Assembly: GCA_964016885.1 (NCBI GenBank)
Contig: OZ024755.1
Span: 7,068,001 to 7,132,000, forward strand
Direction: 5' to 3'
Length of the DNA stretch: 64,000 nt
DNA from: Eledone cirrhosa
Taxonomy: Eukaryota
Shown here: positions 1 to 64,000 of the stretch, piece by piece
Numbering within the stretch: the first letter of the stretch is position 1
Layout: each line of letters begins with the position of its first letter
Made by a program: the position numbers and the translations under genes
The notes under the pieces: generated by a model
What the model was told of the DNA's origin: nothing
The model's input: the letters and a program-made list of their open reading frames with translations, nothing else
The model's database searches: none

Positions 1-690
1 CCACCGTCTATGATTCCTCCATCTAGGCCGCCGATACAGCATACATACATACATATATATATGTGTATGTGTGTGTGTGTGTGCTTGTATACGCATGTGT
101 GTATATTTATGTAATTATGTATGTGTGTTACATAACTGATGCGTATTTTTCGCTCTCTAAGCTTCGTTAACTTCGAGAAACTACGAGACGGAAGATGGGA
201 AGTGGTGAGTGTGAGGGTGGGTGAAGGGGTAGCTTGATCAAACTTTCAGAAGCAGTTAGGTTGTTTGTTACAAATATACGCCGTAGACACTTATGGAATT
301 AGCAACAGGCCTCTGTCGGTTTCGATGACGAGTGCGTCCAGTTGTTTTGATCATCGGTAGTACAGTTTGCTCATGAAACTAACGAATAAGTGACTATATC
401 ATTCCACAGATACGTGTATCCTTAATGTAGATCTCAGGGAGATTCATCTGGATCTGGTGTGTGATAAGGCTGGCCATTTGAATTACAGATACAACTCTAT
501 TTTTTTGTCAGCTGGAATATCGTGAAATGAAGTGACTTGCTCAAGAGCACAACGCACCACTAGAAATCCAAACAGTTTTCGCCTACTAAATTTTACTCAC
601 AAAGCAGGAGTCGATGTGAGGTTAGGGTAAATGACACTTATCTAAGACGCCACACCGCAGAATCGAACCTGGGACCTTTTTAACCATTTG

Positions 691-1085
691 TCTTCTTCTT
701 CTTCTTCTTCTTCTTCTTCTTCTTCTTCTTCTTCTTCTTCTTCTTCTTCTTCTTCTCGGGAGGGTCGTGGGGGCATAGTCCTCAAACACTCCTTCCAGCG
801 GGTCCTGTCAGAGGCAACTACCTCCAACTGATCCGACCGGATCTCCAAGCGAGACCAGCCGAGTTCATAGATGTTATCCAACCGTCTTGCTCGGGGGGGG
901 GGGGGGTCTACCTCTGGGTTCCCTGCCGGTTGGTTTCGCTCGTAAAATCTGTCCAGCGATTCTCTCCTGAAACATGCCATTAGTATCGGAGCTGTGATCT
1001 TTCAATTTGGAGAAGTAGTGGCTCTACCTGGAGGGACTCTCTGATCTCATCCCAAACTGCTATAAAAGCCCTCATGATACTAGTT
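691..1085 (-). mobile_element. 3' end of an RTE-like non-LTR retrotransposon with (GAA)n tail
   Basis: The minus strand encodes a decayed ...PRARRLDNIYELGWSRL...VASDRTRW, typical of RTE ORF2 C-termini, followed by a (GAA)n tail. Related copies at ~2810-3190 (-), ~14585-14735 (-), ~43330-43800 (+) and ~47330-47520 (+). Confidence 0.65.
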
Positions 1086-1355
1086 TCACGTTGAGACCAG
1101 ATACATGTCTATATATCTATTTTTATATAGTTACAGACTATATACAGTCTGACAAGTCAACTCAATCAGGTCTTGAGGTTAAACAACCTTATTGTCTGTT
1201 AACATACGAGAATTCACGATCGTGGAACAGTAAAACTTGTGTTTGTTTCGTTAAAATCATGACAGCGGTCTGCCCTCAATAGCAACACTAAGTGACTTTA
1301 ATTAAAACATTTCTCTTACCCCTTTCTGTCTGTCTCTCTCTATCTCTCTCTATAA

Positions 1356-1386
<31 letters not shown>

Positions 1387-1898
1387 TATATCCCTCCCCA
1401 CCATATGTTATTGAAATTTGTTCTCCCTCTCTACCCCCTCCTCTCCCACATCCCTCTTTTAACCCCCACATCAAATACTCCATTGCTACCAATATAACTG
1501 TTTCTATTATTTATACAAAGAAGAAGGAAAACCTTTTACAATAATTCATTAGACAGATCTCAAAGGATATATTACAGATGTCTTGTCTTAAAGTAAAATA
1601 TTGAGTTCAGTGGTACTATCACGTAGACACCAATCGGACGGGGCCAGGCAAGAACAACATATGACCCCAGTTTCCCTATACAAGGGTTGATTTTCTTTGA
1701 AATGATATTTAGTTTCGGTAGAGTCTTTAGAACCTCGGACAAGAATACGTTCTGGTATTTGTAGCCAGGGTCGTCTCTACCTTTGAGGAAAACTAGGCAG
1801 CCAACAAGGGCGCAGACAACAGAGTGGTCTTTTACTACTGGACCTTAAAGAACCAGTCTTATCTATATTTGTATAATCTAATTAAATATATAATAATG

Positions 1899-2150
1899 GG
1901 TTCTGATATAGGCACTAGGCCAGCAAATTGGGAGAGGGGAAAGTCGATTAAATCGACCTCAGTGTGTGACTGGTACTTTATTTTTTCGACGCATTAAGGA
2001 TGAAAGGCAAGGCTAACCTCGGTGAGATTTGGCAACGCTAACCTCGGTGAGATTTGGCAAAGCTAACCTCGGTGAGATCGTAAAGGACCGTAACTTTATG
2101 CTGCGAAGCAGGGTTGTCCAGCGCTCTACCGATTACTGTCAACCCACTGC
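1899..2150 (-). mobile_element. tRNA-derived SINE with Meta-domain-like core
   Basis: Minus strand carries the core GCCTTTCATCCTT...GTCGA...AAATAAAGTACCAG and the tail shared with the many other copies in the window. Confidence 0.7.
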
Positions 2151-2809
2151 CCTTATTTATGTAATTTATGCTCGTGTTGTTTCTTCATACGTCGCCTTTG
2201 AGTCAAATAAAGAAATAATTATCATAGTTATTATTCAATAACTAAATTGCGTGTTGTCATTACATTACCAAGAGCAGCTCTGTTTACTGTGAATATGTAC
2301 AGTGTTATGTTATGGTAGAAAATTGCTTCTACTGTATTAAAAATATTTTACGTAATATCTATTCACTAGTTTGTATTACTAGATTCACTATGTTATGAGT
2401 ATTTATAAGTGCTGGTATTTTTGATGACGTATATTCCTATCTGAATGTTTATTATAAAGATTTCTCACTTCCTCTATTCTACAAATCTATTTTTCCATAT
2501 CTTCGTATGTGAATGATTTCTTCGTTTATTTTAGAAATACTTTCTTGTTTGTAGAGACGGACACTTCAATTAGGAGACGCTTACCCTTCTTTTACCGAGT
2601 AATGTTTTTGATACCAAACCGCCTCGAAGCGCCTGGTTCTACAATACATGAGGTCTACAATAGTTGAGGTCAACCGTGTGAAAACCGAGAATTCAACGGA
2701 TGGTTTATTTCAAATAAGGACAATACTAGAAAGGCTGAGTTAGTCAGCAATCCATGGTATTCTACATACTGAAGACAGACAATGCCCGATAATGATGGCT
2801 ATTTCAATT

Positions 2810-3190
2810 TTCTTCTTCTTCTTCTTCTTCTTCTTCTTCTTCTTCTTCTTCTTCTTCTTCTTCTTCTTCTTCTTCTTCTTCTTCTTCTTCTTCTTCTTCT
2901 TCTTCTTCCTGAGAGTGTCGTAGGGGACATAGTCCTCAAAAACTCCCTCCAGTGGGTCCTATCAGAAGCAACCGTCTCCAACTGATCCGGCTGAATCCCC
3001 GCGTGAGCAGCCAAGCTCCTGGATATTATCCAACCTTCTTGTTCGGGGTCTACCCCTGGGTCTCCTGCTTGTCCTGTTAGTTTTGCCCGTTAAACCTGTC
3101 CAGAGACATTCTAACCACATGCCCATAGTATTGGAGATGTAATCTCTCAATTCTGAGAAGTAGCGACTCTACCTGGAGTAATTCTCTGAT
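2810..3190 (-). mobile_element. RTE-like LINE 3' fragment with long (GAA)n tail
   Basis: GRPRTRRLDNIQELG motif on the minus strand; homologous to 691-1085. Confidence 0.65.
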
Positions 3191-4310
3191 CGCTAAGTTA
3201 CGCACTTTATCGAGTAACTTTACTCCAAAGACCCTTCGGAGGAATCCTATATATTAAACCCTTACATTATAATTTTATGTAAGATTCTTTACCAAGTTTT
3301 CTTTAAAACGCCAGCTTAATAATGAGAAAATTAGTTGTATAACTAAATTTCTTCAAATCCTTGATTATTTTCAAAATTATTTGAAAACCACAAGGAGTAT
3401 CTTTCATTAGAAAGCTGGTCACAACCTTGATTGCACTAAGTTTAGGATTGACTTCTCTCAAGTATAGGGTCTTTGTTAAACACTTTATTAGTGCATGGGT
3501 ATACTGTGTGTATGCTTGTTAGTATTTCATAATGTTCGTGTATTATAGAATTGTGCACTTATTACAGAAGTGAGAGAACACAAATACATATACACATACA
3601 TACTCGCATATATACAAACATACACCCACATATATGTACTAATTAACTCACGCTCACATGTTCCGAAATCACTGGAACAGTCATGACCCCAAACAAAGAG
3701 GTCTTGTCAATATATATATATATATATACATGATGGCTGCCCCCTCGTTATCGAGTATGGATATTGCACGATATACCATTATTAATAATTATTAATTAAT
3801 TCTATCGTGCAATGCCTGTGCGTGAAGATATTTTTTAAAGTGAGGAAAAATTGTGCACTGAGCCAATCCCACTCTCTGAGCGACAGTAGCTATAACTCGA
3901 AAAGAAGAAAAGATCAACATCATCGGTAACTACTGAGCCGCAGGTTTTATGTCGGAGTTATCCCAGTTTCCTGAGTCACCTTCTCCTAGAAGAATGCCCT
4001 GACAAGTGGTTTAACCGCGTGGTACATGTCTATATACATATTTACACACTTTCAGATGGCCGTTGATACATACATACATGCATACATACATATATACATA
4101 CATATATATATATGTGTGTGTGTGTGTATGAAGTATTTCCGTAGGAAGGGTAAAGGAAAGGAGAGTGCTCTATGTATGCTACAGAGCTATTGAATTATGT
4201 AATAAACAACATAAGACAATTATTCCATATCCATTTACCAAAGGTTTCACGAAGACAGACGAGCTCAACATATTAAATTTAAAATTTAATATGGACGTCC
4301 ATATTAAATA

Positions 4311-4381
4311 TTCATTCTGATGAGCGATTTCAGACGTCTCTGTTGAGCTCGTCTGTCTTCGTGAAACCTTTGGTAAATGGA
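4311..4381 (+). ncRNA. Type I hammerhead ribozyme motif (Penelope-like element relic)
   Basis: Stem I TTCATT/AATGGA; core CTGATGA (4317-4323); stem II GCGA..CAGACG..CTC/GAG..CGTCTG..TCGT; GAAA; stem III ACC-TTT-GGT; cleavage triplet GUA (after 4375). It overlaps a ~70-bp inverted repeat (4200-4270 / 4341-4410). Confidence 0.7.
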
Positions 4382-4651
4382 AATGGAATAATTGTCTTAT
4401 GTTGTTTATTACATAATTGTTTCTACTTTTTGGCACAAGGCCAGCAATTATCTCAGTGTATTACTGGTACTTTATTTTATCGACCCCGTAAGGATGAAAG
4501 ACAAAGTTAACCTCGGCGGGATTTGGACTCAGTCCGTAAAGGGAAGTAACTCTTTATTACATAATATTATATATTAACTTTGCCTTTCATCCTTACGGGG
4601 TCGAATCCGATATCTGCATTGCTTTATTGTACTACAATAAAACTCACCTCC

Positions 4652-4724
<73 letters not shown>

Positions 4725-5017
4725 AGTAAAGGTGCATGGCCTTTAGAGCGCTGGGCTTGCAATTGAGAGGTTAGGAGTGCGCTCCTCGGACCGGGTGATG
4801 CGTTGTGTCCGTGATTAAGAAATTTAATTTTACGTTGCTCCAGTTTATTGTAGAAAATCGACCATTGCCTTTCCCTTGGACAACATTGGTGGTTTGTACC
4901 TCGGAGGGAAACTGTCTAGGTGCTAAACCCTGGTCATTAGTGCCCGATAGGGACCTTTCCTTCCTACTGTCAGGCTATAAACAACACCCGACATTCCTTC
5001 AAACTATGTGCAGCCGT

Positions 5018-5612
5018 CTTATATATAGGAGCATACATTAGACTGTGGAGCTTATATATAGGAGCATACATTAGACTGTGGAGCTTATATATAGGAGCAT
5101 ACATTAGACTGTGGAGCTTATATATAGGAGCATACATTAGACTGTGGAGCTTATATATAGGAGCATACATTAGACTGTGGAGCTTATATATAGGAGCATA
5201 CATTAGACTGTGGAGCTTATATATAGGAGCATACATTAGACTGTGGAGCTTATATATAGGAGCATACATTAGACTGTGGAGCTTATATATAGGAGCATAC
5301 ATTAGACTGTGGAGCTTATATATAGGAGCATACATTAGACTGTGGAGCTTATATATAGGAGCATACATTAGACTGTGGAGCTTATATATAGGAGCATACA
5401 TTAGACTGTGGAGCTTATATATAGGAGCATACATTAGACTGTGGAGCTTATATATAGGAGCATACATTAGACTGTGGAGCTTATATATAGGAGCATACAT
5501 TAGACTGTGGAGCTTATATATAGGAGCATACATTAGACTGTGGAGCTTATATATAGGAGCATACGTTAGACTGTGGAGCTTATATATAGGAGCCTACATT
5601 AGACTGTGGAGC
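5018..5612. repeat. 33-bp minisatellite, ~18 near-identical units
   Basis: Unit CTTATATATAGGAGCATACATTAGACTGTGGAG; it produces the spurious MYAPIYKLHSL repeat ORF. Confidence 0.95.
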
Positions 5613-5619
5613 AATTACC

Positions 5620-7345
5620 CCTACCATCGACACCACCACCACCACCAACACCATCACAATCATCAACACCACCACCAACACCATCACAACCATCAACACC
5701 ACCACCAACACCATCACAATCATCAACACCACCACCAACACCATCACAACCATCAACACCACCACCAACACCATCACAATCATCAACACCACCACCAACA
5801 CCATCACAATCATCAACACCACCACCAACATCATCACAACCATCAACACCACCACCAACACCATCACAACCATCAACACCACCACCAACACCATTACAAT
5901 CATCAACACCACCACCAACACCATCACAACCATCAACACCACCACCAACACCATCACAACCATCAACACCATCACAATCATCAACACCACCACCAACACC
6001 ATCACAACCATCAACACCACCACCAACACCATTACAATCATCAACACCACCACCAACACCATCACAACCATCAACACCACCATCAACACCATCACAATCA
6101 TCAACACCACCACCAACACCATCACAATCATCAACACCACCACCAACACCATCACAACCACCACCACCACCACCATCACATCCATTACCATCGACACCAC
6201 CACCACCACCATCACATCCATTACCATCGACACCACCACCACAAGCTCGAATACCATCAACACAACACCACACCAACAGCATCACCATTGTTAACATAAT
6301 TCTGTCTCTCTCCTCATCGTTCTCCCCCCTTCTCCCTCTCACTCCTCTTTCTTTCACTTTCACACTCGCTCTTTGTACCCTCCCCCCTCGTATCTCTATC
6401 TCCCCCTCGCATCTTTCTCTGTTCCCCTTTCACACCATCTATCTCACCCCCCTCTGTCTATTTGCCCCCACTCCTCTCTCTCTCTGTCTTTGCCTCCACT
6501 CCTCTCTCTTTCTCTCTCTGTCTTTGCCTCCCCCCCCCTCTCGTCTTTCTCTGTTCCCATTTCACACCATCTATCTCACCCCCTCTGTCTATTTGCCCCC
6601 ACTCCTCTCTCTTTCTCTCTTTGTCTTTGCCTCCCCCCTCTCGTCTTTCTCTGTTCCCATTTCACACCTTCTCTCTCAGCCTCCTCTGTCTCTTTGTCCC
6701 CACTCCTCTATCTCTTTCTCACTATCTATCTATCTATAGAAATGTATCTATCTATCTATCTATCTCACTCTCTCTCACTCTCTCTCTATCTATCTCACTC
6801 TCACTCTCACTCTCTCTCTCTCTCTCTCCCTCTCCCTCTCCGTCTCTGTCTTGTTAAATTCTTCACAGTGAGCCATGTCATCCACCAGCTGCGTTAGAGA
6901 GAAGAATGCCGTGTTTCACAAGATATGAATATAGAAAATTGTGGTGGCTATAGTAGTGGTGGTGGTGGTGGTGGTGGTGTTGGTGGTGGTAGTGGTAGTG
7001 GTGGAAGCGGTGGTGGTAGTGGTGGTGGCAGCGATGGCGAAATCTGGTGGTGGTGTTGGGGGGTAGTGGTAGTGGTGGTGGTGGTGGTGGTGGTGGTGGA
7101 GGTGGTGGTAGTGGTGGTGGCAGCGATGGAGAAATCTGGTGGTGGTGTTGGGGGTAGTGGTAGTAGTGGTGGTGGTGGGTGTAGTGGTAGTAGTGGTGGT
7201 GGTGGTGGGTGTAGTGGTAGTAGTGGTGGTGGTGGTGGGTGTAGTGGTGGATGGGGAGGGGGGTAGTAGTAGTGGTGATGGTAGTGATGGGGGTAGTGGT
7301 GGTGGTGTTGGTGGTTGAGGTGGTAGTGGTGGTGGTGGTGTAGGA
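5620..7345. repeat. Low-complexity block: (ACC/ATC)-based 30-bp repeats, CT-rich tract, (GGT)n tract
   Basis: Direct reading; the ORFs here are poly-P/T/G/V artefacts. Confidence 0.9.
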
Positions 7346-7578
7346 GGTGTTGAAGGTCATGTGGGGTGTCTTTATTGATGAGCTGACACAGCGATGACGT
7401 CAACACCAGAGGCGGCGGGAAAATCACCATCAGAAGAAGTTCATTGTTTGTACTTCTTATCAACCGTAGGCCAGACACTGTAATATATATATATACATAT
7501 ATATATATATGTATATGTATATATAAATATATATATATATATAATATAAGATCAAAAGATGGTTAAAGGAGTTCCATG

Positions 7579-7648
7579 TATTTTATTATGCGCATTTCAA
7601 AACAAACATCATCATGCAATAATATTTGTGTTTTCATCAGATAAAACA
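7579..7648 (-). ncRNA. Type I minimal hammerhead ribozyme motif with palindromic stem III
   Basis: Minus strand: TGTTTTAT CTGATGA AAACACAAATATT..GATGTTTGTTTT GAA ATGCGCAT A ATAAAATA. Stem I is 8 bp, stem II is long, and stem III ATGCGCAT is self-complementary. It overlaps an inverted repeat 7541-7599 / 7709-7768. Confidence 0.7.
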
Positions 7649-7856
7649 GGAGAACATGATATGAAGGCTAAAAAACACTTGTGGATAGTGCAGTTTTAAA
7701 TCAACATATTGAAATGCGCATAATAAAATACATGGAACTCCTTTAACCATCTTTTGATCTTATATTATGTATACTCCAGTCCTACAAACTGTAGAGTGCT
7801 TCTTATCCGATATCTGCATTGCTTTATTGTACTACAATAAAACTCACCTCCTACAT

Positions 7857-7893
<37 letters not shown>

Positions 7894-8657
7894 TAATTCA
7901 AAATATTAACAAAAATAGACATTCTTGTGATCAAGTATATTTTATTATACTGAGCTAACTTCAACAGTACGTCCTCATCAGATAAAATAAGTTAGCCCAG
8001 TACCTCTGAAATATGTATAATAAAATAAACTTGATCACAAGAATGTCTATTTTTGTTACTATTTTGAATTAATATTAATAAGTCTGGAAAACCAAAATTA
8101 TGTTGAGTGCTTCCAATCTATTGTAAAACTCATTCTTTGATTTATTCATTGAACCTTGTTTAACCTTTAAATATATGTATATATATATATATATATACAT
8201 ATATATACACACATACAAATATATATATGTGTGTGTAAATATATATGTATGCGTCTATATATGTATATGTATATATGTGTGTGTGTACGTGTGTATATGC
8301 ATATGTATATATTATACATATATATACACACACATTCATATATACATATATATATATGTTTGTGTGTGTGTGTGTGAAGGGATTGTATGTATACAATTTA
8401 TACATACATGCAATACATATATATCCAAGTTAGTCAGTAAAGGATGGTCAACTCCCAGATGTATACAATCAATGACAAGGAAGCCACACCTGAACATGAA
8501 TGGATGAAGGAGAAAGGTGTATGGAATTCGTTACAGCAAAGAATGATTGGCTGCCCTCACTGCCGGATTTACCCTTGTGCTTATGTGTGCTTTAGCAAAG
8601 AGTTCCGTTGGCCACGGGACACATCTTCCTGCCATAAAAATGTTTTATCTCCTTCAT

Positions 8658-8920
8658 GGCCCAAGTAAGCGGCCCCATATCTTAACTAGCACAGGGCCCA
8701 AGTAAGCGGCCCCATATCTTAACTAGCACAGGGCCCAAGTAAGTGGCCCCATATCTTAACTAGCACAGGGCCCAAGTAAGCGGCCTCATACCTTAACTAG
8801 CACAAGGCCCAAGTAAGCGGCCCCATACCTTAACTAGTACAAGGCCCAAGTAAGCGGCCTCATATCTTAACTAGCACAGGGCCCAAGTAAGCGGCCTCAT
8901 AACTTAACTAGCACAGGGCC
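8658..8920. repeat. 37-bp minisatellite, ~7 units
   Basis: Unit GGCCCAAGTAAGCGGCCCCATATCTTAACTAGCACAG. Confidence 0.9.
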
Positions 8921-9399
8921 TCATTTGTGCTAAATCCGGCACTGGCTGCCCAGATATCTATCTACTAAATATCTGTATAGGTGGGAGTGTATCATAGGTG
9001 GCCGAATGATTAAGCAGTTCGCTTAGCAATCAATAGGTCCCAAGTTCGATCAACCAAGTGTGGTATCTTATGCCAGAAACGTCAGGTTTTATATCAGAGT
9101 GACCTTCTCCTTGAGAGACGTCTTAATGAAGACTAGGAGTCTCCCGCTTCACTAAAAAAAACATACATACATGTTTGTATCTATGTACACTGTATATGTA
9201 CTGTACATGTATTAGCTCCTGTAGATATGGGTTAGTGTGTCTTTGTGGAAGGTTACTGCTCCTATGTTGTTCCATGATTGATGGGGTTTTTCACCTCTAT
9301 AATGAAATTATTAGTAACGATGTGTTAGTTTCTACAATACATTGACTATACCAGCATATACATACATATATATATAATATACTATATATATATATATAT

Positions 9400-9440
<41 letters not shown>

Positions 9441-10289
9441 AACTTTGTGTGTATAATGTTCGGACACGCATCTGCAATCACTCTCTGATATCATTTAGCA
9501 ATGAAGTGTATGTGAGAAGATAGTGGAAATCAAATGATTTATTTTGATATTCTCTTTCTTAGAGCAACACAGTTACTTTACTTTGATTAAATATTTACCC
9601 TGCCCTGTATGTAGTGGTGTTAATGTTGGTAGTGTTAGGGATGCTGGTAGCGCTGGTCAAAGAAATCTGATGACATTACATGCATATTCCTTTCATAGTA
9701 ATTATATGACACAGGGCGATGGATTGGCAGTATCGGTAGGGGGTCGGACGCCATGCTTTGACGCGTAGAGTTACGGCCCTTGCCAATTTAGTTCAAATCC
9801 CGCCGAGGTTAACTAAAGAGCTCAGGCTATCAAAGTTAACCTCGGTGAAATATGTGTAACGGAGTTTTAAATAAACCTGAATCAACTGAATATAGCCTCC
9901 GATCGTTTTTTAAATATATATATATATATGTAATAATAATAAAAGGACGAATGGTTATTCCTTCATTACGTTTATTGGTTGGTGACGCGCGTTTCGCTAC
10001 TGATCAGCTCAAGGTTCGATCTGTATCGATCTAGCCCGACTCTGGAATCAATGGCTCGTCGGACCTCTGTGGTAGTAATGACAGAATGAATATACATGGC
10101 GTATGAAAAAGTCTAACGTATATATGTATGCGTGTGTGTATAGGGTCTGCGGCCGGCGCTGAGATCAGAGCGACCACTGAATGATGGGGAGATGTGTTAC
10201 AGCTCACACCTCTGCAGGTTTAGCTGGCCTCCTCCAAGGTATATCTCGTTGGAGGTATCTTGGGTGATTTAATGATAGGGACCTCAGTC

Positions 10290-10437
10290 CTATCTTATTT
10301 CTACAGCTGAGTAAACTGGAGCAACGTGAAATAAAGTGTCTTGCTCAAGGAAACAACACATCACCCGGTCCAAGAATTGAACTCACAACCTTTCTATTGC
10401 AAGCCCAATGTTCTAACCACTAAGCTATGCGCCTTCA
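10290..10437 (-). mobile_element. tRNA-derived CORE-like SINE
   Basis: Minus-strand head GGCGCATAGCTTAGTGGTTAGAAC...GAGTTCAATTC, then TTCCTTGAGCAAGACACTTTATTTCACGTTGCTCCAGTTTACTCAGCTG. Related copies at ~40529-40670 (+), ~12100-12400 (-), ~60290-60612 (-) and ~300-560 (-). Confidence 0.65.
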
Positions 10438-10466
10438 CTGCAGAGTGGGTATATACGATGTAAATA

Positions 10467-10845
10467 ATTGTTTCTACTTTTGGCACAAGGCCAGTAATTA
10501 CCCCAGTGCATTACTGGTACTTTATTTTATCGACCCAGTAAGGATGAAAGGCAAAGTTAACCTCGGCGGGATTTGAACTCAGAATGGCAAGGGCCGTAAC
10601 TATGCGTCAAAGGATGGCGTCCGACCCTCTACCAATACTGCCAATCTAACCGTAAATAATTGTTTCTACTTTAGGCACAAGGCCAGCAATTATCCAGTGC
10701 ATTACTGGTACTTTATTTTACCGACCCCGTAAGGATGAAAGGCAAAGTGAACCTCGGCGGGATTTGAACTCAGATCGTAAAGGGACGTAACTATGCTGGA
10801 AAGCATGGCGTCCGACTCTCTACTGATACTGCCAATCCAAACCGT
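10467..10845 (-). mobile_element. Two tandem Meta-domain-like SINEs
   Basis: A-box TGGCAGTAT(T/C)(G/A)G and B-box GAGTTCAAATCC on the minus strand, plus the family core and tail. Confidence 0.75.
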
Positions 10846-13092
10846 AAATAATGTGTCGCTGATAGGATCAAAATAACCGAAATATGTTCCGAGGTAAATT
10901 GCTGGTAGAGGGAGACTGTATGGAAGCCCGTTGAATGGATTATATCCATAATTCAAAATTTGTCTGTGGAATACTCAACAACGTACATGTTAACTCACGA
11001 GTTGTACAGGTAATTCCGACATCCGGATTTGTCACACTGTAGTAGTAGTAGTAGCAGCAGCAGTAGAGTACTAGTGTCAACTGCGTGTCAGGAGAGATAG
11101 AGATAAAGAGAAAGAGAGAGAGAGCGCAGCTGTTACCAAAATACTCAATGAAGTCATTATATCTGATGTGGCAATCTGACTCCTTCTGCTAGCAAATATC
11201 GATTATCTTATCACTTTTTTTACGGTCCAGAAGGAGGGTAGGCATACCCTTGAGTATTGGCAGTATCGGTAGAGGGTTGGACGCCATGCTTTGAGGCATA
11301 GACTTATGGCCCTTGCCATTCTGAGTTCAAATACCGCCGAGGTTAACTTTGCCTTTCATCCTTACAAGGTCGATAAAATAAAGTACCAGTAATACACTGA
11401 GATAATGTGGCGGTCTGAGAATTGAATTCACAACCTTTCGATTGCAAGCCCAATGCTCTAACAACTAAGCCATGTGCCTCCATCCAGATAAATAAATATA
11501 TGTGTACGTGCAGACGTTTATGTATATATAAATACCACGTCTTTGAATAAACTTTTGATTGAAAAGGCACAGTTCTTGACCGATAATGTCGGGAGATAGA
11601 CAATTGCTACAGTGGTTGCCAATGAACGAATCTTCCTTTGATTTTTAAAATACAAAAACATTCTCCAGTCTTATGTCACTGACCGACATGAATAATTTAC
11701 TTTGGAAGACTTCTACATGTTTGTTATAAATAATTGTTTCTACTTTTGGCACAAGGCCAGCAATTACCCAGTGTATTACTGGTACTTTATTTTATCGACC
11801 CCGTAAATCGAGAAAAGTTAACCTCGGTGGGATTTGAACTCAGACCATAAATGGCCGTAACTCATTGCTGCAAAGCATGGCGTCAGACCCTCTACTCATA
11901 CTGATGATGATGATATATGACTTCTTATACGTCCTTTTTAGAAAGACAGAAAATAGAAAAATATGAAGGGTGAGGGGAAGAGAGAAAGAAAGAAACAAGG
12001 ATGGATGAGTAGATAGGTAGGTAGGTATTATATACTATATACATACGTAGATGGATGGATGAATAGATCAGTTGACCTCGGCCTGCCTGTGGAATTAACG
12101 TGTAACTAGCTCTCCGTCGGTTACGACGACGAGTGTTCCAGTTGATATGTTCAACGGAACAGCCTGCTCCTGAAATTAACGCATTCCAACAAACACGCGT
12201 CCCCATAACGTAATTCTCAGGGAGATTCAGCGTGACTAGACTGGCCCTTCGAATCACAAGTACAACTCATTTTTTGCCAGCTGTGTAGACTGGAGCAACA
12301 TGAAATAAAGTGTCTTGCTTAATGACACAACGTAACCCCAGGAATCGAACTCACGATTGTGAGCCGAATATACTAACCATGAAGCCACCCGCCTTCACAA
12401 TTAACGTGAAGTGATTGAGTATTCCATAGATAGGGCCAGCGTGACACGCACGGGTGGCTTTTTTTATGGCCTGAGTTCAAATCCCGCCGAGGTTAACTTT
12501 ACTTTTCATCCTTACGGGGGTCGATAAAATAAAGTACCAGTAATGCAATGGGATAATTGCTGGCCTTGTGCCAAAAGTATAAACAATTATTATTACAGAC
12601 AGCCTGTCTGATGAGGTTGCAAAGTTTCCCTCTAACCTATTTCACTTAAGGCATGGTTCGATCCTGGGGCTATAGTAAATTATACTTATCCAAGATTCCA
12701 TGCAGTGGGATCGAACCCCAAACTTAAGTTGCGAAACGAACTACCTAACAATTCGGCCATCCTACATCCAGTGTCTTCAAATCATCATTGTTTCACCAAA
12801 CTGGAACTCCACGTGGGTGGATAAGACTTGATAAGATAAAACGTGAGTAAATGTAGAAAGATCTCATTAGATTGGAACCTTTGAAAGATGTTAACCTTCA
12901 GTTAAATAAAGCTGTAATGCATTTGTTGTACAATACAATCTTGTGTTGTTCCATATCATCACTTCAACACTATCAAACAGTCACTGGCGACTTGTACACA
13001 CATTCAAAGTGATTTTTAGGAATCTGAGAAATGTGTTAACACACAAACCTCTCTCCCCATATACATGAATGTGTGTGAATCTTTGAATACAC

Positions 13093-13142
<50 letters not shown>

Positions 13143-13176
13143 ATCTATGAATATACCTCTCTCTCTATCATATATA

Positions 13177-14031
13177 CAGGGTGCGGACGATATCTGTTCG
13201 CAAGATTACTGTCTAGGAAAAAATAACACAGTAGTTTTATTTTTTAAGATTTATTTATCAACCTTGGTCAGTTTGTCTTCATGACTTGTTCTTTCAATCT
13301 CACTCGATAAACCCGCCATTGGCTTTGATGACAGACTTGGAACCGGCTACAGGCCTTTGTTACTGTCCCCCGACTTAGGCCCCTAAAGGTACCTGTGATC
13401 CTGGCCTTCAGATCGTCTTTCGTATTGCAGCTAGATCTGTTGGTGTCTCGTTCCACTGCGCCCCACACAAAGAAGTCGAGGAGGTCGCAGTCAGGCGAGC
13501 TGGGAGGCCAGATATGTGGTCGACGAAGTTCCGACAGCCAGGCTTGGGTCTTTCAGCTGGTATGGCGTGGCGCTGAGTCTTGCTGCCACACGTACGGCCT
13601 ACCTACAGCTACCTGGTCGATCCAGGGCTTTACTACCTCGCTCGGAATGCAGATGTAGCCATCGGTGTTCAGCTTGAGGCCCTCAGGGAAGAAGTGAGGT
13701 GGCATGACGTCATCTTGACTGCTGACGACACCTAAGACCAATGTTGTCACTGGAAACTGTCTGCATGACTCTGGGCACGTCTTTGGATGAGACAGCGAGC
13801 CACCTGTTGTTCTGGGAGTTGATCTTCTGGTCTTATTTGTCCTCCCAGCGCAGATTCCAAGAAGAACTCCGTGTCTCTTCCACAAATTTGGAGGTTCAAA
13901 ATTATTCATAATCAATTATTCTGAAAATAAATAATGGAAATATAGTCACTGTTTTTATGAAGACAAGAGAGACAACGGAAGTAAAAAAAATTTGCAGTTG
14001 AAAATTGCGAACAAATATTGTCCGCACCGTG
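13177..14031 (-). mobile_element. Decayed Tc1/mariner-superfamily DNA transposon (DDxD, maT-like)
   Basis: TIRs CAGGGTGCGGACGATATCTGTTCGCAA / TTGCGAACAAATATTGTCCGCACCGTG flanked by TA. Transposase remnants WQQDSAPRH and WPPSSPDCDLLDFFVWG, with stops and deletions. Confidence 0.85.
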
Positions 14032-14281
14032 TATCTATAAATGTGTATGTGAATCTTTGAATACACTCTCTATACATATATATATTCTATTTCTAATTCT
14101 TCATTTTAATTTGTATATATCATCATATATATATATATTTGTATGTATCTATGAATGTGTGTGAATCTTTGAATACAGACTCTCTCACTCTCTCTCTATA
14201 TATATATACACATCTACACACACTTCAACAGCACTCTAATAAGTATGTATACATTTTGGGGACACCCTGTGAATGTATGTG

Positions 14282-14321
<40 letters not shown>

Positions 14322-15457
14322 GACATTGATTAAAACAGCTGTTTTTCTCTACATCAACCATCATAAACACTAATACCATTCAACTAGCAAACCGAGCTTA
14401 AAATAAAGTATATAAGATATTGTAGATGCAGCTTGGCAGAATGGTTAAGTTGTTTTCTTCGTAATCATTTGGTTCCAAGTTCAATCCCACGGCATTGCTG
14501 CATCTAGGAGATGTGTCATTTAGTATATTTTTTTCATGTCAGTCCAAATCTTGTGAGTGGAAAAGTGTAGAAGCCCATCGGATGAACTTCTTCGCCTACT
14601 TATTCCTGAGACAGTCGTGGAGGGTGAGTCATCAGACACTCGTTTCAGAGGGTCCTGTCAGAAGCAACTGACTTCATACTGATCTAGTTGGATCCCTAAG
14701 CTCGACCAGCCAAGCTCATGGACGTTAATCCATCTTAACATCAGATGAACTGTACCTGCAATTCAAAGGGCTATCTCTGATACACTGAATTCTAATAATT
14801 ACGTTAATGGTACGTATGTCAGAGGAATACCCAGCCACTTTCACTTTGATTTAATAAGCAGGCCGTTCCATTGATTGAACAAGTGGAGCATTCATGGTTG
14901 AAACCTACGGTGGTTACTTCCAAATATTTGTTTCAAAGTATCAGTTTAGGCAGAATCATTAAATCATTAGTTAACATGATTTGCAACGCAACATAGTTCT
15001 GGTTCTTTACAATCAGAGTTCAAATCATGCTGAGGTCAACTTTATCTTTCTTCCTTCTGGGGTCGATATAATCGCCCAAATTAATTTAGGAGGTGGATTG
15101 GTAGAACCGTTGGACAACCCAATAAAAGGCTCTGTAACATATTCCAGTTTTGAGTTCAAATCCCATAGACAACAACTTCACCTTTCTAAGGTTGTTAACC
15201 CTTTAGCATTTAAACCAGCCATAATTACCTCACCCCTTTCTGTTCAAACCAGCCATAACTGGCCACTCATACTTATGTTAAGGTATTGTTCTCAAAATAA
15301 ATAATATCAAATTTTCGTACATCCCTATGCTGTGATGATCTATAACATTGTATAAAAAGGTTTAACTACAAATAACAAGAACAAACAATGATCATAAAGA
15401 TTCCACCAGTCTTTATTTCAACCAAACAAGACCTCAAGCTACCACATACCTTCCTTC

Positions 15458-15628
15458 CTAGGAAGTAGAAGTGGCCTTTACTGCACTTTTAGATTCAATT
15501 TTAGCAGCAGCTCTTTTGGCCATCTTAATTTTGTGCCTCTCTTCCTTCAATTGACTTCTCTCCTCTTTAGGAATTAGCCTGTTGTGTTTTCGAGCAAACC
15601 GCAGATTCCTCAAATACTTCCTGTCAAC
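15458..15628 (-). CDS. RPL29: 60S ribosomal protein L29 (eL29), last coding exon
   Basis: TAG acceptor, then VDRKYLRNLRFARKHNRLIPKG...KATSTS*. AATAAA on the minus strand at 15412-15417. Confidence 0.93.
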   Translation of the reverse strand, partial: VDRKYLRNLRFARKHNRLIPKEERSQLKEERHKIKMAKRAAAKIESKSAVKATSTS

Positions 15629-15959
15629 CTACAATTGAGAATAAAAGTCAAAATATGACGTAAAATATAATAATAAAAAAAAAAAAGAGGCTGGCAAATA
15701 CAGTACATTGTTATTAATAATCTAGTGTTAAAAAATAGATATCGTGACAAAAAAGCCATAAAAAAAAAAAAAAAAATTGCAGAAGATATTTACGATTCCA
15801 TGAACAATTATTAGTTAGGTTCTATGGAAAATTCCGCTAATGCTGGGGGTACACTGTATTGCAGTAATTATTTTCAGAGAAAAAGAAAACCTCATATAAC
15901 TGACCAACAGGATATATTACAATATTTTAGGAACTTTATATAAATAAGAGAGTACTTAC

Positions 15960-16024
15960 ACCATTCATAGACGGGCATCGGCTTCTTTTTGGTCTGTAAA
16001 TACCATTACGGTGAGCTTTACTGT
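15960..16024 (-). CDS. RPL29: RPL29 coding exon 2
   Basis: TTCCAG acceptor and GTAAGT donor; encodes (N)SKAHRNGIYRPKRSRCPSMNG; phase joins both neighbouring exons. Confidence 0.93.
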
Positions 16025-16101
16025 CTGGAACAAGGAAAAATAGAAATAGAAAATAAATAACAGATCTTTAAATGAAAGTGTCAGTGAAAAAATGTGATAT
16101 T

Positions 16102-16240
16102 GTATGTCCCTGGGGTTAAACGGCACACCACAGTCAATGTATGACTGAAATGCTTCCTGTCCAGGGTTTAATGTCATCTCCTATAAATGATACTGGCAGA
16201 TATGTAGTCATTAGAGAGGCTACACTCCGTGGCTGGAGAT
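16102..16240 (-). ncRNA. SNORA65: H/ACA snoRNA, SNORA65/snR34-like, copy 1
   Basis: Two hairpins, ANANNA candidates in the hinge, ACA 3 nt from the end. Pocket 1 GCCAC/GCCAGT fits 28S ACUGGC-Psi-U-GUGGC; pocket 2 GA(C/T)AGGAA/GCCG fits CGGC-Psi-C-UUCCUAUC. Confidence 0.85.
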
Positions 16241-16532
16241 ATTGGGATAAATCTATGATCATTACAGCACTATATTATACAGTACCATGTGTACACATGG
16301 TGTATATATATATTCATAGGGGGCAACACAAGTCCAAAGGATTTGAGAGTCACTAGACACTTGATGCAAGAAATCCTTGCCATATACACGGGTATAATAA
16401 TGTGGCACACATTAGGTTAGAATCTTCTTCAATGTTAAAAGCATGGAGTAATAATTGAAGAAAAAGTACATATATATAATAGTAGAGTTGTAGTTTATAG
16501 CACTGAGAAAAATAAAAAATTCAATTTTAGGA

Positions 16533-16658
16533 GATTTGTCCCGAGTGGACGCCTGTCACCAAAATCAATATTATGACTGTGGCAGGGTTTTAATATCTCG
16601 AAGGAGGCTAACAGATATGCAGTAATTAGCGAGGCACACACTAACCTCACCTGGATAT
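16533..16658 (-). ncRNA. SNORA65-derived H/ACA paralogue (family B), degenerate copy with a deletion
   Basis: Homologous scaffold, ATATTA H box and ACA retained; the second hairpin is partly deleted. Confidence 0.4.
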
Positions 16659-17057
16659 ATTGATAAATCAGTGATCAATAACAAATAATACAGTAGAAAG
16701 AAATTATTATAGATTATCCACTAACAAATCTTATGTACAAAAAAAACTATACACCATTATCTTATTTTATACTGTTTTAATCCTTTAACCACTTAGCATT
16801 TAAACCGGCCAGAATTCTTTCACTGATAAAAGATAAACAAATCTTGAAACAGCACTGCATGACATTCCCAAAATGTACTGGCAACTCTGATATACTCACA
16901 AAGAAAATAAGAAAAAGTTTTTGTTACGAAAAAATATTTTTCTTTGGTAGCACGGCTACCCATGCTTCTTGTATATAAACAGATATGTATTTCTTTATAT
17001 ATACTTCTATTATGCTTAAATACTGTCTTAGTTCTACCACCAATTAATTCTGATATT

Positions 17058-17195
17058 GAATGTTCCTGGGGTTAAACGGCACACCTCAGTCAACGTATGA
17101 CTGAATGCTTCCTGTCCAGGGTTTAATGTCATCTCCTATAAATGATACTGGCAGATATGTAGTCATTAGAGAGGCTACACTCCGTGGCTGGAGAT
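17058..17195 (-). ncRNA. SNORA65: H/ACA snoRNA, SNORA65-like, copy 2
   Basis: Near-identical to copy 1, boxes and pockets retained. Confidence 0.8.
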
Positions 17196-17265
17196 ATTGG
17201 GATAAATCTATGAACATTACAACACTATATTATAAAGTACCATGTGCACTGAACATTATATATAC

Positions 17266-17342
17266 AGGGTGTCCCGCAAAAATGTATATGTACTTCAACA
17301 GAATTCTAATCAAAGTGTGCATATACTTTTTAGGGACACTAT
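17266..17342. mobile_element. Tiny Tc1/mariner-type MITE (second copy ~18449-18525)
   Basis: TA-flanked CAGGGTGTCCCGCAAAAA ... TTTTTAGGGACACT ends; a related end lies at ~14250-14268. Confidence 0.55.
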
Positions 17343-17632
17343 ATATATATTCAAGGGGGCAACAAGTCGAAAGGATTTGATGAAGTTACTAGACACTTAA
17401 TGCAAGAAATTCTTGCCATATATATGCCTACCACAAACTATCAAACCCAAGCTGGTATGGAAATTGTGGGTTAAATTATGCGGCACACATGTAGGTAAGT
17501 TAGAATCTTCAATGTTAAAAGTATGAAGTAAATAATTTGTTTAATGTCCATATTCCATGCTAGCACGGTTTATAAATGATAATAGACTTGTAGTTTTTAG
17601 CACCGAGAATACTAAAAAAAAATTAGTTTTAG

Positions 17633-17769
17633 ATTTGTCCCCTGGCAAGATGTCACCAAAATCAATATTATGACTGAGATGACCCTGACCGCAGGGTTTT
17701 AATATCTCCAAGGAGGCCAGCAGATATGCAGTCATTAGGGAGGCTACACACCAACCTCACCTGGATATA
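17633..17769 (-). ncRNA. SNORA65-derived H/ACA paralogue (family B)
   Basis: Stems TCCAGG/CTTGGA and CCCTG/CAGGG, H box ATATTA, ACA+3. Pocket 2 is CGGTCAGG / ATCTTGC. Confidence 0.55.
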
Positions 17770-18241
17770 TTGACAGAGGTCAGAGTGGGTCTACACGGAT
17801 GCCCCCCCCCCCCCCCATATATATGTTTTGCCGTCTGAAGAACTCAGGCTATCATAACTGATAGTCCTCAGTGAAATATGTACAACAGAGTTTTAAATAA
17901 CCCAGAATCAACTGAATATGGCCTCCAATCTTTTATTAATATATATATATTCTAATAAGTATGAATCAAAGTTGTAGCTGCCTTACAGCAGGTGCCCCTA
18001 TATATACTCATACATACCCTGCTAAAAACAGTTCTGGTTCTATCAATCACAAACCACACACATGTGGGGAACAATACAGCTATGTTAAACAAGCCTATTT
18101 CTTGCAAAGTGAAAAAGAAATCTATTTATTTACCACTGCTTCAACAAGTTTACAAACTACTTTAGGAGTTATGAACCTGGTGTTATACTTCTATTATGGT
18201 TAAAAACTGTCTTAGTTCTACCACCAATTAATTCTGATATT

Positions 18242-18379
18242 GAATGTTCCTGGGGTTAAACGGCACACCACAGTCAACGTATGACTGAATGCTTCCTGTC
18301 CAGAGTTTAATGTCATCTCCTATAAATGATACTGGCAGATATGTAGTCATTAGAGAGGCTACACTCCGTGGCTGGAGAT
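18242..18379 (-). ncRNA. SNORA65: H/ACA snoRNA, SNORA65-like, copy 3
   Basis: Near-identical to copy 2. Confidence 0.8.
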
Positions 18380-18748
18380 ATTGGGATAAATCTATGAACA
18401 TTACAACACTATATTATAAAGTACCATGTGCACTGAACATTATATATACAGGGTGTCCCGCAAAAATGTATATGTACTTCAACAGAATTCTAATCAAAGT
18501 GTGCATATACTTTTTAGGCACACTATATATATATATTCAAGGGGGCAACAAGTCGAAAGGATTTGATGAAGTTACTAGACACTTAATGCAAGAAATCCTT
18601 GCCATATACAGGGATAATAATGTAGGTTAAGTCAGAATCTTCTTCAATGTTAAAAGCATGGAGTAATAATTGAAGAAAAAGTACATATATATAATAGTAG
18701 AGTTGTAGTTTATAGCACTGAGAAAACTAAAAAATTCAATTTTAGGAG

Positions 18749-18893
18749 ATTTGTCCCCTGAGGGGTCCGAATGCCTGTCACCAAAATCAATATTATGACT
18801 GAGATGACGGCATGGTAGGGTTTTAATATCTCCAAGGAGGCCAGCAGATATGCAGTCATTAGGGAGGCTACACACTAACCTCACCTGGATATA
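18749..18893 (-). ncRNA. SNORA65-derived H/ACA paralogue (family B)
   Basis: Same scaffold and boxes. Pocket 2 is ACCATGCC / AGGCATTCGGACC. Confidence 0.5.
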
Positions 18894-19559
18894 TTGATAA
18901 ATCAATGATCAATAACAAATAATAAAGTAGAAATAAGTTACTATAGATTACTCACTAATAAATCTTATGTACAAAAAAACTATACACCATTAACTATCTC
19001 ACTGGATCCTCCTCAGTATTAACCCTTTAGCATTTACATCATATATGCTATTGTAAGGTAGACACTTTATTTCACACAACATCGAATCTATGAGATTTGG
19101 ATATTTATTTTGAGAACAATACCTAAACATAAGTATGAGCAGCCGGTTTGAACAGAAAGAGGTGAGAGAATTGAACCATAAAATCAATAGTAATATGATA
19201 AAACCTCTTCTTACAAGTATGCTGAGACACCTTTTCAAGCCCTTCTAGTCAATCGCAATAGCACCCCCTCCCAGTATGGTATTTTATAACTTTTTCTGAA
19301 ACTGCTGAGTTAAACAACTAGTACGTAATATCTAGGAAGTATAATTTAGAAATATACCTAGCCTGACGTCTTGTCAAGATGTTTCTTCAAAAGAGATATT
19401 TATCTAAAAAATCTTCCATCGTAATTTTATGGAAGAACTTTTGATAAATTGTGCCAAACATTAAAGTTAGGGTAACAGTTAATCATTATTATTATTTTTA
19501 ATTATTGCATGACTAAGTTATAGAATTTAATTAAAAGATAAGTTATTAGAACAAAGAGG

Positions 19560-19698
19560 TTATGTCCCTGGGGTTAAACGGCACACCACAGTCAATGTAA
19601 GACTGAAATGCTTCCTATCCAGGGTTTAATGTCATCTCCTATAAATGTTACTGGCAGATATGTAGTCATTAGAAAGGCTACACTCCGTGGCTGGAGAT
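19560..19698 (-). ncRNA. SNORA65: H/ACA snoRNA, SNORA65-like, copy 4
   Basis: Pocket variant GATAGGAA; similarity to the other copies stops at the predicted 5' end. Confidence 0.85.
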
Positions 19699-20410
19699 GT
19701 AAAATAAAATTTTTCTTTTTTACTTAGGGAGGGCCAACAGCAGTGAACTCTGCTAAAGACATTCAAGGAACAGGTGAGGATTTGAACTAATTTCACAAAG
19801 GGATGAACAGAACAAGCTCTAATGATTTCACCAGTCCACAATCCTAGATTGGGAACCTAACTCTTTAGATACCAATTTGCCAAAAACCAACCCTGGTTCT
19901 TTATTTAAATTTTCGAATTTTTATATAACAATGTTAGTTTACACTTTTAATAATGAGAAATTATAAAATTTAAGATAATCCTCAGAAATTAATTGAAGCA
20001 GAGAATTTCATTAGAAACAGTCACAAAAGGGTCAATTTATCCATTTTGAAAGGGTGAAAAGCAGATAAAATTGAATGATCCAGGGGCCATTTGCATACAT
20101 ACATTTCAATTTGGACTTTGTTGTTTCTACAGCTGGATGCTCTTTCTAACAACCACTTTACAGAGTGTAGTGGGTGCATTGTTTTGTGGTGGCAGCACTA
20201 AAGAGGTTGTCATGTCCTATACACACGCCAAAGGAATGCCTTAAATGGTTCCGTTACAGTGATTGTAGTTGTTAAAAGCAGAATCAATAACTGGAATGAT
20301 ATACAGGTCTCTGGATATAAAAACCTGAGATATAAAGATGGAATTGCTGACGGGTTACTTCTTCAAGGATAATGAAAAGAGATGACATTTGGCTCTTCAC
20401 CCGACTTTAA

Positions 20411-20621
20411 CCCTTTAGCATTTAAACCGGCTGTACCTGGCCAGAATTCTCTCACCTCTTTCTATTGAAACTGGCTGCTCATACTGATGTAAAGGCATTG
20501 TTCTCAAAATAAATAACATTAAAATCTCGTTGATTCGATACTATGTGATATAATTATGTAAGATAAAGCTTTTACCACAAAAATACAGTAGTATATGTAG
20601 AGTAATGTAAATGCTAATGGG
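20411..20621. mobile_element. piggyBac-like MITE
   Basis: TTAA-CCCTTTAGCATTT ... AAATGCTAATGGG-TTAA. Partial copies at ~15196, ~19020, ~26290-26380, ~28048 and ~59370-59580. Confidence 0.65.
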
Positions 20622-20678
20622 TTAAACTCAGCTTACAAATAAGCACAGACACATGTATGCATGGTAATGTATTTAAAA

Positions 20679-20811
20679 CAATGTATGATGCAATGTGACA
20701 TCTGGTGTGATCATGGTGAAACCCAGAAAACAAAGAAACATCACATTAATTTAGCATCCAACTTTCCCCCCAACTGTGACATAGAGGCCAGAGTGGGTCT
20801 ACAGGGATGCC
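20679..20811 (-). ncRNA. Box H/ACA snoRNA candidate (family C), target unassigned
   Basis: Hairpin 1 closed by GCATCC/GGATGC, H box AAATTA, hairpin 2 closed by GTGATG/CATCAT, ACA+3. Similarity to the 25526-25660 copy ends exactly 3 nt past ACA. Confidence 0.7.
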
Positions 20812-21649
20812 CCCCCCCTTCACACACAACACTCTTCTTTTACAGTTTTCATCCACCCAAATTTCACTGACAAGGTAATAGTATCTTACACTTGCCTGAG
20901 GCACAAGCTAGTGCCCCCCCCCCCCATAAGGTGATAAAAGCCGACCGTGACCTCTGGCGTCGCGCAGTAATACAGAATACCCGACTACAAGCCGAAGCTG
21001 AAGCATATAGACAATATATGCCCCCCCCCCCCACTGCAAAGTAGCAGTGTAGGCGCCAGGGAATAAAACCACCCACCACTCACTGTAAATGAGGTTGGTG
21101 TTAGGAAGGGCATCCAGCTGTAGAAGTCAAGCCAGAATCAGTTCCCGTATGAGTAAGGCATGGTCAGCCGACTGGACACTGCCCACAAGACAACCCGTCT
21201 AACCCATGCTAGCGTGGAAGAACGGACGTAAAACAGTGATGATTTTCATGCTGGCATAGAGATTAACTTGATCATACATTTCATATACCCACTATCCCTA
21301 CTCCATCCTCCCACTCCCACCCTTTCTCTGTAAAGTTATGTTGGTACCACAACAGCCAACTAATGAGATCGAGATTGTGTAGGTGTCACGACAAAAAAAA
21401 AACACCCCACGCTGTAATGTGGGCCGTGTAGGTAACACAGTAAAAAGTTCCCAGTCCACACTGTAAATGTGCTTGGTGTTAGGAAGAGCATCTAGCCGTA
21501 GAAAACTCGCCAGATAGTACTATACGAGCGAGACATGCTCACTCGACCAATCTTGCCTCAAGTGGGACAACTCCTGTCTAACCCATGCTAGCGTGAAAGA
21601 TAGACGTTAAACGATGATAATTAGGAGGAAAAAGAAAAAAAAAACTTAC

Positions 21650-21686
21650 TCTGGTTGTGATTCGTATGATTCTTCGACTTAGCCAT
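21650..21686 (-). CDS. RPL29: RPL29 coding exon 1
   Basis: Encodes MAKSKNHTNHNQ (the eL29 N-terminal signature) plus 1 nt, with a GTAAGT donor. A TTTCAG acceptor puts the exon start at 21705. Confidence 0.95.
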
Positions 21687-22645
21687 CTTGTGGAACTAAT
21701 TATATCTGAAATATATAAAATAAACATTTGTAAACCTAGCAAACTTATTAACACCAACATAGATACAACTGAAAATATCGTTTACAAAATAAATAATTTA
21801 AATATTAAATTAAATCAGGTGTTTACATTATATTTATTATTGTATTTTCATGGTCAACACTTTATTTCACATAATTATCTCATATATAGAATCTAGGAGA
21901 TTTTGATATTCATTTTGAGACTACTTAAGCATTGGTATGCATGACCAGTTACAACCGGTTTGAACAGAAAAAGGTGAAAGAATTCTGGCCAGTTTAAATG
22001 TGGTGACACTACTTATAAGTTGCTCTTGTGAAATAAATATTTGCCCTCGTGAGAAAATACCTATCTTAGCACACGCACACACACACACACGTGTATGTAT
22101 GTGTGCAAGATAAACTATACCACGCTTAGAACATCTTATACTGCTTTAACATAACATGGGAACATTAATTTATGTAGGAATGCTACTAACACTACACTGA
22201 TGAGAAAGAGATTATCAGTGCATTCGTTAATAAAGGGTCACTGATTACAAAGAATCTAATATAACAATCTAAGATATATATCTACAATTAAACATTGTGT
22301 ATTAGCAGTACAGATACTAAAGAAAGAAAAAAATAAAATTAAAATAATACTCCTCACCAATTTATTTAAAATATTTTAGCCAGCAGCCTCCTCTCTAAAA
22401 CCTTATTTCCCAGCCTGGCAGAGAAGCAGTTCTACTGGCTGAAAGCTTAAAGAAGGGAGAGGAGAGGGAGATACAATGGAATAGGCCTGTCTGACAGTCT
22501 GTGAGTGGGATATCAATTGCCCCCTCCAGCAACCAAATGGAATAATCTGAAGACTTAATACAAAAAGAACTATCAACAGTGTGCGTGCTTCAGACACAAG
22601 GAAGACATTGGTTGTACAGGAACAGGACAATGTGTACAAAGTAAC

Positions 22646-22811
22646 ATGGCAAGGGATGATCCACTTACACATATTCAATCTGGCACTAAAGACATTGACA
22701 AAGAGAACTTGTCCAGTTCTACCAGTGCCTTGCTTCATAATGAAACGGAATTGGTTGTTACATATATCTCAGTTACCCTTATAGGATTTATCATCATTGC
22801 AGGAACTACAG
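22646..22811 (+). CDS. Class A GPCR exon 1 (N-terminus and TM1)
   Basis: N-glycosylation sequons NLS and NET, hydrophobic TM1. The G|GTAAGC donor splices in phase to 27600 and rebuilds the TM1 'GN' motif (GTTGNILVILAV). Confidence 0.8.
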
Positions 22812-23341
22812 GTAAGCCCTCCATGATTCAATTTTTCAGAACTTGTTGCAATACAAAATGTTCAACTATTCTATTTTAGATTGCTAAACTAATTCAACAT
22901 CAACATGTCCAAGATCACTTGATTCTTATACAAAATATCTCATTAACGCTTTCATCACATTTCTGAATCACTGCCTATGATTTTGAAAATAATTTAAACA
23001 CATTGGCAGTGAATTTCATTAGAAATATACTAAGTTTTTAGATAAATATAAACATTTAAAATAAAATTTTGCACTGTAGAACCAGAGCTGGTTTCAGATT
23101 TTATAATCGTACATAAGATGCTTTATTGGTAAATTATGATCTATACATAATTTATGAACTAGTTAATTTACTAAGTCCAATTTTTTTTTTATTGATTTTC
23201 AAAAGTAATTAAAAACCATGCATTCCTAAACATATTGTAATTAGTTTGTTTTTTTTACATACAATATGTGATTTTTCTAATAGATGCTTCTTAAGTAACA
23301 GTATATTGTTGAAGGTTAATTACTAAATGAAAATGGCAATT

Positions 23342-23484
23342 GTATGTCCCTGGGGTTAAACGGCACACCACAGTCAATGTATGACTGAAATGCTTCCTGT
23401 CCAGGATTTAAGATTTAATGTCATCTATAAATGTTACTGGCAGATATGTAGTCATTAGAGAGGCTACACTCCGTGGCTGGAGAT
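23342..23484 (-). ncRNA. SNORA65: H/ACA snoRNA, SNORA65-like, copy 5 (hinge indels, possibly impaired)
   Basis: Pockets intact; a short insertion and a 3-nt deletion lie around the hinge. Confidence 0.6.
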
Positions 23485-23853
23485 ATTTACATTATAATTA
23501 CATTGTGTGTTGAATATATCAATTAGTTAAAAACACTTAAAAGTAAGCAACTTTCTATGGTTAAATCACCAACTGTAGCTTATCGTGCCACCAGCACTAC
23601 AAAGAGGCTATCAAATGAAAACTAGACTGGCAGAATCTCTTCTGAACACTTACACACAAACAATTAACATATGTGCAATTTTAAAGGAACTGATAACAGT
23701 CAGGTCTAAAATATGTACCATGTTATGTGATTTAGCATGAAAACAAAAGCCTTTTGATAAAATAAGGGTAACATATCAGTTAATCATTATTATTATTTTT
23801 AATTATTGCATGTTATAGAATTTAATTAAAAGATAAGTTATTAGAACGAAGAG

Positions 23854-23992
23854 GTATGTCCCTGGGGTTAAACGGCACACCACAGTCAATGTAAGACTGA
23901 AATGCTTCCTATCCAGGGTTTAATGTCATCTCCTATAAATGTTACTGGCAGATATGTAGTCATTAGAGAGGCTACACTCCGTGGCTGGAGAT
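23854..23992 (-). ncRNA. SNORA65: H/ACA snoRNA, SNORA65-like, copy 6
   Basis: Pocket variant GATAGGAA; boxes intact. Confidence 0.85.
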
Positions 23993-24076
23993 ATTGGGAT
24001 AAATCTTATGAACATTACAGCACTATACTATACAGTACCATGTGTACACATGGTGTGTGTATATATATATCATCAT

Positions 24077-24116
<40 letters not shown>

Positions 24117-24261
24117 GGGGCAACACAAGTCAAAGGGTTTGAGAAAGTCACTAGGCACTTGATGCAAGAAATCCTTGCCATATACAGGGATAATAATGTA
24201 GGTTAAGTCAGAATCTTCTTCAATGTTAAAAGCATGGAGTAATAATTAAAGAAAAAGCTTA

Positions 24262-24296
<35 letters not shown>

Positions 24297-24401
24297 GGAA
24301 TACTGTTGGCTTCTTGCTACAATAATTTCTATACTTTATATATATATAAGTAGACTTGTAGTTTATAGCACTGAGAAAACTAAAAAATTCAATTTTAGGA
24401 G

Positions 24402-24541
24402 ATTTGTCCCCTGAGTGAATGCCTGTCACCAAAATCAATATTATGACTGAGATGACAGTGTGGCAGGGTTTTAATATATCCAAAAACGCCAGTAGATATG
24501 CAGTCATTAGGGAGGCTACACACTAACCCCACCTGGATATA
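24402..24541 (-). ncRNA. SNORA65-derived H/ACA paralogue (family B)
   Basis: Same scaffold and boxes. Pocket 2 is CCACA / GCATTCACT. Confidence 0.5.
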
Positions 24542-24901
24542 TTGATAAATCAGAAATAATACAGTAGAAATAAATCACTATAGATTATCCAACAAATCTT
24601 ATGTACAAAAAAACTATACACCATTATCTTATTTTATATTGTTTTAATCCTTTAACCATTTAGCATTTAAACTGGCCAGAATTCTCTCACCACTTTCACT
24701 GATAAAAGATAAACAAATCATGAAACAGCACCGTATGACATACTCAAAATATATATTCAGAGGAAATTAGACAAAAAAATATTTTCTTCGGCAGCAAGGC
24801 TACTCATGTTTCTTCTATATAAACAGATATGTATTTCTTTATATATACTTCTATTATGCTTAAATACTGTCTTAGTTCTACCACCAATTAATTCTGATAT
24901 T

Positions 24902-25040
24902 GAATGTCCCTGGGGTTAAACGGCACACCACAGTCAATGTATGACTGAAATGCTTCCTGTCCAGGGTTTAATGTCATCTCCTATAAATGTTACTGGCAGA
25001 TATGTAGTCATTAGAGAGGGTACATTCCGTGGCTGGAGAT
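24902..25040 (-). ncRNA. SNORA65: H/ACA snoRNA, SNORA65-like, copy 7
   Basis: Boxes and pockets intact. Confidence 0.82.
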
Positions 25041-25525
25041 ATTGTGACAAAACCAGTTAGTATGTTAGTCTACATGTAAACATTAAGATACAAAATATTT
25101 TTAACTCATGATCACCTGAAATCACTCTTGGCTCTACAATACTTAATTTTGAAAGTTTTTAGATCCACCTAAAAATTTATAACTGTAAGAACTGAGTTTA
25201 AACCCCAGTTTAACACTTTTGTAACTATTTCTAATGAAATACAATTTTAACTAATAAAGTATTTAACGATTTGTTAAGCCCATTAATATCATTACTAAGA
25301 TAGTAACTTAAAACATGTATCATATAAATATTGGGAAATACCCTTTAAAGTATGCAGTTTGTGATTCATAGAATCACAGAACCAGAACTGTTTCTTTGGC
25401 TGGGTTAGTATAAAAAAAAGTTTAAAATTCACAATCATTTTCAAAATAACTTAATTTCCACATTTAGACATGTAGTGATGGAAAGATTAAAACATGTCTT
25501 TAATGATACACGTGTGTTTGAAGGG

Positions 25526-25660
25526 CAATGTATGATGCAATGTGACATCTGGTGTGATCATTATGAAACCCAGAAAACAAAGAAACAACATCACATTAAT
25601 TTAGCATCCAACTTTCCCCCCAACAATGACAAAGAGGTCAGAGTGGGTCTACAGGGATGC
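25526..25660 (-). ncRNA. Box H/ACA snoRNA candidate (family C), copy 2
   Basis: Same boxes and closing stems as 20679-20811. Confidence 0.7.
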
Positions 25661-26096
25661 ACCCCCCCCCCATATATATGTTTTGCCGCCTGAAGAACTC
25701 AGGCTATCATAACTGATAGTCCTCAGTGAAATATGTACAACAGAGTTTTAAATAACCCAGAATCAACTGAATATGGCCTCCAATCTTTTATTAATATATA
25801 TATATTCTAATAAGTATGAATCAAAGTTGTAGCTGCCTTACAGCAGGTGCCCCTATATATACTCATACATACCCTGCTAAAAACAGTTCTGGTTCTATCA
25901 ATCACAAACCACACACATGTGGGGAACAATACAGCTATGTTAAACAAGCCTATTTCTTGCAAAGTGAAAAAGAAATCTATTTATTTACCACTGCTTCAAC
26001 AAGTTTACAAACTACTTTAGGAGTTATGAACCTGGTGTTATACTTCTATTATGGTTAAAAACTGTCTTAGTTCTACCATCAACTAATTCTGATATT

Positions 26097-26235
26097 GAAT
26101 GTCCCTGGGGTTAAACGGCACACCACAGTCAATGTATGACTGAAATGCTTCCTGTCCAGAGTTTAATGTCATCTCCTATAAATGATACTGGCAGATATGT
26201 AGTCATTAGAGAGGCTACACTCCGTGGCTGGAGAT
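26097..26235 (-). ncRNA. SNORA65: H/ACA snoRNA, SNORA65-like, copy 8
   Basis: Boxes and pockets intact. Confidence 0.82.
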
Positions 26236-27599
26236 ATTGGGATAAATCTATGATCATAGCACTACAGTAGGATTTACACTCAGAAGTTCATCAAAATTTC
26301 GTAGATTCCATATTACATTTATCTATTTTGAGAACAATACCTTAATGTCAGTATGAGTAGCCGGTTTAAATGCTAAAGGGGTAATAAGGGTTGTTGCATA
26401 AAAATTATAAAGGTTAAGATTTTAGATAAAATAAACACTTTGAAATAAAGTTTTATGCTGTAAAACAAGGGGCAGTTTCAGGTGATAATAAAAGGATTTA
26501 AATATTCAAGTAAACCCCTTAACTTCACAGGAGGCTGGCTAAACCTATGCAGGTGTTTGCACTAACAACAAATAAGCATCCGAGATATTTTTTTAAAGGA
26601 AAAGAAACATGACAGCCCCACAACACAGATATATTAAAACCAAATCTAAATTTTAGATTCCCCAACTTCCTTATAGAATAATTTTGAAAATACCTCTAAC
26701 TACATTTACTAAAAATAAGTCCAGTTTGAATTATTGAATACAGTAAAGTTCCTTTTATCAGTGTTAGGTGTATAAGATGTTTAAAGTGCTAATCCCAATT
26801 AATATTCTTCAAGGAGTAAAACCCTTTCATATCTAAAATTCAAATCAAGACCTTACACACCTCATATACTGCAAGCTGAGAAAGAGATAAGTAAATACTT
26901 AAAAAGATAACCATGTAAATTATCAGCAAGCATATTCTAAAGTTACCATAGACAGGAGCATCTAAGAAGTTGATTTAGTTTTGAGCCTTAAATAACAGCT
27001 GGCATACCAACATTTTAATATCAGGGATGACTAAATATTAAAAACATTCACTGAATTCAATATTAAGAAGATTAGCAAATATGGTGAAAGTCATTTAAAA
27101 TAAATTTACCAAATACAAGGTAAAGGGTTGCTATTAATTGTTTCTAATTTTGGCACAAGGCCAGCAATTAACCAGTGCATTACTGGTACTTTATTTTATC
27201 GACCCCGTAAGGACGAAAGGCAAAGTTAACTTCTAGGGATTTGAACTCAGAATGGCAAGGGCCGTCTGAAACTATGCGTCAAAGCATGGCGTCCGACCCT
27301 CTACCGATACTGCCAATCCACCGCCCTTACGGTACTAATAATACTGAAGTGCAAGTGACCACAAGAGAATTACACATTAAATTCAAACCTTGCTAACATT
27401 GATTTAGTATTTATCATATATAAAGTCCATTATATTCCACATTACCAAGACATCCTTAATAAAAACAAATAGATACCCAATTAGAAATATGGTAATGAAA
27501 GGGTTCATTTCATGTTTTATGTGACCATTCTAATTCCAAATATACATATATAGTGAAATATAATGATGGAAATTATCAAAGTTTTCTCTATTTTCACAG

Positions 27600-27803
27600 G
27601 AAACATCTTGGTTATTCTGGCTGTGAAGACGTACAAGAAATTACAGACGCCTTCCAATATATTTATTGTTAATCTCAGTATAGTGAACTTATTGTTTGAT
27701 CTCTTTGTCTTACCATTCCATGCTTATACCAATATGAACAAAGCTGTAGGAATAAGCCCACTTCTATGCAGGCTTATTGCAGTTGTCGACTATGCACTAA
27801 CAG
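27600..27803 (+). CDS. Class A GPCR exon 2 (TM1 end to TM3)
   Basis: TTTTCACAG acceptor; encodes LQTPSNIFIVNLSIVNLL (TM2) and the TM3 Cys (LCR); GTGAGT donor. Confidence 0.9.
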
Positions 27804-28441
27804 GTGAGTAATTATATCAGTTTTATACTTGCTGCATCATGAGACGACACTTTTTGAGTTGTTTATGCAGGACGATAATCGTATATAAGAACCATATGTT
27901 AAGTTATTTTAATAACAAAATAATTCAAGTAAATTCCTCAAGTTTCTTAATTTCAATGAGGAATAGTCACAACAGTTAAAATCCATTTAAAATTGATTAA
28001 TGTAAATTGTTAAATATTAGGTCAAATTATAGACTGCTATCAAAATTTAACCCTTTAGCATTTACATTACTCATTATATACTATTGTATTTTTGTGGTAA
28101 AGACTTTATCTCAAATAAACTATGATGTTTTGATATTTTATTTTGAGAATACATAACGTTGGTATGAGTGGTCGTTTTGTACAGAAAAGCAGAGAGAATT
28201 CTGGTCGGATCTGGCCGGTTTAATGGGGATTCTAAAAAAAAACATTCTGCCAAAATCAATCAAATAGTAAATCTGTTATCATATATTTAAATCTTCCATC
28301 ATAATCCAATACAAAAACTTTTAGTTAAGTAATGTTCTAAAACTTTATTATTTTCAAAATTATTTGGAAAATTGTAGACAAGTGTATTTCATAAGAAATA
28401 TGATAACAAAAGGGTTTTAAACATTTTTTATTTCTTTGCAG

Positions 28442-29208
28442 GCACAACCATTATGACAATAATCTTAATAGCCTACAATCGTTACAAACTGGTGGCTAAC
28501 TACCACAAATATATTGACCATTTCAACCAAACAAACGTTGCAGCAATGTTGTGTGTGGCCTGGTTATTACCACTGATGTGTCTAGTGCCACCCCTCTTAG
28601 AAGTCTGGGGTAAATTTGGTTATGTCGACCAACTCTCAACATGTAATCTATTTGAAGATGAGCTGCTTTTCAAAGACACGTTACTCCTACTGCGCACTCT
28701 CACACCGAGTCTCCTTATCATCTATTTCTACATACGCATCTGCCAAGCTTCAAAAGCCAGCCTCTTGAGAATGCCTTCTTTAAAAGATTCTATCAGTTCA
28801 CAACAGCGAGAACGGAACGAGAAACACATGACTAAGATGGTGTTAACTATTATCTCCCTCTTCATCATATTCTACTTCCCCTGTACAATTACTGCTATCA
28901 TAGACCTCTATTACAAACTCTCGAAACCCCATCACCTTTTCTGCAGACTCTGTATATATTTTGGCAGTGCTGTAAATCCACTAATATATGGTTTAATGAA
29001 TTCACAATTTAGCAAAGCATATAAAAAACTTATAAGCTGCAGTCTTGAAAATATGAAGCCAAATATTCCACCTGTAACTGTCATCCACTTGAACACTCTG
29101 ATAATGAAACCAACCTCACATATGGGGCTGAGTTTCGTATCTATCCTACCTAAAAACACTGATACACTCACATCAAACATTTTAATAAATGAAAAACAAA
29201 TTCCTTAA
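28442..29208 (+). CDS. Class A GPCR exon 3, Moody/Tre1/melatonin-receptor-like (NRY)
   Basis: TTTGCAG acceptor; IAYNRY, TM4 W, ECL2 Cys, FYFP in TM6, NPLIY in TM7. Spliced CDS is 1137 nt (378 aa). Confidence 0.9.
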
Positions 29209-29767
29209 AATATCAAATGTCGAGTAACCCTCTCATCATCAAAATATCACCATATGTATATATATATTCATTTTAAGAAATTAAACTGTTGAAAAATTAC
29301 TTTTGCTTTTCCTTATTACATTACCTTTTCTACACACTGTAAATGTGGTTGGTGTTAGGAAGGGCACCCAGCCGTAGAAAACCTGCCAAACAGTCTTATA
29401 CAAGCGAGACACGGTCACCCGAGCAATCTTGCCTCAAGTGGGACAATTCCCGTCTAAACCCATGCTAGCGTGGAAGATAGAACGATGATGATGACACCAT
29501 TTTCATTTTAATGCATGTATATAGAGGTGCACAATAAATGGTTTTTTTTATTTATATTTTAATTCATTGATTGCAAGAGACTGGACTCTACAGTTGTGAG
29601 CCTTGAGATCAACATATAACCTCTAAGTTAACGTCACATTTCAAATGGCCCCCACAGAAAAGAAAAAAATCCAAATTAGACATTTAAAACACGATTAACT
29701 CCTATGGTGCGTGACCTTTGCCTCACCCTCTACATAAAGACACACATTACAAGCAACATAAATACAA

Positions 29768-29856
29768 TGAATCAGTGCGCAGTTGACTACAGGTAAGCCT
29801 CTACATTAAAATATAGGGGGCCTATCAGAATCGATCGTCATATATCATCATATTCA
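29768..29856 (-). ncRNA. Box C/D snoRNA, copy 1
   Basis: Terminal stem TGAAT/ATTCA, C box ATGATGA, D' CTGA and D CTGA. The D' guide GACGATCGATT is complementary to conserved 28S AAUCGAUCGUC. Confidence 0.85.
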
Positions 29857-30818
29857 CTGTATAAACTTGTAAGAACATAGCTATCTTAACAACTAGGCCA
29901 CACACCTATGATGGAAGGTTTATTTTATTAGAAATATGAAAGAAAATTTACAGTTCACACAGATTCAGCTAGTTTCTTAAATAAGTTTTTTGGGTGTTTT
30001 AATGTTAAGTGCTCCAGTTCTCTCATAAGAAATATAAAATGAAGCGTCTTACTCAAAACCTTATGATACTAAATTATACACCCTAACCACCAGGCTACAT
30101 CGATGTTCGTTATTCTATTTCATTACACTCACTCATTTCGAATTTTCCCTTCAAATTACGTCCCTTACATCGGTTCGCTCTGTTTTATACGTCTCCCAAT
30201 ATTTCTGTATTGTGCTCATATACACGCTGGTAAATGAAATAACTATCTTATGCTGCTTATTACATAACTATATAATTATATTGTAACCATCATCGTTTAA
30301 CGTCAGTTCCTGCTGTAAAAATATTCTCGATTGAAATTTCCTTCTTGGTTGGCAACAATAAGGGGAGGTAACTAAGAGAAATTAAGAAATACTTTCAAAA
30401 ATGTATTTACATAAGGAAGGAAGGACCATGGATGACATTACCCATAGATTATTTACTGTAATTTATTAAAATGTCTATTAATGCATATGTTATAGTAACT
30501 ATACTAGTGAACAGTTTGTGAAAATTGCAGTTTTAGACATAAGACTGATATTTAATGTAATGTAGTCATTAAATACCAAGTAGCTGTTTAAATACACACA
30601 CACACACATGTTCTATTACTTCAGTCCGTTTCTCCAATATTTCTATTTAACTTTTCATTCTATTTTCCGGTGAAGGACTAGCATCCAAAACGTTAAGACT
30701 TTTCCTACTATAATCAAGTGTAAAACTAATAATATATTTCTGCATTGTATTGTGTTCCTTGCTTTATTTGTTTGTCTATTACATATGTACACACACACAT
30801 ATAATTGCTACAACAAAA

Positions 30819-30912
30819 ACAGTGAATCAGAGCGCAGTTGACTACAGGTGACCTCCACCATAAATGGTAAGGACCATCAGAATCGATCGTCATTTGTCAT
30901 CATATTCACTGT
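30819..30912 (-). ncRNA. Box C/D snoRNA, copy 2
   Basis: 9-bp terminal stem ACAGTGAAT/ATTCACTGT. Boxes and both guides are conserved while the central spacer has diverged. Confidence 0.85.
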
Positions 30913-33100
30913 TATGGTTTCACAATACTTTCTGTAAAGAACCTACAGAAAACACACACAAACCCTAGATAATGGTGATGCAATATGAACAAATAAAAAA
31001 TATATCGAAAACTTTAATTGAAAACCGGATATGCTACTTTGGTATTGAGTACTCATTCTCACGACCGTTAATATCAAAAGCATATATATATATATACACA
31101 CATAAATGTGTGTAATTGTTGTATAGTGCCGGTAAAATAGAAGAATCTATATATAAAAACCTAGGGTTTTTTAAATATCTAATTTGGATATTAAGATGGA
31201 AATTTTAGTTATTTTTTTTTTTATAATCTAATAAATAATTCTATAAACCATTTAAATATATATACATATATACACACGCACACATTAACTTTTCGTCATT
31301 TAAAAATGTTAACGTTAATTTTACTACAATTGTTATCGAGTAACATGTGGGAATATATCAAAGTAGTCTCTCCAATACTAATAATATAGAATTTATATGG
31401 CAGCATATATCCATCAAAGCGAAAGTATGTTCACGGGCGCCATAATCGTTCATTTACAGATTAACTCTTCTTGAAGGCAGTTTACTGGCGGTATTACCTG
31501 AAAAGGTGAGTCTTCAAATTTGATCTGAAAGCTAATACATACAAGATGGTGCAGTTGGTACAGAGGAAACCGTCTTACGATCACACCTTACCTCGATCAC
31601 CACAGCTCTTAATTCTAGTACATCGTTCCACGAGGAGTCATCATTATTTGATAGCATATACATACAGGTGATTGCTTTTTTTTTTTACCAGAGTCAACTC
31701 ATATACAACTTACAATATCAAGCAGTAAGGATTTTTAATCCTTTAGCGACAAACCCGGCTCTGGTTCTTGGAAATAAAATCACCCACTTAAAATAAAAAT
31801 CTTCCAACTAACCTAACATTAAATTAATATCTTAGTAATGAAATAATTAACAATTTTAGTAAATCCCTCAAAATTCTTAATTAATTAATAGAATGTATTT
31901 CATTAGAAATGCAGTCATGAAAGGGTTAAATGTTATTTGGGCTTTTATAGGATACCGATGTAGAGCCCTAATAAGCTAGGGCACATGGCCGTATTCCTTA
32001 CTATATTATCCTGCCGCAGTATTCTGATCTGATGTCCAGCCACAGAGCAACGTGCGTCACCATTGTCCAGTTGTGATGTTACTACTAAGGGCATGCCTTC
32101 CCTGCATTACTAACTTGGTTTTTACCTGGGAATTATGTTACGGGTACACGTGGTTGTGGAACACTCGGTCACAATATAATAATTTTTAATATAGACACAA
32201 GGCCAGCAATTTGAAGGGGGGAAAGGAAAGTCGATTAAAGCGACACCAGTGCGTTACTGGTATTTTATTTTATCGACCCCGTAGGGACGAAAGGCAAAGC
32301 TAATCTCGGCGAGATTTGCACTCAGAACGCAAAGGGCCATAACTATACTGCGAAGCATGGTGTAGGACAAGGCTTACGATATGGGTACACGTGTCGGTGA
32401 AATACTCAACCATTTAAACGATAATACAAGATCTGTAACTGTAACACAGAGAACAGGTTTGCTAAGGCAAGGATACACGTGTCTGTGGGACTCAGCCACT
32501 TACAGTAATACAAGACTAACTGTACCCTCTAACACAAGAACCAGGCTTGCCAGTATCATAGTGGAATACTCAGCCACTTGTTAAATAACGATTCGAGCGT
32601 TCAGTGGGTTTAACTGAATGATCATCGTCGAAGACGACGAAGGTTCCATCACAAGTTAATAAAATGCAAATTTAGATTTAAATATGGGCAAATTCTAACT
32701 GAAATCATTAATAATAGACAAGTAAATATTAATTATAAAGGCATCTCACACTAGATATTTCCTTAGTACCAGCGTGTAATCAAGACGTGTTTATTTCCAA
32801 TGATTTTAAGTATTATTGATAATAGAACTGGAAATAAAAATATCTCGTTGCATTCAGATCCATCGCTCACACATATATATATTACATATATACATATTTA
32901 TAATTATATATAAATCAGTATATATACATAGTATATATATAATTATAAATATGGAGGGTAGTACTAAGCAACTAGCCAATTACCGAGAAAAGGCTCAATG
33001 TAAATTATCAAATGTATTACAGTGCCGAGATACAAAATATAAAACAATCAAATCTTAGTTTAATACATTTATGATTTGATTGTTTTCTATTTTGTGTATG

Positions 33101-33135
<35 letters not shown>

Positions 33136-33725
33136 GCGAGGAGTTAACGCATATACATGCAATAGATCGGGCGAGCCATTTTCTTATTTCCATTTCTAAT
33201 GTCAAGGATTCTCGGGTTTATTTTTTACGAGATCTTTTGTAAAATAGAAATACGTAGAATTTAGGTAAATATGTATTTCACAGAGATGAGTGTGATATAT
33301 TCTCAGATGGGGGAACTAGAGAAATCGTATAATTTACTAGTTTTGAAAGCCATATTCGTTTAATACACATTTTAAAAAATCATAGGAAAAACTTTCACAT
33401 ATAAAATATAAACGATCTTTACTATTTATTACACGCAAGTTAAAACAGATATATCCCTTTCATAATTAAGAAGTTGGTACAATCTGCAAATACATATTTA
33501 TAGTGAAAATGAAGAATGATGAGACTTAAGTAACACGTGAAGCATAAAATAATTAATCACTATACTGAAGGATCAATTTTTTAAATAAAATATGCGATCA
33601 AAGATGTTCTCGAGTAAACATATAGTTAGGTTTAAGTATATGCTTATGAAATTAAATGCTTTTTGCTACAAGGAATAAAAGAAAAACTTAGATGGAGACA
33701 GATTATAAGAAACGATTCCGCTTAC

Positions 33726-33760
33726 CTTCTTCTCAGTTCTGCAGCAATGGCGGAAAAGGG
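33726..33760 (-). promoter_or_regulatory. RPL29: Probable RPL29 non-coding first exon with 5'TOP/TCT initiator
   Basis: Minus strand TTCCCCCTTTTCCGCCATTGC...GAAGAAG|GTAAGC: a pyrimidine-tract start plus a strong donor. All snoRNA candidates lie between this exon and the RPL29 3' end on the same strand. Confidence 0.7.
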
Positions 33761-33965
33761 GGAATAATCCATGAACAGGAAACAAAAGAGTTATATCTAG
33801 GGAGATAATATATATTACATCCGGTTTTCAATTAAACTCTTCGATATATTTTTTATTTGCTCATTAAATTATGTAACTAGTTGCAATAAATTAAGACATT
33901 TTTCAATCTATAGATTAAAAATATTAATGATATAATTTACAAAAGGGACAAATCAAATACCGAAT

Positions 33966-34183
33966 AGGCTATGTAGCCGGTAAACCCTAAAGGGGCGCAA
34001 CACACGTCACTATAGCGTTTCACCAGCCCCTTCCTTCTGTTATCTGCATCTGTTTATGTATTTACGAGTAGACGTGCGATTTTAACTTGTTTTTTTTTAA
34101 CAATTGATGGTAGATGAGATTTCAAATTGTCTTAACTCGAGCTGCAATTCATGTGTCTAACACTCTTACCGGCTACATAGCCT
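33966..34183. mobile_element. MITE-like element with 18-bp perfect inverted ends
   Basis: AGGCTATGTAGCCGGTAA ... TTACCGGCTACATAGCCT. Confidence 0.55.
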
Positions 34184-35860
34184 CTTCCAAATATACCTTA
34201 CCTATGGGGTCCTTCTGAAGGGTCTTTGGAGTAATGTTACTCGATAGGATGCATATTTTGAAGATCAGGGAGTCACTACTTTTCTGAATCAAAAGATCAC
34301 CATTCCGATATTATAGACATGCAGTTAGAATGGTAATTGAGTTTGCATGTCTTATCCCACATTCTCCTCTATTTTTTACAATATATACAATTGAATATGA
34401 ATTAATTATTACGTAGCTTCTTAAACCAGAAATCCAAAAGACAGATTGTATGGTTGCTTAGAAAACGGTGATTGAAAGTTGAAAATTGAATTACATTCTT
34501 TCACTGTATTTTTGACTAATGCAAATAGTCTATTAACAGGGCATATAAGCCCCCTAAATGGGTCAGCATACATGGTGGTTGAACATGCACCCCCTGTTTT
34601 CTGGACAAATATATTGCCATTTATACCATGGGCATGTTGGTGTAAATGGTAACACACTTTGCAGCACATGGGAGGTGTGGGTTTAAAATTCATATATACT
34701 GATACCCCTTTTTTCCATTTAGGAGGCTTATATTCCCTGTTATTAAATCATTTTCTATAGTAAAAAATATAGCAAAAGCTTCTAATTCAATTTTTTTTAT
34801 AGATAGAGTGTATTTAATTATACTATTGATCTTTACAACCTATCACCATTAAGTCTGAAAGACGGTAATATTCATGGTTATCTATGATTACAATCTAAAG
34901 AGACTCCAGAATATCTAACAACAACCTTCATTATAAAATGATTCCTACAATAGACACAAGGCCAGCAATGTGAGAGGAGAGGAAAGTCAATTAAATTGAC
35001 CCCATTACTAGTATTTTATTTTATTGACCCGTAAGGATGAAAGGCAAAGCTAACCTCGGCGGGATTTTTAACTCGGAACGTAAAGGAACATAACTCTATA
35101 CTGTAAAGCATGGTGCCTGACACTCTACCAATACTACTAATCCATTACCCTAAACCTTCATTATGTAATAAAATTCTATGATAATATTCTTTGTGTAACA
35201 CAAAAACAAATACAGGACTCGTTTCCAGAGAACCTAATTCTATAAATAGGTTTTTACATCAACAAAATGTTATATAATAGTTTCATTACTAAATAATTTC
35301 AATCAGACATAATATTTTCATTATGGAATATTTTTTGTAGTTTTAATTATTCAACAGCATTGCTATTCCTGGAATAATACAGTTGATGTCTTTAATTATA
35401 GAAACAGTAGTTAATCACATGTCATGAATTTGTTGGAATAAATTGTGTAACCACAATACAACAGTATAAATACAGGGTGGGACAAAAGTCACTTTTTACC
35501 TATTTTTATTAATAAAACTTTACTAATTAACTCAAAATTAATTTTTCTTGGAGGGTGTATTTTTCCATAATTGGATCCATAATTCAACTTAAATCTGAAA
35601 GAAAAAAATATATAATTTTAATAATTGTTTTTAATTTTGGCACAAGGCCAGCAAATACCCAGTGCATTACTGGTACTTTATTTTATCGACCCCGTAAGGA
35701 TGAAAGGCAAAGTTAACCTCAGCGGGAATTGAACTCAGAATGGCAAGGGCTGTAACTCTAAGTGTCAAAGCAAGGCGTCCGACCCTCTACCGATACTGCT
35801 AATCCACCGTCCCTATATAATTTTAATAATAAAAAAAATTATGATTTTTTAAAAATAGTG

Positions 35861-36722
35861 ACTGTGGTCTAATTGAACAGGTGTAGGTCTATATAGTACC
35901 TTCATCTATGTTAAAAGTACTGTGGTCTAATTGAACAGGTGTAGGTCTATATAGTACCTTCATCTATGTTAAAAGTACTGTGGTCTAATTGAACAGGTGT
36001 AGGTCTATATAGTACCTTCATCTATGTTAAAAGTACTGTGGTCTAATTGAACAGGTGTAGGTCTATATAGTACCTTAGTCTATGTTAAAAGTACTGTGGT
36101 CTAATTGAACAGGTGTAGGTGTATATAGTACCTTAGTCTATGTTAAAAGTACTGTGGTCTAATTGAACAGGTGTAGGTGTATATAGTACCTTAGTCTATG
36201 TCAAAAGTACTGTGGTCTAATTGAACAGGTGTAGGTCTATATAGTACCTTAGTCTATGTTAAAAGTACTGTGGTCTAATTGAACAGGTGTAGGTCTATAT
36301 AGTACCTTAGTCTATGTCAAAAATACTGTGGTCTAATTGAAAAGGTGTAGGTCTATATAGTAGCTTAGTCTATGTTAAAAGTACTGTGGTCTAATTGAAC
36401 AGGTGTAGGTCTATATAGTACCTTAGTCTATGTCAAAAGTACTGTGGTCTAATTGAAAAGTTGTAGGTCTATATAGTACCTTAGTCTATGTAAAAAGTAC
36501 TGTGGTCTAATTGAACAGGTGTAGGTCTATATAGTACCTTAGTCTATGTCAAAAGTACTGTGGTCTAATTGAAAAGTTGTAGGTCTATATAGTACCTTAG
36601 TCTATGTTAAAAGTACTGTGGTCTAATTGAACAGGTGTAGGTCTATATAGTACCTTAGTCTATGTTAAAAGTACTGTGGTCTAATTGAACAGGTGGTGGT
36701 CTATATAGTAGTTTAGTCTATA
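35861..36722. repeat. 58-bp minisatellite, ~15 units
   Basis: Unit ACTGTGGTCTAATTGAACAGGTGTAGGTCTATATAGTACCTTAGTCTATGTTAAAAGT. Confidence 0.95.
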
Positions 36723-37037
36723 TTTAAAGTGTTTGTGAGGATCTATACAATATAATACTTTGCTCTTATATTTAATTTTACACAATTTTTATTAATTTGT
36801 TTAGAATTCCTGGAACAAGAGAAAATAGGAAATGACAAATGATCTATAATGTTCTTTGTCAATGATGTTGTCCCTCCCCCCTCTATGTGTACACACACAA
36901 TACACAAATATGGCTTTGTCACACTGAAGTTAAAAAACTGAACATCACACTATTTATAAAACAATGACATATGTACAAGTGCATAACAAAGACTTTAAGT
37001 GTGATCAATGACTGCAAACAAGACAGATCCTGTTCCA

Positions 37038-37087
<50 letters not shown>

Positions 37088-38424
37088 CTTTTATATAAAA
37101 AATACAGAAGCGAAATCCAGCCCAAGCCAAACAGTGAGTGTGTTCTGTTATTATTTCTGACAATATTATAATAATATGACTCTCCCTAAGTATAACAATA
37201 TTTCTTTCGACACACGATTTCATATCAAAACCCTTGGAAAACAAATATATATATATATATATATATATTCTGTATAATTACTTGTACTTGCTAGTGAGAC
37301 TATTTGACCACACTATATCCCATAGTAATGCTGTGTGTGCTGACCACAAAATATTTTAGAGAGCAACACTAGCACTCCTTTTTTAGCAAGTTATTGTGGA
37401 AATGTGTGTCTTTTCTTTTCTCTTTTTACCTGTTTTCTGTCATTGTCCCAGACCTGCCAACCTCCAAAAACCCCAACAGGGAGTATCATGAAAAGAGGGG
37501 CGCCAAATCGGAGAGAAATGGTGCAAAATGGGGAGATTTTACATAATTGTTTCTACTTTAGGCACAAGGCCAGCAATTATCCCAGTGTATTACTGGTACT
37601 TTATTTTATCGACCCCGTAAGGATGAAAGGCAAAGTTAACCTCGACGGGATTTGAACTCAGACCATAAAGAGATTTTACATAATGAAAGCTATACCCATT
37701 TTCACAAGAGAAGACAACTCTCAGCTACCCCAATATGGGTGGGGAGATAGCCCGATCCGACTGGGAGAGTTGACAGGTCTGTTGTCCATTAGAATGTAAA
37801 TAGAATTTATATAAGGAAATTGATTTAAAGAACTAAATCAATAAAAATGTGTTAGAAACAAAAAAAAAAGGTGGGAAATCACATACACCTAATCACATTT
37901 TACAGCAGGGAATGTTGGTGTTGCCCTGTAAACAGTTTTGAGGTAACTCAATAGAATCACATTACTGCAATTGGTAGAGAGGCTAAGACGCTGGAATAGC
38001 CAAGCCCCCAAGCACCACCTAATACCTCAGCATGACAATCTGCCAACAATAACAAAAAAATTCGAATCCTCCCAACCACACACACAAAAAAATAATATAT
38101 ATATATATATTGCTGGCTTTGTGCCTAAATTAGAAATCATTATTTCAGCGTTTATACTTGTTTGGCAAGTTATTTTATTTGTGAAAGCGAGTATTGAAAC
38201 TGAAGCAGTTAGATCGCAGAAAGGACCTTTTCATTTCTCAAAACAAAAAATACAAAGTTCCATTCAAAACCATGAAATTCACTTCTAATTTTTTTCTTCG
38301 CTTCTACATATTTAATCTTATATATTTATTGTATAGAAATAAAATATTTATCAATTATTTTGTTGTGTTAATATGTTTCGTGGCAGACTTTAAGATGTTT
38401 ATTACGCTGATAGTCTACCATAGA

Positions 38425-38535
38425 TATATCACGTGACTGGCAAAAGTGTAGTGACACGAAGAGAGTTGTATTTCGTCACTTCCTGTTTATGTAAAAATAT
38501 ATCTGAGAGCGGAAGTGACACTCAGGCGTCATTGT
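38425..38535 (+). promoter_or_regulatory. Candidate housekeeping promoter of the E2 gene
   Basis: E-box TCACGTGA and two ETS-type sites (CACTTCCTG, GCGGAAGTG) ~550-650 bp upstream of the ATG. Possible 5'UTR intron 38890 (GTAAGT) to 39020 (TAG). Confidence 0.4.
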
Positions 38536-39087
38536 TATTGACTTTGAGAACGAACTTATTGTACGGAGAAGACAAGACAACTAATACAACAAACCAGACT
38601 AATACCTATCAGCAAACAGTTATTTTATATGATAACTATAGATCACTTATCGAAAATGACATAAAAGTTAATTGATGAATCGATTTAAATCAAAGAAGTG
38701 GTGTCTAATGTATACGCCATCAATCTAAATCAACATCCGTGTATGTATATATTATATATACCTGGAAATAGAACTTGTGTCTCTCTGTTTACATATTTGT
38801 ATATACACTCTGTTATTTAGAAGCCAAACTACAAAGTCTTCTGTTAAGGGAAATATTTATTTAAAAAGAAAAGGAAACAAAAAGAGAAAGTAAGTCTAAA
38901 TAATTTATATTTAAATTTATGAATATATTTGTTTGTTTCGAAGTATTTCTTCCGTAAACTTGAATTATTCCGAAGGTAAAATTTAATCATTTATTTTTAT
39001 TTTCTTCTTTCTCCGAATAGATATATTTAAGCAGCACTAAATACCTTTTTAATCGGTCACCTGTTTTATTTCTGACACAAAATAAAA

Positions 39088-39570
39088 ATGTCTACACCTG
39101 CTCGTCGTCGTTTAATGAGGGACTTTATGAAGCTGCAAGACGACCCTCCTGCGGGCGTCAGTGGTGCACCTACCGACAACAACATCATGCTGTGGAACGC
39201 TGTGATTTTCGGCCCGACAGACACACCATTTGAGGACGGTACCTTTAAATTAACCATCAAATTCACAGAGGAATACCCGAATAAACCACCGGCCGTACGT
39301 TTCTCTTCTAAAATGTTTCACCCTAACATCTATGCGGATGGCAGTATCTGCTTGGACATTCTCCAAAATCGATGGAGCCCCACATACGATGTATCTTCTA
39401 TACTAACATCTATTCAGTCGTTGCTTGACGAACCCAATCCCAACAGTCCTGCAAATAACCTGGCCGCCCAACTCTACCAAGAGAACCGACGTGAGTATGA
39501 GAAAAGAGTAAAGGCCATAGTAGAAGAGAGTTGGATCTATCAAGGTAATGGTGCTACTTCTTCGGAATAA
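39088..39570 (+). CDS. UBE2A: Ubiquitin-conjugating enzyme E2 of the Rad6/UBE2A-B family, intronless CDS
   Basis: [13 protein letters not shown]..., [25 protein letters not shown] with the catalytic Cys, PNPNSPAN; intact 160-aa ORF. Confidence 0.95.
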
Positions 39571-40109
39571 TGGAGAGTCGTGTCTCTGTTGCCTTCTTGT
39601 CGGACATTCAATGTTAGCTAATGTTTTTGAACTACAGTGAATTTGGGGGTTCAACTCTTTCACTGAATCCTGCCACGTTTCACAAAAAAAAAAAAAATAC
39701 CAAAAAACCACACACATGTATACAAAACCAAACACTAAGAAAATACACAAAGAAAAACAAAACAAACCAACGAAACAATTCATAAGACAGACCTCATCAT
39801 TATTATATCATTTATTTTATAATTTTCAAGTTTCAAAATCTGGTTGTAATAATGTGGAAAACTTGCCAACATCCACACATATACATATTGACACACATAC
39901 AAACACATATATACACACATATACACACATGAACACACAAACACATATACACACACACATATATATTGCACCATTTATGTTTGTTGGTCTCATGTAAAAT
40001 GAATGGATATCATTTGCTGGGTGTGAAGTGGGAGTGGTGGGTGAGTAATTAATATATTTGGTTAGATTCATTGTTTTGTTGTTGTTGTTCTTGTTATTGT
40101 TACCAACAG

Positions 40110-40230
40110 ATGTTTATCTTCAGAAGTTGTATACAGTCCAGTCCATCACCTGTTCAATTTTACAACAGACCAAGATATATATATTATACATAGAGCTTCA
40201 CCTGCTCAGACAACAATATTATCACAACAC

Positions 40231-40261
<31 letters not shown>

Positions 40262-40491
40262 TACTTCAGAGTAAACAGACCCACCTGCACATTTTGTTGA
40301 GTGCTCTACCCTGCATACTGAAGTAATTAACCAACACATACTTGAATTATATATATATGTGTATGTATAGACCCACACCTATTCAATTAGATAATAATAC
40401 TATCATCACAGACCAAGGTATTATATATAGAACTTCACCTGCTCAAATAGACAAGATTATCATCACAGACCAAGGTCTATATATATATATA

Positions 40492-40525
<34 letters not shown>

Positions 40526-41291
40526 ATGGAGGCACATGGCTTAGTGGTTAGAGCATTTGCCTTGCAATCGAAAGGTTGTGAGTTCAATTCTCAGACCGGG
40601 TCATGTTGTTTCCTTGAGCAAGACGCTTTATTTCACATTGCTCCAGTTTACTCACCTGTAGAAATTATATGATAGGACTGGGGTCTATCATTCCACTGCA
40701 AAGTGGTCGTGAGGATGCCACGGCAAAAAAGCACCCAGCACTCACTGTAAATGAGGTTGGTGTTAGGAAGGGCATCCAGCTGTAGAAATCAAGCCAGAAT
40801 CAGTTCCCATCCCACCCTTGCAAGCAGGGAAAAGCGGACGTAAAATGGTGATATATATATATATACTCTCACCTGTTCAACAGTACTATCATCACAGACG
40901 AAGATATATATATATATATATATATAGGCTCTCACCTGCTGAAATAGAAAAAAGGATCTATCATCACAGACGAAGATATATATATATATATATATAGGCT
41001 CTGACCTGCTGAAATAGAAAAAAGGATCTATCATCACAGACGAAGATATATATATATATAGGCTCTCACCTGCTGAAATTGAAAAAGGGATCTATCATCA
41101 CAGACCAAGATATCATCATCATCATCATCCTCGTTTAACGTACACTTTCCACGCTAGCATGAGTTAGACGGGAGTTGTCCCTCTTGAGGCAAGGTTGGTC
41201 GGGTGACCGTGTCTCGCTCATATAGGACTATCTGGCAGGTCTTCTACGGCTGGATGCCCTTCCTAACACCAACCACATTTACAGTGTGGAA

Positions 41292-41338
<47 letters not shown>

Positions 41339-42020
41339 ATCTCACCTGGTCGGGACAAGATATATATAGGCCTTCACCTGCTCATATAGACAACAACACC
41401 ATGACGATACTCTAAGGTATTGTATATAGACCATTACCTGCTCAATTAGACACCAGTACTATCACAGGCTAAGGTATTATATGGGTTCACCTGCTCAACA
41501 ATACTATCTCTTCTCACAGTATTATATCGACTCTCATCTACTTAATTAGACAACAATACTCACTACAGGTGAAGTTATATAGACCATCACCTCTTCAATT
41601 AGACATTATTTTTATTACAGACCAGGAAGTAAGCCCCATCAGGCTCAACTAGATAGTACTGTCACCACAACCTGGGGAGTTAGAACTGTCTGAGACTGTT
41701 AGCTCACCACAGACTGAGGAGTTAGAACTGAGACTGTTAGCTTGTTTATTACCACAGACTGAGGAGGTAGACAAGCTAACAGTCTCAATTAGACAATTCT
41801 ATCTCTACAGATCAAGGTAGGCAGTACCATCACCACAGACCGTGGTAGACAGTTCCATCTCCATAGATCAAGGTAGGCAGTACCATCACCACAGACCGTG
41901 GTAGACAGTTCCATCTCCATAGATCAAGGTAGGCAGTACCATCACCACAGACCGTGGTAGATGGTTCCATCACCATAGACCGAGGTAGGCGGTTCCATCA
42001 CCACAGATCAAGTTAGACAG
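40110..42020. repeat. Degenerate ~56-64-bp satellite array interrupted by SINEs
   Basis: Recurring CACCTGCTCAATTAGACA..TACTATCATCACAGACCAAGGTA. Confidence 0.7.
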
Positions 42021-45000
42021 CTGAGGACTTACATAAGCCCCATTTTGCACAATTTGAATGAGGACTTTCAGATGTTTCTTCAATGGACCAACCTACTCAT
42101 GAAATAAACAAAGTGACTGAGCATTCCACACACCTGTGTACCCATAACAATTCTGAAGGAGATTTGGTGACAAGGCTGGCCTTTTTATTTACATGTACAT
42201 TCCATCCGATGGGCTTCCAGTTTCTGTCTACCCAATTTCTCTGAAATGGGTCGCCTTTAGTCTATGGTAAATGATACCCTTGATGATATGCTGTGGGATT
42301 GAACCATAGACCAAGTGATTACGAAACAAACAACCAACTGAATATACTGTCTACCAGTCACACCTCTCTTTAGCTAGTAGTATATCTGCACCACCCACCC
42401 CATCAAAGGTTGTCTTACTGGACTCGGGCGTCCTCTCTAACCTATATCAGATTTTCTTCAGAGTGTCTACTCTCCTAGACACGCCTTCACTACAGCTAAT
42501 GGAGTCCGCATCAGCATCATGCTGTCGGTTTTAATAGAAGTCGCTGCACTCCTAGACAGGTTGCCTCCTCTACAGCTTACAGTGTCTGCCTCATGCACTC
42601 ATTTTAACTGGAATCTTAGTCAAACATGTTGAAATACAGAAGGAGAAGGGTATTTTTTCTCATGATGAACCAACTAGCTATGAAACATGTAAAGGCAATC
42701 TCTTATGCCTCTTTCTGTACAGAAAAAAACAATGCTTTTCACATTTGTTTAGTTTCACAGAGGTTTATAAACTAGTTTATACACACAGACAACATTATAT
42801 TGAATTTATCTGAAAACAATCAAAACAACATTCCACAGACATAAGTATGTCTTCACAATTTAGGTGCAATGGTTTCTAATTTAGGCAAAAGGTCAGCACT
42901 GTAGAGGGAGGGAAAAGTCAATTAAATCAACTTCAGTATTTGATTGGCATTTAATTTGTCGCTCCTAGAAGGACAAAAGTCAAACATGATTTTGGTAGGA
43001 TTTAAACTATGCAGTGGTTGGTAATAGGAAAATGATCCAATCGTAGAAAACTTGCCATACTTATGATTGAAAGGACTCTTAAGCTCTGTCAAAGACTTGA
43101 CAATATCCTTAATGTTGGTGCCACGAAACTATGTACATTTTTCTTGTGGCACCAGCATTAGGGAAGTTGTGCCTTTAACACAAAGAGTTCTTCCAACCCT
43201 TTGGCATGTTTTCTATGGTTGGATGCCTTTCCTATCATCAACTATTTATATGCTGTATGTTATCAAATCTCTAGTCTGGTGGGTATAAAACCTGGCTGGA
43301 AGTTGCAGATGATATGGTATTACTTAACTCATCGGAAGATGATCTTCAACATGTGCTTGATAGGTTTGTTGAGTGTTGCATAGCAGGAATAAAGATCAAC
43401 ACTGTGATGACTGAGTTACTGTCTCAAGGAAGACTGCACAGTGCACTCTACATGTGAGTGGAGTTCCACTGATGCAAGTGGTGAAGTTCAAGAATCTCTG
43501 AGCTATTTTCATGAGTGATGGAATGCAGGAGGCTGAATTAAGTGCAAGAGTTGTTCGATATTTTCCCGCATTGCAAATGCAACAAAGGAAAGTATCACCG
43601 GACAGATTTTACAGGCAAATCCAACTGGCAGAAGATCCAGGCATAGATCTCAAACAAGATGGTTGGATAGCATCTATGAGCTTGGTTGGTCTTACTTGGG
43701 GATCCAGTTGGAGATAGTTGCTTCTAACTAGGCCCACAGGAGGAGTGTTTGAGAACTCTGCCTCCATGACCCTTTCAGGAATAAATTTCCAAAGAAGATA
43801 TGTTTTTTCTGGGAAATCTTAATCCCTAGAGTATATCAGCTGAATTATTTCGTATAGATTAAAATCATCCCTGGTACAGCTGAGTAGTCAGTAAGGAATA
43901 CACAAAGAATAATTGAATGAGCCATAGATAATAGAATAATACAGGGTATGTGTGTGTATATATATATATGTATATATATGTATACATATATCATCGTGAT
44001 AATCATCATTTAACGTCTATTTTCCCTACTAGCAAAATTTGGACGGAATTAGCACTCAAATGGAACTACTGACCAGCATCTCACTCACATATGTTGTCGC
44101 ACTTTACCAAGTTCTCAGATGGGCCAGGGACCAGCATCTCACTCACATATGTTGTCGCACCCTACCAAGTGCTCAGATGGGCCAAGGAGCAGCATCTCAC
44201 ATACTTTCTGATACTCAACCAGGTGCATATCATCATGGCAGCTACACTAGGGTGATGGTCATGTCTTTGACACAGCTAAAGGTGAAAATACAGAGTAACA
44301 GGACTTTGACACAGCCTTCATAAAATAATATATCTATATATTCATATATATTTGCTAGCTAGAGAAACGAGGACTGAACGATGGCGATGTATATTAGAAA
44401 TAAAATATTTTAACAAGAATCAAATTTCTTGTTTTCAAGGGAAATAACTCTTAAACCAGCTTCTTCGAGTTGCTTCCTATATCGTAATATCCGTTATTAT
44501 TGGCTTGATGCTATTTAGAGGTATGTATAAGCCTCATTGAACAGATCTATGATCAAACATTCCATCCAGTTTCTTTTACGGGTGACTCAGGGACAGCGCT
44601 GCTATTAAGGTAAACCAGGCAGCCGTCAACGGCGCAGACTTCGCATTACTAAACCGTAAAGGATTATGCATGGCCCTGCAACGTCTGAGGGAATCGTAGG
44701 GTCGTCGTATTGACATACGGCTTTTCTAAGGCATTTTAAAACCTGGCGGAGTCCATATCCTCTCCCAGATCTGAATACAGCAGATTGCTTACAAACAAGG
44801 AGAGAGAATGGAAGCGAGAAAGCGATAGATGAAGAATCGATCCCAGTACATGACTGGTACATTTTTATCGATCTCAATTGGATGAAAGGTAAAGTTGACC
44901 TCGGCAGGATTTGAACTCAGAGAACAGAGAGTCGAAACGAATACGATAAAGCACACTATCCGACGTTCTAACGACTCTGCCATTTGCCGCCTCAAGGAAT

Positions 45001-45932
45001 ATAGTTTTATACAAATTTCTATAATTAAATGAAATATATAATTATTTCTTGCGATCAATAGATCAATCACTGAACATCTTTGCCATGTAACATCACTGTG
45101 GAAATATCCAAAGTGGTGGATAACATAATTTTGCTTAGGTAAGTGTAGACTTTGTAGTAGAAAATGTATAGTTAGTCATTTTCTTGGTGTCAAAAACTAG
45201 GTTTGTCAATTTGCCAAACTGTAAGTAGAAATTATGTTTGGTATAATAAGGGAGATTGGGGTGCACATCGTAGAGCTCGCCTAAGCTGCTAAATAAATGT
45301 AGGGGTAACTTAGGGAGCTAGATGTATGACTAACCTAGGGAGCTAAATGTAGGGCTAGCCAAGGGAGCTAAATGTCAAGGCACCATCATATTCTGTGTTC
45401 TTTATTTATTTAAACAGGAAGATATGATTTTATGGGAAATCGGCTATTATTTCTAGCAAGTCGATTACCTACGCAGATACTCATGTTTCCGTATATGACC
45501 ACACACACACACACACAGTGACATCAACATGTTTATATAAGTGTGTTATTTGTTGGTGACTCAGATACCATTTGTTCCATATCTGTACATCCATACAACA
45601 TGAGTTGCTTTTACGCAGTTTTTATTTTACCAGCATTTTGTGTTGTGTTGGGCCTCCGTTGGTTAAGACGACGAGGGCTTTAGTTGATTCGATCAACGGA
45701 ACAGTCAGTTGCAAATGGTTGAACATATCACAGACTCATGTACCTTTTACTTGACCAAGGTGTAGAGTTTGTCACCCTCCCCCCTTCCTCCTTTATTTCT
45801 TCCGTTGCCAAATAGCCCTTGCTTCCCCTCATTTTCTTATAATTTATGGCTTTTATAGTCCATTCCAATGATGCTTTCTTATTCTATAGATTAAAAGCGG
45901 GGATTATTTATAAAAAAAAAAAATGAACTAAA

Positions 45933-46005
45933 CATCCCTGGTGGGATTCGAACCCACGGCCTCTGGATTAGAAGTCCAGCGCGCTATCCGCTGCGCTACA
46001 GGGAC
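45933..46005 (-). tRNA. tRNA-Arg(TCT), intronless
   Basis: GTCCCTGTAGCGCAGCGGATAGCGCGCTGGACTTCTAATCCAGAGGCCGTGGGTTCGAATCCCACCAGGGATG folds as a cloverleaf; a downstream T run can act as terminator. Confidence 0.95.
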
Positions 46006-47620
46006 ACCACATCAATAGCTGCTCAAAATAAACTACAGATTGCAATTCTATTTTTTTTTTTTTTTTTGTCTAGAGAAATCATTCTTCGTTGCTTGTCTTC
46101 GGAATCACAGATTAAAAAATAATTATACGATTCAATCATAGGAAAAAAAAAGTGACGTCAGTGGGTCCCGAATCCTCGTCGGGCCATTACTCAGAAGCTG
46201 GCTATTAAGCCCTGTTCGTTCGCATTCATCACAGGCGCTGAGCTGGCCAGCCGTAAGTGTAAGCCTCGCGAGCTGGAGTGGCTTTTCCAGTGCGTCTCCC
46301 TTACCGTCCTCCGGGGAAACACCTTCTCCGGGCCGGGGCTGTGGGGAGTCCACCAATATGATTGACTGACTTGTCATTTTATCAACAAAGACACTTATAA
46401 CAACAGAATTTAGATATCACGTTTGACAGAAGACGTATTTACATATGTGACCGTGAAAACAGATTCATTCAAGAAAAGCACTCCTGCACACAAGAATTGT
46501 ATTGAACTCTATTTAAAAAGAGAGCTGTTATGTTTTTTTTTATATAATTGTTTGATTTTTCTTCACCTTTATTGATGAAGCTGTTGGCCAGTTGAACGGT
46601 TGTCACCAAGATAACTAAAGGGTCCCATCTACTCCGGTTTTGAAATCAGAGTGATCATTCTCCTAAACAGACAACTAACGAGCTCTATCCACCCGGTACT
46701 AACCAATACTCGTTCAATATTTTTGAATATTTTATTTTAGCAAGCTTTTGGTGCTTTTTTAATCATATTGGCACTTTTTAACGCGTTTACTCTTGAAAAA
46801 ATTAATTGTTTCTACTTTTGGCACAAGGCCATCAATTACCCAGTGCAGTCTTCGTTCAATTTATGTGTATATTGCCAATTACGATTTTATTTGATGTATC
46901 ATATCTACATGCATATATACTTGCGTATAATATCAATATGCACACTCCACATGCTATAAGAAAACCACCCGAAGGGTGGTTTTTCTGCTAGTGTAACTAA
47001 ATGCCGCAACATATTTCGATACAATGAGAGACGAGAGACGCAATTAATTTGGTATCAGTAATTAATTTCAGCTAGAGGAGAAAGGCAGCTTACTTGGCAG
47101 ATTTAATTGCTTAACTTATAAATGTGTTATATCATATCTGCGAACATATTTTCCTAATATATTTAGCTGTGTCATCAATTATATATTGTATTACGTTACT
47201 TAAATATAGCCAACCTTTTGTACTAACATGTAAGACCGGATTTACATAGAGTTTACAACATTGAAAATTAAAACCGAATGATGAAGGGAGATAGGCGTTG
47301 AAGCAAGATTCACTATCTTCAATTCGGTATTCGTGCCAACCCTTAACTATGCTCATGAATATTTCGTAATGACCGAAAGAATACGATCGTGAATACAAGC
47401 GGCCGAAATGGGATTCCTCCGAAAGGTTTTGGAGTAACGTTACTCGATAAAGTGGAGTGCATAGCTCGGAGAGGAGGAGGAGGAGAAGAAGAAGAAGAAG
47501 AAGAAGAAGAAGAAGCAGCAGCAGCACTGTTTCCTTGTTTTTATAAAAGAATAAGAAGATGAAATCTTCCATAATTTAATAAGAAAATAAAAATTGAATT
47601 GCAAGTAAAAAATAGATAAA

Positions 47621-47693
47621 CATCCCTGGTGGGATTCGAACCCACGGCCTCTGGATTAGAAGTCCAGCGCGCTATCCGCTGCGCTACAGGGAC
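47621..47693 (-). tRNA. tRNA-Arg(TCT), identical second copy
   Basis: Same 73 nt with different flanks; T6 downstream. Confidence 0.95.
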
Positions 47694-48007
47694 CTTACAA
47701 CAACGTTTACTAAAAGAAGACATAAATTGTGTTTTTTAAGACTATCTTTTCTTCTTTCCATGTAATTTCTGCAATACATGTCAGGGAAAGGCTAGTAATT
47801 ACGGTGAAAAGTAAAGTTGACCTTGGTGAGGTTTAAATTTAAAGCGTAGAGAGCCAGAACTAATAATGCAAAACGTTATATCGGAGGTTCTAACGATTGC
47901 AGATTCGCCATCGAGTGTTCTAAGAGAGAATAAAAAATATACCTACGAGAGGCAGTCGAATAATGTAAAAGAAACATTTTTTAAAGATTAATAGAATACC
48001 GTTCATG

Positions 48008-48081
48008 TATCTCCTGACCAGGATTGAACCCCAGACCAAGATCTCCAACAGACCCAATATCTCCCACTCGGCCACTGAGAC
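48008..48081 (-). pseudogene. Degenerate tRNA-like sequence or SINE head
   Basis: A box TGGCCGAGTGG, B box GGTTCAATCC and GTCTC/GAGAT ends, but no valid anticodon arm. Confidence 0.35.
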
Positions 48082-49515
48082 TACTACAATACTCTGCTGA
48101 AAACTGATACTTATAAACCTATTTTCAAAATCGAAATCCAAACAGATCTGGTTTCGTTCATGCCTTTCTTAATGTGGATTCCTTCACGCCAGGTACAAAA
48201 ATAAATAATGTTATTTATAGATAATGAACACAACCACAAGAATATGGTCCGAACTCCCACTGTCACCACCTCCATCTCTCTAGCTCTCCCCCATCTCTCT
48301 GTATGGTGAGCAAATGGGGTCCCACGTGCTGGTCTCCCCACAGCCCCGGCGGACAGAATGGAGAAGGCGTTTCCCTGGAGGATGGTAAGGGAGATGCGCT
48401 GGAAGAGCCATATCTGGAGTCGCATAATCATATCTTATCTAGTTAATTTCCTGACTATGTTATAAAGGAAATACTATATATGTGAATTAATTACTGAAGA
48501 ATTTGGTGGGATTTACTAGAATTATTAATTATTTCATTATGGAGGGCGGTGGATTGGCAGTATCGGTAAGGCGTCGGATAACATGCTTAGTGGCATAGAG
48601 TTACGATCTGAATTCAAATCCCGCCGAGGTTAGCTTTGCGTTTCATCCTTACAGGGCCGATAAATAAAGTACCAGTCACGCACTAGGGATTTAATCGACT
48701 TTCCCCTCTTCCCCCAAAAATTGCTGGCCTTGTACCTAAATCAGAAACCATTAGTTATTTCATTATGAAGATGATATTTGTAATATTACAAAAGGTTTTT
48801 ATATAAAATTATATTGTAAGGTTATAATTTCATGAGAATTCCTTTAAAATTGATAGTTTTGCTTTATAGAACCAGAGGTGGTTTTGAGCGTGTTGTTATG
48901 AAAATAGTTAAAACTAAACTCGAGCTAAACACAAGTTTTTCAAGAGTTCTTGGTAGCCTTTGGAAAAATTGGCTAGTTGATTCTACATTCTACATTCTAG
49001 AAACTACAAACAGTTTATTTTTGGACAAAAACTTCTAATATTCAGTTGCTATTTACGCTATGAAAGAATTGTCTTATCAAAGCAAATTTTCAAAACATAA
49101 ATAAGATTTTCTTTTTGTTATTTCAATTTAATTAGTTTTAGTTTTTATACAACAATCCCAAAACTGTTGGTTTATCTTCCCCATCTCATATATTTGAACG
49201 GTTATTTCATAAAATGTTCTTCTTTCGTCCATATTAACAACACAGCTATTCTTGTAACATGAATAATTATCAATTTTATCTTTGTGATTTCACACGGAAC
49301 GAGTTATTTATAAATCTACTAGAAATATTATTCGAAAGTTTGATTTGTATCTAGGTATGTGGTTTTCTTGGCGATTGTATACAAGGAATATTTAGAGTCC
49401 CTTCTTTTTATTAATATATATATATATATATATATATAACGAAGGAAGTGTGGTAAGAAACCAGGTGGACCATAACGCACCAGAGTACTCGATACTTAGG
49501 ATAGTAGAGTGGGTA

Positions 49516-49640
49516 ATAGGAAAAGAGTCAGGACCCCGATGGCTGAGCTCCGGCCGTTTCCACAGCTAAATCCGAACAGTTCGGATTTAGCTGTCGAAAC
49601 GCCCGGAGCTCAGCCGTCGGGGTCCTGAATCTTTTCCTAT
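49516..49640. repeat. 125-bp near-perfect palindrome
   Basis: 62-bp arms around position 49578 with about 4 mismatches. Confidence 0.9.
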
Positions 49641-49654
49641 ATATATATATATAT

Positions 49655-50577
49655 AGTGCATTACTGGTTCTTTATTTTATCGACCCCATAAGGATGAAAA
49701 GTAAAGTTAACCTCGGCGGGATTTGAACTCAGGTTGGCAAGGGCCATAACTCTATGCGTCAAAGCATGGTGTCCGACCCTCTACCGATACTGCCAATCCA
49801 CCAATGATAATTGTTTCTACTTTTGGAACAAGGCCAGCAATTACCCAGTGTATTACTGGTACTTTATTTTATCGACCCCGTAAGGATGAAAGGCAAAGTT
49901 AACCTCGGCGGGATTTGAACTCAGACCGTAGAGGGACGTAACTCTATGCTTCCAATAATTGTTTCTACTTTAGGCACAAGGCCAGCAATTACCCAGTGCA
50001 TTACTGGTACTTTTTTTATCGACCCCGTAAGGTTGAAAGGCAAAGTCAACCTCGGCGGGATTTGAACTCTGATCGTAAAGGGACGTAACTATGCTGGAAA
50101 TCATGGTGTCTGACCCTCTACCGATACTGCCAATCCATTGTAATTTTGGTAGAAGCCAGTAATTTTTAGGGAAGATGATATCAAGTATAACAGCCCTAGT
50201 ATTTGGCTGGTATTTCATTTTATCATTCCTAGAAGGATGAAAGGCGAAATGGACTTCGGTGAGATTTGAACTCAGAATGGAAAGGGCCGTAACTCTATGC
50301 GTCAAAGCATGGTGTCCGACCCTCTGTTTTTCTGCATCTGTACAATATAACAAATTGTTATGTTTTTCTTTTTCAATTTAATACATTTTATCATTAATTG
50401 TTTCTACTTTAGGCACAAGGCCAGCAATTACCCAGTACATTACTGGTACTTTATTTTATCGACTCCGTAAGGATGAAAGGCAAAGTTAAGCTTGGCGGGA
50501 TTTGAACTCAGACCGTAAAGGGACGTAACTATGCTAGAAAGCATGGCGTCCAACCCTCTACCGATACTGCCAATTCA
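49655..50577 (-). mobile_element. Cluster of ~5 co-oriented Meta-domain-like SINEs
   Basis: Repeated family core and tail. Further copies at ~27137-27328, ~32185-32365, ~34945-35150, ~35625-35812, ~37545-37670 and ~63205-63360 (-), and ~48543-48750, ~54410-54950, ~57655-57872 and ~61465-61625 (+). Confidence 0.75.
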
Positions 50578-50775
50578 TTATCATTAATGATATCTGTTCT
50601 GGGCACAATACCAGATTTCTATCTTCTATAGTGTTACCCAATTAAATATCTTCAGCTTTTTACCTACTGCGTTGTCAACTTTCCAAAGTAGAGAAGGTTT
50701 TAACACTGACCAGAGACTGACGAAAGAACTGAAATACATTCCATATTTGGTCATCTATTATCTCATCCAAATCAA

Positions 50776-50875
<100 letters not shown>

Positions 50876-51156
50876 CGAGTGAGTTGCATTATGTCGAGTG
50901 ATCACCCAATATTACACAAGGAATTACATCAGTCTCCTGTTATTTTATAATATATGTGTATATATATATATAAATATATAAACATATATGTTTTATATAT
51001 ATATATATATATATAAAACATATATATTTATATATTTATATATATAGGACTGTATGAACCCGACCGCAACGCCTAGCGGTTTTCCGGTTGTATGTAGCAA
51101 GCCAACTCGGGGGTATATTTGCGGTTTCCCCGGTCGTCTCGGTACCGCAAATTTCA

Positions 51157-51187
<31 letters not shown>

Positions 51188-51409
51188 GCTAATAAATTTA
51201 CACATTGAGTCTGTAGACACATAAACATGGAAATTGAAAAACAAACACCTTAATTACCTTTAATCGGCTTTCAAGCCTAGTTAGGTTTTAATCAGAAGAC
51301 ACATATATCTTAATATGAGCGCTAATATGCAAATCAATACGCCTATTTCAGGATACTATTATAGCTGATAGCGTATATAAGCCGTAGTTGTTTAGATCAT
51401 ATACACACA

Positions 51410-51485
<76 letters not shown>

Positions 51486-51743
51486 ATAAAATAACAGGAG
51501 GCTGGACTGGTGTAAATCTTTGAAAAGTTTATTATACTATGATCATTTATTATACTTTGACCATACGGAATGACCAATTCTATCCAGTGGTGAACCAACA
51601 AACCTAAATATATATATAAGGATTAGCGTCCGAAACGTTAAGACCCCCTTCCTGCTATATCAAGCATTAACCTAATATATCCCTTCCATATACTGCACCA
51701 ATTGTGTTGTTATTTCTGTTTACCTTTTACATACATACATACA

Positions 51744-51788
<45 letters not shown>

Positions 51789-51931
51789 AATAGGGCGCGC
51801 ATAGAACAAAGACAATAGAAAAAGCAACGAAAGATAGATAGTCCCATCACATCAGTCAACATTTAGAAATTACTACGGTTTCGATTCATTAAGATTGATA
51901 CTATTCATTCCAATGCACATGTGTGTGTGTC

Positions 51932-51985
<54 letters not shown>

Positions 51986-52349
51986 GAAGTGAGAAAGTAG
52001 ATAGAGTTATAGAGAAACAAACCAGCCCAGTTCTGAACTGGAAAAGATGCAAGGCAAAGCTGACCTCGCGGGATTTGAACTCAAAGCACAGAACAGAAAG
52101 CCTAAAACAAATACTGCAAAACACTCTACCCTGGGATCTAACGACTGTGTTACTTCAGCGCCTTAATATCAAGAATACAAAATACCTAAGATGGATCCCT
52201 TTCGTTTGGTAAATTCCCTAAATATTTGGTGACAAAAGCAAAAAATGTTTAAATCAGGCAAAATTTGAAACACCTTCACTTAGTTTTGACCGCTCAACTA
52301 TTTCATCTTATCAGATAAAACACCGTGTGACGCTATTTACTTGTATATA

Positions 52350-52418
<69 letters not shown>

Positions 52419-52452
52419 CACGTGTGTATGTGTGTGTATACACACACACATA

Positions 52453-52515
<63 letters not shown>

Positions 52516-52665
52516 TTGTATGTATATGTATGTTTGTAAACATATACGTTTCTATGCATATGTAGTTTTTTTTTTTAGGTTTGCGTGTGTGTATGTGCAT
52601 ATATATTTGTTTGATTACATATATATATATATGTGTGCGCACACACACACACACACACAAACACA

Positions 52666-52764
<99 letters not shown>

Positions 52765-53799
52765 GTATGTGCATGCGTGTGTGTGTTTGAATATACGTAT
52801 TGAGAATATATTCTCGATGTCTGGCAAGGAATTATTGTCAATATAACTGTGGTAATGTTGGCAGTGGTGGCGGTGATTCTGCTGGTGATGATGGTAGTGT
52901 TGGTAGTGGTGGTGTTGGTGGTGATGGCGGTGATGGTGGTGATGGTAGTGTTGGTGGTAGTGTTGGTGTTGGTGGTGATGGTGGTGTTGGAGGTGATGGT
53001 GGTGATGGCGGTGATGGTGGTGATGGTGATGATGTAGTTGATGGTGGTGTTGGAGGTGATGGTGGTGGTGGTGGTGATGGTGGAGGTGATGGTGGTGGTG
53101 CTGATGTTGTTGTTGTTGTTGGTGTTAGAAACATCTGCTACCTATCGCTAGTCACCTTTGACATATCACTATCTTTACATGACGGCAGAATACGTTACTT
53201 TCAGCTGTCGGCTGTTTCAACCAAATATTTCTCAAACCAGTAATGTTCCATTTCATTTTTCCAATCTTCCCCCCCCCCCCACCTTTCCGTTCACTTCCGT
53301 CGCCTTCCTCCCCATCTTTCCGTCCATCCCTCTCATCTTTCCGTCCACTTCCATCCTTTATTCTGCTTTCCATCCATTGTCCCATCTTTCCGTCCAATAC
53401 TACAACCTTTCCTCTCACTTAGCCCTCTTTCCGTCTCCCATTTTTCTCTACTTTTCCTCCACTGTCCCCTCTTTCGTTTCTTTTAATCCATCCATTGTCT
53501 CCGTCTTTCCGTCCATTTCTCCCAGCTTCTGCCTCCCCCCTTTTTTTTCCATCCATTCCCCCCCCCCCCCCCGTTCCAGTGCAGTGTACCTTGTAAATCA
53601 CAGACAAAGACCATAAACTGGGCTTAAACCGGACGACAGATTAAGTTTTCTACTCATTCACCGTAATACTGCTGCATGGAAAGAAAAGACTCATTGCCAT
53701 AGTATTCGAGATGTAGGTCCATAATATATTTGCAGTTAAAAGCAACCCTAATTGGCTGACCTTAACTTTTTGTGTGTAAACATTTTATAAAATGTGGAA

Positions 53800-54130
53800 A
53801 TAGTAGTAGTAGTGAACACAACCATAAGGATATGGTCCGAACGTGGAAGAGCCGAACGCCCACCGTCATTGCCTCCATCTCTCTCGCCCTCCTCGTCTCT
53901 CTGTATGGTGAGTAAATGGGCTGGCTTCCCCCACAGTTCCGGCGGTCAGAATGGAGAAGGCGTTTCCCCGGAGGATGGTAAGGGAGATGCGCTGGAAGAG
54001 CCATTCCAACTCGTGAGGCTCACACCTGCGGCTGGCCAGCTCAGCGCCAATGGTGGTTAGTAGAGAGGTAGCCCTAGGGCCAAGAACACCAGAAGTCTCC
54101 ACTGCCAAGGGCACGACCACGAACCTGTCG
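53800..54130 (-). mobile_element. 3' end of a CRE-like (restriction-like endonuclease) non-LTR retrotransposon
   Basis: VPLAVETSGVLGPRA...WLFQRISLTILRGNAFSIL motif and short (TAC)n tail. Shorter copies at ~48225-48420 and ~46200-46350. Confidence 0.65.
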
Positions 54131-55266
54131 GATATTTTCTTACCATTTAACTAAATGGCTATTCCGAAAGATTTGAGTACTCTGTTAGTGGATATCTTCT
54201 GATCCAGTTTCCAAACTTGGATTATTTTGCAGAGAATTATTCACAACGCCCTTCTTTAAGCCTGCATCGTTGATCTTACTTCATTCTTCACATCTAACAC
54301 CCGTCCACAATATTATCTAGGTGCACTATAACAACTTCTGGCATGTTGCCCATGTTTTAGTTTCTTTACCTTTGTGTGTGAAGTTAGTAGAAATTGAATT
54401 TTATTGCTGGTGGATTGGCAGTATCGGGAGAGGATCGGACGCCATGCTTTGCAGCATAGAGTTACGTCCCTTTCCGGTCTGAATTCAAATCCTGCCGAGG
54501 TTACCTTTGCCTTTTATCCTACGGGGTCGATATAAAAAGTACCAGTAAGGCACTGGGGTCGATTTAGTGGACTTTTCCCGCCGAGTTTAGCTTTGCCTTT
54601 CATCCTTACGTAATGCACTGGGGTAGATTTAATCGAATTTCTCTCCTCTCTCCAAATTGCTGGCCTTGTGCCTAAATCAGAAACCATTATTATTAGAAAA
54701 TAATGGTTTCTGATTTAGGCACAAGGCCAGCAATTTGGAGAGAAGAGAGAAAGTCTAGGGCGGTGGATTGGCAGTATCGGTAGAGGGTCGGGCGCCATGC
54801 TGTGAAGCATAGAGATACCTCCCTTTATGATCTGAGTTCAAATCCCGCCGAGGTTAACTTTACCTTTCATCCTTACAGGGTCGATAAAATAAAGTACCAG
54901 TAATGCACTGGGATAATTGCTGGCCTGGTGCCAAAAGTAGAAACAATTATTATTAGAAAATAAGAATAGATAATAGCGACAGAATATTTGCAAAAGATAA
55001 CACTATAGCCATAAAATTTAATTGATAAAATAAAGAAATATAATAAGTGTTTGAAAGTATTACTCATAGTGGAGAGAATTTTATATTTTAGTTATGTTTT
55101 CATTGATATTTTTTATTGTATAGTTACCATCTTTGTTTGGTCTTAAGTCAGTATATACAATAGGAGAACCACGAACTATCCTCTCTCTTAATCTACAATA
55201 TATATATTAGATCACATTTACAATACTGAGAGTTTAAATAATTAAATAACCCATGTATCCATTCCA

Positions 55267-55341
<75 letters not shown>

Positions 55342-55437
55342 GGAGGTGAGTTTTATTGTAGTACAATAAAGCAATGCAGATATCGGATAAGAAGCACTCT
55401 ACAGTTTGTAGGACTGGAGTATATATAATATAATATA

Positions 55438-55483
<46 letters not shown>

Positions 55484-55952
55484 AGAGGGACAAACCAACA
55501 TTTGTTGATTCTTAAAGGAGCTTAAATTGCTTATGGTGCCTTTCCCGGACCCTATCACATGAGTAAAATGTTACGCTAATTAAATTTTAATTATTCAAAT
55601 GAAGTTCAGATAAAAAAAAAATAAGCTTAAAAAGAATTTATTATATCAAATAAACAAAAAATAAAACATAGATGTTTGAAAAAGTGTGTGTGTGGGGTGG
55701 GTGGGGGGGTGGGTGGTTGGGGGAGGGGTTGTTCCCTAGTACCCCCCTGAAACAAGGCCCTTGTATATATATATATATTCGGTATACAAGCAGGCGCTCC
55801 AAGCAAAAATACACACTTATTTGCCTCGAAAATGTTACCTTTTAATCAATTATTTGCTATCTGAAGAAATCACGATATCAATCATCATTGAAATATGTAT
55901 AACGGGTCAATTAGTAAAGGACCCTAACATCTTCAACTTTGCATTTTCTTCT

Positions 55953-55997
<45 letters not shown>

Positions 55998-55999
<2 letters not shown>

Positions 56000-56422
56000 G
56001 GGCGGGTAAAATTCCCGAGATCCATGGATGAGTTCTCTCCAGCGGTCTCTGTCCCTCATTATCGCTGCCATGTCCTGCGTCTCCAACAGACCAGTGTCTG
56101 TCCTTAGGGCATCAACATACGTTAACCTTGGTCTTTTTCTTCTAGTGTGTCCATGTAGGGGCTCCCACAGGAGCAGAGTGCAATGTCAACTCTGGATGTC
56201 GGGGAACATGTCCAGCTAATCTCAGTCTCCTCTGTGTCACTTTTGAGCTGACTCTTGGGAGGCTCCCATACAGCTCTGAGGTTTTCATTCTCAGTGTACA
56301 CTGATTAATGTTCAGAGCCATCCTCGGCATTCTCGTGTAGCACCCATCCACCATCTGAGTGAGTTTCTTGGCCAGTGTCCAAGTCTCAGACCCGCACAGC
56401 AGCACAGACTCCACTATATAGA
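55998..56422 (-). mobile_element. LINE ORF2 C-terminal fragment (RTE-group-like)
   Basis: VESVLLCGSETWTL...DGCYTRMPRMALNI...RRLRLAGH, ending in a (TAGA)n tail. Confidence 0.65.
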
Positions 56423-56423
56423 C

Positions 56424-56480
<57 letters not shown>

Positions 56481-59400
56481 ACACAACAGTTAGTTGACCA
56501 TACCGAGAACAATTGTTTCACCTTATGCGGATCTTCAGTTCGGACTGGTAATGGTTATAACTATAATATATATATATATATATTGTTATTCTTTTTTCTC
56601 ACTAATTACTGCTTGTTTGTTTCGCAGGTGTAGACTATAGAAAATCAACGCATATGTGACGACTTGCAGACTAGTGCCTATAATTAATATCTGTTAAAAT
56701 CTATATGAATTGCTTTGACGCAAGTGATATCGAAGTTCGAACACGGCACATTCTTTCGTTAAATGTAATATTTTCTACGTTAAATGCAGAATTTTCTTAA
56801 ATCATTTGTGACATTGTACTTACACTTCTGTCTGCATTTTACCTAACACGACTTGAGTTGGTTCCAGCTAGGCCATCCACTGCATCAAAATCAGAGGCCA
56901 CCTCTGCACAGGGGTCACAGACATCCAATATATATCATGTCAGCCAGTCACGATTCCAATAACAAACAACATATATGTGAGGATCAGATAGTAATTCAAG
57001 ATCACCAATATTGATTTTGTCAATCTACCTTTTCAACTGTCCACTCATCGTTTGCACCGTTATGTAAGGGCCTTTGGCGCAACTGCATTGCGGATGAATT
57101 CACTTCGTAGAGCAGCAGAGTACATTTGAATTTGTGTGGTGGGTATGTCTAATACTGATATTAAAGTTGTTACGAATTAGACTTGCGTAGGTTTGGTCAA
57201 TTTTCCAACTGAGACTGTCTGTTGAAACTAAAGCAATTACATCTTGCAAGAATCATTTATCACTTTTGCAACAGTTGTACATGTCTGGTAACTGACTTGA
57301 TCTAAGACTCTGTTGAAATTAAAGCAATTACATCGCGGAAGAGTTATTTTAGCTACAGTTGTACATGTCTGGCAAACAACATGATCTGAGAGAATTGTAT
57401 TTGTCTGTGTTGAAACTAAAACAATTACTTCATTAAAGAATCGTTTTAGCCATTAACAAACATAAAAACTGTTAACTTTATTAAAACAAAATTATCCTTT
57501 ATTTGTTGGTGTCAAACTTTTCGTTGCATTATGTCAGAAACGAGGTCCTAAACAGTACGACGCGAAGTGTAATACTAAAAAGTATTTGTGAGTTGTGAAT
57601 GGCTAGAATGAAGCTTCCACGATGCAATTTATTTTAATATTGAGTATACTCTTAGGGTGGTGGATTGGCAGCATCGGTAAAGGATCGGGCGCCATGCTTT
57701 GCAGCATACAGTTACGGACCTTTACGGTCTGAGTTCAAATCACGCCGAGGTTAACTTTGCCTTTCATCCTTACGGGGTCGATAAAATAAAGTACCAGTCA
57801 CGCACTGGGGTCGAGTTAATCGACTTTCCCCGCCTCCCAAATTGCTGGCCTTGTGCCTATATAAGAAACCAATATTTAGTATACTCTTTAATCTTTTTTA
57901 ATGTTCTTATGTTTAATATAAGGCGGCGAATTGACAGAGTCGTTAAGACGTCGGAAAGAATGCTTTACGGTATTCGTCCCACGTCATTGCGCACTCTGAG
58001 TTCAAATCCCACCGAGGTCAACTTTGCCTTTCATCCTTTCGAGGTCGAGAAAAAAAAAGTACCAGGCCAGTACTGGGGTCGATTCTTCCTCTATAGAAAC
58101 AAATCGGTTAAGTTCAGACCTGGAGAGGGTTGGATTCCGCCAGGTTTAAACGTGCTCTAGACACACCATATGACGGGGCCTCTACGACTCCACAAGGAGT
58201 TATGGGATATTTATCCTTATGTTTAATATGTGAAAATTGTTTACCTCTCATGTTTTATTTCAAAATATAGAAACTCGACTATATTTATTGTCTTGCTTTA
58301 TATTTTTTCCTTGTGTGTATATTTTGTTGTTATCAAATAAATTAGAGGTGTTCATTAGAGCTGGTTGCTGGAATGTTGGTTAGAGCTAAGTATATAGTTG
58401 ACATCTTTCACCACACCCACTCTAAACTAGCCTTATTAAGTTATCAGATAGAGGAGATGTGCTAGTTGTTTGGAGATTGAGCTGTATCGTATTGCTTCTA
58501 ATCAGGAAGCTGGTAATTCTCCTTGCCTTTTTTATCAACTTAGCTGCTATCTTACCCTTATTCAAAAAAAACAAAAACAAAGTAAAGATGAAAAAAATTT
58601 TTTTTTGGCTAAATATGCCAGTAGCAATTATTTGGTTTTGGTAAGTAACTCTGTCTCTTTATAAAGTTTTGATAATGTTGTGAGGAAAAGAAACACTCAG
58701 TTATTATTCTAAAAAAAATTCCTTGTTTAATTGTGTTCATAAGCATGGGTGGTCTCTTACTTTATATATCATCTCTAGAATTGTGTTTTCTTCAATTTTG
58801 GTTTTGTAGAGTAACTATCGTAGATTTAATAGTGGTTCCCGAAACATCCTCATTTTTTTTTTTTTTTATTAGGGGTTAAAATGAAATGGGGAAAAAATAA
58901 AACCTAACGATATATTTATTACCCTTGAAGTAAGAAAACAACCAGAACATTTACGGTGACCCCGGTCGCTGAATTGCCGTTTCCCTCCGCTTAATTGAGA
59001 GGAGGTGGAATGACTGATGCAGCAAGCATCGCTGGCTGTCCTTTAAGACAGTGTGTTCATGATCTTTGTCACGGGGCGCAGCTGAGATATACCATCCAAA
59101 CCAATGGTCTAGAGCAGAGGTTCTCAAACGTTTTGGGGTCACCGCCCGCTCTCACTCATGGTCACGTTATACCCTCAGCGCCCCCAACCCTATTTCCAGA
59201 GAGACCTGCCTACATGCAAATTGTAAATAATATATAAATAAAATCGTTAATTGATATATAATACTATAATAAACACTATATATGAATAAATATATATTGC
59301 GCCCGCGGAAATTTCTCCGTCGGCTATTAGAGTTGTTTGAATGGAAGCTCTCTCCTCAGATCTGTTTAACCCTGTTTAACTCTATATTTACTATTGTATT

Positions 59401-59952
59401 TTCACGGTAAAAGTTTTACCTCGCATAATTATCTCATATAATATCAAATCTACAAGATTTTGATATTATTTATTTTGAGAAAAACACCTTAACATCAGTA
59501 TGAGTGGCCAGTTACAGCCAGTTTGACCAGAGAGAGGTGACAGAATTCTGGCTAAATAGTTAATATTTAAATGCTAAATGCTAAATGGTAAATAGTTAAT
59601 ACTTAAATGCTAAATAGTTAATGTTGAAATGCTAAATGCTAAATAGTTAATATTTAAATGCTAGATGCTAAATAGTTAATATTTAAATGCTAAATGCTAA
59701 ATAGTTAATGATCCAGTATGGCCAGTGGAAATGTCGAAACTATGTTTGCACTAACCACCCACCCTGTAACGCTGTAATGGAAATACACCGATGAATCATT
59801 GTCTTTCTGTGTTCACATTTAACAATGAATTCTATTGAAGAACATCAAAAATAAAAATAACTGATCTGGCAGCAGACATAATATATGTGGCTCTCTATAA
59901 TATGTCTTAAGTAAAGGACATTGTAATTGTTGCATGTGTAATGTTAGATATT

Positions 59953-60036
<84 letters not shown>

Positions 60037-60240
60037 CTCTCTCTCTCTTGCTCTCTTTCGCTCGCTTTTTTTCTCTCTCTCTCTTGCTCTCTTTCTCTCT
60101 CTCTCTCTTGCTCTCTTTCTCTCTCTCGCTCTCTTTCTCCCATCCTTTCTTGCTCTGTGTCTCCTCTCTCATCTCTCTCTTTCTCTCTATCTCGTTTCTT
60201 TCTATATCCCCCTCTCTCTCTATTTATTCCCCCCCCTCTC

Positions 60241-60273
<33 letters not shown>

Positions 60274-60657
60274 GCACATCTATACATGGAATGGATGGCA
60301 GCCAGTTTCGACGATGAGTATTCCGAACTTTGGTCAACAGAACAACCTGCTCAGGAAATTAACCTATTAACGCGAAAGTGACTGAGAATTCCACACACAT
60401 AGTTCTCAGGGAGATTCAACGTGACACAGTGTGTGTGACAAGGTTGGCAACTTGAATTACAGGTACAATTTCATTTCTGCCAGCTGAGTGGACTACAGCA
60501 ACGTGAATGAGGTTATTGCTTAAGGATATAATGTACGGTGTGGGAATCGAACTCACAACCATACGAAATATGGTCGTGAGTCTAATACCCTAGTCACTAA
60601 GCCACATGCCTTCACACACACATATACACACATACACGCACATACATATATACACAC

Positions 60658-60788
<131 letters not shown>

Positions 60789-60815
60789 ATATATATATAT
60801 ATGTATATATATACA

Positions 60816-60972
<157 letters not shown>

Positions 60973-61714
60973 CCCGTTCGCCATATCTTTATGACGTACT
61001 GTAAAGTATGGTTTGAAAGGAGCCATTGTTTAGAGATTTATAAGAATAGAAGCAGAAAGATTGAACCAGCCAGCCCCTCTCCCGCACGCGTCCCCGCCCC
61101 CGAAAATAAATAAAAACAATCAAAAACAAAGACAACCCCCCCCCCCCCAAAAAAAAAAAACAACACCTAACAAACCAAACAAATGATGAGGTGTTTTGTA
61201 GTATGTAGAGGTATTTTGACTATGAATAGCTTAAAAGTGTAAAATATGTAGGATCTAAACGACTTGATCTAGTTAGATCTAGCGAAGACAAGAGAATAAG
61301 TTCCACCAGACAAAATCTGTCAACACCCAATATAGTATAAAAGAAATTCCATGATAGCCCTCTGCCTACTCGTAGCAATGGACCACTCTCAGATTAGAAA
61401 CTTCTCATTCCATTCAGAAAAGAAATATTTCTTCATCACGTATAATCTCACCACATTAATTAAAGGGTCGGACGCCATGCTTTGACACATAGAGTTACGG
61501 CCCTTGCCATTCTGAGTTCAAATCCCGCCGAGGTTAACTTTGCCTTTCATCCATACGGGGTCGATAAAATAAAGTACCAGTAATGTACTGAGTAATTGCT
61601 GGTCTTGTGCCAAAAGTAGAAACAATTAATTAAAGAATTAAATCAGAAACTAAAATGAAAAATTGCTTTAGCCACGTGTCAAATAATATTGTTACTACAA
61701 AGCCAGCGACACCC

Positions 61715-62068
61715 ATGTATTTAGCGACTTTAGGCAAGCTCTACCTTGCGTACCTCGGTTTTTAGAGTCTTTGGCGAGCTCTACCTTGTGTACCTGGGTA
61801 TTTAGTCTCTTTAGGCGAGCTCTACCTTGTGTACCTGGGTATTTAGCGTCTTTAGGCAAGCTCTATCATGTGTACCTGGGTATTTAGAGTCGTAGGCATG
61901 CTCTACCTTGTGTACCTGGGTAGTTAGCATCTTTAGGCTAGCTCTACCTTCTATACCTGGGTAGTTAGAGTCCTAGGCTAGCTCTACCATGTATACCTGG
62001 GTATTTAGAGTCTTAGGCCAGCTCTACCATGTGCACCTGGGTATTTAGAGTCTTAGGGCAGCTCTACA
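61715..62068. repeat. ~40-bp minisatellite, ~9 units
   Basis: Unit approximately GCTCTACCTTGTGTACCTGGGTATTTAGAGTCTTAGGC(A/G/T)A. Confidence 0.85.
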
Positions 62069-63368
62069 GCATGCATTTTCTCACTTTTTTTATAACTTGA
62101 CTGTGAAGTGGTCAGTTCACTTTGCTTCGACTCTTCCTTCTCTCTTATTATCATTAGTTTCAGGCCCAGGGCAGTGGATTGAAAGTATCAGTAGAACATC
62201 GGACACCATAGTTCGCGGAATAGAGTTACAGACATTTGCATTCTGATTTCAAATCCGGCCGAGGTTAAGTCTGCCTTTCATTTTTACACGGTCGATAAAA
62301 TAAAGTGCCAGTAATGAACTGGGGTCGATTTAATCGACTTCCTCTTTCCCAAAGAGACTATTAGGGCTCTGGATTGTGTAGTATACCTTAAAATATCCAA
62401 ACTTACAAAGACCCCAGTAGACAGTTAAATGCCGGAATTCTCCATGTATTTCACTTCGCCAAAGTTTTCATTTCATTCCTCGGTTGTCTCACATCTTAAT
62501 TTTGTATCTCCCCCTCTCTTACTCTCTATAGACATACATACATACATACATACATACATACATACATACATACATACATACATACATACATACATACATA
62601 CATACATACATACATACATACATACGCACATATATATATATATATACAGATGTAAACACACACACACACACACACACACAGACACATACATATATATATA
62701 TATATACATACATACATATATATATACATGTATATATATATGTGTGTGTGTGTATGTGCGTGTGTGTTTGTGCGTGTGTGTATATATCTGTATACACATC
62801 AGTATGTCTGTATGGCTGTTGGTGGCAGAGTGTGTATTAGAGAATTCTATAAACCTCTCCCAACAGAAATTAGTAAACGAGCAAAGGGAAAAGAATATGG
62901 CTTGAAGTGAGCTGTAACTACAAAGACGTGATGGAATTAATGATAGAAATGGCATCTTCTCAAAGATAAGTCCTCAGTTCCAGCGTGTAACGGAACAACC
63001 AAAGTGTGTAAGAAGTGAATAGCCTAGTGGCCTTATTTTAGGGGAAAATCAAAACAAAATCTTGATTAAAATTACATCTTTCTTATATATATATTTATCT
63101 CATTGAATTTCTGACAAAATGGTGATGATGATACTGATAATGAAGATGATGGTGGTGATTAAGGCGATGTTGATGATGATGAGGATGGTGATAATAATAA
63201 TAAAGGTTTCTGATTTAGGCACAAGGCCAACAATTTTGGGAGAAGGGAAAGTCGATTAAATCGACCCCAGTGCATTACTGGTACTTTATTTTATCGACCC
63301 CCGTAAGGATGAAAGGCAAACCTAACCTCTGCAGGATTTGAACTCAGAACGTAAAGGGACATAATAAT

Positions 63369-63440
<72 letters not shown>

Positions 63441-63840
63441 AATAATAATAATAACAACAACAACAACAACAATATAGGAATGCAGTAAAACTGTCCTTTG
63501 TGCTCCTTTTTTAGGGGACAATGTTGAACGAGATCCCTCGAAAAACATACAAAACATAGAAATAAGAGATTTGAATAAAATGAATGACTAAGCTATTGGT
63601 GAGGAAACAGATGTTTAAATATCTTTGATAATGGCCTCTTTATAGGGTAAGATGGCCGTCAGAAGTATGATAGTCATTATAGTCGTTAGAACTGTTTAAT
63701 TTGTACAGTGAACAGTGGACAGCAGTTTAATGGTGAGGTCTAACCTACTCAGACATTGTTGTTATAAGCAACAGGCAACTTGGAAATTAGTGACGACTGT
63801 AAAATGATGAGTAACATGGCTTGTGTCAGATCAGATAGTT

Positions 63841-63964
<124 letters not shown>

Positions 63965-64000
63965 TATATATATATACAGTATATATATATACAGTATATA

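What the first reader, a model, noticed from the sequence alone, without database searches (positions are those of the whole stretch)
16102..26235. Eight-copy amplification of a SNORA65/snR34-like H/ACA guide inside RPL29 introns
Seen: eight ~138-nt copies, all on the RPL29 sense strand, four in each of two introns, with hairpin-hinge-hairpin-ACA structure. Known: yeast snR34 and human SNORA65 guide two pseudouridines in the peptidyl-transferase region (yeast 25S Psi2826 and Psi2880; contexts ACUGGC-Psi-UGUGGC and CGGC-Psi-CUUCCUAUC). Both pockets here fit those contexts. Human SNORA65 is hosted in RPL12, and vertebrates generally carry one snoRNA per intron. Inference: a host switch to RPL29 plus a polycistronic intronic cluster that needs endonucleolytic release or unannotated spacer exons.
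Basis: partly seen in the sequence, partly recalled or inferred. Interest (0 to 1): 0.75.

Follow-up and report, generated by a model that had tools for sequence, protein, structure and literature searches.

The report
Guide-RNA cluster in RPL29 introns
An animal ribosomal-protein gene (RPL29) carries eight near-identical copies of a predicted small guide RNA, four in one intron and four in its likely first intron, whose two recognition pockets match two conserved uridines near the ribosome's catalytic centre; they are likely cut out as a cluster, an arrangement already described in fruit flies.

Summary
Observation confirmed: eight 139-144-nt copies (89-99% alike) lie on the RPL29 strand, four in intron 2 and four in the inferred intron 1. 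Each pocket's best site among 1,848 uridines of this genome's rRNAs and U2 is the snR34/SNORA65 target, and the two sites are 54 nt apart as in yeast. Against a clean reading: Rfam SNORA65 scores are 19-24 bits (cut-off 70), pocket-to-box distances are 23 (or 13) and 17 nt, six copies have a C-A mismatch, and A5's lower stem is broken. In-gene copies change more slowly than their flanks (2.4% vs 5.6%), while an off-gene copy decays neutrally. RPL12 here lacks the RNA. RPL29 intron 2 hosts a single SNORA58 in another animal group, so it is an older snoRNA host. Intronic H/ACA clusters are known in Drosophila, so this is a variant of a known kind. Expression and release are untested. Boldest lead: each B paralog carries an AG|GT splice signal that could cut intron 2 into one-guide lariats.

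The parts
33726..33762 (-). RPL29 exon 1, non-coding (inferred): pyrimidine-tract start and GTAAGC donor
   Evidence: sequence; CpG profile; no RNA support
21650..21705 (-). RPL29 exon 2 with start codon
15960..16024 (-). RPL29 exon 3
15458..15628 (-). RPL29 exon 4, coding part to the stop codon
16102..16241 (-). A1, SNORA65/snR34-like H/ACA RNA; ends 77 nt before the exon 3 acceptor; C-A mismatch in 3' pocket
17058..17196 (-). A2; C-A mismatch; 3' lower stem one pair shorter
18242..18380 (-). A3; C-A mismatch; weakest fold (z -0.3)
19560..19699 (-). A4; perfect 4+8 bp 3' pocket
23342..23485 (-). A5; 5' lower stem broken, an ANANNA 15 nt from the pocket; C-A mismatch
23854..23993 (-). A6; perfect 4+8 bp 3' pocket; best Rfam SNORA65 score (24 bits)
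24902..25041 (-). A7; C-A mismatch
26097..26236 (-). A8; C-A mismatch
16532..16660 (-). B1, paralog of A with closed 5' hairpin and a 12-nt deletion in the 3' hairpin; AG|GT site at 16650
17630..17769 (-). B2, paralog of A; AG|GT site at 17760; fused to a SNORA58 fragment
18750..18893 (-). B3, paralog of A; fold z -4.8; AG|GT site at 18884
24403..24541 (-). B4, paralog of A; weaker donor (GTGGGG) at 24532
20680..20812 (-). C1, SNORA58-like H/ACA RNA (42 bits, E 3e-5, cut-off 75); 5' pocket ranks first at 28S U3777
25527..25662 (-). C2, SNORA58-like H/ACA RNA (36 bits)
17775..17807 (-). 5' fragment of a SNORA58-like copy, edge of a 628-nt block 98% identical to 25633-26257
22646..29210 (+). Nested antisense rhodopsin-family GPCR gene (exons 22646-22811, 27600-27803, 28442 to about 29210); its first intron spans A5-A8, B4 and C2 on the opposite strand

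Best explanation
This is a cluster of eight copies of one predicted box H/ACA guide RNA, the likely counterpart of yeast snR34 and human SNORA65, multiplied by local duplication inside two RPL29 introns and likely released from the spliced introns as separate RNAs that would direct pseudouridine at two 28S positions near the peptidyl-transferase centre. Shown: the copies, their strand, the mosaic of 0.3-1.2-kb duplicated blocks, and the pairing of both pockets to this genome's 28S (U4409 and U4463 of the 28S in L025). Inferred: transcription as part of the RPL29 pre-mRNA; assembly of H/ACA proteins on each copy; splicing and debranching; cuts in the 290-980-nt spacers followed by trimming to the protein-protected ends, as needed for any intron with several snoRNAs. 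Inferred for geometry: the 5' pocket reaches the usual 14-nt ruler either by looping out the 9 extra nt that follow the right arm, or by using the ANANNA 13 nt away without a lower stem. Several copies, not all, are likely active; A4 and A6 are the best guides for the second site. B units are likely decayed paralogs and C units ordinary SNORA58 guides carried in the same duplications.
For: Pockets fixed from the fold rank the expected sites first of 1,848 U positions (scores 30 vs next 21; 31 vs 25 for A6; 26 vs 25 for A1). The two sites are 54 nt apart, as U2826 and U2880 guided by snR34, the U65 homolog (PMC5778458 passages). Targets are intact in 11 of 12 rDNA stretches examined. Rfam SNORA65 aligns over hinge, 3' pocket and ACA, and the nematode ceN39 hairpin shows the same pocket. 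Substitutions in three homologous blocks: A bodies 10 of 412, spacers 42 of 748 (Fisher p 0.011), with 1 vs 128 gap columns; the off-gene copy on C28 shows 17 of 135 vs 26 of 281 (p 0.31) and has a damaged 3' pocket arm. For many pairs similarity ends at the RNA's own ends (flanks 38-55%). A snR34 5' hairpin without lower stem kept activity in vitro (PMC5778458 section 13). Removing distal pairs on the long arm only slowed the reaction 2-4-fold (10.1101/569061 section 5). Drosophila H/ACA genes are generally in intronic clusters (PMC3089462 passages).
Against: No expression, end-mapping or splicing data. Rfam scores are far below the cut-off: 5 of 8 copies listed at E up to 10, 19-24 bits vs 70. 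Pocket-to-box distances of 23 (or 13) and 17 nt lie outside the 14-16 nt rule (rule). Six of eight have a C-A mismatch and only 4 bp on the right arm of the 3' pocket; for A1 the expected site leads by one point only. The three blocks in the selection test are not independent (A6 used twice), and gene conversion would give the same pattern without function. No conserved cleavage hairpin stood out in the spacers. Animal genes mostly follow one snoRNA per intron (PMC11028025 section 3, part 1).
Confidence: 0.55

Rival explanations
1. Only one or two copies per intron are ever matured (for example A1 beside the acceptor, or A4 and A6); the rest are passengers of a duplication-prone intron, kept alike by gene conversion.
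For: Duplicated blocks carry spacers, B units and a broken SNORA58 fragment alike. B units change at spacer-like rates, 4.5-10%. A 30-nt patch is 89-93% identical between A and B although their pockets differ, which suggests conversion. A5, A2 and A3 carry stem damage.
Against: The 5' pocket arms, the right 3' arm and ACA are invariant in all eight copies. In-gene bodies change more slowly than flanks, unlike the off-gene copy.
Confidence: 0.2
2. The introns are trimmed only from their ends, giving long RNAs capped by H/ACA particles (C1 to A1, about 4.7 kb; A8 to A5, about 2.9 kb), of the sno-lncRNA kind, with the inner copies acting as guides within one scaffold.
For: This is the expected product of exonuclease-only processing when an intron holds more than one snoRNA (sno-lncRNAs and SLERT recalled; the class is mentioned in PMC11028025). 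No common cleavage hairpin was seen in the spacers.
Against: No RNA data. Spacers are poorly conserved and full of indels. Drosophila clusters are described as snoRNA clusters.
Confidence: 0.1
3. Hidden splice sites restore one guide per lariat: each B paralog carries CAG|GT(G)AGG with a branch-like motif upstream and would act as a recursive splice point or spacer-exon donor.
For: The site is present in all four B units (16650, 17760, 18884, 24532); three are the top-scoring donor matches on the RPL29 strand in 15.6-27.5 kb. A YTRAY motif lies about 20 nt upstream in each. In intron 2 one B sits between every two neighbouring A copies.
Against: One origin copied with the unit. The motif YAG|GTRAG occurs 17 times in about 222 kb of background, about once per 13 kb. 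The scoring matrix was crude, recalled, and missed the gene's true donors. The off-gene C28 copy keeps the motif too. It would not separate A8, C2 and A7, or A6 and A5, in intron 1.
Confidence: 0.08
4. RPL29 starts near 22460, so A5-A8 lie outside the gene, in a separate non-coding transcript or untranscribed on that strand.
For: A pyrimidine run and a GTGAGG donor occur at about 22340-22470. The region holds a complete antisense GPCR gene.
Against: CpG is depleted there (0.19-0.33) and high at 30-34.5 kb. The 33726-33762 candidate has a start-site-like pyrimidine tract (motif recalled) and a consensus donor.
Confidence: 0.05
5. The array is an assembly artefact.
For: One block of 628 nt is 98% identical between the two introns.
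Against: All eight bodies are distinct, flanks form a mosaic of 70-99% blocks in non-colinear order, exons are single, and an old off-gene copy of a B+A unit exists on C28.
Confidence: 0.02

Closest known systems
Yeast snR34 / human SNORA65 (U65; Rfam RF00302)
   Same: Two-hairpin H/ACA layout; both pockets pair at the equivalent large-subunit sites, 54 nt apart; hinge, 3' pocket and ACA align to the Rfam consensus.
   Different: 19-24 bits vs cut-off 70; 8 more nt between the right arm and box H and 2 more before ACA than the consensus; eight copies; host RPL29 rather than RPL12 (human host recalled; a goat paper lists SNORA65 in the ZNF79-RPL12-LRSAM1 neighbourhood, PMC13316139 passages).
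Intronic H/ACA snoRNA clusters of Drosophila melanogaster (Huang et al. 2004, PubMed 15288778; title seen in reference lists only; described in PMC3089462 passages)
   Same: Several H/ACA genes in one intron of a host gene; ribosomal-protein genes are common hosts.
   Different: A non-insect animal with a 3-Gb genome; spacers of 290-980 nt; a paralog with closed pockets interleaved; a nested antisense GPCR gene.
SNORA58 (Rfam RF00418) in RPL29 intron 2 of another animal group
   Same: Same intron of the same host gene; one copy in 15 of 16 metagenome loci with the whole intron; 35-49 bits in 7 of 10 loci scanned.
   Different: There it is single and next to the acceptor, and no A-like RNA was found; here it is duplicated and the acceptor-proximal place is held by A1.
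sno-lncRNAs such as SLERT (recalled)
   Same: More than one snoRNA in one intron.
   Different: Six to eight units per intron here; no RNA evidence for a long product.

Membership tests
Box H/ACA guide snoRNA | Hairpin-hinge-hairpin-tail fold | tested here: met
   7 of 8 fold so with pockets open at a cost of about 5 kcal/mol; A5 lacks the 5' lower stem
Box H/ACA guide snoRNA | Box H (ANANNA) in the hinge and ACA 3 nt before the 3' end | tested here: met
   ACAUUA in all eight; ACA invariant; similarity between copies with unrelated flanks ends just after it. The true 3' end is not mapped.
Box H/ACA guide snoRNA | Target U 14-16 nt from box H or ACA | tested here: not met
   23 nt to ACAUUA (13 to AUAGGA, 18 to AGAUGA, both in the lower stem region; 15 in A5) and 17 nt to ACA. 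A looped-out segment would restore it; untested.
Box H/ACA guide snoRNA | At least 8 bp of two-part pairing around an unpaired U-N | tested here: met
   11 bp (5' pocket); 12 bp in A4 and A6, 11 with one mismatch in six copies
Box H/ACA guide snoRNA | Stable small RNA bound by dyskerin, nucleolar | not testable with these tools
   no RNA holder listed
SNORA65/snR34 (RF00302, clan CL00042) | Rfam gathering score of 70 bits | tested here: not met
   19-24 bits in 5 of 8 copies; E 0.015 for A6 alone
SNORA65/snR34 (RF00302, clan CL00042) | 5' pocket for the U2826 equivalent and 3' pocket for the U2880 equivalent in one RNA | tested here: met
   rank 1 of 1,848 U sites each, 54 nt apart
SNORA65/snR34 (RF00302, clan CL00042) | Pseudouridine at both sites depends on this RNA | not testable with these tools
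   needs modification mapping and knockdown
Intronic snoRNA cluster (Drosophila type) | Two or more snoRNA genes in one intron on the host strand | tested here: met
   eight units between coding exons 2 and 3; no full spacer exon seen by a crude scan
Intronic snoRNA cluster (Drosophila type) | Separate mature RNAs come from one intron precursor | not testable with these tools
   no RNA data
SNORA58 (RF00418), C units | Rfam gathering score of 75 bits | tested here: not met
   42 and 36 bits, E 3e-5 and 7.5e-4
SNORA58 (RF00418), C units | 5' pocket pairs with the conserved 28S site | tested here: met
   C1 ranks 28S U3777 first, 7+5 bp with one mismatch
H/ACA guide, B units | Open pocket with a target shared by the copies | tested here: not met
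   5' hairpin closed; no convincing shared site in rRNA or U2; other snRNAs not scanned
microRNA precursor, B units | Long stem with small-RNA reads from its arms | tested here: inconclusive
   stem of about 27 bp, z -1.8 to -4.8; no Rfam match; supplement search covered little text

The most novel reading that the evidence does not exclude
A duplicated snoRNA turned into a splice signal: the B paralogs lost their guide pockets and gained AG|GT recursive splice points, so that RPL29 intron 2 is removed in steps and each lariat releases one SNORA65-type guide, while copy number makes up for a guide with stretched geometry and a mismatched pocket.
Probability: 0.07. Interest if true: 0.8.

Novelty: new variant of a known kind. 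Interest (0 to 1): 0.38.

Why it matters
If several copies are matured, multi-snoRNA introns are not a fly peculiarity among animals, and this locus offers a clean test of how they are processed: copy-specific variants let one ask which copies mature, and the three release routes (endonuclease, hidden splicing, long sno-ended RNA) make different predictions. The guide itself is a natural test of the 14-16-nt ruler at two conserved ribosomal sites. The conserved SNORA58 in RPL29 intron 2 shows RPL29 as a snoRNA host in at least two animal lineages. None of this changes a principle unless the recursive-splicing reading holds.

Tried and rejected
Rfam at gathering level over the window found only three tRNA matches. 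RF00302 over the genome found nothing at E up to 10, not even these copies (44 of 146,291 candidates scored), so it says nothing on other SNORA65 genes. Sequencing runs: no RNA holder listed; four runs of one study hold 15380-16260; no reads were laid, so splicing, expression and read support for the array stay open. PF00298 found the mitochondrial L11 gene, not RPL12; PF03946 found RPL12. Retroposed copies as indirect proof of a mature RNA: the five off-gene matches (C28, C1, C4, C3 for A; C28, C18 for B) were read around their ends; C28 and C1 include intron flank, C4, C3 and C18 are fragments, and no poly(A) tail after ACA was seen; rejected as evidence. A 28S variant that would repair the C-A mismatch: not found in 12 rDNA stretches. 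An unconstrained pocket scan gave chance hits as high as the true 3' site, so only fixed-pocket ranks are used. A strict pocket scan missed its own 5' control and its blank for that pocket is not used. C/D snoRNA scan of 15.6-27.5 kb: one low-complexity hit. B as a known octopus microRNA: supplement search of PMC9699675 read only 24,410 characters and skipped the PDF, no match, inconclusive. Covariation among the eight copies: none, uninformative. Literature searches: SNORA65 with snR34, 0 papers; snoRNA with mollusc, cephalopod or RPL29 terms, listings with nothing on this locus by title or abstract start; Huang 2005 not held.


Full report
Observation. They are 139-144 nt from the base of the 5' stem to ACA+3, 89-99% identical over all 28 pairs, and all on the minus strand, the RPL29 strand. 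Coding exons 21650-21705, 15960-16024 and 15458-15628 splice at AG/GT to a 91-aa RPL29, the only PF01779 match in the genome search. A1-A4 are in intron 2. A5-A8 lie upstream of exon 2. The best exon 1 candidate is 33726-33762, with a pyrimidine tract and a GTAAGC donor; CpG is depleted over 22-27 kb and near or above expectation in most bins at 30-34.5 kb. This is inference; no RNA was available.

What else is there. The same introns hold four B units, paralogs of A (72-75% over about 100 nt by BLAST for B2 and B3; 27-41 bits with the A model for B2-B4 and 7.6 for B1) that keep box H and ACA but have closed pockets, and two SNORA58-like C units (42 and 36 bits) plus a fragment. In transcript order intron 1 reads A8, C2, A7, B4, A6, A5 and intron 2 reads C1, A4, B3, A3, B2, A2, B1, A1: 14 units. 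A three-exon rhodopsin-family GPCR gene lies antisense inside intron 1. The array is a mosaic of duplicated blocks 70-99% alike, one of them (628 nt, 98%) shared between the two introns and cutting through a C unit. A decayed B+A segment without exons lies on C28, and fragments on C1, C3, C4 and C18.

Guide identity. I took this genome's 18S, 5.8S, 28S and U2. With each pocket fixed at the base of its folded upper stem, the 5' pocket ranks 28S U4409 first of 1,848 uridines (6+5 bp; score 30, next 21) and the 3' pocket ranks U4463 first (4+8 bp in A6, score 31 vs 25; 4+7 with a C-A mismatch in A1, 26 vs 25). The sites are 54 nt apart, as yeast U2826 and U2880, which snR34, the U65 homolog, modifies (PMC5778458, passages). 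The target sequence is the same in 11 of 12 rDNA stretches; the twelfth is a decayed copy. Rfam agrees weakly: SNORA65 at 19-24 bits in 5 of 8 copies, cut-off 70, aligned well over hinge, 3' pocket and ACA. So the RNA is a predicted snR34/SNORA65-type guide by its pockets, but does not meet the Rfam score.

Weak points of the guide. The 5' pocket is 23 nt from ACAUUA, the box that follows the lower stem and aligns with the Rfam box H; other ANANNA motifs lie at 13 and 18 nt. The 3' pocket is 17 nt from ACA. The rule is 14-16 nt (10.1101/569061, passage). Looping out the 9 nt after the right arm would give 14; alternatively the box at 13 nt could be used without a lower stem, and a snR34 hairpin lacking its lower stem stayed active in vitro (PMC5778458 section 13; the supplementary figure with the variants was not seen). 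Six copies have the mismatch; in snR34, loss of distal pairs on that arm slowed the reaction 2-4-fold, and short right arms mattered more (section 5). A5 has lost its lower stem; A2, A3 and A8 have small stem changes.

Constraint. In three homologous blocks A bodies differ at 10 of 412 sites and spacers at 42 of 748 (p 0.011; blocks not independent), with 1 against 128 gap columns. The off-gene C28 copy differs at 17 of 135 against 26 of 281 in its flank (p 0.31). B units change at 4.5-10%, like spacers. Many A pairs share nothing beyond the RNA's ends. This fits selection on the in-gene copies, but gene conversion can mimic it.

Host. The RPL12 gene of this genome (C11) shows no A-like RNA by BLAST, pocket patterns, Rfam over the 10 kb holding its coding exons, or the A model over 40 kb. 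A scan of metagenome contigs for the RPL29 exon 2 end gave 50 loci. Sixteen belong to one group of related animals and hold all of intron 2; 15 of these carry one SNORA58 motif about 205-235 nt before exon 3 (about ten distinct introns), and Rfam gave SNORA58 at 35-49 bits in 7 of the 10 loci scanned. None of the 50 matched the A model (best E 1.3); intron 1 is only partly covered and a model from eight near-identical copies has limited reach. The lineage of these animals was not determined. RPL29 intron 2 is thus an older snoRNA host that here also holds the SNORA65 type; the direction of the host change is open.

Mechanism. Most likely the copies are transcribed with RPL29, bound by H/ACA proteins, spliced out, cut apart in the spacers and trimmed (all inferred, 0.55). 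Rivals: only one or two copies mature (0.2); the introns yield long RNAs with snoRNA ends (0.1); hidden splice sites divide the intron (0.08); A5-A8 are outside the gene (0.05); artefact (0.02). The splice idea rests on CAG|GT(G)AGG 9 nt inside each B unit with a branch-like motif upstream. It would give one A per lariat in intron 2, but the motif arose once, occurs about once per 13 kb by chance (17 in about 222 kb), persists in the off-gene copy, and does not resolve intron 1.

Comparison. Animal hosts mostly follow one snoRNA per intron, but intronic clusters are a recognised class (PMC11028025, section 3 part 1), and Drosophila H/ACA loci are generally clustered in introns (PMC3089462, passages; Huang 2004 seen as a title only). 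Host changes and target changes of duplicated snoRNAs are common (PMC6984369, passages). My searches showed no paper on this locus (listings only; subscription journals are mostly not held). Two unchecked notes of this scan describe a 20-copy intronic snoRNA array and a tandem SNORA65-like array in other genomes, which suggests such amplifications recur.

Verdict. Real, correctly identified in its targets, richer than reported, and a variant of a known arrangement. Interest 0.38; the recursive-splicing reading has probability about 0.07 and would deserve 0.8.

Noticed in passing
window 22646-29210 (+): Three-exon rhodopsin-family GPCR gene nested antisense in the inferred RPL29 intron 1; its first intron covers A5-A8, B4 and C2, so joint expression could form double-stranded RNA over the guides.
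   Followed up: partly
L020, L022, L023, L024 (G000 C4 and C12 rDNA): 28S copies carry a 1,158- or 1,238-nt insertion replacing four bases at the site recalled as the R2 retrotransposon target; L021 begins with the same insertion, L025 is uninterrupted. Too short for a full R2; possibly a non-autonomous element.
   Followed up: no
window 39088-39570 (+): Intronless 160-aa ubiquitin-conjugating enzyme ORF (PF00179, E 5e-54), Rad6/UBE2A-like by its start (recalled), about 5 kb beyond the RPL29 start.
   Followed up: partly
window 45933-46005 and 47621-47693 (-); 40537-40594 (+): Two equal-scoring tRNA genes with anticodon UCU and one weak tRNA-like match.
   Followed up: no
window about 35860-36720: Tandem array of a unit of about 45 nt, about 19 copies, read by eye.
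   Followed up: no
window 19102-19172 and 20445-20515: Inverted arms of a repeat element (71 nt, 90% complementary) flank A4 and could loop it out in the pre-mRNA.
   Followed up: no
window 26861-26875 and about 22358-22445 (-): Two candidate non-coding micro-exons in the inferred intron 1 (acceptor and donor matches); neither lies between A copies.
   Followed up: partly
window 16503 (-) and matching places after B3 and B4: An acceptor-like tract about 30 nt downstream of the B units' ACA, lost in B2; no matching donor found before the next A.
   Followed up: partly
window 15960-16024 and 15458-15628 (-): This RPL29 differs from the metagenome RPL29 peptides in exon 3 (RSRCPSMNG where those have motifs such as SQRYPSLKG) and has a charged C-terminal tail.
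   Followed up: no
L082 and L088, 560 and 1,420 nt upstream of exon 2: Two 85-nt copies (88% alike) upstream of RPL29 exon 2 in the other animal group; not an A-like RNA, unexplained.
   Followed up: partly

Follow-up and report, generated by a model that had tools for sequence, protein, structure and literature searches.

Introduction

SNORA65 (Rfam RF00302), whose yeast counterpart is snR34, is the H/ACA RNA to which the elements described here are related. Divergence after duplication has been described for cis-duplicated paralogues such as SNORA10/SNORA64 and the SNORA58-like pug18S-324, which, like our elements, arose by intragenic duplication, changed their antisense elements and kept their scaffold (PMC6984369, PMC2653536). 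Duplicated snoRNAs have also gained targets in frogs (PMC6984369). Orphan H/ACA RNAs and snoRNA pseudogenes retain boxes and fold and lack complementarity to rRNA or snRNA, many of the snoRNA copies in annotations are not expressed, and sno-lncRNAs form from introns that hold two snoRNAs (PMC11028025). The H/ACA pocket-to-box ruler measures about 14 nt (PMC5778458), and template switching is able to create and repair stems (PMC8794818).

In a 64,000-nt stretch of the Eledone cirrhosa genome (contig OZ024755.1, positions 7,068,001 to 7,132,000; hereafter the window), a first-pass annotation made from the sequence alone described four diverged SNORA65-like copies and proposed an array in which new guides arise by duplication and pocket turnover. 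The observation proves largely real, and its interpretation is partly supported. A literature search that covered a minority of subscription journals found no paper on the RPL29 locus or on cephalopod H/ACA arrays.

Results

The array lies in introns of RPL29, a host gene that the first-pass annotation had not named. Its coding exons lie on the minus strand at 21650..21705 (ATG at 21686; putative exon start at an AG acceptor), 15960..16024 (Pfam PF01779, E 5e-08, 33.4 bits against a cut-off of 27) and 15458..15628, the last of which was assigned from frame and acceptor, has 56 open codons and by itself gives no L29e Pfam match. A pyrimidine-rich start and an AAG/GTAAG donor point to a putative first, non-coding exon at 33726..33765 (minus strand). 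Eight intact SNORA65-like copies, termed A, occupy the minus strand at 16102..16240 (A1), 17058-17195, 18242-18379, 19560-19698, 23342-23484, 23854-23992, 24902-25040 and 26097-26235. The pockets of A match this genome's LSU at 28S 4409 with 11 pairs and at 4463 with 9-10 pairs, two sites 54 nt apart, and each of the seven other copies is identical to A1 at the guide nucleotides (0/20 differences). RF00302 matches A weakly, in 4/8 copies (E 0.9-4.3, 21-24 bits against a gathering threshold of 70). SNORA58-like RNAs (RF00418) lie at 20659..20812 (minus strand), in the same intron as B1-B3 below, and at 25526-25662, with E values of 3.1e-05 and 7.8e-04, both under the gathering score.

Beside these A copies are four diverged copies, B1-B4, confirmed on the minus strand. 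B1 (16534..16660; H box 16596-16591, ACA 16539-16537; fold z -1.87) is damaged in both hairpins: hairpin 2 has a 12-nt deletion, and hairpin 1 has lost 1 nt and carries a C-C mismatch. The other three are complete. B2 (17633..17770; H box 17705-17700, ACA 17638-17636; z -3.54 sense, -0.98 antisense) has a SNORA58-like fragment in place of its original 5' flank. In B3 (18749..18894; H box 18829-18824, ACA 18754-18752; z -4.72 sense, +0.14 antisense), ATGCC/GGCAT lengthens upper stem 2 and the 3' side carries a 5-nt insertion. B4 (24402..24542; H box 24477-24472, ACA 24407-24405; z -3.03 sense, +0.35 antisense) has a hairpin-2 loop that is predicted to be open, 15 nt from the ACA. B1-B3 lie between RPL29 coding exons on the host-gene strand, all three in intron 21649-16025; B4 lies upstream of the ATG exon, in a putative 5'-UTR intron. 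Each B stands upstream of an A within one repeat unit, a 628-bp block inside the array is 98% identical, the spacer element 'C' gives no fold signal (z 0.23), and CpG o/e in the array is 0.32. A genome-wide pattern search (3.0 Gb) for B added one copy, on contig C28. The 18 matches of an A+B covariance model, run on the window and seven further loci, were all copies already known, and exact-pattern scans of metagenome contigs for relatives returned 0 matches.

The proposed derivation of B from a SNORA65-like RNA is upheld by an A-B similarity of 71-77%, 5' flank included. All four array copies carry the CAGTCATA..ATTGA motif; the long hairpin-1 motif attributed to all of them is exact in B2 and B3 (2/4), with deviations in B1 and B4. 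The re-paired upper stem GTCAT/GTGAC and the three reported pocket strings are where the first-pass annotation had placed them. The boxes are likewise kept: ATATTA is present in the hinge of 4/4 array copies and of the C28 copy, and ACA follows hairpin 2 in 4/4 array copies (3' end predicted). The C28 copy has AGA where ACA is expected. The rRNA pockets are indeed lost, neither B pocket matching A's two 28S sites. RF00302 gave no B match at E<=5 (0/4 array copies); its gathering threshold of 70 bits is reached by neither A nor B.

B2-B4 are predicted to fold into a hairpin-hinge-hairpin-tail structure (z -3.0 to -4.7) on the sense strand only. In 5/5 B copies the predicted fold seals hairpin 1 into a stem of ~25 pairs and 69 nt, with an energy of -18 to -28 kcal/mol on the sense strand versus -11 to -15 kcal/mol on the other; hairpin 1 is closed, not just mismatched to rRNA, a point beyond the first-pass annotation. 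The sense-only fold runs through G-U pairs (11 GU versus 0 AC pair types). Strand-biased mutation was rejected as the source of this excess, since flank transitions are balanced (18 GU-making, 19 AC-making). The distance from the base of the upper stem to the box at the ACA position is 13-16 nt in 4/4 complete B copies, despite the varying length of the 3' segment. Hairpin 2 is predicted to be mostly paired in B2 and B3, with a mean unpaired probability of 0.24-0.32 in the 'pocket' (B2 almost fully paired), and open loops are predicted for B4 and the C28 copy (0.49-0.84). The loop strands of B3 and B4 pair mutually beyond shuffles (0.4% and 0.6% of 2000 as good); when pockets were swapped in silico, native strand pairs had no consistent advantage.

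Stem changes in B kept pairing in 9/11 cases versus 0.42 expected (P 0.008), a figure that comes from a structure derived from the same sequences and from changes of which several are clustered, so that the independent events are fewer than 11. In the control, four dispersed A copies, 7/20 stem changes keep pairing (Fisher P 0.023 against B). Within the C28 segment, A broke 6/6 changed stem positions and B 0/3, and among seven array A copies pair-breaking stem changes outnumber pair-keeping ones (6 versus 4, some shared between copies). Covariation in B, which had been suggested as a check, is not significant, with one pair changed on both sides and 92/500 shuffles as high. We take the retained pairing as a modest sign of constraint.

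Substitutions are concentrated in the hairpin-2 pocket strands. Pocket differences against 3' flank differences are 12/19 and 13/86 for B2-B3, 11/19 and 12/86 for B2-B4, 5/23 and 1/92 for B3-B4, and 14/18 and 12/86 for B2 and the C28 copy (Fisher P 1e-3 to 2e-7); the excess is not significant for B1-B4 (2/17 versus 3/92, P 0.17). Among three lineages (B2, B3/B4 and the C28 copy), pocket strands have diverged ~4-5 times faster than flanks. Because these loop strands are far more divergent than the flanks, the decay of B is not even, and the uniform spread that would have spoken against the first-pass proposal is not what we observe. When scaffold and 3' flank were compared, just 2/8 pairs tested showed the scaffold to be better conserved at P<0.05. 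The description of a different pocket in every copy is overstated: B1, B3 and B4 carry one related segment varied mainly by CpG-type changes and indels, and the array therefore holds two pocket variants. Between B3 and B4, CpG-type substitutions make up 4/5 in the pocket versus 0/20 in the flanks.

CpG-type changes are few among the block-replaced strands (1/12 and 2/14). Pockets of the dispersed A copies diverge at the background rate (8/64 versus 27/206), and these four copies rule out a generic hotspot of the parent hairpin. A template for the pocket strands was sought nearby and in rRNA, with 0/32 tests at p<0.05. Arm-to-arm template switching, attractive by eye, was dropped as the source of each pocket strand and is not claimed here, as only 2/25 shuffle tests reached p<0.05. 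None of these accounts for the replacement of both strands as blocks in three lineages, which counts against the reading favoured below.

The pockets were scanned against 28S, 18S, 5.8S, U1, U2, U4, U5 and U6. For none of the four B hairpin-2 pockets (0/4) did any site in these rRNAs and snRNAs outscore shuffled sequence; shuffles scored as well in 38/60 cases for B2, 48/60 for B3, 60/60 for B4 and 49/60 for the C28 copy. Hairpin 1 of A, the positive control, ranked its own site first (0/60 shuffles), and the power of the scan is limited in that the control site of A hairpin 2 ranked second and its top score was equalled in 11/60 shuffles. Antisense local alignment to rRNA placed no copy above shuffles, but its loose scoring made it uninformative. 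The proposal that every copy is a separate new guide is not supported: three of the four array copies share one pocket lineage, the pockets of B2 and B3 are predicted to be mostly paired, and 0/4 hairpin-2 pockets gave an rRNA or snRNA target. As a separate observation, hairpin 1 of B4 and of the C28 copy shows by eye a 14-pair match with a 2-nt bulge to the 18S 5' end, located inside the closed stem.

Discussion

We favour, with some reserve, the reading that the B copies are SNORA65-like duplicates that have lost both 28S pockets and are likely orphan RNAs without a target, their fold probably under weak selection and their pocket strands likely driven by mutation. One A copy would have been duplicated with its flank and, being redundant, would have lost its guide role; its loop strands may then have come to pair with each other, so that hairpin 1 closed and upper stem 2 lengthened. 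Four tandem copies of the B-spacer-A block would have followed, with one further copy on another chromosome. After that, CpG-type changes and small indels could have diversified the segment of B1/B3/B4, and B2 and the dispersed copy could have received new strands in a few block events. Transcripts freed from RPL29 introns would associate with H/ACA proteins by way of the retained boxes and guide no modification.

Alternatively, B could be dead pseudogenes that give no stable RNA, with stems conserved through recent duplication, gene conversion or hairpin-templated DNA repair. The plain damage to B1, the missing ACA of the C28 copy, the 98% identity of the 628-bp block and a scaffold that beats the flank in only 2/8 pairs all fit; stems could come from template switching (PMC8794818), and unexpressed snoRNA copies are common (PMC11028025). 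DNA-level copying yields Watson-Crick palindromes, however, but the fold of B is confined to the sense strand and relies on G-U pairs (11 GU, 0 AC), and its pair-keeping changes exceed those of the dispersed A control. We judge this account unlikely, if worth serious attention. It is distinctly improbable that B2, B3/B4 and the C28 copy each guide with a new specificity through one pocket on a constant scaffold, the probable targets being mRNA, tRNA or other RNAs outside the ribosome's own. The ~4-5-fold faster divergence of pocket strands between the three lineages, the box distance held at 13-16 nt in 4/4 complete copies, the predicted open loops of B4 and the C28 copy (0.49-0.84) and the frog precedent for target gain by duplicates (PMC6984369) argue for such guides; against them stand a scan of limited power without an rRNA or snRNA site, CpG-type B3-B4 differences, the mostly closed predicted loops of B2 and B3, and the fact that target switches on record are point mutations rather than the replacement of 12-14/18 nt. 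A related version, which we rate slightly lower still, would make B an expressed scaffold with hairpin 1 as a sealed support and a hairpin-2 pocket swapped in both-strand blocks at a kept 13-16 nt ruler, giving at least three guide variants for non-ribosomal RNAs; guide specificity would then turn over in cassette fashion and not by point-wise drift.

We give least credence to a role in cis or in the precursor, in which hairpin 1 would hide a 5' splice site or mark a cutting, capping (sno-lncRNA end) or dicing point and so help to free the A of each unit. A strong 5' splice site, CAG/GTGAG, does stand at the start of B1-B3, which, the putative exon-1 donor aside, hold the only three sense MAG/GTRAG matches in the gene span; each B precedes an A in one unit, a pocketless scaffold would suffice as an end-cap, and introns with two snoRNAs give sno-lncRNAs (PMC11028025). 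The three donors share one origin, however, the opposite strand has five such matches, B4 and the C28 copy no longer carry the consensus, and the B copies sit within the intron, away from its ends. In a weak test, no B string occurred in the searchable part (24,410 characters) of octopus microRNA supplements.

On the preferred reading of B as probable orphans, the locus offers a tidy snapshot of a redundant guide RNA becoming an orphan, with parents, derivatives and a dispersed control in one genome, a process already described in vertebrates. It would carry more weight should the block replacement of pocket strands turn out to be a mutational or selective process in its own right, or should B guide pseudouridylation of non-ribosomal RNA, because each copy would then allow a separate test of how guide specificity is born.

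Compared with SNORA65, B is homologous to the A copies in upper stems, hinge, lower stem 2 and ACA tail, and differs in having no Rfam match, neither 28S pocket and a closed hairpin 1. The rRNA targets of SNORA10/SNORA64 and pug18S-324 are verified or predicted, often with few substitutions (PMC6984369, PMC2653536), whereas for B none was found and both strands are block-replaced. Like the array, H/ACA sno-lncRNAs such as SLERT combine at least two H/ACA elements within a single intron (PMC11028025); here, in contrast, the B copies are interior and the array is known from DNA. Unlike the orphans described in PMC11028025, whose kept boxes and fold B shares, parent and derived copies here alternate in a tandem array, several per intron, and a dispersed A+B segment supplies an internal control.

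Organization of the B array

The B copies, four diverged SNORA65-like H/ACA sequences, are hosted by the ribosomal protein L29 gene (RPL29) on the minus strand of the 3.0-Gb genome. The RPL29 ATG lies at 21686, the second coding exon matches Pfam PF01779 above its cut-off, and a predicted last exon starts at 15628 (all minus strand). The intron spanning 21649-16025 contains B1-B3 (16534-16660, 17633-17770 and 18749-18894), four of the eight A copies (the intact SNORA65-like RNAs presumed to be the parent type) and one SNORA58-like RNA, and B4 (24402-24542) is positioned upstream of the ATG exon. Array units run in the order B, spacer, A; each also includes a spacer element (16320-16400 and three more copies), which shows no folding (z 0.23) and has diverged as much as the flanks. 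The B copies, their boxes and their pocket strings are all as the first-pass annotation described them. At gathering level, Rfam identifies three tRNA matches only in the window, and at E ≤ 5 it adds two SNORA58-like RNAs (20659-20812 and 25526-25662) and weak SNORA65 matches on 4/8 A copies. None of the four B copies has any Rfam match at E ≤ 5, and by membership tests B falls outside the SNORA65 family.

A 36-bp SNORA58-like fragment (17775-17810) is fused onto the 5′ flank of B2, and 17775-18401 is 98% identical to 25633-26257. The putative 5′ introns of RPL29 carry two related C/D-box-like elements on the minus strand (29772-29851 and 30827-30903) with C, D′ and D motifs and no Rfam match at gathering level. 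Nested within such an intron, on the opposite strand, is a rhodopsin-type GPCR gene (~27600-29208, plus; Pfam 7tm_1, E 3.5e-20). A tRNA gene with a UCU anticodon occurs twice, in identical form, on the minus strand (45933-46005 and 47621-47693).

Guide potential of A and B

The A copies (16102-26235, minus) are near-identical, with intact 28S pockets. One A pocket forms 6+5 Watson-Crick pairs with position 4409 of its own genome’s 28S, which ranks first with 0/60 shuffles as good; for the other pocket, position 4463 ranks second, and 11/60 shuffles attain the top score. We take these to be the SNORA65/snR34 sites. All 20 guide nucleotides are identical in the 7/7 other array copies. The pockets of four dispersed A copies diverge at the background rate (8/64 versus 27/206). 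Pocket-to-box spacing in A is long: 17 nt in hairpin 2 and, in hairpin 1, either 18 or 23 nt according to which H box is taken. The rRNA genes are long (18S, 2876 nt, L010 5907-8782; 28S, 5114 nt, L007 1501-6614).

Hairpin 1 of B has no predicted pocket because it is closed into a stem of ~25 pairs, a predicted fold found in 5/5 copies. In hairpin 2, the loop strands of B2 and B3 are predicted to be largely paired (unpaired probability 0.24-0.32), and those of B4 and of a fifth complete copy, on contig C28, to be open (0.49-0.84); since the A control is itself partly paired (0.39, 0.60), this pairing is no decisive sign for or against a guide role. Three scans of 28S, 18S and 5.8S with two or five spliceosomal snRNAs yielded no B site that beats shuffles, the lowest value being 0.07 for an off-register pairing of the C28 copy. 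As regards rRNA and snRNA targets, B lies outside the guide class. Pseudouridylation is described as slower with fewer guide-substrate pairs (PMC6800473).

Pocket variation

Substitution is uneven, as the first-pass annotation had noted: hairpin-2 loop strands are much more divergent than the 3′ flank in 7/8 pairs tested and the scaffold is less divergent than flank at P < 0.05 in 2/8, so the copies do not decay evenly. Its headline of new guide specificities, one per copy, is overstated. B1, B3 and B4 have one pocket segment in common, varied by CpG-type changes (4/5 B3-B4 pocket substitutions versus 0/20 in flanks; CpG o/e of the array region, 0.32) and indels (+5 nt in B3, -12 nt in B1). 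The array therefore holds only two pocket lineages (B1/B3/B4 and B2), with a third on C28. What does favour that headline is the distance from upper-stem base to box, which is 13, 16, 15 and 14 nt in the complete B copies and 17 nt in A, near the ~14-nt ruler reported in PMC5778458.

Between the three lineages, 11-14 of 18-19 aligned pocket positions differ, and the 3′ flanks differ by 14-17%. CpG-type changes are too few to cause these pocket differences (1/12, 2/14), arm-to-arm copying as the source of the strands passed just 2/25 tests, and a search for donors in rRNA and in the surrounding 300 nt came back empty (0/32 tests). None of these tests accounts for the block replacement of pocket strands.

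Dispersed copies and constraint on the fold

The C28 copy lies within a 1.3-kb segment (L005, ~483-1785) that duplicates the array unit (B, spacer, A) and sits, sense-oriented, within a protein-kinase gene intron; the kinase is presumably MRCK/DMPK-like. The A of this segment is decaying; in its B every stem pair of the scaffold is intact, with AGA in the ACA position. On contig C18 (L006, ~1400-1570), a B fragment comprises hairpin 1 and the hinge followed by short repeats of B-like pieces, the whole flanked by two similar 20-bp direct repeats.

Evidence for selective constraint on the B fold is modest. For B2-B4, folding is significant on the host strand (z -3.0 to -4.7) and not on the opposite one (-1.0 to +0.4). 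Among the five B copies, pairing survives 9/11 stem changes, against an expected share of 0.42 (P 0.008), a count of clustered changes that excludes the ambiguous positions beyond column 130 and uses a structure derived from these same sequences; without B1-only changes it is 7/8 (P 0.011). Dispersed A copies keep pairing in 7/20 changes (P 0.023 versus B), and the excess is absent from intact A copies. Flank transitions are balanced between strands (18 versus 19). Covariation in B stems is not significant (92/500 shuffles), and a broken B1 and the AGA of the C28 copy run counter to constraint.

Origin of the B copies

On balance, we lean toward an origin in an A duplicate that, being redundant, would have lost its guide role; its loops would then have turned self-paired, and multiplication of the B-spacer-A block would have spread B with it. 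Binding of H/ACA proteins by the scaffold would persist, and the loop strands, CpG-bearing and released from guiding, would mutate fast. It is unlikely that the B copies are dead pseudogenes that owe their form to hairpin repair at the DNA level, a mechanism described in PMC8794818.

The new-guide reading has the box distances on its side; however, the target scans argue against it, and we regard it as quite improbable. Very doubtful, too, is its bolder form, in which an expressed B scaffold with hairpin 1 sealed has its hairpin-2 pocket swapped in blocks toward non-ribosomal targets. A cis or precursor role, which we hold to be highly improbable, is suggested by a consensus donor, CAG|GTGAG, 10 nt into B1-B3 (16650, 17760 and 18884, minus) and sequestered in predicted hairpin 1, but these donors share one origin and are not enriched relative to the other strand (3 versus 5). 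An AT-rich, acceptor-like run precedes the donor in B1-B3.

Comparison with known systems

Our literature search found no published work on this locus, and the main text of an octopus microRNA paper (PMC9699675) does not mention snoRNAs. New snoRNA paralogues are described as usually arising when a copy duplicated within its gene diverges (PMC2653536), target loss and gain have been documented and tested for frog snoRNA duplicates (PMC6984369), and snoRNA degeneration, orphan status and sno-lncRNAs have been reviewed (PMC11028025). The B array is a real feature, and in function B would be no more than an orphan H/ACA RNA.
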